Below are positions 1 to 64,000 of a stretch of DNA of 64,000 bases, piece after piece. The notes below the pieces were generated by a model. The model was not told where the DNA came from. It worked only from the letters and a program-made list of their open reading frames with translations, and did no database searches. Origin of the DNA: the human T2T-CHM13v2.0 reference genome, Homo sapiens; assembly GCF_009914755.1 (NCBI RefSeq), contig NC_060932.1; one strand, 5' to 3'. Every line of letters begins with the position of its first letter. Position 1 is the first letter of the stretch. The position numbers and the translations under genes are program-made.

Positions 1-545
1 ATCTCCAGAAAGCATCATGAGTTCACTAAGAACACGTTATGCCTAACGAACTGCATGCCCTCTTTCTCCACGATTATTACACTGGCGAATTTGGAAAGTT
101 TCAACATAATGTATTAGGATTTCAGCAAAGCACTTAATATATTGTGATAACCTGGGGATAAGTTCGAGAGAAATGTGGATTTCCAGTTGGTTGCATGATA
201 ATACCAGAGTGTTGATCAATGGGTCAGTATCATCCTGAAGGGACATCTTGGTGGCATGCCATGGTACTCTGCCCTTGGCTCTGTCAGGTTTAACTTTTAA
301 AAATCATTCATTTGGATTAACATAGAAGACCTGCTTTTCAAATTTGCAGTGATACACAGGTAGGTAGGGTACTTAATGCATGATTGACAGACTTGTGTTA
401 TAACATGACCTCAAATAATATGAAACTTAAAATGCTGAATTTAGGTTTTAAAATAATCAGTGTAGCAAAATGGAACCAAGAGGACCACGCTATATAGAAA
501 TATTTGAGAAAAAAGACATGAGGGTTTTAGCCGACTACAAACCAA
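1..545 (+). mobile_element. Degenerate CR1/L3 LINE remnant (RT region)
   Basis: 'gatttcagcaaagca' (DFSKA-like RT motif, ~118-132) and 'ggtggcatgccatggtactctgcccttggctctgtc' resemble the L3 GVPQGSVLGP region; no intact ORF. Confidence 0.5.
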
Positions 546-685
546 ATATAAATCATTCACTCCCTCATTCATTCATTGGACAAATGTTTACTCCTATCCA
601 TGTTTCAGTCACTGGGAAAACACTGGGGATGTGACAAATGAATAAATATAGACCTCGATTTCAAGAAACGTGTAATCTAAAGGAA

Positions 686-1124
686 TATATTAATTTCGTA
701 GGGTTGCCATTCAAAGGTACCACAAACTGGGTAGCTTAAAATAACAAATAGTTTGTCTTACAGTTCTGGAAACTTGAAGTCCAAAATCAAGGTGGCAGCT
801 GGACTGTCTGTGCTCCTTCTGAAACCTGCAGGGGAGGGTCATTCCTTGCCTCTTCTAGCTTCTGGTTGTGGCCATCCATCTTTGGCGTTACTTGGCTCAC
901 AGCTGCGTCACTGTAATTTCTGCCTCTGTCATCACATGGCATTCTTCGTGTGTCTCACATGGCATTTTCTTCTTCTTATAAGGACACCAGTGTTACTGGA
1001 TTAGTGACTTAACTTGATAACGCCTGCAAAGACCCTGTTTCCCAGTAAGGTCACCAAATAAGGTACCAGGTTTTAGGACTTCAGCATATTTTTCTGGATG
1101 GAGGACACAATTCAATACATAACA
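686..1124 (-). mobile_element. MLT1-family MaLR LTR inserted in an L2 remnant
   Basis: Starts 'tattaatttcgtagggttgcc...aggtaccacaaactgggtagcttaaaataac', ends 'gaggacacaattcaatacataaca'; L2-like 'cattcattcattggacaaatgttt' immediately upstream. Confidence 0.7.
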
Positions 1125-1581
1125 AGGAGTAAAATCTGTCTTCATCTAAGTAGTTGACTAATTAGGATTTTTTTATGTGACATAAAAATAGAGTTCTGTG
1201 AGAACAGGGTGACCTAATTTAGCTCAAGGGAGTGTCAGGGGTGATTGGGAGCCATCCAGGCGAAGAGGGGAAGGAGTAACCTTCCAGGAAGAAGAAACAA
1301 CAGTGCAGAACGCCCTGGGGCACTCAGATGCTTAGTGTTCTGAGGAAGTTAAAGGAGCCCAGGGCAGCTCAAGTGGAGGAGGAGGAAGCAGAAGACAGCT
1401 GAGGAGACAGGGAGGAGCAGACCCAGCAGAGCTCCGTACACTGTCGAGGTGGTTTTTAAGAACAAAGCAAAAAGAATTAATAGAAGTAGACAAAATGGAG
1501 GACTATTATAAGCTAATTAGGCTTTATATTTGCCTCCCTACATCTGGAACCCTTTGTTTTCTTGAGAGGTTCATATTTTAA

Positions 1582-1940
<359 letters not shown>

Positions 1941-2744
1941 GGTCATTACACTTTGAATTAATATATTTATATGAGGGGAGAGAAATCTTGGGAAGGTAGC
2001 TATTTGGAATTACTTGAAGGAGAAGACTTTTCTTTATTTGTTCTTAGGGCAGAGTTAGACTAATGGGTAAGAGTTATAGGAGGAGAGCTCCATGAAATAA
2101 AAGCATTGAGAGCTGCATAAGGAGAAGACAGGATGTCCTTGAAACTCGGGGCTCTCGGGGCCCATACAACATGGCCGCCTGTCGGGGATGAAAGGAATTC
2201 TGAAGGGAAGATGAGAGGGGACCAGTTTCCTCTAGGGTCCCCACAAAAAGCATCCACTAGAGTTTCAAATGTGATGTTAAGATTTCTAAAATGTATTTAC
2301 ATGTACTTTATAATAAAAAAGCATTATAAAGGCTTTAACATTAAATGTTACTGGGGGATTGTTAAATAATTGAAATTCATTTAAAAACCTTTGCAGACTT
2401 ATTTAGACACTTCTGCTGCACTCTGTTCAGTAGCACTGGTTTTCCTTACAGTCTGCTGCAATCACAGTAATTGTCCTTAACCACACGTCTTGTGTACGTA
2501 CAACCATCTCTTCCCTTTTCTTAATGTTCTCTCTGCTGCCCTTAGTTGACTTGTTCTATCAAGCTCATTTCTAGGGCTCAATTGCCAGTCATTTATGGCC
2601 AGCGAAATACTATTTAGAAGTGATGGTATATATATAGCAGTTTTCCCTTCATTGGGGATGGGGGAGCAAGAGGACACATTGTATAAGCAAGTGTCAATCC
2701 TACCCAAGTGCCATGGGGCTCAGTCTCTACGGAGGGACATTTTC

Positions 2745-3073
2745 TTTGTTTTTGGTTTTGTTTTTTTGTTTTTTTTTTTTTTGAGAGATAGAGTCTTGCT
2801 CTGTCACCCAGGCTGGAGTGCAGTGATGTGATCTTGGCCCACTGCAACCTCTATCTACCTCCTGGGTTCAAGAGATTCTCCTGCCTCAGCCTCTCGATTA
2901 GCTGGGATTATATGTGTCCACCACCATGCCCAGCTAATTTTTGTATTTTTAGTAACGATGGGGTTTTACACCATGTTAGCTAGGCTGGTCTCGAACTCCT
3001 GGCCTCAAGTAATCCGCCCACCTTGGCCTACCAACATGCTGGGATTACAGGTGTGAGTCACCACGCCTGGCCC
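2745..3073 (-). mobile_element. Alu
   Basis: Reverse Alu consensus; flanked by the direct repeat gagggacattttc. Confidence 0.92.
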
Positions 3074-3137
3074 AGAGGGACATTTTCAAAGAAGCTGCCA
3101 AAAGTCCCTTGAAAAGGAATTTCAACCTTCCCTTGTG

Positions 3138-3220
3138 TTAGGCTGGTGGGTGCAGAAGTAATTGCTGTTTTGCCATTAAAAGCAGTAGCAAAAACTACGA
3201 TTACTTTTGCACCAACCTAA
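3138..3220. mobile_element. MADE1 (Hsmar1-derived MITE)
   Basis: ttaggctggtgggtgcagaagtaattgctgttttgcc ... gcaaaaactacgattacttttgcaccaacctaa: ~80 bp with mariner terminal inverted repeats. Confidence 0.85.
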
Positions 3221-3808
3221 TACGTCTTGAAGGAGACCCCATTTGCATTCAACACCAGCACTTCTCCACACCCTCTTATCTCTCTTGCCGGCTTCTCTTG
3301 GCAGGTGAATGAGCGGGAGGTTCTCATTTTTCAGGCTGCTAGCTTTTCCCTGCCTCCTACCCCGTGCTATATAAATAAGCCTGGTTTCTTAGCTTTAATT
3401 TTCTACGTTCCCCCCTGCCCCCCATCCCCGGTCCGCCGCTGCTTCTTTGAGTCAGAAGGAAAGCTCAGGAGCTGACAGAGAGGATAAGAAAGAACCTTCT
3501 TGCTGTGTCCCTGCAGTAGCTCGGATGGCCTGGGAGCCGGGACAGAGGGAGAGGGCAAGGGGGCAAGGTGGGGGCAGCTGGATACATGCAGTTCAGTCAA
3601 AACCTTTTCACCTTTATGTGAGCCAGAAGACTTATGTGCTAAGGGTAGTAGGAGGACAAACTGGGCTACAGTACTCGTTGGAGAATAGCAACATGCAGGG
3701 CTAGAAAGCCAGGCTGGGGCCAGGTCACAGAGGGATGGTTTGGAAACCCAGGCAAGTTGCTGAAGTTAGTTGGCAGAGGGCAGATTAGGTACAAGTGTGA
3801 GTAAATAG

Positions 3809-4106
3809 ATTTTTTTTTTTTTTTTGAGACAGGGTCTCTCTCTGACACCCAGCCTAGCATGCGGTGGTGCAATCTCGACTCACTGCAACTTCTGCCTCCT
3901 AGGTTCAAGCGTTTCTCCTGCCTCAGCCTCTTGAATAGCTGGGACTACAGGGACGTGCCACCATGCCTGGCTAATTTTTGTACTTTTAGTAGAGACGGGT
4001 TTCGCCATGTTGGTCAGGCTGGTCTCAAACTCCTGACCTCAAGTGATCCTCCTGCCTTGGCCCCCCAAAGTGCTGGTAGTACAGGTGTGAGCTACTGCAT
4101 CCAGCC
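3809..4106 (-). mobile_element. Alu
   Basis: Reverse Alu consensus; near-TSD gtaaatagatt/gtaagtagatt. Confidence 0.9.
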
Positions 4107-5164
4107 AGTAAGTAGATTCAAAGCCTTAAAACTGAAATCTCATTCTTTATATAATAATTTAAATTTAATAAGCATTAATTGTTATTTTAAAGTATGCTGA
4201 TATTTCTAAATATTTCTAAGCGTATTTAAAATGAAGGAAGGCTAATTCATTTACAAATCTCCATACGGTGTGGTTTCAAATAATTGCTTCCTCTTCTGTC
4301 ATTGAAAGTCAGGGCTGGGAGATAACAGGGCTGGTTTCCTGGAAATGGTGTAATTCAGAGCCTAAGATAGGATATCTCTCTCTCTGTCTGCATCTTAGTG
4401 CTGAAAGACCTGAAGGTCAGATGAAACTCCTCTTTATAAAGAAGCAGCAAGAGCGGGGAGGAAGGGAGTTTCTCTCTCTTCTTACAGTCTTCTTATTTGA
4501 AAATACTGCAGCTGTACAATGGCCGTATATTGTATGTAATACAAGGCCACTATAAAGGTTTTAGAGGACAGAAAAATAAGTTATAGTTTAGGTTTCGTTT
4601 TGGGGTAACAAAAGATTAAAAAATGAGTGTTGTTAAAAAGAAATTTGAGAAACTCCATGAGTAGTATGATATATGTGTATATGGATATATTTTTTAAATT
4701 TTTGCTTAGATTGCAGGGTGTCTAATGCCTTTTATTTTTATGAATTATATTCTTTGTAAAACCTACTTTTCACACTTTATTTAAATATTTTAAAATTCCT
4801 ATTGATCAATGATTCCAAAATAGTTTTTATATTTATGAGATGGTTTGAATTTTAAATTTTATAGTAACTTAAGCTATTATTATTCAGAATTAAAAATCAA
4901 AATGCATGTTTTTAGGAATTTCTGATTAAGACTTTATAGACTAATATGATTATTTTAAGGGTTTTTTTTTCTACTTATCAGGGAAATAACTATAGTTGCC
5001 GTTAAATTTTTGTGCAAAAATTCAAGATCTTTTTCCAAGGAAGGAATTGTTTCAAGTAAAGTAACAAAGAGGAAAATTTGGACTTCTAATTGATTTTAGA
5101 AGTGACTGATTAAATAAATTGTCAAAATTTCAAAATGAGTCTTAAAGATTATGGATATTTCTTA

Positions 5165-5490
<326 letters not shown>

Positions 5491-6209
5491 ACCCAGCAAT
5501 TCTAGGGAGGAATAATGGCTGAAGAATCAGATTATCAGATTAGTCATGGCTTTCCCCAGGAAAGCTTCCCTGCTGCCTCCTGACCCCAATCCCAGTGTGA
5601 GCATGGAGTCCCCTCCTGTGTGTGCCAGTAGTACCCTGGACTTCCCTTACCCACAGACATCAAGCTTTATGGTAATGGCCAGTTTACTTGTCCTTTTGTA
5701 CCTGTATCCCCTTGCCTCCTGGAATTTTGTTTGGAAATTGCCTTTAGATTATTTTTTTGCTTTTTTTGAAATGTCTTAAGTCTTGATCTTTTCGAGAAAC
5801 TGACAGTTTGTTGAACAGCTAATAAGTTGAATTCAGTCTATGCAGTTAATATAAAAATTAAAACAAAGTCTGGAGAAAACTTAATTGGAGAAATTGTTCA
5901 CATTTATGGCATATTAATAAGTAGAATAGAAATGTGACAAGCACATCAATAGGAATTTTAAAGTATTTAAATAAAGTGTGAAAAGTAGGTTTTACAAAGA
6001 ATATAATTCATAAAAATAAAAAGCATTAGACGCCCTGCAATCTAAGCAAAAATTTTAAAAATATATCCGTATACACATATATCGTACTACTCATGGAGTT
6101 TCTCAAATTTCTTTTTAACAACACTCATTTTTTAATCTTTTGTTACCCCAAAACAAAACTTAAACTATAACTTACTTTTCTGTCCTCTAAAACCTTTATA
6201 GTGGCCTTG

Positions 6210-6252
6210 TTTTAAGGACCTTCAGTTTTAAGGACCTTCAATTTTAAGGACC
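6210..6252. repeat. 16-bp tandem repeat, ~2.7 copies (ttttaaggaccttcar)
   Basis: Units at 6210-6225, 6226-6241 and partial 6242-6252. Confidence 0.9.
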
Positions 6253-7006
6253 ACGTTATTTCCAGTTGTTTTAATTTTGTAAATGGTTCTTGGTTTGCAT
6301 GTTCTAGATAGAAATTTTAGAGGCTCTGAATCATGAAGAACCAGCACCCTTTTAATTGCTTTCTCTGAGCACACAATGGGAGTATTTTATTCAGATTTAT
6401 TTGAAGCCAGTATGAACTCGCAAACTTCTCTGAGCCAATAGCAGCATTTCAACAATCTATCAAGAAGCTAACGATAAAAATCTATGCTCATACATTGTTG
6501 CTGTGTTTTAAGAAGAACCAAATCAGAACGTGTTTTTCAGAATTCAAAATATAGTTTCAAAAGTGACCATTTTGTTTCAATAAATGACTTTTCAGCAAAA
6601 CCATAAATCTCAACTCAGTTTCCCTCTAAATTTCTTGAACTTGAACTGAAAATGAATGTGAATTCTGGTTAAATTCCACTTCTGCCACAGTTGAAGGAAA
6701 GAATTTTGCCTAGCATTGAGACAAAAGTGATTGAATTCTAACAATTAATTAAATTAGGTAGCTTTTACGGGGTGGGTGCAGGGTGGTGATTTGAAAGGGA
6801 TACACTTTGGCTCTCTTTGGAAAGAGAATAATTACAGGAAACCAGAGTGTTCTAAAGTATTTCTCAGCTCTTCGCTTTTAGACAAAAAGCTTTCTTATAC
6901 TCCACTACCCTCCTGGTCCATGCACATACTTCTGGCATCTTTAATCTGAAAGTCAGTTACTAATCCAGAGAAAAGTGAAGGTCACTTCCCAAGCACAGGC
7001 TATTTA

Positions 7007-7409
7007 GTTAAAGTTCCAGAATACATGTCCAGGACGTGCAGGTTTGTTACATAGGTAAACTCGTGCCATGGTGGTTTGCTGCACCTGTCAACCCATCACC
7101 TAGGTATTAAGCCCCACATGCATTAGCTGTTTATCCTGATGCTCTCCCTCCCCTCAGCCCACCCCCTGACAGGCCCCAGTGTGTGTTGTTCCCCTCCCTA
7201 TGTCCATGTGTTCTCATTGCTCAGCTCCCACTTATAAGTGAAAAGATGTGGTCTTTGGTTTTCTGTTCCTGCATTATTTTGCTGAGGATAATGGCTTCCA
7301 GCTTCATCCATGTCCCTGCAAAGGACATGATCTTGTTCCTTTTGATGGCTGCATAGTATTCCATAGTGTGTATATACTACATTTTCTTTATCCTGTCTAT
7401 TATTGATGG
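7007..7409 (-). mobile_element. 5'-truncated L1 (L1PA/PB-type 3' UTR)
   Basis: 'atacatgtccaggacgtgcaggtttgttacataggtaaac...' is the reverse L1 3' end; 14-bp TSD gcacaggctattta at 6993-7006 and 7410-7423. Confidence 0.9.
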
Positions 7410-8249
7410 GCACAGGCTATTTAAAAAGGGCAGCAGGAACATGGTTTCATCCAGGTCTTTGGGATTTCCTTGGCATCCTTGAGTTAGCTCTAATTTATGT
7501 GGACAGTGGATTCAAAGTGGAATTAAGGTAATATTGAGTGGTTTGATTTTTAAACAACAGTTGTGGTCATCTTTTTAAACAGTTTCTCTGAGAAGTGATT
7601 ACCCTTTTGTAAGGATGAGCAGTTCGGACCCCTGTCATCACAGCGGATAACCACCCTGAAATCCAACAGCATTTAGAGGAGGGTTACTGAACTGTGGCAA
7701 GATTTGATGGGCATTGCCAAGACTCAGAGATCGAATCTTCAGTAAGCTAGAAAACCCACTCATTTAAAATACTCTGTTCCATGAAAATATCATGCCAAAT
7801 ATTACTCTGTTTGGAATTCTGACAATTCAAGGAGCTCAGTGTGGAAATTTTAGCTGTATTCTTGAGGCATGTATTTAACATCTCTATGTGTTTGCTTTTT
7901 CAGTTTTAGAACAGGAGTGCAAGTTTCAAATGGAAAAAAAAAAAAAAAAAACAAGACAAAACAGTACCCTCCTTGCACAAAGTTACACTGAAGTCAATCT
8001 GACATAATTTGTTGATTCTCTGTTATTTTTATCTGTAAACTATATGGCATGTAAAGTTAATGTTTTAACTTTGGAGTGAAATAGGAGCTCAATAGTCTAC
8101 AAATCCGTGTGTCCCTTCCCACTCATCCTCTTCCTTGACTCTCAAGGTGGAGAAGCTAAGCTCTGTTGTCCACCTGTATCTCTTTACCCCACCGCCCTTC
8201 CCCTAGAGCAGCTAAGAGTCCCTTGTGCCTAGATAATTTGAGTAGCCTG

Positions 8250-8826
8250 TTTACCTTTTTCCTTATCTCCAGTCTTGATCTTTCTCATCCCTTATTTATG
8301 ATACAGTCAGAATGATGTTTCTCAAATTCTATGTCTGGCTTAAAGTTCTCAGTGATTTCCTATTGCCACCAGGGTCAAGTTCAAGCTCCTTGCATGGCCT
8401 AGGGACCCTTCTGCTTAGCTCTGCTTACCTCTGGCTTCCCCATCCCTAAGCTCTATGTGGATTGAACTACCCTCTACTTGTTTACTCTTGCTGTGTACAC
8501 CCTCTGCTTAGAACACTTGTGTCCCCACCGCCCCCTCCCGCCCTCCTTCTCACTGAGCTTTCAGATGGCTAAATTTAACTCATCCAAACATAGCTGTCTC
8601 CAGGAAGACCTCTCTAACTACCTGTATCCCCGTCACAGTCAGAGTTAGGAGCCCTTGCAGTGCCCTGCTTCCCCTATGCACAAGTATAGCTGTCTCATAT
8701 TGCAATGGCCATCATCTGTGTGTCTGTGCAACTGCAGGTGGCACGAGGGAAGAATTGGGGCAGCCTATTTATGGTTGTTTCAGGGCCTGATAGGGTGCCT
8801 CAAGTATTTGGGGGAACGAATAAAGT
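8250..8826 (+). mobile_element. L2 LINE 3' remnant
   Basis: Degenerate L2 motifs (cagggtcaagttcaagctccttgcatggcc; gtgcctcaagtatttg...gaataaa). Confidence 0.55.
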
Positions 8827-8851
8827 AGTGGAAGTATTTATAAGAAATTTA

Positions 8852-9223
<372 letters not shown>

Positions 9224-9518
9224 TCAGGAAGCTTAAAAAACCTTCTCCAGTATGGTAAAATATTCCCGGTGCTTCCCTCGATATCCTTTCCTCCATTACA
9301 TGAATTATCGCTCTGCCGCTAGCTTACTTCCATAATTCCTTGGCACAAAAAAAAAAAAAAGTTTTAAATGTTTTTAGTAAGTACTGTAGAGCCCTTGGTA
9401 TTCCTGGGGCCCTGACTAGCTCTTACATGCTCCTCATTCCAACAGTGGGCATTGGGAGAAATGATGTTACCGATAATCCAGATTGGTTGTATGTATGTCT
9501 AAAAAGAAAAGATATTCT

Positions 9519-9809
<291 letters not shown>

Positions 9810-10170
9810 TTATGTCAAGCTATTTTTTTCAAGGAGAGAGTATATACGTCTGTGGGTAAAGGGCAGAACTAATGCAGGCTAAACACTTTAAGTACGGTAT
9901 TGGAAAGTGAACAAATTAGAGTTATTCTATCACGGAAACCTCCTTTTGGAAAGAAGAGGAATTCCCAGGAAATGTAGCAGAAATGGCTGAAGGTAGCAGA
10001 TTGGAAGAGTTGACAGTGGGAGTAGAGTGGGGTGAAGCAGGCCCGCTCAGTACCATCTTGACCTTCGCCATTAGCTTCTGGTTTCAAGGAACAGAGACCA
10101 CTCTAAATAGCTGAAGTGCACAGGAGGTGTGTCCAAACCATGTCGGGGAATCTTGCACACCCAGCGTTAG

Positions 10171-10588
<418 letters not shown>

Positions 10589-12060
10589 ACCCTGTGTGGC
10601 TTCTACTGCCAGCCTGTGGGTTTCTGCACCTTGTCAAGCTGGTCCCCAGTGTGTGTGACTTCAGCCTGCACTAGACCATTTGACCGACCTAATCATTTTG
10701 TTCGTAAGAGCTTCAAGAACATCTAATTGAGCATTCCCAGCCTTTGACTGTTTAACCCTGAGTCAGATGTCTCTCTGGTCCAGTGATCCTTGGCTTCGGG
10801 GTATGAAGACAGTGCTGTGGGGAGGGCAGGAGGCAGTGGCGGGATCCCAGGTAAGGTAAAAAATTCTGGAAGGGGCCATTCCTCATGTTTGCAAAGGCAC
10901 ATATAAGGTGACAGGTCCTAGCAGCTTGGGGAGAGGGAACAGGTTGTACCCACTGGCAGTCAGAGTGACATACTAGCCAAAGATTGCTGGAGACCTACGG
11001 GCATGGGCATCTGCCTGGTGCCCAAGCCTGACACCCAGCTCTGGTTGGGAACGCAGTGTGCTGACTGGGCAGGGACTCCGGTTACCAAGGTGCTGAGGGC
11101 TTTGCTTTCTTCATTTCAAGTTTTGCTTCTTCTGTTCCCCAAGCCTAAACACAAAAGTTGGATGCTTCATTTAATTTTTTTTTCTGCATCTCTTTGAGCT
11201 AACTAGGTATGCCTTATTCCCACTGTGATGTTGCCTTCACTAAAGTGAAATGGAGTCACATGTTTGGAAGCAGCAGCTGTCTTTACAGACTTCCCAGAAT
11301 TCTCTATCAGCCCTTTATTTGTTGAATGTCTTTGGGAAAAATGCTTGCCTATGTCTGGATTCTATATCAGAAAATTTGAAATACTATGTTTTTAGTCTAA
11401 CTTCCTGGCAGTACTGATTTGGTATAAAATGGGAGAAAATATCAATGGTTTTATTACAGTGCTTGTAACTTTGTAGTGGCCTCAGTTGTGTTTTTTGTTT
11501 TTACCTATGTCTACACTTGCACGAACTTCTCTGGAGAAAACTCTGGAGGAAGAAATTATTCAGAAGACTTGATTTGGAGAAAAGATAAGTTTTGGACCCA
11601 GTAAAAGTGAAGTGAATATGGAAGAGTGTTCTGTGTTTTTCCAGAAAGATTCAGGCTTAAGTACTGAATGCAAAGGTTTGTGGTTTCTGTTTTTGCTAAT
11701 CAAGGCTGAACAGTTACCACATGTGATAGTCTTTTATCCTACATTATACTTTTGATGAATTTGTAAAGAAATTAATCTCTCAAAACTTAGCAAAAAGAAT
11801 AAAAGTCAATAAATCCATGGTATCATGGCTATATCTTTTTCCTCTTTACTAAATTATTTAACCCACGTTATAATTTGAAAATTTATCTTGGAACTTTAAC
11901 ATTGTAGAAACGTTGGGTTTGGACATTGCAAAATAAAAAAGATCTAGGGCAAAAACAGTATGGTAAAGATCCCTACTTATCTATACGATTTAATTACTTT
12001 TTTTTCCATCAGTCCCAAAACAGAAAGAGCAGATGTCTCACCACGAAACTAGCAACTGGA

Positions 12061-12158
12061 ATGAAGATAGAAACAAGTGGTTATAACTCAGACAAACTAA
12101 TTTGTCGAGGGTTTATTGGAACACCTGCCCCACCGGTTTGCGACAGCAAGTTTCTCCT
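12061..12158 (+). CDS. SLC7A2: SLC7A2 alternative first coding exon (N-terminal extension MKIETSGYNSDKLICRGFIGTPAPPVCDSKFL)
   Basis: ATG at 12061; donor CT|GTAAGA at 12158/9; 98 nt splices in frame to acceptor 16554, giving ...[15 protein letters not shown] (40 extra aa); matches the long isoform as I recall it. Confidence 0.85.
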
Positions 12159-15100
12159 GTAAGATTTATTGTCAGGGCCTGGGATACTGATATAGAAGAT
12201 TAAGTTTGAAATGTCAACCTTTACTTAGGGGAGGAAGGGAAAGATTCATTTCTAAGTGACTCAATGCAACTTCAAACTTTTGAACTAAAGTGAAAATCCA
12301 GGATCAACTTGTGACTATGATTAGCAGATTTGGAAAGATTTCCTGGAATCGTTGAAAGGAAGTTTGCTCCGTCAATGTCATCAGGGTTAGGGATTTACTA
12401 GACCTAAAATTCTATACTGTCAAGTTGATGGCCTGGGCTGAAGAAGTTTTAGAAGGAGGTAATTCCAAGTTGCTGAGGAAGGAATTTAGCTTTTTGGCAA
12501 GAATTAATAGGGACTTATCAAGGAATAAGGTGCGTAGAAATGGTTATACTTAAGTTTGGGGCACAATGGGCGTGGGGCTAAGAAAGATCTCACATGTATC
12601 ATTAGGCTCATGAAAATCATTCAGAGACTTTTCTGCAGCACAGCATATTGCTAGTTCCTTCCAGCCCTCCCTTCGCTAATTCTATTTTCAGATCTAAGCT
12701 AATATGCACATATTTATCTTCCTCAAGAGACGCCACTGTCTCAGCAATTAATAAAATAATTGCTTATTGAAGAAAGATATCTGTTTCTGGTATTGCCAGA
12801 ATCACTTGTGACCTCATAGGGATGTTGATCAGAGCCTTATATTCTAAGGCCAAGGACAGGGGTGTGAGTTTTGTATGGGCCACTTCCCAAAATCTGCATC
12901 ATTGTTCTTATACTACATGCGTGTAGGTTTCGTATTAAATATGAGTCCTTGGTCACAGTAGCAATAACTGACAATGGTTACAATGGTGCAGATCATCTGC
13001 TCCTGGAAAAACAAAGTCTATGCCCTCCAGATTAATGGAATCACCTCCAAAACCCCTGCATTGTATCTCTGCATTCGTATTTGTTGTATAAGTAGGAGGG
13101 ATGTTTTTCTTGGGCAGTAAGTCCCCTGTAAAAATGAGAGTAAGATGGTCATAACCATTTCATATGGGGAGCTTATCTTTTTAAAAATGTTAAAGTTATA
13201 AAAACTTCAAAGATATGTACATATCAAATTATATCACTAATATTAGACACAAATTTTTTTTCTCATTCTCTTGTTGCCACACTCCTTTCATATATCAGTG
13301 TGTCTCGACAAAAGCATATTTTACAAAAGTACGAGATACACTTTCTTCATCTGCTAAGCACTGCATGATACACCTGCTAGGACTCAATAAATGTTTGTTT
13401 AAAAATGACTCATTAAATTGACCCAATATGTTTTTTCCTTACTTTTCTCCCATCTCATTATAGTCCTACAAAATTAGTTCTGCATTGTGGCTTTTGCAAT
13501 CCGTATTTTACCAGGCTGTGCGTAGTTGAGATTGTTTGCAAAGGGCATTGAGTAACCTGCCAGTTCTGAGAAGTTTCTGACGTATGTTTTTCTAATTACT
13601 CAAAAGCAAATGAATGCTTGACAAATGGGATCTTTGTCTTTTTTCCCCAGAGTAACATGGAGAACCTGACTACCCATAAAATACTTTTCATCTTTAATGG
13701 GAAAGAAGTAATTTGCCTACACAGACCTCCCCCCAACCCCTCCAAAAAAGAAAAAAAAATAGGACAGAAGCAGTAGAAATCATATCTTATGTGATTAAAG
13801 CTGTGCATTTCTATAAGCAGTCCTGCTTCCTGTGTAATCTGGAGTGAATTAAATTCAATTTCGTATTGAAGAGATGACCATCACTAATTTATTCATTTTG
13901 GGTAGCTTAATAATAAAAGCTTTTACTGTTTTAACGTTTTCACAGGAGGTTTGTTTATTGGTCGACTTGCTTATTCTTTTATTTTTATGCTGTTTTTTCT
14001 TTAGAAATTTCACAAATAACATCATAATCACAGTACCAGGAAAAAAGGATTTAAAAAAAGTTTACCCACAATCCTATTAGCCCCCGAATCTGTCCTTTGT
14101 TTTCCTTGCTTCCTTCCAGATCCTTTCTCTTTAAATATGCAATAGTCGTAGAATTTATATCTTTTTCTCATAAAAGTCAAGGTTAATTAAGTACTCCACC
14201 ATGGGCATGTTTTATTTGGTTAAATGACAAATGGGTATGTTTATCAGTTGTGTTCCCGGAGTTGTATATGACATGTCTCATTTTCAAGTGATCTTAAATC
14301 GTTAATGAACTTCAGTGGGTCTTTGTTTCTGAGCACTTTTCAGTTGGCAGTGGTTCCTACTCCTTGATCTTTGTACATCTCTGTATAAAAATGCTTAAAT
14401 ATTACAGAAGCTCAGCATTTAGTAACTACCTTTCCCATCCCTCCTGGCCCCCTCAGTTGGTTTTTATATAACTTTTTGCTTCTCAATTCTTTTTAAGCAG
14501 AACACTTATCTTCTAGATATATGAGAAAGGGCTATTTAAGGGTTAGCCAGTGGTAGAAATTGATAAACATTTGATTTATGGAAGCATTGATAGGTTTTGA
14601 CGTTGAAAACCTGAATATGGGCAAAACTGGAGATGTCAACGTCTTTGCAGATTTTCCCATAAGCATTTGTGAAGTGCCATGCTTTGGCACTCTGTCAGGT
14701 TGGCACAGAAGATACTGAAGATGTGTGAAAGTTTGTTTTTATCATCAAGGAACGTGTCCTCTATTTTTTATTTCTCCTTAGGCTTTTCTTCATATTCTTT
14801 GACTTACCTGCTTTCACTATTGGAAGCTTGTATTTATATTTATATTGATGTGTGGATAATGTTCCTCAGTTATTTCCTCATCTGTTGACTTATATGTTTT
14901 GGTAGACAATCCCATGTACAGCTCTTTCATTTTTGATATTTCTTTTGCATATAAGTTGTACATATTCATTGGAGACAAATTAGAAATAGGTATTAGCAAT
15001 GTAACATATGAAATACAGAGAAGAACCCACCATCTAAATATAATTACTGTTGATATTTTGAATGTTTTGCTTTAAGTCTTTTTACTGTAATATATGCCTA

Positions 15101-15604
15101 TGTATTTTTTCTTAACTAATATTCACACCTTGTTTTATAACCTGATTTTTTTTCAGTGTTAGATTGTTTAGGCTTGCAGGAGGTGGGGAGTGTGACTTTT
15201 TGTCTACTTTATTCATTCCATTTTTAAAAGAACATAGAATAATATTTGGCATGGACTTTGGACTTATTTATCTAGAAATCTCAAATATAATAAGCATGTG
15301 TATTTTAGTACAAATTCATACTTAAAGCATAGTTGAATAGCAGTTTTAGATTTCAGCAGGCCTTGAGAGGTGATTTTTTAAAAATTCTAAAAAGTTCACA
15401 TCTGCTTCACATTCATTGTTTAAAATGAAAACAGAGAAGCTCACACATGCTTGATAAAGCTGTAGAATACGTAATGATTAAGTTTTTATGTGCTTTTAGA
15501 TGATAGCTAAGTCCTGTAAGGCTAGAGACCCCATCTATGTAAGAGATCATTCTACACATATTCCCAGCACAATTCCTGGTATTTAGTAAGGCCTGAAAAA
15601 TCTG

Positions 15605-15991
<387 letters not shown>

Positions 15992-16042
15992 TTAGCCATC
16001 TCTTGAAATATATTTCTATCAACATATCCTTAGGAAATTTTT

Positions 16043-16269
<227 letters not shown>

Positions 16270-16425
16270 CTATATTCCTTTGCTTGCCACATAAGCCATT
16301 TATTGCAGTCTCTTATAAAGGGACATGTATGCTACAGGAAATTGAACTACAGGAAATTCGAGGCTCTGGTTATTAAACCTTCCTTCTGACTGCTCTGGGT
16401 CACTGCATCTCTTCTAACAAGTGAA

Positions 16426-16468
<43 letters not shown>
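16426..16468. repeat. (AC)n microsatellite
   Basis: Interrupted AC run ending ~85 nt upstream of acceptor 16554. Confidence 0.95.
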
Positions 16469-16470
<2 letters not shown>

Positions 16471-16575
16471 CTCTAATTGTGCCTGGAAGCTAGGTTACCA
16501 AAGGGAGGGATGACAATTCCAGATCAGCTTCTAACCTCCTCCCTTCTGCTCAGGTCGCCTTCGTCAGACGTCAGA

Positions 16576-16951
16576 ATGATTCCTTGCAGAGCCGCGCTGA
16601 CCTTTGCCCGATGTCTGATCCGGAGAAAAATCGTGACCCTGGACAGTCTAGAAGACACCAAATTATGCCGCTGCTTATCCACCATGGACCTCATTGCCCT
16701 GGGCGTTGGAAGCACCCTTGGGGCCGGGGTTTATGTCCTCGCTGGGGAGGTGGCCAAGGCAGACTCGGGCCCCAGCATCGTGGTGTCCTTCCTCATTGCT
16801 GCCCTGGCTTCAGTGATGGCTGGCCTCTGCTATGCCGAATTTGGGGCCCGTGTTCCCAAGACGGGGTCTGCATATTTGTACACCTACGTGACTGTCGGAG
16901 AGCTGTGGGCCTTCATCACTGGCTGGAATCTCATTTTATCGTATGTGATAG
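16576..16951 (+). CDS. SLC7A2: SLC7A2/CAT-2 first common coding exon (exon starts 16554; main ATG 16576; codons 1-125)
   Basis: [20 protein letters not shown]...[20 protein letters not shown]...[10 protein letters not shown] (APC-family TM1 GSTLGAG motif); acceptor cttctgctcag|, donor G|GTATGT. Confidence 0.98.
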
Positions 16952-17112
16952 GTATGTTTCAAAAAGAAATCTAACTTGTGTGGAATGGAAGAAATCGCAG
17001 CCCTGAGTCACAGCCCTTAGGTTCAGTTGTAGGTGTTGGGTACATCACTTGATGTCTGTGTGTCTCATTTTTGTCATCTCGAAAATGTCTCCTAATTACA
17101 AAATTCTGTGGG

Positions 17113-17402
17113 TTTTTTTTAAGACAGTCTCACTCTGTCGCCCAGGCTTGAAGTGCAGTGGCGTGATCTCAGCTCGCTGCAACCTCCGCCTCCTGGCTTC
17201 AAGCGATTCTCCTGCTTCAGCCTCCTGAGTAGCTGGGATTACAGGCACCTGCCACCATGCCTGGCTAATTTTTTGCATTTTTAGTAAAGACGGGGTTTCA
17301 CCATGTTGACCAAGCTGGTCTCGAACTCCTGACCTCAGGTGATCCACTCACCTTGGCCTCCCAAAGTGCTGGGATTGCAGGTGTGAGCCACGGCACCCGG
17401 CC
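17113..17402 (-). mobile_element. Alu
   Basis: Reverse consensus; TSD acaaaattctgtg. Confidence 0.92.
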
Positions 17403-17683
17403 ACAAAATTCTGTGATTTTTGCTTCATCTCTGACTATGCCTTTTAGTGGGCTTGCAAACTTTTTAAGTTATAATTCTTTATTGCAAATAAAGTTACCTG
17501 ATTCCAGAGTTATGGATTTGAACATTTGATGACTACTGTATGATTATAAATATCCAGATACTGTATATGTGATTAAAATTTTCAATCTTTTGTGAACTCA
17601 TATTTATCCTATAATAGAGTAGCAAATGATGCTACTTTAATTTGCCCCCAGTGACTTCGTATTCTCTGTTCTGTTTTGGGAAG

Positions 17684-17839
17684 GTACATCAAGTGTTGCA
17701 AGAGCCTGGAGTGGCACCTTTGATGAACTTCTTAGCAAACAGATTGGTCAGTTTTTGAGGACATACTTCAGAATGAATTACACTGGTCTTGCAGAATATC
17801 CCGATTTTTTTGCTGTGTGCCTTATATTACTTCTAGCAG
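17684..17839 (+). CDS. SLC7A2: SLC7A2 coding exon (156 nt)
   Basis: [17 protein letters not shown]...[22 protein letters not shown]; aag|gt acceptor, G|GTAAGA donor; phase 1-1; sequon N157. Confidence 0.97.
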
Positions 17840-18630
17840 GTAAGAAAACCAGTTATGAGTCTCTGCAGAATGAGCCACACTATTTGTCTCAGGAAAATAG
17901 GTTACTTCTGAATTTGGGGCCTGAGTTCCCAAGATGAGATTAGTATATTTACACATTTATGTCACTGTTAGACATCTGTGGGGTTTATCACTGGCTGGAA
18001 TCACATTTTAACCTAAGTCTAAATTGTGTGCAATGGTAAAAATAGCACTTCTGAGTAAATGGCACCTGGTACACACTAAATAATAGGATGAGGACATTGA
18101 TTTTTTAAATCGTTAATTGCAGGTTTGCAGGAATAGCGGTGGTTTCAGTAAGGAAGAATGTGTAATTTCTTGGCATTATTTCATCTTGCTAGATACAACT
18201 AGGGATATTTGCAATTTCTAGAAGAATTTCTGTTTTTCTGACATGGCTTCATCTATATAATGTAGGCCTTTGATTGTAAAGGAAGCAAGTTCTAATCACC
18301 TGTCATTTTGTAATGTCGACATTATATAGGCAAACATACTTAGTACTAGGATTTTCCAGTTTTTGTCAGTATTGTAGCATAGTGGTTTTAGGAGGCACAG
18401 GAATTCTAATAACCACATTTCAATCCTGCTGTGCCACTCACTCTGCTTTAGAACATAGAACAATTTATTTAATCTTTCCCTCACTCGTACATAAAATGAG
18501 GGCATCAGTGTCTGCCTCCTACAGCCTTCTCGTTTGGTTCCTAGTAAGCACTCACGTGGTGGCTGATTTTATTTCATAGGCATAGCTAATCCCTGCTCTG
18601 TCTCCTTATATTTGTTTTAACTATTTGAAC

Positions 18631-18943
<313 letters not shown>

Positions 18944-20332
18944 TGAGTCTCCTTCTTACCTGCAGTCCTGCTTATGTCCATCAAGGATTGCCCTAAGAGT
19001 AAAAACCATGTCTGTTCCTACTTCTTCCTTGCTTTACCCTGGGCAGTCTGCCTCATGCTTTCTTCTCTGACCTTATCTCTGTTTTCTCCCTTGTTAGAAG
19101 AGTGAGACAGAAATATCTTTCTCTTTTGAAATGTTTACTCAAAAATTATATAATTTTAAAAATAGCTTTACCCTTTAAAAAGTGAGTCATTAATCAAATG
19201 TTTTACATACGGATAGGGATAAGAACATGAACAAAGTGCGTAGATCTAAAATGTTTTGCATTTTGAGTCTAATGTCAAGAGAAGTTGCACCAATTGTTTT
19301 TCAACAAAGAATTGATTTTTGTTTTGGTTTCTAAGCAGTCTAGCTTAGAAATAGAAACCAGTCTAGCGTTAAATTATTTCCATCATATTTTATTTAGGGA
19401 TCATTTTAATGAACTTAAAATATTCAACTTTAATCTCTAAATGACGAAGAGCATGTAGCTGTGACACAATTAGAACATAGTTTAATTCCACAGCAAGACT
19501 CAGGTCTTGGCTCATTTGTCCTGTGTTCATTCACCATCATATCTTTCCTTTAATTATAGGTGAAGCTTATGTTTTAACTTTGTTCTTAGAATCTCTGAAG
19601 ATCAAAACCTCCTATGTAAATCCCTATTCATATCGTAACACCAAATGTCTTTTTACGTGAAGCCGTTGTTTTACTAAAGATACACGGGAAGTGTATGCTC
19701 TGCTTAGATGAGATATTCATTGGTGTCTAATCTTCCGGTGGGAGATGAGACCTCAGAGTAGACAGTGCATATATGCTGTTGGGAAACTTACATGAAATAT
19801 AAAGGTGGCTTTGTTATTCTCTGAGGTATATAGCAGTGGTTCCTAACCTAACTTACAATTACAGAGTCAGGAATTGTGTTGACCATACAGCTTTCCTTTA
19901 TATGGTTAATATATGATTCTAGGAATTACACAGGTAGAAATAAAATTCAAGTTCTTTCATCTCTGCTTGGAAAAATTTGCTTTTTTGATGGTGGGTGGTA
20001 TAGATACGGGGAACAAACAACTAAATCTGTGGCATCATCTTTTCACAGCAATCATTTGCTCAATGGTAAAAGATAAACTTTCTTAGGTCCGTAATTCAAA
20101 TCTTATACCAGATGGGTTAAAGATATACATATGATAAATATAATTAGAAAAATACTAGAAGGAAGCAAAGTAGGTGTTTTGGGTTAATGTTTAAGAGATT
20201 TTTTTCAAGGTAGAAACTAAAAAGGGAAAATTTATTTTTCAGTCTGATAACTTTTCTACATGTACATAATCTGTTGTACATGGCAGGTAGAGAGCTTATG
20301 GCATTAATATATAAATAAATTTTATAAATCAA

Positions 20333-20693
20333 TGTATTAGTCCATTTTCATACTGCTATGAAGAAATACCCAAGACTTGGTAATTTATGAAGAAAAAGAG
20401 GTTTAATGGACTCACAGTTCCACATGGTTGGGGAGGCCTCACAGTCATGGTGGAAGGTGACCGAGTAGGGAAAGAACGTCTCACGGGGTGTCAGGCAAGA
20501 GAGCATGTGCAGGGGAACTGCCCTTTATAAAACCATCAGATCTCATGAGGTGTATTCAGTATCATGAGAACAGCACAGAAAACCTGCCCCCATGATTCAG
20601 TTACCTCCCACTGGGTCCCTCCCATGATACATGGGGATTATGGGAGTTACAATTCAAGATGAGATTTGGGTGGGGACACAGCCAAATCATATA
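20333..20693 (-). mobile_element. THE1 solo LTR (MaLR)
   Basis: tgtattagtccattttcatactgct ... gggacacagccaaatcatat; 5-bp TSD atcaa. Confidence 0.9.
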
Positions 20694-21012
20694 ATCAATA
20701 TGAATAGAATATCCTAATAGAAAAAATAGATACTTTAAATTGAGCCAAACTTTCCAGAGAATATTTTGATAATAGGAACCAACAGTCCATATCTTTGATG
20801 CAGTATTACTTTGCAGAAAATTGTTGTATAGAAGTAAATGGAAAGTGTAGAAAGATATTTATAAAAGAATTATTATGTCAGTGCTATTTATAATTGTAAC
20901 AAACAAAGAGTGATCTAATTGTCTATAAATAAGGGATGAATTAAAGTGTAGTACCTCAATATAGTCGAAGATTATGCAGCTGTTAAAAATGAGATTATAT
21001 ATTTACTGGCAC

Positions 21013-21018
<6 letters not shown>

Positions 21019-21058
<40 letters not shown>
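21019..21058. repeat. (GT)n microsatellite
   Basis: About 20 uninterrupted GT units. Confidence 0.95.
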
Positions 21059-21060
<2 letters not shown>

Positions 21061-21291
21061 ACAAAATTTGGGAGGGAAAAGCACGGTTGATCTTTTTATA
21101 TTTTTTTCTGTGTCTTCAAAGTACTTGAATAGAAATTGATCACTTTTGCAATCAGAATATACAGCTATTAAAATGAGAATAGGTTTAACAAAGTACTTTT
21201 TTGGCACAATTGAAGTATTATCTTTGTTTATGTATTTTGTGTGCATGGCAGACAAATGTTTTAGCGTTTACTTTTTAAAAGTTCGCAACTG

Positions 21292-21614
<323 letters not shown>

Positions 21615-21912
21615 TTAGATGTTACTTTACCTATCACTGGCAAAGATGGCCAAAGTTACTAGATTTATGTTTCTTAGAAAGTGTAGTGTCTTCTATGAGC
21701 ATGACCTGCCTCCGAAATTGAGTTGGTTGCATTCAGAAGACATTTCAGAATTAGGTAATTAACTAATGAGTAAGAACTAGCAGTAGAGGTAGATAGATGG
21801 AAATTAAAGACATGAATGCTGGTGAAATAATATCCTAAAGTCATGTATTTGCCTCAAAATGCTATTGCCTTTCCTAAAGCTAAATAAAAATTGAAATGCC
21901 CTTTTTCCGTAG

Positions 21913-22078
21913 GTCTTTTGTCTTTTGGAGTAAAAGAGTCTGCTTGGGTGAATAAAGTCTTCACAGCTGTTAATATTCTCGTCCTTCTGTTTGTGATGGT
22001 TGCTGGGTTTGTGAAAGGAAATGTGGCAAACTGGAAGATTAGTGAAGAGTTTCTCAAAAATATATCAGCAAGTGCCAG
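21913..22078 (+). CDS. SLC7A2: SLC7A2 coding exon (166 nt)
   Basis: [18 protein letters not shown]...NISASAR; ttccgtag| acceptor, AG|GTAAAA donor; sequon N227. Confidence 0.97.
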
Positions 22079-22136
22079 GTAAAATATTTGAGGTTTTTTT
22101 TTTCTCCTTCTTGTTTAAGAAAATATTTTAAGTGGG

Positions 22137-22495
22137 TGTATTAGTTCATTTTTACTCTGCTAATAAAGACATACCCATGACTGGGTAATTTATAAGGAAA
22201 AAGAGATTTAATGGACTCACAGTTCCACATGGCTGGGGAAGCCTCACAATCGTGGCGGAAGGTGAAAGGCATGTCTCACATGGTGGCAGACAAGAGGAGA
22301 GAACTTGTGCAGGGAAACTCTCCCTTATAAAACCATCAGCTCTTGTGAGACCCACTCACCATCACAAGAACAGCACGGGAAAGACCTGCCCCCATGATTC
22401 AACCACCTCCCACTGGGTCCCTGCCACAACACATGGGAACTGTGGGAGCCACAATCCAAGATGAGATTGGGTGGGGACACAGCCAAACCATACCA
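22137..22495 (-). mobile_element. THE1 solo LTR
   Basis: tgtattagttcatttttactctgctaataaagacatacc ... gggacacagccaaaccatacca. Confidence 0.9.
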
Positions 22496-23534
22496 GAAGG
22501 CATTTGTGGGTTTTCTTCTAGAGCAGTGGTTCTCAAATTTCTTGCTTCTGAGACCCTTCTGAGAGACTGTTCCATTCCAAGACCCCTCTTCCCAGATTCC
22601 CTTCAAACTTAAAGGTATAGGTATGCTCCTTTTGGAGCAACTGTGTGAACCCATGCAGCTGCTGGTTCCCAGCCTCAAGCTCTGCTCCGGGTTTAGGGAA
22701 AGAGCAAGGGAAGATCCTAACCATTGGAAAAACTTGATCTTTTCCCCCCAGCAGTTTGCCACCACTAAATAACAATGAGTATTTTTGAGTCCTGCATCCT
22801 TTAGTTCTTCCTTCAGGACCACCATTCAGTTTTATTGTATTCTCTTAATGCTTTAGTAATCTTCAGACCTTGTTTTTTGGAGAATGTTGTTAGTTGCACA
22901 AGCAGACATAAGATTACACAAATATCTATTGCATGGAATGGGGTACACCTGTATGTTTTTCTTGACAGAGGTTGTTTAGTCATTCCAATAAGGGAAAAAA
23001 TTGGTATCCTATAAACTTACATAGTTTTTAACATATAATAAAATATTCAATTTCATTATTATCAATCAAGACTAGGAAGTTTTGTTTCGTGTTTTTAAAT
23101 GTCTTCTTAGGGAATGTTAGAGACATATACTCTGCCTTACTCGATGCTTTATGAATTGAAGAATGAATTCTCCTAAGAATAAGCATCCATGAGAAGAAGA
23201 GGTTTCTGGTCTTTGTCCCAGAGCATGGCTCGTATGTGGAATCTCTGCTCTCAAAATCCTCCCTGGCTGTGGGTTCAGCTGGAGCAGGTCTGGGGCTTCT
23301 ACATGTGCTATCAATCAGCCTGTAATTGGGTGTCAGTGACACAGGAGGGTCACTGTTAGTGGCACCACCACATTCTGTAGCACAGGGTGAGAGAGTAAAG
23401 TTTTAATTTTATGTATATCATCTTCAAAGAGCTAATAAACACAACCACCTTCCAAGGATATAGTCTGAGAAAAGTCACCAGAAGGAGAGTTTTCTGTCAA
23501 AGTGACTTTCCAATGTGTTTGTTCTCTTTCTTAG

Positions 23535-23668
23535 AGAGCCACCTTCTGAAAACGGAACAAGTATCTATGGGGCTGGTGGCTTTATGCCTTATGGCTTTAC
23601 GGGAACGTTGGCTGGTGCTGCAACTTGCTTTTATGCCTTTGTGGGATTTGACTGCATTGCAACAACTG
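23535..23668 (+). CDS. SLC7A2: SLC7A2 coding exon (134 nt)
   Basis: [44 protein letters not shown] (TM6 FYAFVGFD motif); cttag| acceptor, G|GTAAGA donor. Confidence 0.97.
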
Positions 23669-24551
23669 GTAAGAGCAGTGTCTTGGCTCAGTGTAGAAGG
23701 AGTGTTCCTTGTTGTGCACGAGTACCCGTGTGTGGTAGCAGAGGGTCCAGGAAAGAGAGAGGGATTTCGGGTAAGAAGGGCACTAGTTCCAGGCCCAGCT
23801 GTGACACGTGCTGCTGATGATAAAAAGAAAGAATGCAACTCTCTGCCCTTGGTTTCCAGTTAGTAAGTTTGGGAGAGCAATTCCTACTCTTCAAATAGTA
23901 GGAAGATTACCTAAAATAATGCATATGAAAAATACTTTGCCAGCTGTTGATTACTTTATAAATGTGAGTCATTATTACCATCCCTAACCTTCAGTCCAGA
24001 AGTGCTGTCACATGGGCCATACATGATGATCATGTTCTTAAATGGTCTCTTTGTTAGTGGGAGAAAAAATATTGTGTCAGTTCTTTCTATGTTATCTTAT
24101 ACAACATCATAATCATGCCGGAGTCACTCTCTAAATGCCTCCTCTATTTTTACGTCATAGTGTGGCCATACAATTGACCACATTTTGAGTATTCAGTCTC
24201 ATTAGTGTACAAAGTATACTGTTTTTTAAATTGAAATTAGAACTTTGTACAAATAGGTGAAATAACTTCATCTGAAGCCTTGATACTTAAGGGCCTACCG
24301 AATGGCACAGCAGTCATTTAATCTCTGTAGATGAATCATTTTCCAAATGGATTAAGACTGCTATTCTATCGCTGAACACTTAGTAGTGCTGCTATGTTAC
24401 GGGTTTTGGTTGGTTGGTTGGTTTTTTTCTTTCCTGGCGATAGGAAACTGACTGGCATGACTTCTCCTCTTCTCCCTCTGGGAATCGGATTTTTACGTAA
24501 TAAGAAAGTACCTTCAAGAATAGAGGAAATTTCATGTAAAACAGATGGATC

Positions 24552-24860
24552 AGCTGGGCACAGTGGCTCACGCCTGTAATCCCAATCTTTGGGACATTGA
24601 GGAGGGTGGATCACTTGAGGCCAGGAATTAGAGACTAGACTGGCCAACATGGTGCAAACCATCTCTACTAAAATACAAAAATTAGCCAGGTGTGGTGGCG
24701 CACACCCGTGGTCCCAGCTACTCGGGAGGCTGAGGCAGGAGAATTGCTTGAACCTGGGAGGCGTGAGGTTGCAGTGAGTCAAGATCACGCCACTGCACTC
24801 CAGCCTGGGCAACAGAGCAAGACTCTGTCTCAAAAATAAGTAAAATAAAATGAAATAAAA
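24552..24860 (+). mobile_element. Alu
   Basis: Alu consensus with (TAAAA)n tail. Confidence 0.9.
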
Positions 24861-24997
24861 TAGATGGACCAAGATAAGAAAAGGGACAAAAGCAGAGGAG
24901 AACTACCCTGGAGAAGAGGAAGAATTTCACACAATTTAATTTCTTTACCTGTTGATGTTTTATTAAGCATACACATCTTTTGTTTATATTTCCTTAG

Positions 24998-25220
24998 GTG
25001 AAGAAGTTCGGAATCCCCAGAAAGCTATTCCCATTGGAATTGTGACGTCTTTGCTTGTTTGCTTTATGGCCTATTTTGGGGTCTCTGCAGCTTTAACACT
25101 TATGATGCCGTACTACCTCCTCGATGAAAAAAGCCCCCTTCCTGTAGCGTTTGAATATGTGGGATGGGGTCCTGCCAAATATGTCGTCGCAGCTGGTTCT
25201 CTCTGCGCCTTGTCAACAAG
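24998..25220 (+). CDS. SLC7A2: SLC7A2 coding exon (223 nt)
   Basis: [28 protein letters not shown]...[10 protein letters not shown]; ccttag| acceptor, AG|GTACAT donor (phase 2). Confidence 0.97.
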
Positions 25221-26205
25221 GTACATTGCATCGCCTTTGGGGCACGGGCTGTTTGGGACTCTACAAAGTAGTCAGTGTCTAAAAATTTGCTTTTGTCTGT
25301 TTAAAAAGTATCCTAATAGAAACAAAATATTATGCAACTTTGTATTTATTGATTGGCTTGCTCAGAATTTCCACATAAAAATCTTAAAGGATAAACTCCC
25401 CTGCTGTTAGTTGAGTCAGTTTTTTAAGATAGTGATGGTCCAGGCTTCAGTAGAAATACATATGGCATTGATACACACAGACACACACACACACACACAA
25501 ATATATCTGTGGCATGTAGTCATGTATATAGGCATTATGAAACTTCAGGATTCTTGTCCTAAAATCTTTCTCTATTGGCGTTGGTGATACTTGTAGTTCT
25601 TCAGACATCTGAGAATGTATGTACAGACCTTGCATTTGCCACACTCTGTTCAAGTAATACTGAGCCTGTGGGAGTGGACACTTATGCTCTGTCTTTTAAA
25701 AATATAATGTGCTTTTTATTGTGAAACATGGAGACTTTTTCTTCTTAGCACCAATCAGAGTGAAGTTGGTCTAGAAATAGAAATTATCATTCTTAAATAA
25801 ATGGTGGAAATTCATATAAATATGTGAAGGGAAAAGGGTCATTGAATCCCAAGTTTTCAGATTTTCAGTAGCTGCTTGTTTGAATACTTTAGAACTCATT
25901 TCCCAGGTTTCCTCAGCTACCCTTATTTCAATTAACATATGAGTCAGATATTTCGTTCTAGTTTTTTATCATGCCACATGGTAGAAGAGTCTTGCAAAGA
26001 GAAAATTAATCTTTTTGCCAGATTAGTAATTTTTTAACTGAAAATAAGGTTCTGAAAGTCTGAAACTAGAAAAAGAAGTCTTTTAGTGTAATTCACCAGC
26101 CTAGCTTTATTTTTCCCCTTCAAACTCCCTTTTATTTTCTAGTTAAGACAATATTGAGTAGCAATTAGACACTCTTGGTTTCTCAGCCATCTGCTAGTGT
26201 TGAGG

Positions 26206-26498
26206 TTTATTTATTTATTTGAGACAGGGTCTTGCTCTGTCAAGCAGGCTGAAGTGCAGAGCATAATCATAGTTCACTGAGGCTCGAACTCCTGGGTTCA
26301 AGTGATCTCCCCAGTTCAGCCTCCTGAGTAGCTAGGATACAGGCACGTAACACCATACCTGGTTAATTTTTTATTTTCTATAGAGAGGAGGTCTCGCTAA
26401 GTTCCCGAGGCTGGTCTTGAACTCCTGGGCTCAAGCTATCCTCTCACCTCAGCCTCCCAAAGTGTTGGGATTACAGGCATGAGCCACCACACCCGGCC
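26206..26498 (-). mobile_element. Alu (AluJ-like)
   Basis: Reverse consensus; flanked by ttgaggtttattt repeat. Confidence 0.9.
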
Positions 26499-26636
26499 TT
26501 GAGGTTTATTTTGAATAGCTTCAAGTAATTTCAAAAGTCTGAACTGTGAAGATACCGTGCTACCATGGCCTTAGAAGGGATGGACAAAGATTCATCTATG
26601 GCCAAGCTCAACAGAGCCTTATTAAAGATAAAGAAG

Positions 26637-26945
26637 GGCCAGGCACAGTGGTTCACTCTTGTAGTCCCAGCACTTTGGGACACCGAGGCGGGAGGATCAC
26701 TTACGGCAAAGAGTTCAAGACCAGCCTGGGCAACGTAGCAAGGCTCGGTCTCCACAAAAAATTCAAGAAATTAGCTGAGCATGGTGGCATGCGCCTTTAG
26801 TCCCAGTCCCAGTTACTTGAAAGACTGAGGTGGGAGGATCGCTTGAGCCCAGGAGTTTGAGGGCACAGTGAGCTATGATCGTACTACTGCACTCCATCCT
26901 GGGTGACAGAGTGAGTCCCTGTCGCAAATAAAATAAATAAATAAG
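26637..26945 (+). mobile_element. Alu (AluJ-like)
   Basis: Alu consensus with (AAAT)n tail; inverted relative to the Alu at 26206, 138 bp away. Confidence 0.9.
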
Positions 26946-27707
26946 AAGGATTTTTAAATAAAATACTTTTTTTGTTTTCTCTTACATGGTTATTTTTCAC
27001 AACTAAGTAATGTGTGAAATGGTGCAGCTAGTAAACAAAAGTACTTCCGAACATCTCAAGCAAAAACTGTCTTACTAAACTTCAGCTGCTAACTTTTCAC
27101 TGTGGCCACCTCTGTATACTACATTTACGTAAATTGATCTTCTTTCCCTTCTTCTACCTTGATTATCTTATGATGCTGGGGATTATTACTAACTTGATCC
27201 AAGATCAGGGTGTATGAGAAAAAATACTGGTACAATAAATGCAAAAAATATATCATTATTGAATAAAGGTTGCAACTATTGCTTATGAAATAAAATTACT
27301 TAGTCTTTTCTTTAATTACATATCAAATTAGTAATTTTATTTTCCAAGTTGTTGCTGCTAAAAATGTCTTAATAATATTGGTTTGGTTAAGTCTTAATTA
27401 TTTAGTTTTAATTTGGTAATAATTGTGGGTACACACAAATTACTTGCAGTATTGTTTTTAGTCTGATAATTTTGCTGCGTACTTATCTGTAACAGAATAA
27501 TGAATAGCACAATGGTAAATATTAGCAAATTTTTTAAATGCCCTATCATAGTGCATTTAAAAAATAATGACATAATTATTAATATAAATAATATGACTTC
27601 ATAATTACAACTGTCATGCTGAATATTATACAATTATTTTATTTCCGTTCGGGGATGTAATCTTGCATGAATGTTTGCCATACTGCATGTGTTTGCTTTT
27701 TATTCAG

Positions 27708-27847
27708 TCTTCTTGGATCCATTTTCCCAATGCCTCGTGTAATCTATGCTATGGCGGAGGATGGGTTGCTTTTCAAATGTCTAGCTCAAATCAATTCCAA
27801 AACGAAGACACCAATAATTGCTACTTTATCATCGGGTGCAGTGGCAG
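27708..27847 (+). CDS. SLC7A2: SLC7A2 mutually exclusive exon, CAT-2B (high-affinity) variant, 140 nt
   Basis: [47 protein letters not shown]; ttcag| acceptor, G|GTGAGA donor; E369; total CDS 1977 nt = 658 aa. Confidence 0.95.
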
Positions 27848-28093
27848 GTGAGAGAGAGTTGACTTTTCTTCAGAAACGGGGGATCTTTTTCATCAAGGAC
27901 TCTGCATTAAAAATACAAAGCTAGGTGGTTTTCTTTTTTGATTTCCAAGAAGTTCAGTCACTTTTTTGTGAGTGTTTCCTATTTTGAATTTTTTGGTTCT
28001 GCATTTTCGTGTGTCCAGTCTTTACCTGTCTATACCTGTCTAGAATAATCCTTAAAATAACTCATGTGTGGATTTTGAATTTTTCTGTTCTAG

Positions 28094-28230
28094 TCTTCTG
28101 GGCTCTATGTTTCCTTTACCCCGAATTCTGTTTGCCATGGCCCGGGATGGCTTACTGTTTAGATTTCTTGCCAGAGTGAGTAAGAGGCAGTCACCAGTTG
28201 CTGCCACGTTGACTGCAGGGGTCATTTCTG
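28094..28230 (+). CDS. SLC7A2: SLC7A2 mutually exclusive exon, CAT-2A (low-affinity) variant, 137 nt
   Basis: [46 protein letters not shown]; ttctag| acceptor, G|GTAAGC donor; R369 and one codon shorter (657 aa); paralogous to the preceding exon with the same phases. Confidence 0.95.
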
Positions 28231-29763
28231 GTAAGCTTTACAAACTTAGGTTTCTTGAGCATTAGACTGGAACATTTAATTCGCATGCATGGACTTATAA
28301 AGAGGGTCTGCATGCTGTGCATGTAAGTTAAAAAAAACAAAATCACTGATAAAAATTAGTATACAAGCATTGGGATTAACATGTGAAAATTGTGGTGGCG
28401 GTGGTATAATGAAGTTCATTCTTAATTGACCCTTTGGGATTTTTTTTTTACTGTTTTGTTATTTTAATCTTTTGGGCTCTAACAAATGTACAAAGGGTTA
28501 TAATAGCTCTTCACTAAATATTATGAATTGCTTTTCTGATGAACTAGCACACAAAATTATATTATTGATACATAAACTTCTGATTAAGGAATTCTTGCTT
28601 AATTTTTGAAATATTAATTTTAAAATAATGATTCAATTTTTTGGTCTAGGATATACGTCGAATATTGCTAAGGGACCATAGGGTAAATTAAGCTTTACCC
28701 ATTATTAATAAGAAATATTCAAGATGATTTATGCTTGGCCCTTGTGATCGCCATCCTCAGTATGGTGGGCATCCTTGCTTCCAGGGCCATCGCAGCCATC
28801 TAACAGTTAGGAACATACATATCCTCTCCAACTCCATCAGGAATCTATTTTTCCTTTCAACAGTTTTGGTACTTAAATTATGTTCAGAAAATCCAGATTG
28901 CTAGTCTTTTGGCACATCTTAATATCCATGTAAAATACCTTTGGCCAGATCCTTATCTCATGCAGAAAATTTCAGTGAGATTCTAGATCCAGACAATGGC
29001 CTTAAAGGTACTGTTACAGGAAGCAAAAGAAAGACTTTTGCAAGCTTTATACATAAAATAATGAACAATCTTGGCACTATAAATTCAAACCAAAATGACA
29101 ATTTCGTTGAGGCTCTGAATTGTTAGGAAATTAGCTTAGAAAAAGCTAGTGCTTCATTCTGTGTAAAATGGAATTTTTTTCAGGGTCAGAATGTATTTGT
29201 TTAAACACTTTCACTTTGTAAACATTTTCTTATAAATCTGGCCCTTTCTTAAACTATGTTAGAAGGTCAAGTCACTTATTTTCTCAGGCTTAGATTTCTG
29301 CCCCCCTAAAATGAAGGTTTGCCCAGATGATGTGAAGCCCATTTTATTTTTAAACAACACATGATATTAAAGGTAGTTTATAAATATTTTTTGACAAAGA
29401 GTCATACGTTTTATTTAACTCATAAAAAATTTTCTCTTTCCGGTAAAATACTTGCCAGTAATGATGCAGAATTTTTAAAAGCTTATCTTTCTCTATTCAG
29501 GAAGAATTTAATTTGGTGGCATGTTAAGATATTAAAATTAATAATTAAAAGAAGATAATTATAATAGACCACTTTTTAAAATGCTCTAAAATATTTTTGT
29601 GATTTTGTACTCCCATACCTTACTTTGCTTGTTCTTAACTTGGATCAGAGCGCTTGTGTGGACAACTTATCATTTTCTTCTCTCTTGGCTACCTTATTTG
29701 GCTCTCTGTGATTTTTAAGCATACCAAAATTGTAATAATCTGACGTATATGAGCAATGAAGAA

Positions 29764-30055
<292 letters not shown>

Positions 30056-30680
30056 AAAGAATTTTCAAAGTGAGGCACGCAGTGTGTTAAAAGAAACACT
30101 GTGATCTTGTAGAAGGAACATGGGGCTGTTGGATAAGGGGAACTCTGCCCCGACGGGTAGTCGTGGCCTTGCTAAGTTAGCCTATCTCTAAGATGGGGAT
30201 AATTCTGTTAGAAAAACCACTCACAATTGCTGAGTTTGGGGTCAAAAATTGTCAAATCCAGCCATTTTATATGCCTAAACATAAATGATTTCCCTTCTCA
30301 TAGGATCATTGACTCAAAGGTAAAATGAGATCACAGAGATTTAAATCTTGTAGAGGGATCTGAAACATCATATAAATGGAATGTGATGTTATCTACTTAC
30401 TATGACACAGAAAACTATATGCTAAATTCAAGTTAATATTGTCACTATTTTGATGTTTCAGTGGAGAAAACAGTTGCTTAGTGGAAGTTAAGCTATTTAA
30501 CTGTTTAAAGTATGTTTTGTCTCTTAGTATTTTGGGATTTGGTATGCAGGACCAGAAACTGATCTCTCAGATCTAGTAAGTCTACCTGGAATGCATGGCT
30601 TTAATCGTAGTAGAATTTAGTCTGTTTCATAAACATAATTTAATTGAAAGTTATTTTACTTTATTTTATCAGAATTACTA

Positions 30681-31007
<327 letters not shown>

Positions 31008-31442
31008 TCAGTGCATATGGAAACTAAAGTGGTTATATAATATCTATAATGAAAGCACCTTCTGTTTGAATGTTTTTTTGTGGTTTTAAAAAAGGAGCTA
31101 GCCAGTATTTCCTAGCAGTGTTTTTCTTCTGAAATATCAATGACAGTGTTCTGTCATGTAATGTTTTCACTCTTTGTCAGGCCAAATATTTTTTATGTAA
31201 TCCAAGTAGAATGCGCCTTGGATAGTTGCCAGAGAGCTGAGGGTTTTTGAAGTCCTATCAGCAGTTTATATGACCTAAAGAACATCTTATTAACTGTGAG
31301 AGATATATTTTCTACACTCTGGTTGACTTATCCTTGGTACTAAAACGAAGTGGCAGTCAGATGTCCCTGACTTGAACGTTAGTAACTGTATGGAATTTCC
31401 TCCTGGGCCGTTTACTTCACCGTTCTTTTCTTCTCCCCCTAG

Positions 31443-31545
31443 CTTTGATGGCCTTTCTGTTTGACCTGAAGGCGCTTGTGGACATGATGTCCATTGGCAC
31501 ACTCATGGCCTACTCTCTGGTGGCAGCCTGTGTTCTCATCCTCAG
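31443..31545 (+). CDS. SLC7A2: SLC7A2 coding exon (103 nt; not in ORF track)
   Basis: [35 protein letters not shown]; strong pyrimidine tract plus tag|, donor AG|GTGAGT. Confidence 0.97.
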
Positions 31546-32363
31546 GTGAGTCACCTGGTGGTTCTACAGGGTGTACCATGCACGAGGGACTCTGGGAGTG
31601 AGAAAATGAGCCCTCACTCTCCTGGCTTCCAGGGAGCCAGCAGTCTCACCAAGGTGAGAGGTCACATCTAACAAAATAGCAATGAAAAGTGGAAGAAGCG
31701 TATCTGGTCTTTAGCAAAGAATCAAATGCAAGTTGACCATGAGTGATAGGTTGGCCTGATCTACATGAAAGGCAATTTCTCATAATGTCTAACGACACTT
31801 AAAAATGCTGTGCTTTTTGTTCCATTGATTCAGTTGTAAAAATTTTTGTGCTAAAGATTTAATCAGAGGCACACACAGATGTATGTAAAGGATGTTTCTG
31901 GAAAAGGTAATTTACAATAGTGAAAAAATGAAACTAACCTGAATATCACTAGAGGAGTGGTTAAATAAATGAGGCTACATTTGTTCACTGAACTCTTCTA
32001 CAGCAAATAAAATGGTATTAATTTTATGGAGAAATATATCCATTTCAGGATATAAAACTATAGTTATATATAGTGTCTGAACTTATTTAAATAATAAATT
32101 TTCATGAAGAAATCATATATGCCGATATAGACATTATATGCCTGGATGAAATTGTACCAAAGTGCTAACAGTGATTAACACTGGCTGATGGTATTATGGC
32201 TGGTTTTGAATTTCTCCTGTATACTTTCATGTATTTTTTCTCAGTGAGCCTATTTCTTTATATGGAGGGAAAATATTATTTTCAAGGATAAGTAAAGGCT
32301 GCCAAGAAGGAGAAGAGGCTGCACTGAAAAGCCTGGGGCAGACACTAGGAGGAGAAGCAGGCT

Positions 32364-32910
<547 letters not shown>

Positions 32911-33475
32911 CGGCTGATGTCTTGATATAAGCTATACAGGAGGAGGATAAAATAATAAAGGAAAATGACATGCAATGGGTGTAGAAGTGGCAGGATGGTC
33001 AGATGAGCTTGTCTGGGTTTAGCTAGAAGAATCGGTAGGGAAGGATGAGGCCAGAAAGACAGATTGTGATGAGGCCTTTGAATGCCAAACTGGTGACTGC
33101 ATTATTTTATAGCTGAAATTTACCCAGAGCTTCTGTGCTGTTTTCATGAACCGCATTTCCTTTGGACATAGGTAATTTCAGAATAATCATTCTTTTTTCA
33201 TGATTGCCTTACTTTACAATTTCACTTTCTTGTGCCATCTATTGTATGACTCTGATTTGGTGACTACTGGGGGAAATTGGGGTATTTTGCTGCAGTTGTT
33301 TTATCGGAAAGGTTTGTGTCCTGGCTCAGCATGCTCTGGGACTGGAGTCATAAGTGTTGATTTACTCTACACACTATCACTCTGTATGATGTCTTACTTA
33401 AGGTTTTAGGTGCTGGTTTCACTTGGGCCAAATGTCTATTTGAGAATAAAGACATAGATGTTTGTTTGGAAATAG

Positions 33476-33681
33476 GTACCAGCCTGGCTTATCTTACGAC
33501 CAGCCCAAATGTTCTCCTGAGAAAGATGGTCTGGGATCGTCTCCCAGGGTAACCTCGAAGAGTGAGTCCCAGGTCACCATGCTGCAGAGACAGGGCTTCA
33601 GCATGCGGACCCTCTTCTGCCCCTCCCTTCTGCCAACACAGCAGTCAGCTTCTCTCGTGAGCTTTCTGGTAGGATTCCTAG
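33476..33681 (+). CDS. SLC7A2: SLC7A2 coding exon (206 nt)
   Basis: YQPGLSYDQPKCSPEKDG...ASLVSFLVGFL; aatag| acceptor (weak pyrimidine tract), G|GTAAGT donor. Confidence 0.95.
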
Positions 33682-34341
33682 GTAAGTCTTCTTCTCTGCT
33701 TACATTGTACAGACCCAGAAGATGTGTGTGAGTAGAGCTGGCATGATATGAAAGAGAAAAGAGGGCCTAACATTGCCCTAGAATATATTAGCAACCACCC
33801 TGAAATTTTCACCTAAAGCATCACCAGTGGTTGAGATCATCTTTATATTACCTGTATAAATTTATTGTATCTTGATAATTGAACAAAAGAGGAAGGAATA
33901 CTTCAAGACGAGAGTGACAGAAATACAAACTGGCACATTCATTAGAGGTTAGGATGCCCTCTGGGTGAAAGCATCAGGCCACGTACCCCTGCCAATAACC
34001 TGACTGGAACCCGATGGAATTGTCCAATAATATAGAAAATCCTTGTTTGTTTACCCACAGTTACGTAATCATTCATTCATATTTTCAATGACATTTATTG
34101 AACATTGCGTGTGTGTCAGGCACTCCACTGGGCACCTGGGATGCCAAGAGAGACGGTCCGTACTCTCACTGGCCTTTACAGGACAGGATAATTGGTGGCA
34201 AGTAGGGAAGCACAGGCTTCTCAGAGCAAATAGGAGTTGCCCCTAGAGCAGACTTGATGGTCAGAGATGGGGTGGTGATGTCATTCTCTAAAACAAGGAG
34301 AAAAGATGCAGATGATATATTATTTTTGCACATTAGCAGTC

Positions 34342-34698
34342 TGTATTAGTCTGTTCTCACACTGCTAGTAAAGACATACCCAAGACTGGGTAAATTATAA
34401 AGAAAAAGGTTTAATGGGCTTACAGTTCCACGTGGTTAGGGAGGCCTCACAGTCATGGTGGAAGGCGAAAGGCACATCTTAACATGGCAGCAGGGAAGAG
34501 AATGGTAACCAAGCAAAAGGGGTTTCTCCTTAGAAAACCATCAGATCTCGCTAGACTTATTCACTGCCATGAGAACAGTGTGGGGGAAACCGCTTACTGT
34601 TCAATTATCTTGCACTGGGTTCCTCCCATAACACATGGAAATTATGGGAGCCACAATTCAAAATGAGATTTGGGTGGGGACACAGCCAACTCATATCA
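34342..34698 (-). mobile_element. THE1 solo LTR
   Basis: tgtattagtctgttctcac ... ccaactcatatca; perfect 5-bp TSD cagtc. Confidence 0.92.
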
Positions 34699-35091
34699 CA
34701 GTCCATGTTTACGACAGCTTAAAATAACCAGATGTGCCATTTCCCATTTGAAAAAAGGGAAGTATCCAACCCCGACAGCATTCTAGTCTGAAAGTAACCA
34801 GTGAGGACACAGATGGCACGTGGGCAGATAATGCCAGTGAGTAACACTAGGAGGGGCGGTTGGTTCTAAGGAGGGGAGAGTAATGAGTAAATAAGCAATG
34901 GTTCTTAAATCCCTGCAACTGGACATCTCTCTCCTCAGTGAAAAAGAAGAAAGGGCAAGGCGAAGACTCTTTGTATTTAGCCAAGTAGATGTGTACAGAA
35001 GTCAGTGTTTTATCAGAATATGCTGTTTTGCACCAAGCAATCTGGGTGGAGCACAGTGTGCTGACTCTGTTATCTACACATCCCCCTGCAG

Positions 35092-35258
35092 CTTTCCTCG
35101 TGTTGGGCCTGAGTGTCTTGACCACTTACGGAGTTCATGCCATCACCAGGCTGGAGGCCTGGAGCCTCGCTCTCCTCGCGCTGTTTCTTGTTCTCTTCGT
35201 TGCCATCGTTCTCACCATCTGGAGGCAGCCCCAGAATCAGCAAAAAGTAGCCTTCATG
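35092..35258 (+). CDS. SLC7A2: SLC7A2 coding exon (167 nt)
   Basis: AFLVLGLSVLTTYGV...IWRQPQNQQKVAFM; cctgcag| acceptor, ATG|GTATGT donor. Confidence 0.97.
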
Positions 35259-35327
35259 GTATGTGTAATGAGGATTAGAGACCCAAAATACTGTATTCAT
35301 TTTCTCTGTATAATTAGTTTGGTAAGT

Positions 35328-35721
35328 ATTTTTTTTTTTTTTTTTGGAGATGGAATCTCTCTCTTTGTCACTCAGGCTGGAGTGCAATGGAGCGAAGTGA
35401 TCTTGGCTCACTGCAACTTTTGCCTCCCGGGTTCAAGCACTTCTCCTGCCTCAGACTCCCCAGTAGCTGGATCACAGGTGCACGCCACCACACTCAGCTA
35501 ATGTTTGTATTTTTAGAAGACATGGGATTTCACCATGTTAGCCAGGATGGTCTCGAACTCCTGACCTCAAATAATCCACCCACCTCTGCCTCCAAAAGTG
35601 CTGGGATTATATGTGTGAGCCACCGTGCCCTGCTTATTTTTGTATTTTTCTGGTGATAGGGTTTTGCTACATTGGCCAGGCCAGTCTCAAACTCCTGACC
35701 TCAGGTGATCCACCTGCCTCA
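35328..35721 (-). mobile_element. Alu plus an adjoining partial Alu (35634-35721)
   Basis: Reverse consensus followed by a second left-arm fragment. Confidence 0.85.
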
Positions 35722-35988
35722 ACAACTTCTAATGTGGTTAGCCAGTGAATGAGAGTGTCAGAATCCTTCGATATGTTCCTTTTTGTACAGAATTCCTTCT
35801 ACATTGGTCCTCTTACTGCCTTTTCAAACACTTGGGTATGTTCCTATCACAATATTATTATATATGATAGTAAACAAATTTCATGTTAAAGAAGCTATAA
35901 TATCAAAAAAGTAGGGTGAGTATTTTGTTTTTAGAAATTCACTGCCTTCTCATGAGAACTTTGTTCCTACCAAAAGCCTTTCCTCTTG

Positions 35989-36290
35989 GGCTGGGTGTGG
36001 TGCCTCACACCTGTAATCCCAGCACTTTGAAAGGCCAAGGCAGGAGGATTGCTTGAGGCCAGGAGTTCAAGTGTAGCCTGGGCAACATAGCGAGACCCCA
36101 TCTCTACAAAACAAACAAACAAATTAGCTGCGTGTAGTGGCTCATTCCTGTAGTCCTAGCTAGTCAGGAGGCTGAAGTGGGAGGATCACTGGAACCCAGG
36201 AGTTCAAGGCTGCAGTGAGCTATCATAGTATCACTGCACTCTAGCTTGGGTGACAGAGTGAGACACTGTCTCTAAAAATAAAATAAAACT
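35989..36290 (+). mobile_element. Alu (AluJ-like)
   Basis: Alu consensus. Confidence 0.9.
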
Positions 36291-36732
36291 AAATTGAACA
36301 TTAAAAAGATAAGCTCCTCCACTGCAAGTTAAACTATCCTGTCCCATTTGAGCTAACCGTATACTGGCTTGGGTTTGAAGAGGGCTTCCTGGGAGGATGT
36401 ACCTGGGATAACCATATGTATCCCACATTTCAGAGGTCTCCCCTTTGTGTGTCTAAATGAAATCAGTAAACCCCAAAGAAAGCTAAATCCTAAAACCAAT
36501 ATTATTTTGATTGTGCAGGTGTTACTGAATCTGATAAATCCCCTGGTGCCTTGAGCTTTAGTAAATACTCTAAGATGTGATTCTCCTTTTATGGTCTCTA
36601 GAAGCGTGGTTTTAACTGTGATTGACGTGGTGTGAAAGTATATATGCCAAATTAATTGCCACCCTGTTGAAATAACTTGGGGAATATGCTTCAAAATATG
36701 AGTATGTTCAAAAGGATTGTTTTCCCCCTCAG

Positions 36733-36841
36733 GTTCCATTCTTACCATTTTTGCCAGCGTTCAGCATCTTGGTGAACATTTACTTGATGGTCCAGTTAAG
36801 TGCAGACACTTGGGTCAGATTCAGCATTTGGATGGCAATTG
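36733..36841 (+). CDS. SLC7A2: SLC7A2 coding exon (109 nt; not in ORF track)
   Basis: [36 protein letters not shown]; ccctcag| acceptor, G|GTAGGT donor. Confidence 0.97.
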
Positions 36842-37607
36842 GTAGGTCTTTTAATGTCGGGTTCTCTTTCCTATTTCATGTGCTGTGATGAGAGAAACAC
36901 GCCCTCTCCCCCATCCTGGGAATAAAGGCTTTTTTTTCCCGCTTCTTTCTTTCCTAATTCTTAGGGATGTCCGAGTGCTTTTCCAGATGTTTTCAGATGC
37001 CTTTTTAAGTCAGTATCTCCCACTAACCCTGTAGAACCATGTAGGCTCTATTTCCTTCTACTTATGGGTGAAAAAAATGAAACCCAGAAAAAGTCATTTT
37101 ATATCAACCCAAAACTCACAACCAATTTTCTAAAATAGAACTAAAACAGCAAAATGCCTACATGTCTGCAGTGATCTTAGGAGGGTACTTAAAACGTTGC
37201 CTCCTGATCCCCACACAGTCAGTGTGGCTGTTAATAAACAGTTGCTTTGCATACAGTTCTTCGGACTCTCCTGGTGACAGTGACACGTGTAAAGCATGTC
37301 CGTGTCCTCTTTGTTAATACAGAGTGTACTTTGCAAAATATCTGATCTTGACTCTGATAACTCACCACTTGTATTTAGGGTATAATTTGAGACTTTATTC
37401 CACATATCATTTTGTTTAAAGTACAGTATTGACTTCTAAGAACATCAATTAAAATTTTTCCATATAAACATTGAAAAACTTGTTGAGAGCAAAATACAGT
37501 CTATAAAGTTTGGGTCTTCACAATAGAGAGGCACATTCTACCAGGAAAATATTGATCAAGGACACCTTCTGTGGGGTATCTTACATTTGCATTTCATTCT
37601 TCTAAAG

Positions 37608-37954
37608 CAGCGGTCCCCAACCTTTTTGGCACCAGGGACGGGTTTTGTGGAAGACAGTTTTTCCATGGACAGGGTGGGGGATGGTTTGGGGATGAAACTA
37701 TTCCACCTCAGATCATCAGGCATTAGTTAGATTCTCATAAGGAGCATGGAACCTAGATCCCTCACGTGTGCAGTCCCTTCTGTGAGAATCTAATGCTGCC
37801 CTGCTCTGACAGGAGGCAGAGCTCAGGTGGTAATGTTCACAATGGGGAGTGGCTGTAAATACACTGTAAATACTAGAGACTGCTTGCTCACTTCCTGTTG
37901 TGTGGCCTGGTTCCTAACAATAGTGGTCTGTGGCCCAGGGGTTGGTGACCCCCG
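37608..37954. mobile_element. MER1B-type hAT-Charlie DNA transposon
   Basis: TIRs cagcggtccccaacc / ggttggtgacccccg; perfect 8-bp TSD ttctaaag (37600-37607, 37955-37962). Confidence 0.9.
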
Positions 37955-38079
37955 TTCTAAAGTACTACAGAAAGGAAAGAGACAAACTCTATTAAGTTCT
38001 ACATTTTCCACCTCAATAACTTAAAAGTCATTTTCTGACATACCTGAAACATTGATTTTTTTTTTTCCTGCCCCAACAG

Positions 38080-38276
38080 GCTTCCTGATTTACTTTTCTT
38101 ATGGCATTAGACACAGCCTGGAGGGTCATCTGAGAGATGAAAACAATGAAGAAGATGCTTATCCAGACAACGTTCATGCAGCAGCAGAAGAAAAATCTGC
38201 CATTCAAGCAAATGACCATCACCCAAGAAATCTCAGTTCACCTTTCATATTCCATGAAAAGACAAGTGAATTCTAA
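38080..38276 (+). CDS. SLC7A2: SLC7A2 last coding exon to the stop codon
   Basis: GFLIYFSYGIRHSLEGHLRDENNEEDAY...HEKTSEF*; caacag| acceptor; TAA at 38274-38276 closes the frame exactly. Confidence 0.97.
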
Positions 38277-41200
38277 CACTTGCAGGAGCAGAGCTGGTCA
38301 TCGTCTTAGCATACATATCCTACACTGAGTAAACCGTAACGGGATGTCATCAGCATGCTGGGTTGTCATGGGTTTGCTGCATACATAGTTCACCCTAATT
38401 TATACTTACTCATCTGGACAGCATCTCCTCAGATGGTGAATTATGTGCACGGGGAAACCTCCTGAGTGGAAGTTTCATTCATCAGTGATGAATAGCCCCC
38501 AAACAGTGGGAGTGTGTATGTATGTGTGTATGTATGTATCTATGTATATGCTTGGGAACATGAGTGTTACAAGTTAGCTGGTGTTTTACTATTATTGTGT
38601 TACATTTTTCCAGTGTCGTCATTAATCGGTGGCATATACTGCACATACTGAAATAGAGGGAAATCACTGAATGTAAAGAGGTTTCATCTATGCCCCCTGC
38701 AGTTGGGGAAATACTAGTAGCTTTACCTTGTTTGACTTCATTAATGTCAGTTTAGGGGATGCCAAAAATGCAGTTACTCATCATGGTGTCTGTCACTGGT
38801 TAGGGGTAAGATGAGGGGATAAGGAAAGAGACTTTTCAATAAGTTGTGAATGCCAACAGTGGGTTTAATGCAAATTTTTTTTCCTGTGAGGTATGACAGT
38901 TTGCTCAAACTTCAGCCAACAGGGGTGTCTGCTTCTGCTGCACTACACAGGCCAGGAGTGGCATTCCATGCCACTAGTTGGCATCCTTTTGAACTTTTGT
39001 CTCCTTTGCAAACAGTGGTCCTAAAATACGAGGTCTTCACTTGCTGTGAATGACGTATCCCCAGTCAGGGACTTAAGAGAGGCACTGTGATATACTTGGG
39101 ACCCTTTAAATTAAAAAGTGAAGATAGTCACCAGGGCCAGAAAGCTCATGGAGTGGCCGTAATGAGAATATGTTTGAAGATCAAAGAGTTAGACCAATGC
39201 TTGAATAAGTAGACCCCAAGCATCCTTTTCTAAAAAGTGACTTAAAATAAGCCAACAGACTCTCCCAGACCACACAACTAGTGGAATGATTCCTCCTTTT
39301 TCCATTACTTACTTAATCACAGTTTAGTTTTTTTCTTAACCTCGTCAGGCCCAGAGTTCACTTCTTTGTTTCTCTGTTTCTTTTGTCTTGTCTTAGAGAT
39401 GAGGGGGCTACAGCAGCATCATGCAAAGAGGGAAAGATGAAGGGATAGAAGAAGAGAAAATCCCCCTGTTCTGATAGGAACGGCCTGTTCCATTGTTAAA
39501 TGGCAAATGGCCCAATTTAAGGGCTTTGGATCTAATTTGCCTCTGATGTTTCCTTTGGAAACATTTAGGAATATTTTTCTCCCCCTACCCCATAAATTGT
39601 GTAGCACTTTTTATTCCATTTGCTTTCAAATGACTACACTAAGCCTAATAATACAAGCTCCAGTGTTATACAATAACCCATCAGTGATTGGGGAATCAAA
39701 CATTTTGGTTTAAAAAACATGATTATTTAAAACTGGAAACTAAAAAGAATCAAATTGAATTAAAGCTATATAAACACAGTTAACCCTTGTAAATGAGTAA
39801 ACAAATTTTTACATGTAAGATTCTCTAATTGTCATATTTTACTTTTTAGGATTCCCTAATAGTGGACTGTTTATTTGCAGTGTATTTGCTTCTCATGAAC
39901 TATTTCTCGTACAAATCATTAAATAGTTCATTGGATGAGGCTGGGTGACATTTCCCAGGACAGCATGGTGAACATTACCAGGCATGCTAGCTGGCCCGTG
40001 TAATCCCAAGACAAGGAAAACATTCGTTTTCCTCATGGGTCTTCCAAGAAATGAGCTATTTTATTGATGCCATTAAAAAGCAAGTTGCGATGGTTTTGTA
40101 TAGCCAGGAGTTTATTGTGATTAAACATCAAAGAAACAGGTAGAAAGCCTGGGTTTCTGGCTGCTAGCGTTATAGCATCCATGACACAGAACTCATTACG
40201 GACATTCCACAACTTCCAGGGTGCACATGGTAAAATCTGAAGCCCAGAATTTTCTCTCAAGCTGCGTGGTTTACTGGAGAGAAGGAGTTGGATAAGCACA
40301 GGCTCGGGTATTTTGGTAGGGACTGTAGGCATGCTCATAAATCCTTGCTGTTGTCACAGTACGCTGAAAACCCGTTTGATTCTATACCCAATCAAGAATA
40401 GACCCTTCACACAGGAAATGTGAACAATTGTTATATATGAACACTCAAATCTTTTACTGTAACGAAACCAAGAAACTTGTTTAGAATGTGATAGGCAGCT
40501 AAAACTGTTATGCCCACTGTGCTCAATTTGAAGCAGAATTCAGTGAAAAATTATTTTTCCACATTGAAACACTTTGCAGACACAAATATCTATGAAAAGA
40601 TGCTTTGTCAGCCACTGTGCCTTTTTTTCTGTGAAGACTCAACGGATGTGTGTGTTTGTATGTTTGTTAACAGTTACATATGTTTGTATGAGTGTATATA
40701 TATATCTGTGTGTGTGTATCTCTAACGTCAGTGTATAAGTAAGTTGGGTTTATGGTGGGCTTTGACTATGTCATTAGGTGGGTACAAAACCCAACTGATG
40801 TGGAGAAAAATTGATGTTTGATGTTGATAGATATGCTTATACCTAATTTTTAGTTTTTAAACTATTTTAAAATATACTATGATTTTATATGTATATTTCC
40901 TATAGACTCTTTAAGATGTATTTATAATGTTTCTAATATGAAATCACTAAACTCTAGTACATTATAGCAGGTGCTTTGTAATCTGGAATGGAGAAGAGGT
41001 AGGGGCATTTGGGGATTCCTGTTTACTTGCTGCTGCCACACCTTTTCCGACTGATCTGTCCTGGTAGGTGTTTATTAGCAAAAGTCAGTATCACCAGCTC
41101 TTTGGCACCTTTCTGTTTCTGCTTGTGAATTCATAATGTTTTCAACTAAATTTTTTTTTTACTTTCTCAGAATTACCTAAATGTTTTGTAGAGTTTTGAC

Positions 41201-41808
41201 TAGTAATCAATCAAAATTATATAAAGTCTTCTCCAGTAATTAAGAAATACATATGCAAATTCTTTTGTGATTGAGTAAAAGCAGCTTAAATTACTTTTCT
41301 TTTCTACATTAAGAAATATATTCTCAACATTTTCAGTGAGAATTTCTTGTAATGGCACCTCAAATTTTATACTCTTAAAAAAAAACAATAATTTGTGAAT
41401 TACCACCAAAAGGCAATGGCAGTCCTACATTTAAGAATAGAGCTATGCAAACTCTGTTAAAAACTATGAGGAAAACTTATATTAGAACTTTTGATATATA
41501 CTAAAATACTGATTATCTTAATCACATTTTCCCCAGAGATAAACATTGAGAGAACGAAAGCCAAAGTGTCATTTAAGAGAGATATATATGAAAAAGTAAC
41601 ATTAATATATAGAACTTTACCATCACCAGCCGTAGTTGATAGAAAATATTAGTTTCAGAATTACCCTCCTTTAAAAAATAAGAGACTATTTGTTTTCTTT
41701 TAATTTCTATGAATAAAAGAAATTTTTAAAAACTTTAAAATTTTAAATATTAGTCAAAATACTTTTTAAGTCCTGAGTGCTTACAGGTAGTTGTTAAAAA
41801 AATTTTAA

Positions 41809-42116
41809 GGCCAGGCATGGTGGCTCGCTCACACCTATAATCCTAGGATCTTGGGAGGTCGAGGCAAGCTGATCGCTTGAGCCCAGGAGTTTAAGACCGG
41901 CCTGAGTAGCATAGCAAGACCCTGTCTCTACAAAAAAAACAAAAATTAGCTGGGCATGGTGGCATGCACATGTAGTCAGAGCTACTGGGGGTGCTGAGGT
42001 GGGAGGATCGCTTGAGCTCAGGAGAGTGAGGCTGCAGTGAGCTGAGATTACGCCACTGCACTCTAGCCTGGGCAACGGTGAGACCCTGCCTCAAAAAAAA
42101 TAAAAATAAAAATAAA
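41809..42116 (+). mobile_element. Alu (AluJ-like) within the 3' UTR
   Basis: Alu consensus with A-rich tail. Confidence 0.9.
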
Positions 42117-43431
42117 ACACTTTAATTAGAATCTATTTTTACCTATTTTCTAAATTTATTTAAATGCTTAGCAGGAAGCATAAGGAAAAGCCATCGGCCT
42201 CCAATACCCATGATGACAGAGGGAGCACTTGAGCCTTGCCTTCCCTCCTCTTAAATCAGGGTGTGTTCCGAGATTACAGAACATCACACCTTGGCGTGAT
42301 GAAATCATGCCAAGATTCTGACTCTCCCTTTCCGGTGATACTGCTCATGATTTCTCCTAATACGCTTCAAGCAACTGTTACCACAAAAAATACAGTTTCC
42401 GCAGGGCTTTAAAGGATTGAGTTTAGCATGTATATCATGCGTTATTAAAGTTCACGTGATTCATGTGAAATTAACTGTCCTTTTTGCTAGTGCCAAAACA
42501 GTGCCTTCTCTGCACACTTTACTTGTTTATAAAGTTCTCCCACATGTCCTTAAATATCAAGGGGGAAAGTATGGATATTCGCGTAGCAATAATGCCAGCA
42601 AAGGTCATTTTCATTTTTTAGTCATATAGATATGAAAATAAGTTCATATAGATATGAAATTGCTTGACTTTATTGTTTTGGGGAGATTTTTTTTCCTTAC
42701 ATGATTATATTAAACACTTTAAAATAGCCTTCCGGTTTCTGGATTTTGAGAAGCCTGATCTGTTATTGTTGTGGTTGTTGGTGTTTGTAATATTCATTAT
42801 TGTTTGTATATACACGGTTTAGTCTTACTGATTTCAAATGCATTTTGTTATTGCTCAACCCAACTGGTAACACTGTTTGCTGGGAGCATTATACTTAACT
42901 TTGATTCACCATGGTTGATGCCACTGCCATGATCGCTGGGTCTTAAAGAGCTTTCCCTAGCCACTGACAGCCCCGTGGAGATCATAATCAGGGCCCCAGG
43001 CTGGTTCCAGGATCAGGCAGCCTATAGAGTGTGAGCATCTATGTGTAGCTACCCTTGTTGGGTGGGCTCTTAGACTGATGGGGTAGGATATGAAGTGAAA
43101 GACTTCAAATGCAAGTAAGGTAGTTTGGGCTCCTTAATTCCAAACATCCCATGAGTATATCAAGATGAATAAGGACCAAGGGACCTCTGTGACTCATAGA
43201 AGGGCTGGCTGAATCCTGAAGTAGCATAGTGGGACCTGGTCTACAATTTATGCACATGCACTGACAGCCTTGCTGTGCCACGTGTCTCACCAAGACCCAG
43301 TTGGGAAAGAGCGTCATATTGCCAACAGGTTGGGTTTCTCTGGCCTACACCTGATTAATGGGCCCTTTATCTTTGGTGTCCCCTAGGAGTGTCCAGTTGT
43401 TTTATTGCTGTATTTTGTTATTGCAGTACTT

Positions 43432-43681
43432 AATAAAAATTGTTGATAGGGCCCAAAACCCTACAGAAATTCTATGTCTGTAAAAACCAACAAAGGCATT
43501 GGACTTGTGTGAATGTACAGGGTTTTTTTAGTAGTAATTTTAAATTTAAATGTTTTAAGTGATCATCAGTGTTCCTTTTTACTTATAAAGTTGGATTCTT
43601 TTTTAGAATTTGTAATAAATAAAAACTGCTGCTTTACCACTGTAAAATATGCTTTCTGATGTGGTGTATTTTTAAAATAAA
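43432..43681 (+). terminator. Polyadenylation signal cluster
   Basis: AATAAA at 43432, 43614, 43618 and 43676, with a GT/T-rich element at ~43651-43673. Confidence 0.7.
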
Positions 43682-44730
43682 TTTTAATATGTAATAATAT
43701 AGAATGCAGATGTTACCCATACCAAAAGCACACATTTCATACTTACCTAAATTAAACTCCTTATTTATTTGGAAATCTTTAAAGCTCAGAAATATAAGCA
43801 ATCTACATTGAAACAATTGAAGAATACTAAGCTGGCAGCCTAAGGCCTGCTGTATGACTGACTACCAAGTCCTGTGAGATGAAAGAGATGTCTTCACATA
43901 TCCTCAATACTCATGGCACATTCCAAAAAATACCAGTTGCTCTTGAAGCATGCTACCCCAGAGTCACACATCTGGGATCCTATCACTACGACTGCCATTC
44001 ACTTTGACATTGCTTTGATCTGTAAGAAGTTCATCAATGTTCTTTCCACCAATCATAGCCTTTAATCATTGGTGATCAGTTGTATGTCCACTAGGATACT
44101 TTTAAGTATGGTGAATGATTATCAACTTTTTACTCTTTGATAGGGAGGGAGAATTCAATGCGGATTTTTAAAATGTTTCTAAATTGCTTAAAATTACACA
44201 TCTCTTGAGTTAGCTTGTTTAATTTTGAAACATATTTGTGTATGCAGTTCCTATTGTTTCTAGTAAATTGGAGGGAACATGTTGAATTTTAAAAACTTTA
44301 CTATCAATTTAGAAAGCATTAAAAACCAAGCTAAAAAAGCAAACTACTTGCCAAGTAGAAGCCTCAAACAATTTAGTTTTTGTGTGATTAGGGTTGCTGT
44401 GAGGTAGTGGTGCCCTACCTCTCTGTTTTGTCACCATGGGATCACATGAAATAATCCCCCAGTAGTTGTCTCTGGGCTGTAGGTCCAGCCAGAAGCTCCT
44501 GGAGAGAGGAATATGATCTTCTTAGTGTTTAAAGAAGGACTCAGATAGGCTTCCTTTTGGGGCTAAGGGCTCAAAGCCCATGGATTGCTAAGAGATTGTG
44601 CTGAGAAGTCCTCATCTGTGTGGAAAGAGTAAATTATTTCATCCCGTAAACTATCTCAAAAAATTCTCAAAGACATACAAAAATAACTCTCACTATGACA
44701 TTATCTCAGTTTGTCTTTTAAAGTATGTCA

Positions 44731-45030
<300 letters not shown>

Positions 45031-45969
45031 ACAGATCAAAGTATGAGTTAAACTAGAAAGAGACTCAGCTCAATACTCACTTACTTATATAAACCTTCCT
45101 AGTAACAGATTGATAGCCACCTCTTAAATAGTTGTAGATATCAGAGTTTCAGATGTCATAAACTCTGGGTAAAGAGTTCTTATTACTCTATTAAGACTGC
45201 AGCAGTCAAGAGGAAGAGAAACCCACAGGATAGAGACTGCACTACCCAGGAGTACTATATAGCCCAGGGTGGGCCCCAATCTCCAAGCCAGTTTCTGAGC
45301 TCTGAGTCCCTTAGCCCACAAATACTACAACATTGTCAAAGTTCAAGATTCTGGGCATCCCCAGTGGCTGAGTCTCCAAGTCACCGGAATCTTTCCCTAC
45401 CTGCTCACTGATGTCATGGAAGGACCAACAATTTCACTGCTCTGGTAGAAATCAGGTTGTCACGCCATTGTTCTTAAAACAGAACCATTGACTTTAATTG
45501 GTGCACAAGTGTAAATGACTGATAATAGATGCTTTTCAAAAACAGCATTTAGAGCAAATAAGCAAGAGAAGGCAAATAGGCAGAGACAGTTGAAAGAGGA
45601 GGGAGGAGACTAGAAAGAGAAAGAGCAAAGAAAAAAGAGGCCAAAGCTCTCAAGTCACAATTTTCCTATTCTACATTTTGGCTTAGAGTAGTCCCTCTTT
45701 CCCTTGCCACTTAGAGGCTCTTGCAACTAATGAATAGGTGATGCATCTTTACAACATGCTACATCCTGGAGCTAGGAAGGTCTTGTGCTTCATTGGTTTT
45801 AAGTAGACTAAGTTTCTGGGATCCCTACCTTACCCTAAGATGTCCCTTGACGAGTGGCTCTGGGAGTGTCAAAAATGTCTGGCATTTCTATCAGAATGAA
45901 GTCTTCAGGGAGTCCCATATTTAAAACCACTAAATTTTATTCCTGCTAAAACCTCGAAGCATTGATTTT

Positions 45970-47038
45970 TGTTGCAGGAAGTCAGGGACCCCGAACGGAG
46001 GGACTGGCTGGAGCCATGGCAGAGAAACATACATTGTGAAGATTTCATGGACATTTATCAGTTCCCAAATAATACTTTTATAATTTCTTATGCCTGTCTT
46101 TACTTTAATCTCTTAATCCTGTTATCTTCGTAAGCTGAGGATGTACATCACCTCAGGACCACTGTGATAATTGTGTTAACCGCACAAATTGATTGTACAA
46201 TGTGCGTTTGAACAATATGAAATCAGTGCACCTTGAAAAAGAACAGAATAACAGTGATTTTTAGGGAACAAGGGAAGTTACAATCATAAGGTCTGACTGC
46301 CTGTGGGGTCGGGCAAAAAGAGCCATACTTTTCATCTTGCAGAGAGCCTATAAACGGACACGCAAGTAGGAGAGATATCACTAAAATCTTTTCCTAGCAA
46401 GAAATATTAATATTAATGCCCTGGGAAAGGAATGCGTTCCTGGGGGGAGGTCTATAAATGGTCGCTCTGGGAATGTCTGTCTTGTGCAGTTGAGATAAGC
46501 ACTGAGATACACCCTGGTCTCCTGCAGTACCCTCAGGCTTACTAGGGTGGGGAAAAAAGTCCGCCCTGGTACATTTGCGGTCAGACCAGTTCTCTGCTCT
46601 CGAACCGTTTTCTGTTGTTTAAGATGTTTATCAAGACAATACATGCACCGCTGAACATAGACCCTTTTCAGTGGTTCTGCTTTTGCCCTTTGCCTTGTGA
46701 TCTTTGTTGGACCCTTATCAGTAGTTCTGCTTTTGACCTTTGTCCTGTTCCCTCAGAAGCACGTGATCTTTGTTCTGCTTTTTGCCCTTTGAAGCGTGTC
46801 ATCTTTGTACCTACTCTCTGTTTTTACACCCCCTCCCCTTTTGAAACCCTTAATAAAAAACTTGCTGGTTTGAGGCTCAGGTGGGCATCACGGTCCTACC
46901 AATGTATGATGTCACTCCTGGCGGCCCAGCTGTAAAATTCCTCTCTTTGTACTCTTTCTCTTTATTTCTCAGCCGGCCGACACTTAAGGAAAATAAAAAG
47001 AACCTACGTTGAAATATTGGGGGCGGATTCCCCTGATA
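45970..47038 (+). mobile_element. MER11 solo LTR (class II ERV, HERV-K11/HML-8 group)
   Basis: tgttgcaggaagtcagggaccccgaacggaggga ... ttcccctgata; 6-bp TSD gatttt; AATAAA at 46852. Confidence 0.9.
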
Positions 47039-47289
47039 GATTTTTGTGAAAAAATCATCTTGGTTGTATGTCTGTAGTTAACGAAGACTAGTTAGAGAAG
47101 TTACGTGTCCTTATCTTGGGGATGGAGAAGGGATGCCCAAAATATTGGCTGATTTTTTCTTACCTAACAAATTCCTAATGGTATTCACCACTTCAAAGGG
47201 GCAAATAAAAAGCACGGAAGGCAATGGAGTAGGGAGATTTCATGGGTAAGCATAGAAAGCTACCGTTAATTAAAATAGATAATGAAAAT

Positions 47290-47592
<303 letters not shown>

Positions 47593-47597
47593 GTGGG

Positions 47598-47720
47598 TGT
47601 TACAGGTAATGTGATCGTTTATCTAAAAACCCAAGAGATCAACTGAAAACTATTTAAGCTACTAAGAAGGTCCATTAAGGTGACCAGATACAAGCTAAAC
47701 ATACAAAAAAAAAAAATCAG
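47598..47720 (+). mobile_element. Old L1 ORF2 fragment
   Basis: 'atgtgatcgtttatctaaaaacccaagagatcaac' resembles the L1 RT DMIVYLENPK region. Confidence 0.55.
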
Positions 47721-48061
47721 GCCTTCGGAAAGCAGGCTTCAAGTTGTATTTGATTTAGAGCTGCAAGATAATGCTTATTTTAATTGGCTAACATTATAGT
47801 AATTGTTGGAAAAGGAATGGAAAAGATCAACACGACATTCTAATAATAAAATTCTTTCTCACCCTAGAGACAAAGCACGTGGATTTTTATAGTGAAATAA
47901 GACCTGTGAAAAATACAGCTTTGGCAGTTTTTGTTTTCAAATTTAAAATCATCTTGAGATTGTCTCATTCAAGGATAATAAGCCTTGTGATGAAATAGCT
48001 ACATGTCTTGGGAAGCCCTTATACTTCTTATGAATTCTGTTCCCATCTTAATACAGACCCC

Positions 48062-48345
48062 TGTATTAATTTGCTGGGGCTACCATAACAAAGAACCACA
48101 GAGTGCGTGGTTTAAAGAACAGAAATGTATTCTCTTATAGTTCTGAATGGCAGAAATCTGAGAGCAAGGTGGCAGAAGAATGGGTATTCTCTGAGGCCTC
48201 TCTCCTTTGCTTTTATTTATTTATTTATTATTTATTTATTTTGAGACAGTCTCTCTCTGTCGCCCAGGCTGGAGTGCAGTGGTGCCATCTCAGCTCACTG
48301 CAACCTCGCTTCCCAGGCTCAAATGACTCTCTCGCCTCAGCCCCC
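48062..48345 (-). mobile_element. Truncated MLT1 LTR (48062-48210) plus truncated Alu (48214-48345)
   Basis: MLT1 end 'tgtattaatttgctggggctaccataacaaagaaccac', followed by an Alu tail/right arm that stops abruptly. Confidence 0.75.
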
Positions 48346-49261
48346 CAAGAAGAGCCTCTAAGCGGCAAGAGAAAGAGGGACGACTCTCGGCTAAATGTAG
48401 CTGAGCCAGGGCAGTGAAGCTTGACAATAATGGCACAAGAGAGGTGGACCTGGCACATGCATAGTCAGCATGGAGGGGATACTGCGACCGAGAGGAGGAA
48501 TCTAGACCCAACCCCAGGCTCCAACATGGAGTGAGAGTTAAGCAGTCAATTCATGGGGTCAGAATGAAAAGAAATCTCACGGTGGGGCAACTTAGGCAGA
48601 TTTACTCTCTCCTGTGTGCATGCTCCAAGTCCTTTGCTCAGAATTCTCCCCAGAACCTGACACCACATTGCAGTGGTCTAAATGCTTGTTCACTCCTTAA
48701 AAGTAGCCATGAGAGATGATGTCTCAACCTTCATAGCCGTAATGTTAATCACATAGCAAACTCCTGTTGAAATAATCACCTAGTTCCCTTTCTTAATAAA
48801 CAAGAGATGCTAAAACCCAGAAGGTTAAGTGAATTCTGAGAGGCATGGAGAGTTTGTGCCAGTGTCAGCATCTGAACTCTGGTCTTTATTCCCAGGCAAC
48901 TGCTCTCTGCATCGCAAGGCAAGCGAGTGGCAAAGCTCGGGCTAGAGCTGGCAACAGAATATAGAATTCTTGGTTCCTCCTGCAGAAGTGACTGAGAAGC
49001 ATTAGTTTGTTATAAATGGCAGCACTTCTTTCGTTGGGTGTTGAGGGACAAGTCCCTTTCCTGTTATTTAGAATTGAGCTCCCTTTAATAGCAGTGCCTG
49101 GTGCTGAAGATTACAATGAGATGGGCTGCTTCTCACCGGGGGAACACACATAGGCATCTCCCCCGCTAGCAAACTGCTTTGATCATGAGAGTCTGCAAGC
49201 TCAGAAACGCAGGATGGCTCTCTGCAGAGGGACTTGTGAAAGCCCGTATCTTCTGCCCCAC

Positions 49262-49730
49262 TGTTACCTGATAGAGTTGTCCAGGTTCTTGGCCTGTTGA
49301 ACAAAAAATTGAACGAAATGCACGGAGTAACGAAAGAAAGAAGCAAGGAAAAACAAAGCAACAGAAGGGAGGAAGGAAAACGTAGATTTATAGAAGACAA
49401 TTCACAGAGGGCGCTGCAGCAAGCCACAAGAGCCTGACGCTCCCCAGGGATTTTATAAAGCGAAAAGAACTTGGCAACACCCTTGGGTTCCCTTTAGAGG
49501 CCTCCAACTGGTTACACCTTACGAAGGACTGGCCTGCGACCAGTCCGAGGCTGAAGTGGAAACTTCTGCCTTGTTATCAGAGGAGCGAGGATGTGGCCTG
49601 TGTGCCGCCTAATCATGCCTAGAACTGTCTGCACCTGCTGATCTTTTGCTTCTGCGAACTGGCTGCACCTGCTGTTCTCCTGCTCATACCCTAGCCCGTG
49701 CTTACCCTAATTCCCTGTTCTCCTGCCTCA
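49262..49730 (-). mobile_element. ERV1 (MER4-group, MER51-like) solo LTR
   Basis: tgttacc...ctcctgcctca termini (TG..CA); 4-bp TSD ccac; subfamily uncertain. Confidence 0.8.
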
Positions 49731-50129
49731 CCACCAGAGGCCCGGGTTGTCTGCACAGTCTCATTTTCCACGTTATTCCTGTAATGAACCCGTCCTCCCA
49801 CCCCCACCAGCAGTTACAGGGCTGGGTGCGGAGACCAACTCTGGCCAGACACAGAGGAGCAGCAAGAACCCGGGGCAACGGTCCTGTGAGTGAGTGCATG
49901 TGGGGGAGAGAAATGGAATGAACAGAAATAATTTAGGAAGCACTTTTTACAGAGCACTAAGGTTCTGCCTGAGGAGGTGGGGCGGGCGCTGGTAACATTT
50001 GGACAATCGTGGTTAAAAGTGACCCCATCAGCACCCGCTGATCCTTCTTGAACTTGATAACCTTGGTGAAAACGCCAAGCGTTGGAGAAATTCAAGGAAT
50101 GGCTGTTGTAATGTACATTTCACGCTTAG

Positions 50130-50950
50130 CCTTTCCTCCCCGCGCTGGGAAGAAGTGCTGCGCACCGCGGCTCCGCCAGGGGGCAGGAGAAGTCACATTA
50201 CACAGAGAACTAAAAAAAAAAAAAAAAAAAAAAAAATTCCCCAACTTTTTCCCCCAAACCTTGTTCCTCCTCAAGAAACCGAATCCTCCCGCTTCGGCGT
50301 CCCAGGAGCCCGCCCCTCGCCCGCCGCCTCCCCTGCGTCCCCGCCCCGCGCAGCCGCCGCGCTCCTGCGCTCCGAGGTCCGAGGTTCCCGAGATGAAGGT
50401 CTGGCTGCTGCTTGGTCTTCTGCTGGTGCACGAAGCGCTGGAGGATGGTGAGTGACTCTGGGCGCGGGGCCACCTAGCTTGTGCCCTGACTTTAGCCGGG
50501 ACCCGAAGCCCCCGCCGCCCTCCTGCCAGCTCTTGGTCTAACGTTCGGCCCTCGGTGGCTCAGCCCCCGCGCCACTGCCTGCCCGGTGCACCTGCCCCCT
50601 CCTGGTGGGGTCTCCTTTCCTCCCACTCTTTGCCTGCCCGGAGAGCCCTCTAGGGGTGGTGGCAGCTACCCCGACCCTTAGGAGCCCACCAGGACCTCTC
50701 CAAGTCCCCATCTCCGGGCGAACCAAGCATCCCCAGCCAGCGCCTGGTCCAGCCCCCAGTGTCAACGTGTCGGTCTGGGAGGTGGGGCGGGAGCCTCGGA
50801 TCGCTTCCACCTCCCAGCGGCGTGGCTGGGACCTCTGCTGCTGAGAGCGAGTGCCACCTAAGCTCGGCAATCGCTGATTCGGTTGCAGAGTTCCAGGTGA
50901 CCTCCCCCTCCCCTCGCAGTTCTGGGCGTGTTTTCGTCTACCACCTTTTG
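50130..50950 (+). promoter_or_regulatory. PDGFRL: PDGFRL CpG-island promoter with GC boxes and a CTCF-like motif (50173-50186)
   Basis: Only CpG-dense stretch in the window; ccgccc boxes at 50309-50348; CCGCCAGGGGGCAG. Confidence 0.85.
50393..50447 (+). CDS. PDGFRL: PDGFRL first coding exon (signal peptide MKVWLLLGLLLVHEALED)
   Basis: gagATGa start; hydrophobic leader; donor G|GTGAGT (phase 1) joins 62582 in frame. Confidence 0.95.
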
Positions 50951-52035
50951 CTTGAATCCTGCAAGATCTGCCTAGATCTTCGAACAAAAATGTCAGTGTA
51001 TGAAACTTCAAAACGAATCAAAAGCCCACGGCTTATTATATTTATCTAATTGGATGGGAAATGGTGAAGAAAATGCATTTTTTTGGTACAGCGTATGGGA
51101 CCATGACCGCTGCGCGTTTTTGAATGTGTACCTGTCCTGGGTCCACCCTGTCGTGTACACCCGTGACCACAGGGTCTGGGTGTGTGTATTACTGTGGTGT
51201 GTATTATATATTATTGTTAGCATTTAAATGTTTTGTTTGCTCTATTCACTCCATGGGTGTTATTTGTACAGTACATGTTTCATCTGGGTGCCTCCTGGTG
51301 TCCTCAACCCTCTCTTGAAATTCCTGGGCTACAACACAATTTTTGCTTAGATTTAGTGGAAAAGTAGTTTTTGCTGTTATGCAACTTCATGCTGGAGCCA
51401 GCTCGACCTGGCTCACATTTTTATCCACTCGTTCATCCTGACCAGTTCCTTTCTTTCCTAGGAAACTACATTTGCCAAAAAAATACCGCATTGTAGTTTG
51501 CAAAATCCAAGATAGTCGTGGTACTTGAAGTTGAGCATGAGGGTCCTTCAGCCTAGAGCTTTGCTTAATAAAACGTAGGCAGAGCTTCTACTGGGAGAGT
51601 AACACTTAACTCTGCCCAGAGAGAAGTTGCCATGAGTTCAGTTTGTAAAATGCAATATTAAAATGCTCCTGGCAGGCCCTTGTATGCAACTGCTGAAAAG
51701 GCAGAAATGTAATTTGTAGTATCATTTTTTGAATAGGGCAGGAGACGGCCAGGCAAAATAATTTCAAATCAGCCATTCCTTTGTTTATACCCAACTTGCG
51801 AGTCTTAGAGGCTCAGAAATTGACTTCCATTCTGCCTCCTGGATCTCACCCAGCCCATGTGAGTTTATTACAAACATCTGACTAAATTTACCCTTTCTTT
51901 AAGTGTAATCCATACAAACAATAAGCATTTATGAGACAATTGGAGAAAGTGGAATACAGACTGAATGTAAGAAATAGTTCATAAATTTTAGGTGATAATA
52001 GCACGAAGATTTTGTTTATAAAAGTACACACATCT

Positions 52036-52337
52036 GGCCGGGCACAGTGGCTCATGTCTGTAATCCCAGCACTTTGGGAGGCCAAGGCAGGTGGATCACA
52101 AGGTCAGGAGTTCAAGACCAGCCTGGCCAAGATGGTGAAACCCCGTCTCTACTAAAAATATAAAAATTAGCCGGGCGTGGTGGTGGGCACGTGTAATCCC
52201 AGCTACTTGGGAGGGTGAGGCAGAGAACTGCTTGAACCTGGGAGGCAGAGGTTGCAGTGAGCCGAGATCGCACCACTGCACTCCAGCTGGGCGACAAAGT
52301 GAGACTCCATCTCAAGAAAATAAAGATAAAAATAAAA
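52036..52337 (+). mobile_element. Alu (AluS-like)
   Basis: Alu consensus; near-TSD aaagtacacacatct/aaagcacacatatct. Confidence 0.92.
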
Positions 52338-52650
52338 GCACACATATCTATAATGTATGGACTATTTATGGATACAATAGTGAACACACAGTGCTTCATT
52401 AAGTTATGTAACCGTTTGGCTAAACCTATTAAGAATGGTTTTTGGTTTTGAGTTGTGTTGTGAGTTGTGGCCAGGAGCTACTAAGGAGAGTGGATTACAC
52501 AGGAGGCCCTTCCAGTGCTGGTCTCAGATTGGCAGGTTGGGAATATCCTGCCTTCAAGGCCATCCCAAAGCACAAATTACAGACACAAGGTCCATGACTC
52601 AACTTGTTTCACTGCCTTTTAGTTTTTCTGATCACATCTAAAAGACAGTC

Positions 52651-52671
52651 TTTATTATTATTTTATTATTA

Positions 52672-52709
<38 letters not shown>

Positions 52710-52780
52710 GAGATGGAGTCTTGCTATGTCACCCAGGTGGAGTGCAGTGGCACAATCTTAGCTCACTGCGACTTCCACTT
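52651..52780 (-). repeat. (TTA)n microsatellite derived from the tail of a short Alu fragment
   Basis: About 19 TTA-like units, then gagatggagtcttgctatgtcacccagg. Confidence 0.85.
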
Positions 52781-53790
52781 GTGCTAGCCACCACAACTAG
52801 CCAAAGACAGCCTTCTAAGAGGAAAAGACTTCCCTGCAAGTGTGTATGGGGGTGAACATCTGGCCTGTGACCCAATGAAGCTGGCTGCTCCCAATGACAA
52901 AATGCTTTAAATTTTTGGAAGTAATGTTCTTTCTCCTCATGAAGATGGGGAGCTGGAAAGGCACATAATACTTCATGGCATGAAACTGAGGGATGAAAAC
53001 AGGTAATAAATAATCCAAGATTCCACGTTGAGATGTCAATCATAGCACCTGATTTTCAGCATTTATATGGAATACATGCCACCGAGTTTATTAATAGGGT
53101 GCTTCTATTTTCACATTGAAAAGTATAAAATCACAAATATTTCCTGACTTTTGATTACCTACATATTTTTATTGAATGTCAGGAGCAAACACTGAAGTGT
53201 TAATATTGATTTGTGCAACAAGTTCTGTTGAACAACATGAGATCCTTGATCCATGCTAATCTGGTCTTCAGTAACCTGGGTTTATTTTGCATGTGGTGAA
53301 AGGGGTTTCTTTCTTGGAGGACTACAGACATTCATTATTGTCTGAGAGCAATATAGCCAGATCTCTAAGAAGGTAAGGACAGAGACACAATGACGAGGAT
53401 TCTCTAACCAAGAGCCTTTGACACTTTCGTGTCTTCGTTTATTTTTGAGAAAAAAAAAGAGTAAAAATTAGTACAGAAATATTTTAATGAAAAAAAGAAT
53501 TCTAAAGTTCCTTATTGTTTATGAATGCACATAATGAATGCTTTGAAGCATTTAGGATCTTGGCTGGCATGTTTGACATACAAAACCATTTCTGATCCTT
53601 AAAACACAGAAAGAGAAAAGTTTGAGGGCAAGAGAGAGAGATCTGGTGGTCAGAGGACTGATGGTTTTCAAACCTAGACAAGGTTTTAAAACCCTTTCTT
53701 TGTGGTGCTCAATGAAGGGAGAGGAAAGATAAAGAAGTAAAGATACAATTTAAGGAAGTGGTAAGTGGCATCGAGAATCATGAATCAGGG

Positions 53791-54258
53791 TCTATTAGGT
53801 TCCTAGGGCTGCCATAACAAAGTACCACGGAATGGGAGGCTTTAAAACCGCAGAAGTTTGTTTGCTCACAGTCCAGAGGCTTGTAGTCCAAAGTCAGTGT
53901 CAGCAGCACCACACAGCTTCTAAGATGCGGGTAGAATCCTTCCCTGCCTCCACTAGCTTCTGGTTGTGGTCAGCAACCCCTTGGCATTTTTTTTAGCTTG
54001 TGGCCACATCACTCCAATCTCTGCCTCTGTTGCCATGTGACCATCTTCTCCCCGTGTCTGTCTTTACATGGCATTTTCATACGTGTGTGTGTGTGTCTCC
54101 TCATAAGAACATCAGTCCTATTGCAGGAGAGCCTACCCTAATGACCTCATGCTAACTTGATTACATTTGCAAAGACTCCATTCCTCAATGAGGTTACATT
54201 CACAGATACCTGGGAGTTAGGACTTCAGCATTTCTTTTTAGGGGACACAATTCAACCA
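53791..54258 (-). mobile_element. MLT1-family LTR
   Basis: tattaggttcctagggctgccataacaaagtaccac ... ggggacacaattcaacc. Confidence 0.8.
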
Positions 54259-54589
54259 GTAAGACAGGGTGAGACATGGAGAGGACTGAGGCGGGGTGTG
54301 AGGATGCCGTTTGAATGGATAGCCATAAACCTGCCTGAAACGAGGAAGCAAACCCCGGAGGTAGCTGACAGCAAAGCTGTGCACTCCAGGGGCACCACAA
54401 AGGCAATAGCTTCAAGATGGGCTTGTACCGGTTGCCAGTGTGGCTGTGGCTGTGATGCGTGGGACGGGAGCTGGCCAAGCCTTGTAGGGCATGGGAAGAT
54501 TTAGGCCTTGCTTCTAGATGAGATGAAAGTCACTGGAGGCTTCTGAACGAAGAAGTACCCATAATTTGATTTATGTTTTCAAAGGTAGG

Positions 54590-57120
<2,531 letters not shown>

Positions 57121-57760
57121 GAGTGATACAGTGGAAGCCAGGGGCTGCTTAGGAGATAGTATAAATGTCTGGATGGTAAGTGGCTTGGCCCAGGCTGGTA
57201 TCAGTGGATGGAAGGAAAAGAGGCTGAGTTCAGGGTCTGTTTTCAAGATGAAGTCAAAAGAATTTGTTGCTGGATTGGATGTGGCTTAGGAGAGGAAAAT
57301 TTAAAACAAGTGCGACTTGGAGGTTTTTGTCCTGAGCAATTGTCATTTGCTGATAAAGGGAGCATCAGGAAGGAGCATGTCTGAAGGGGCATTCAGAGGT
57401 CAGACATGCTAAATTTGAGATGCTAAATTTTGGAGATGCTAACTTTGACATGCCTACTAGTCTTTCAAGTGGCGGTGCTGAATAAGCAACAGGATATTTA
57501 GATCTGGAGTGTAGAGGCGGGGTCAGGACAGGAGCTAGGGCAGCTTTCAGCATATAAATGCTGCAGGGGTCACGGGATTGTGTGAGGTCACTTAGAGAGT
57601 GAAGAGTAGTTAGAGAGGAGTGATCAGGCAGGTCAGGAAAATGAGGAAGAGCTGCCACAGACTGAAGAGTTGTCAGTGACACAGGAGGAAAACCAAGGCA
57701 GCACAGGGTCCTGCGAGCCATGTGAATCGAGTTTTTCAAGAAGAGCTTCATCAACTGTAT
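57121..57760 (-). mobile_element. L2 remnant (continues the piece at ~54480-54589)
   Basis: L2-like 'gaatttgttgctggattggatgtgg', 'tttgacatgcctactag...agatctggagtgtagagg'. Confidence 0.6.
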
Positions 57761-57874
57761 TCTAACAGGTGTTCTGGAAAATACTTCAGATTGAGGCCTT
57801 TATCCTGGTATTGAAGGATCTAATTTTCAGAAACTGCTTTTTTTTTTTTTTAAAGATACTTTAAACAGTGGTAG

Positions 57875-58506
57875 TGTTACCGGAAAGGGGTCCTGATCCA
57901 GACCGCAAGAAAAAGTTCTTGGATCTCGTGTAAGAAAGAATTCGGAGTGAGTCCATAGAAGTAAAGTGAAAGCAAATCTATTAAGAAAGTAAAGGAATAA
58001 AAGAATGGCTTCTTCATAGGCAGAGCAGCGGCATGGACTGCTCAGCTGCTTATACTTACGGTTACTTCTTGATTATATGCTAAACAAGGGGTGGATTATT
58101 CATGAGTTTTCCGGGAAAGGGACGGGAAATTCCTGGAACTGAGGGTTCCTCTCCTTTTTAGACCATATAGGATGACTTCCTGATGTTACCATGGCATTTG
58201 TAAACACTCATGGCGCTTGTGGGAGTGTCTTCTAGCATGCTAATGCATTATAATTAGCATATAATGATCAGTGAGGATGACTAGAGGTCACATTCGTGGC
58301 CATCTTGGTTTTGGTGGGATTTGGCCAGATTCTTTACCACAACCTGTTTTATCAGCAAGGTGTCTGTGACCTGTATCTTGAGCCAACCTCCTGTCTCATC
58401 CTGTGACGAATGCCTTTACCTCCTGGGAATGCTGCCCAGTGGTTCTCAGCCTTATTTTACCCAGCCCCTATTCAAGATGGAGTCTCTCTGGTTCGAATCT
58501 CTGACA
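57875..58506 (-). mobile_element. MER41 (MER41B-size) ERV1 solo LTR
   Basis: Reverse complement begins TGTCAGAGATTCGAACCAGAGAGACTCCATCTTGAATAGGGGCTGG; 632 bp; 4-bp TSD gtag. Confidence 0.9.
58109..58138. promoter_or_regulatory. Tandem STAT (GAS) motifs
   Basis: TTCCGGGAA at 58109-58117 and TTCCTGGAA at 58130-58138. Confidence 0.75.
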
Positions 58507-59026
58507 GTAGGTGGGTTTTTTGGAGTGGGGTTCTCGAAAGGAAGAGAGAAAGAAAGGGCTTGCTACATCTTGCTACATTTTCCTCTCCATAGTATCGCTT
58601 TCCCACCTTCTCAGCTTTGTTCTTGGAAAAGTGTGTGTGTTCCTGTGGGGTGTTTCATGAAAAATGGAAAAATGAGAGTGGCATCTCTCAGTGTATATAA
58701 CTAATTGGGAAGCAACTGAGTGGCTCAGAAGAATGTATGGTGTGGTTAACTGAGGAGCTACTTTTAGGGATGGCCTTTCCCCTTTACTGCCCATCAGGGA
58801 GGAGAAAACCCAACAGCTCTAGCGCTTTGATATTAATGACTGTGCTTAACAAGAAATCTCATCCAGGCTGCAGTCAATGATTCTTCTAATGAATTTATTT
58901 TCTCCTCCAACACAGTTCTATTGAATTAGGCTAATAGGTCACTTTTGATGAATAAGATTTGATTGTGATTCTCAGTTGATGATGAATAATCATGGTCCTT
59001 TTTCCTGCTTCCTTCTTGCTTTGTAA

Positions 59027-59385
<359 letters not shown>

Positions 59386-59769
59386 TGACCAACATCTCCT
59401 CACCGAGGGGATCCAGTGTGTGCCTTGGAAAAGCACCTCCAGCTCTTCCAGGAAGAGGAGGCTGTCATCCCCAGCATCAGGTTCTGTTTGGCTTGGAACT
59501 CCATGTCACATCAAACAAAGAATCTCATGGTGCATGAGATTTGTGCAAATAAAGTGAAAAAGCAACAATATGCTAATCTCTAAGTGGATGGAGAGGCAAT
59601 GGCATGAGCCAGAGAAAGCTCTAGACTTGGAGTCAGAGGGTCTGTTTTTTCACTACCTTCTTGATGACCTGGAGTGAACTACTTGGCATCTATACATTAA
59701 AAAGACTAATATCTGCTTTGTTTCCACCACAAGTTCATCATAGAGATCTCATGTGACAACCATAAAAAA

Positions 59770-59990
59770 ACAAATAGCACTTAGCTAGCAATCACTTACT
59801 GTAGGTCAGATGCTAATTTCAGCAGTTCTGACATATTAACTCATTTAACTCCCACAGTAATTATTACAGTTATTATGAGGTAGTTATTACCATATCATTC
59901 TCAATTTATAGATGAGAAAACTGAAACAGAAGAGGGCAAGTAGCTTCCCAAGGTCACACAGCCAGTAAGTGGCAGGCCTGGACCTGAAGC
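59770..59990 (-). mobile_element. MIR SINE
   Basis: Core 'tttatagatgagaaaactgaaacagaagagggcaagtagcttcccaaggtcacacagccagtaagtggc'. Confidence 0.8.
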
Positions 59991-60652
59991 TAGTAATGAT
60001 ATTTAATGGTTCTTGAATTTTGCCACCTATTTCTCTATAAATTATACGATGCAATAGTCTCAAAAATTCAATGGTAATGGACGTTCACTTATAGTATGAA
60101 TTCTTGTATTTTTTAAGTCTTTGAAAAATAACCAATTGACATAGTTAGGCTGAAGAGTCATATTCTTTTAAACAGTTAGACATGGGATTTGGGAGTCACT
60201 CAATTCCAATACCGTCTGGGTATCTGTGGGGACACTAGGCTGGCTCCTTTAGCTTTGCATCATTGCCATCAAACCACAGGCCAATTCTGTGGTCAGGCAG
60301 CTGGACCAGCTATACAGTTAGATCAGCTGGTGGGGCTATTTGGTCAAAAGGTCAAATTATTTTGCATAGATAATAGCAAATATTTGGATGCATAATCTCC
60401 AAAATCAGATAATCTCATGTTCCTGAGTAACATAGATACACAAGATGTGATAGCTTAGAAGGATCAGACAAGTAGCTCTGTTTGTCTAAATTCCATAGGA
60501 TTTACAGATGGTTATTGTCATTTCTGGTAGCTTGAATTCCTGTTACATGATACACAGAATACCAAATTAGACCTTAATCCAGAGGTTCATTAATTTCACA
60601 GGCATTAAAGTATTTATGGGGCACAGATTTCTTGGGCATGATAATGGTGGGC

Positions 60653-61178
<526 letters not shown>

Positions 61179-61510
61179 TAAGGGTGCCTTACTTATAGAG
61201 AAGGCAAAAATGACAACAAAAGCAACTTAAAGTCAGTTAGCTTTTTATTATCACTATTTGCCAGCAACTCTCAATGTTGGTGATAAAATACTCCTTCCCC
61301 AGAGACATTTTGTTGGTGAAATTCTAAATCGTTGCTACAGTTACAGTTGAGTTTTGATAATTTATATGTAAGCTTCAGATTAGTATACACATAATATTTA
61401 CTCTTTAATAATAAGCATTTTATTCTACCTAGACATCGCAAGCCCCTGACAAATGTAATGTCTGCTTTACCATTTGTTTTGAGAGAAAGTTCACTGTGGT
61501 TCAAAATCTT

Positions 61511-61790
61511 GGCTGGGCAGAGTGGCTCACACCTATAATTGCAGCACTTTGGGAGGCCTAGGTGGGAGGGTTGCTTGAGGCCAGGAGTTTGAGACCAGCT
61601 TGGGCAACATAGCAAGGCCCCATCTTTAAAAAAAAAAATTAGCTCAGCATGGTCTCACATATGTGTAGGCCTAGCTAGTCAGGAGGCTGAGGCAGGAGGA
61701 TCACTTGAGCCCAGGAGTTCAAGGCTACAGTGAGCTAGGATCATGCCATTGCATTCCAGCCTGGGTGACAGAGTGAGATTCCGTTTCTAA
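61511..61790 (+). mobile_element. Alu (AluJ-like)
   Basis: Alu consensus. Confidence 0.9.
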
Positions 61791-62206
61791 CGTTAAACAC
61801 AAAATATTTTGCGTGCACTTTCAGCACAGTTTGTGTCCCCAGTCTCTGTGGAGCTACAGATTTCTGTGTTTAAACAGTAGAATCAAAATGAATAGTGACA
61901 ACATATAGACTGCAAAGTAAACAAACAGCCTTGAATGGCTTCAGTTCTGCTGTTTTGTGTGACTGCTTGGAGACTATGAGACGGTGTGAACTACAGGCAG
62001 TAATATTTTTGTTTTCTAAGGGCAAATTTTAGCTCATACATGAACTGTTGTGCTGAATTTGAATAATATCTTTGGAGCTGAAATATTTTTTAATGTTTTA
62101 AAATTAATCAAAAGATGATAATTACATGACTTTTACTGAAAACAATATTGACATATGAGGAGGGGAGGATTAAAAAGTTATCTTCTCTAGAGTTACCTAA
62201 AAGCTA

Positions 62207-62513
<307 letters not shown>

Positions 62514-62581
62514 GTTATTGGCCTCAAATATTCCAAAAATGTCATTACTACAGCGCATTTCTCTCTCCTTACGTTTTGCAG

Positions 62582-62879
62582 TTACTGGCCAACACCTTCC
62601 CAAGAACAAGCGTCCAAAAGAACCAGGAGAGAATAGAATCAAACCTACCAACAAGAAGGTGAAGCCCAAAATTCCTAAAATGAAGGACAGGGACTCAGCC
62701 AATTCAGCACCAAAGACGCAGTCTATCATGATGCAAGTGCTGGATAAAGGTCGCTTCCAGAAACCCGCCGCTACCCTGAGTCTGCTGGCGGGGCAAACTG
62801 TAGAGCTTCGATGTAAAGGGAGTAGAATTGGGTGGAGCTACCCTGCGTATCTGGACACCTTTAAGGATTCTCGCCTCAG
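62582..62879 (+). CDS. PDGFRL: PDGFRL second coding exon (298 nt; basic N-terminal segment and start of Ig-like domain 1); gene continues beyond the window
   Basis: [21 protein letters not shown]...LAGQTVELRCKGSRIGWSYP (Ig C...W motif); ttttgcag| acceptor, AG|GTAAGC donor. Confidence 0.95.
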
Positions 62880-63063
62880 GTAAGCATTTTTTTTTAAAAC
62901 TGTGTAGGGTTGAGGATTTGTAATAGTTAACAAAATTCCTTCTTAACTATTATTACACATTGTTTCTGACATGTTCCATTTTACCCTAATAGATCATAAA
63001 AATAGAAGCTCAAAGGGCAAAAGTCACAGATTTTATTTCTTTACCCAGTTAATAACAATTGCA

Positions 63064-63349
63064 GGCCGGGTGCGGTGGCTCATGCCTGTAATCCCAGCAC
63101 TTTGGGAGGCCGAGGTGGGCGGATCACGAGGTCAGGAGATCAAGGCTATCCTGGCTAACCCGGTGAAATCCCGTCTCTATTAAAAATACAGAAAATTAGC
63201 TGGGCGTGGTGGCAGGTGCCTGTAGTCCCAGCTACTCAGGAGGCTGAGGCAGGAGAATGGTGCGAACCTGGGAGGTGGAGCTTGCATTGAGCCGAGATTG
63301 TGCCAGTGCACTCCATCCAGCCTGGGTGACAGAGAGCGAGACTCCATCT

Positions 63350-63398
<49 letters not shown>
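63064..63398 (+). mobile_element. AluY-like element with a 48-nt pure A tail
   Basis: AluY-like segments (gagatc..atcctggctaac, gaatgg..gaacc, ggagcttgc); A at 63351-63398. Confidence 0.9.
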
Positions 63399-63401
<3 letters not shown>

Positions 63402-63571
63402 CAAATCCTACCAACATTTGCTGAAAGAGTGAAATTTTACAGGAAACCATGTGACAAAACCATATGACAATTTTCTATGAAAATGTATGATGTGTGGAAT
63501 TTTATGGGAAACCAAAATGTTATAGAAAACTATTATGCATAGAGATGGATGTTTAAAAATTCATATTGTGT

Positions 63572-63870
63572 GGCCAGGTGCAGTGGCTCATGCCTGTAAT
63601 CCCAGCCCTTTGGGAGGCCAAAGCAGGCAGATCACTTGAGGCCAGGAGTTGGAGATTAGCCTGGCCAACATGGTGAAACCCCGTCTCTACAAGAAATATA
63701 AATTAGCCAGATGTGGTAGCATGCACCTGCAATTCCAGTTACTCAGGCAGAGCTGAGGCAGAAGAGTCGCTTGAACCCGGGATGCAGAGGTTACAGTGAG
63801 CCGAGTTCGTACCACCGCACTCCAGCCTGGGTGACAGAGTGAAACTCCGTCTCAAAAAAATAAAAAAAAA
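63572..63870 (+). mobile_element. Alu
   Basis: Alu consensus. Confidence 0.9.
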
Positions 63871-64000
63871 TCATACCATGAAAGTTAATGGACTCAATGT
63901 TTTATGTTGTTTTTTTAAGTAATCATAATGAAAACTGAAATGACCTAACAGGAGATTTCTGTGAGCAACTTGACCAGATATCAACTTCAACTACTTTTCA

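What the first reader, a model, noticed from the sequence alone, without database searches (positions are those of the whole stretch)
27664..28323. RBFOX motif layout predicts a splicing switch from high-affinity CAT-2B to low-affinity CAT-2A
Seen: two TGCATG motifs in the 3' splice-site region of the 2B exon (27664-27669, 27684-27689; 19-44 nt before it). Three more TGCATG plus an overlapping GCATG lie 53-93 nt downstream of the 2A exon (28283, 28286, 28309, 28318). Five hexamers in ~660 nt is far above the ~1 per 4 kb chance rate. Known: RBFOX represses exons when bound upstream and activates them when bound downstream; CAT-2A predominates in liver/muscle, while CAT-2B is the cytokine-induced form. 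Inference: one factor silences 2B and enhances 2A at once, setting arginine transport affinity. I do not know of this being described, but cannot check the literature.
Basis: partly seen in the sequence, partly recalled or inferred. Interest (0 to 1): 0.8.

Follow-up and report, generated by a model that had tools for sequence, protein, structure and literature searches.

The report
RBFOX sites flanking SLC7A2 alternative exons
Five RBFOX-binding motifs bracket the two mutually exclusive exons of the human arginine transporter gene SLC7A2, and published mouse knockout and binding tables that no paper I could search discusses show that RBFOX2 pushes splicing toward the low-affinity CAT-2A form.

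Summary
On the + strand, TGCATG lies 44 and 24 nt before the CAT-2B exon (27708-27847). GCATG plus three TGCATG lie 53-93 nt after the CAT-2A exon (28094-28230). The 246-nt intron between them has none. This local cluster is unlikely by chance. Only these 2 of 13 annotated SLC7A2 exons have TGCATG within 150 nt.

The predicted direction holds in mouse data. Supplementary tables of Moss et al. 2023 (PMC10676425) show that pancreatic Rbfox2 deletion moves islet Slc7a2 from about 24% to about 90% CAT-2B exon (FDR 0). One strong RBFOX2 eCLIP peak (22-fold) covers the region just upstream of that exon. That paper's main text never names the gene, and six main-text searches found no description.

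Not shown: binding at the downstream cluster, any human data, and motif conservation. A1CF, acting downstream of HNF1A, is a published regulator of the same switch (PMC12714141). It is a better candidate than RBFOX for the liver pattern.

Verdict: a real, ordinary RBFOX target, a new member of a known kind. One open question is how RBFOX2 and A1CF combine on it.

The parts
27664..27669 (+). UGCAUG no. 1, 44-39 nt before the 3' splice site of the CAT-2B exon; GAAUG and GUUUG follow directly
27684..27689 (+). UGCAUG no. 2, 24-19 nt before the 3' splice site of the CAT-2B exon, where a branch point and pyrimidine tract are expected
27708..27847 (+). Exon 7 (140 nt), the CAT-2B high-affinity exon with Glu369/Asn381
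   Evidence: hub annotation
27848..28093 (+). 246-nt intron between the two alternative exons; it holds no + strand GCAUG
28094..28230 (+). Exon 8 (137 nt), the CAT-2A low-affinity, high-capacity exon with Arg369/Ser381
28283..28291 (+). GCAUGCAUG (GCAUG overlapping UGCAUG), 53-61 nt after the CAT-2A exon
28309..28314 (+). UGCAUG, 79-84 nt after the CAT-2A exon
28318..28323 (+). UGCAUG, 88-93 nt after the CAT-2A exon; its last two bases begin a GTAAGT 5' splice-site-like hexamer (28322-28327)
28422..28428 (+). UUAAUUG, a match to the A1CF-type motif WUAAUUR (motif recalled, not taken from a call), 192 nt after the CAT-2A exon. Other matches are at 27572, 27601 and 27814
   Evidence: One search reports A1CF motifs enriched about 200 nt downstream of regulated mutually exclusive exons

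Best explanation
The five UGCAUG elements are RBFOX-binding splicing elements that bias the choice between the two mutually exclusive SLC7A2 exons. RBFOX bound 44 and 24 nt before the 3' splice site of exon 7 (CAT-2B) hinders recognition of that site's branch point and pyrimidine tract. This step is inferred. RBFOX bound 53-93 nt after exon 8 (CAT-2A) helps define that exon. This step is also inferred, and binding there is not shown.

Including both exons or neither shifts the frame and creates an early stop, so productive mRNA carries exactly one of them (computed here). Cells with RBFOX therefore make mostly low-affinity, high-capacity CAT-2A, and cells without it default to CAT-2B.

In mouse, RBFOX2 dependence of the switch and RBFOX2 binding at the upstream site are shown by published data tables. 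RBFOX is not the only input. A1CF, downstream of HNF1A, is a published activator of exon 8 in beta cells. In mouse islets, loss of Hnf1a (upstream of A1cf) or of Rbfox2 each nearly abolishes exon 8 use.
For: Sequence:
- Motif positions and the clean layout, with no GCAUG between the exons.
- The local cluster is unlikely by chance: P = 0.00065, and 9 of 200,000 and 20 of 200,000 simulations.
- Only the 2 alternative exons of 13 annotated have TGCATG within 150 nt.
- Exon identities.
- Frame logic: 140 and 137 nt. Both exons give a stop at codon 427, neither gives a stop at codon 359, and one exon gives 658 or 657 aa.

Mouse data from the supplements of PMC10676425:
- Rbfox2-mutant against control islets, 3 against 3. 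Mutually exclusive event: share of first exon 0.276, 0.18, 0.268 against 0.96, 0.908, 0.832, difference -0.659, FDR 0.
- Cassette rows: exon 7 difference -0.652, exon 8 difference +0.374.
- eCLIP peak chr8:40907933-40908144, 22.2-fold, p 7.3e-25, over the region just upstream of exon 7.

Why group 1 is the control:
- (a) The text says knockdown lowers Snap25 exon 5b and raises 5a. The table gives 5a -0.285/-0.191 and 5b +0.125/+0.026.
- (b) and (c) The Papss2 15-nt exon and the Sec31a 39-nt exon have eCLIP peaks just downstream and are higher in group 1.
- (d) Hnf1a-KO mouse islets change by 0.756 with exon 8 falling. Wild-type islets must therefore be at least 76% exon 8, which matches group 1.

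The same paper reports the usual RBFOX position rule for its own data. A1cf appears in none of its 21 supplementary files, so nothing there suggests an effect through A1cf level.
Against: - Only one Slc7a2 eCLIP peak is listed. None lies downstream of exon 8, so the activator half is unsupported.
- The 70% Rbfox2 knockdown in MIN6 cells has NA for both Slc7a2 rows.
- In NZO (diabetic) against ob/ob islets the Slc7a2 rows have the opposite sign (+0.41 / -0.555), although Rbfox2 is reported lower in NZO. Other RBFOX2-dependent exons (Snap25 5a, Map3k7, Enah) keep the same sign.
- The rMATS tables do not label their groups, so the direction is inferred.
- There are no human data and no sequence from another vertebrate, so motif conservation is untested.
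- Of the 5 top HNF1A-dependent splicing genes, 4 also change in Rbfox2-mutant islets. RBFOX2 itself is differentially spliced in the HNF1A/A1CF knockout tables. An indirect or hierarchical route is therefore not excluded.
- In a single-sequence fold, the motifs are mostly paired: unpaired probability 0.04-0.33 against a regional mean of 0.41.
- The held supplements of two other RBFOX2 studies do not list SLC7A2.
Confidence: 0.72

Rival explanations
1. The switch is set by A1CF (with HNF1A upstream), and the RBFOX2 effect seen in mouse islets is indirect or hierarchical. For example, RBFOX2 loss might weaken the A1CF programme. Alternatively, A1CF might act through RBFOX2 isoforms, with the UGCAUG sites contributing little by themselves.
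For: - A1CF knockout lowers exon 8, and A1CF re-expression restores it. HNF1A knockout cuts the exon 8/7 ratio by 90% in stem-cell islets (passages).
- A1CF motifs are enriched about 200 nt downstream of regulated mutually exclusive exons. A recalled A1CF-type motif lies 192 nt after exon 8.
- 4 of the 5 top HNF1A-dependent genes also change in Rbfox2-mutant islets.
- RBFOX2 has 11 rows in the Cell Metabolism differential-splicing file.
- The MIN6 knockdown shows NA for Slc7a2.
Against: - A 22-fold RBFOX2 eCLIP peak sits directly on the upstream motif region of exon 7 in mouse.
- A1cf occurs in none of the 21 supplementary files of the Rbfox2 study, and Hnf1a occurs only in the T2D tables.
- The shared exons Papss2 and Sec31a also carry their own RBFOX2 peaks.
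- The motif layout is unlikely by chance.
Confidence: 0.15
2. The motif cluster in the human sequence is a chance or lineage-specific feature with no role. The mouse effect would then depend on mouse-specific sites.
For: - No sequence from another species could be compared, and no human binding or knockdown data were found.
- The window overall is not enriched for TGCATG.
Against: - Local clustering: P = 0.00065 and 9 of 200,000 simulations.
- The sites sit only beside the two alternative exons of 13 annotated.
- Mouse RBFOX2 binds the equivalent place just upstream of the same 140-nt exon.
Confidence: 0.05
3. The GCAUGC-containing elements act mainly as RNA structure, or bind another factor, rather than binding RBFOX. 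Examples are a small hairpin between 28309-28314 and 28320-28325, or pairing of 28286-28291 with 28063-28068 just upstream of exon 8.
For: In the predicted ensemble these pairings have probabilities of 0.64-0.76.
Against: - This is a single-sequence thermodynamic prediction with no covariation test and no shuffle control.
- It does not explain the RBFOX2 dependence or the eCLIP peak.
Confidence: 0.05

Closest known systems
SNAP25 exons 5a/5b, an RBFOX-regulated mutually exclusive pair
   Same: Both are tandem-duplicated exon pairs (both are on the list). In SNAP25, RBFOX2 binds GCAUG-containing sites downstream of the second exon and favours that exon, and loss of RBFOX2 shifts use to the first exon (sections read). 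The direction is the same as for Slc7a2 in the same tables.
   Different: For Slc7a2 the only listed peak is upstream of the first exon, which points to repression rather than activation. The shift in islets is much larger (0.66 against 0.03-0.29). The gene is not mentioned in the paper's text.
A1CF/HNF1A control of SLC7A2 exons 7 and 8 (Cell Metab 2025, PMC12714141)
   Same: It concerns the same two exons and the same direction: the factor favours exon 8 (CAT-2A). The functional readout is arginine-induced insulin secretion (passages).
   Different: It involves a different RNA-binding protein and motif. That paper does not consider the UGCAUG sites, and it names RBFOX2 only in its discussion and reference list.
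Repression by UGCAUG close to a branch point, as described for calcitonin/CGRP exon 4
   Same: Both have RBFOX sites within about 45 nt upstream of a 3' splice site, where binding would compete with branch-point and pyrimidine-tract recognition.
   Different: The mechanism is inferred here from position only. No branch point was mapped and no assembly assay exists for SLC7A2.
FGFR2 IIIb/IIIc exon choice by RBFOX2
   Same: One RBFOX factor biases a mutually exclusive pair through intronic UGCAUG sites.
   Different: In FGFR2 the sites lie between the two exons. Here they lie outside the pair, and the intron between the exons has none.

Membership tests
Direct RBFOX splicing target | (U)GCAUG within a few hundred nt of the regulated exon on the transcribed strand | tested here: met
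   Five UGCAUG and one extra GCAUG lie within 93 nt of the two exons.
Direct RBFOX splicing target | Exon use changes when RBFOX is removed, in the direction set by motif position (upstream represses, downstream activates) | tested here: met
   Mouse only, from published tables. Exon 7 rises and exon 8 falls in Rbfox2-mutant islets. The direction was inferred from four calibrators. The MIN6 knockdown gives NA. No human data.
Direct RBFOX splicing target | In vivo RBFOX binding (CLIP) at the motif sites | tested here: inconclusive
   Met for the region upstream of exon 7 in mouse MIN6 cells (22-fold peak). No peak is listed downstream of exon 8.
Direct RBFOX splicing target | Motifs conserved across vertebrates | not testable with these tools
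   No vertebrate genome collection is on hand. The only indirect evidence is mouse binding at the equivalent place.
Direct RBFOX splicing target | Regulation is lost when the motifs are mutated | not tested
   This needs a minigene or genome edit.
A1CF-dependent exon | Exon use changes on A1CF loss and is restored by re-expression | tested here: met
   Published for human EndoC-betaH3 cells and stem-cell islets. In mouse the evidence is from Hnf1a mutants (passages; supplement values).
A1CF-dependent exon | A1CF binding motif near the exon | tested here: inconclusive
   WUAAUUR matches lie at -136 and -107 of exon 7, inside exon 7, and at +192 of exon 8. The motif is recalled and AT-rich, and no chance estimate was made.
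Frame-enforced mutually exclusive exon pair | Including both exons or neither destroys the reading frame | tested here: met
   The exons are 140 and 137 nt. Both give a stop at codon 427 and neither gives a stop at codon 359. Decay of those mRNAs is inferred.

The most novel reading that the evidence does not exclude
RBFOX2 and A1CF form a two-key control over SLC7A2 exon 8 and over a shared set of beta-cell exons (Sec31a, Papss2, Myo6). Both are needed, and neither suffices alone.

Under this reading, the reported fall of RBFOX2 and of HNF1A/A1CF activity in type 2 diabetes would converge on loss of CAT-2A. Part of the insulin-secretion defect of Rbfox2-mutant mice would then be a defect in arginine uptake.

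The same RBFOX sites would set CAT-2A use in muscle, heart and neurons, where A1CF is not thought to be present (recalled).
Probability: 0.3. Interest if true: 0.55.

Novelty: new member of a known kind. Interest (0 to 1): 0.35.

Why it matters
The two SLC7A2 exons decide whether a cell takes up arginine with high affinity (CAT-2B) or with low affinity and high capacity (CAT-2A). The Cell Metabolism 2025 paper shows that exon 8 use matters for arginine-induced insulin secretion.

Recognising RBFOX2 as a second strong input to the same switch has three consequences:
- It links two separately published diabetes-related splicing programmes.
- It gives a candidate mechanism for CAT-2A use in tissues without A1CF.
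- It points to defined intronic sites that could be tested or targeted with splice-switching oligonucleotides.

It does not change what is known about how RBFOX proteins work.

Tried and rejected
**Literature.** Ten full-text searches were run.
- SLC7A2 with RBFOX: 17 papers, none on this splicing event.
- SLC7A2 with UGCAUG: 0 papers.
- SLC7A2 with Fox-2: 0 papers.
- SLC7A2 with A2BP1: 0 papers.
- SLC7A2 with Esrp: 10 papers, none relevant by title or abstract.
- SLC7A2 with eCLIP: 49 papers, 15 listed, none relevant; the term also matches 'Eclipse'.
- CAT-2A/CAT2A with RBFOX: only the Cell Metabolism paper.
- SLC7A2 with 'mutually exclusive': 43 papers. I opened four of these. The SKIV2L paper and the c-MAF preprint do not concern this splicing event. 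The tandem-duplication and islet sQTL papers only list the gene.
- The other two searches were SLC7A2 with A1CF (3 papers) and one to locate the Rbfox1/2 muscle double-knockout study.

**Papers not held.** I cannot say whether they list SLC7A2:
- Yeo 2009.
- Zhang 2008.
- Weyn-Vanhentenryck 2014.
- Juan-Mateu 2017.
- The journal version of the Rbfox1/2 muscle double-knockout paper. Its bioRxiv version is held, but its supplements are closed.

**Supplements without the gene.** The held supplements of two other RBFOX2 studies have 0 occurrences of the gene: embryonic heart and a human cell line.

**Other dead ends.**
- Orthologous vertebrate sequence could not be obtained with any tool, so conservation was not tested.
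- RNA folding of 27560-28460 gave only weak single-sequence predictions, which I do not build on.
- I considered Map3k7 exon 12 as a direction calibrator. I dropped it because my recollection of its RBFOX2 dependence is uncertain.
- Enah exon 11a (+0.378) agrees with the inferred direction, but only on recalled knowledge.
Full report
**1. The observation**

The window is part of human SLC7A2, according to the hub annotation. I read bases 27500-28500 and searched for the motifs.

On the + strand, which is the transcribed strand:
- TGCATG starts at 27664 and 27684. These lie 44 and 24 nt before exon 27708-27847.
- GCATG starts at 28283 and overlaps TGCATG at 28286.
- Two further TGCATG start at 28309 and 28318. 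The downstream cluster spans 53 to 93 nt after exon 28094-28230.

Every coordinate in the finding is right. The 246-nt intron between the two exons holds no + strand GCATG.

The first exon encodes [46 protein letters not shown]. The second encodes [45 protein letters not shown]. There are 1055 coding bases before the pair. This places Glu369/Asn381 in the first exon and Arg369/Ser381 in the second.

A 2026 review states that Arg369 and Ser381 make CAT-2A low-affinity, and that the Glu-Asn pair marks the high-affinity carriers (passages). In the numbering of the Cell Metabolism paper they are exons 7 and 8.

**2. Is it more than chance?**

The window as a whole is not rich in TGCATG. It has 35 on both strands against 42.9 expected from shuffles. 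There are 19 on the + strand, about one per 3.4 kb.

- Placing 19 sites uniformly gave 5 or more in some 660-nt stretch with P = 0.00065 over 20,000 trials. It gave 3 within 40 nt with P = 0.0009.
- A first-order Markov model trained on the stretch itself reached 5 in 9 of 200,000 simulations for 660 nt, and in 20 of 200,000 for 901 nt.
- These tests are post hoc, but the placement adds to them. Of the 13 annotated SLC7A2 exons in the window, only these two have TGCATG within 150 nt. The sites are upstream of the first exon only and downstream of the second only.

**3. Anatomy**

The exons are 140 and 137 nt long. A transcript with one of them reads through to 658 or 657 residues. With both exons the first stop is at codon 427, and with neither it is at codon 359. 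Productive mRNA must therefore carry exactly one exon. That the other products are degraded is inferred.

Both exons have ordinary splice sites. The two upstream UGCAUG sit where the branch point and pyrimidine tract of exon 7 should be, and GAAUG and GUUUG lie next to them.

A single-sequence fold of 27560-28460 predicts most of the motifs to be paired. Unpaired probability is 0.04-0.33 against a regional mean of 0.41. I give this little weight, because there is no covariation test.

**4. Experimental evidence found in print**

Main-text searches found no description of RBFOX acting on SLC7A2. The supplementary tables of Moss et al. 2023, Nat Commun (PMC10676425), do contain it. I read the outline, sections 6, 8, 10, 11 and 29, and parts of its supplements. 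The gene is not in that paper's main text: the paper is absent from the list, and 'arginine' occurs 0 times in it.

*Splicing in Rbfox2-mutant islets.* The tables compare Pdx1-Cre Rbfox2-mutant islets with littermate controls, 3 against 3.
- The mutually exclusive event chr8:40908055-40908195 (140 nt) / 40908397-40908534 (137 nt) has first-exon shares of 0.276, 0.18, 0.268 against 0.96, 0.908, 0.832. The difference is -0.659 at FDR 0.
- The cassette rows give exon 7 as 0.079, 0.036, 0.157 against 0.802, 0.834, 0.593.
- They give exon 8 as 0.262, 0.48, 0.516 against 0.01, 0.047, 0.078.

*Binding.* The RBFOX2 eCLIP table from MIN6 cells lists one Slc7a2 peak, chr8:40907933-40908144. It is 22.2-fold enriched with p 7.3e-25. 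It runs from 122 nt upstream of exon 7 to 89 nt inside it.

**5. Which group is the control?**

The tables do not say, so I calibrated in four ways.

- (a) The text states that knockdown lowers Snap25 exon 5b and raises 5a. The table has 5a at -0.285 and -0.191, and 5b at +0.125 and +0.026. The difference is therefore control minus mutant.
- (b) The Papss2 15-nt exon has an eCLIP peak starting 55 nt downstream. It is 0.194-0.243 in group 1 against 0.002-0.074 in group 2.
- (c) The Sec31a 39-nt exon has a peak about 230 nt downstream. It is 0.77-0.80 in group 1 against 0.24-0.61 in group 2. Both (b) and (c) fit activation from downstream sites if group 1 has RBFOX2.
- (d) In the Cell Metabolism data, Hnf1a-knockout mouse islets change by 0.756 with exon 8 falling. 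Wild-type mouse islets must therefore be at least 76% exon 8. That matches group 1.

So loss of RBFOX2 moves mouse islets from about 24% to about 90% CAT-2B exon.

**6. Results that do not fit, or that limit the claim**

- No eCLIP peak is listed downstream of exon 8. Only the repressor half of the layout has binding support.
- The 70% knockdown in MIN6 cells has NA for Slc7a2.
- In the NZO against ob/ob comparison the Slc7a2 rows have the opposite sign (+0.41, -0.555), although Rbfox2 is reported lower in NZO. Snap25 5a, Map3k7 and Enah keep the same sign as in the mutant. I have no explanation. A strain difference is possible.
- Two other RBFOX2 studies have no SLC7A2 row in their held supplements.
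- All positive data are from mouse. I could not obtain any orthologous sequence, so I cannot say that the mouse sites are the same hexamers.

**7. A second, published regulator**

The Cell Metabolism 2025 paper (PMC12714141; passages and supplements seen) reports the following:
- A1CF, a direct HNF1A target, promotes exon 8 over exon 7 in human beta cells and stem-cell islets, and re-expression rescues the effect. In mouse, the evidence is from Hnf1a mutants.
- Blocking exon 8 lowers arginine-induced insulin secretion.

A1CF motifs are enriched about 200 nt downstream of regulated mutually exclusive exons. A match to the A1CF-type motif as I recall it lies 192 nt after exon 8. That paper names RBFOX2 only in its discussion and reference list.

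This judgement rests partly on recalled expression patterns.

*Overlap of the two programmes.* Of the five top HNF1A-dependent splicing genes shared by human and mouse (SEC31A, SYNRG, PAPSS2, MYO6, SLC7A2), four also change in Rbfox2-mutant islets. RBFOX2 has 11 rows in the Cell Metabolism differential-splicing file. A1cf occurs in none of the 21 Moss supplementary files. The two programmes overlap, and their hierarchy is open.

**8. Verdict**

The motif layout is real, and the predicted switch is borne out in mouse islets, with binding at the upstream site.

*Mechanism.* Repression of exon 7 by occlusion of its branch-point region is inferred from position. Activation of exon 8 from the downstream trio is also inferred and lacks binding evidence. 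Frame enforcement of exclusivity is computed.

*Novelty.* This is a typical RBFOX target of a well-known kind. It is present in public tables but not discussed in any main text I could search. Older target lists that I could not open may include it.

*What is worth following up.* Two diabetes-linked splicing regulators converge on one transporter switch. The same sites may also set CAT-2A use in tissues that lack A1CF.

Noticed in passing
window 28392-28405: A GGU-rich run, GTGGTGGCGGTGGT, lies 162-175 nt after the CAT-2A exon. It resembles the GGU-rich sites bound by ESRP proteins (motif recalled). ESRP could be a third epithelial input favouring exon 8. The SLC7A2 with Esrp search found nothing relevant.
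   Followed up: partly
window 28322-28327: GTAAGT, a near-consensus 5' splice-site hexamer, overlaps the end of the last UGCAUG, 92 nt after the annotated 5' splice site of the CAT-2A exon. It could be a decoy or an extra U1 site. This was not examined further.
   Followed up: no
window 27572, 27601, 27814, 28422: Four matches to the A1CF-type motif WUAAUUR (recalled). Two lie 136 and 107 nt before the CAT-2B exon, one lies inside it, and one lies 192 nt after the CAT-2A exon. The last fits the roughly 200-nt downstream enrichment reported for A1CF. The region is AT-rich and no chance estimate was made.
   Followed up: partly
published mouse tables (PMC10676425, PMC12714141), not the window: Four of the five top HNF1A/A1CF-dependent splicing genes (Sec31a, Papss2, Myo6, Slc7a2) also change in Rbfox2-mutant islets. 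RBFOX2 itself has 11 rows in the HNF1A/A1CF knockout splicing file. This overlap of the two programmes is not discussed in the parts of either paper that I read.
   Followed up: partly
published mouse tables (PMC10676425 supplements): In NZO against ob/ob islets the Slc7a2 exon rows change strongly (+0.41 / -0.555), but with the opposite sign to the Rbfox2 mutant. Other RBFOX2-dependent exons keep the same sign. This is unexplained. A strain-specific cis variant is one possibility.
   Followed up: no
window, whole: The pentamer GCATG is somewhat over-represented across the whole 64 kb on both strands. There are 151 against 120.3 expected, and 0 of 100 shuffles reach 151. The hexamer TGCATG is not over-represented.
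   Followed up: no
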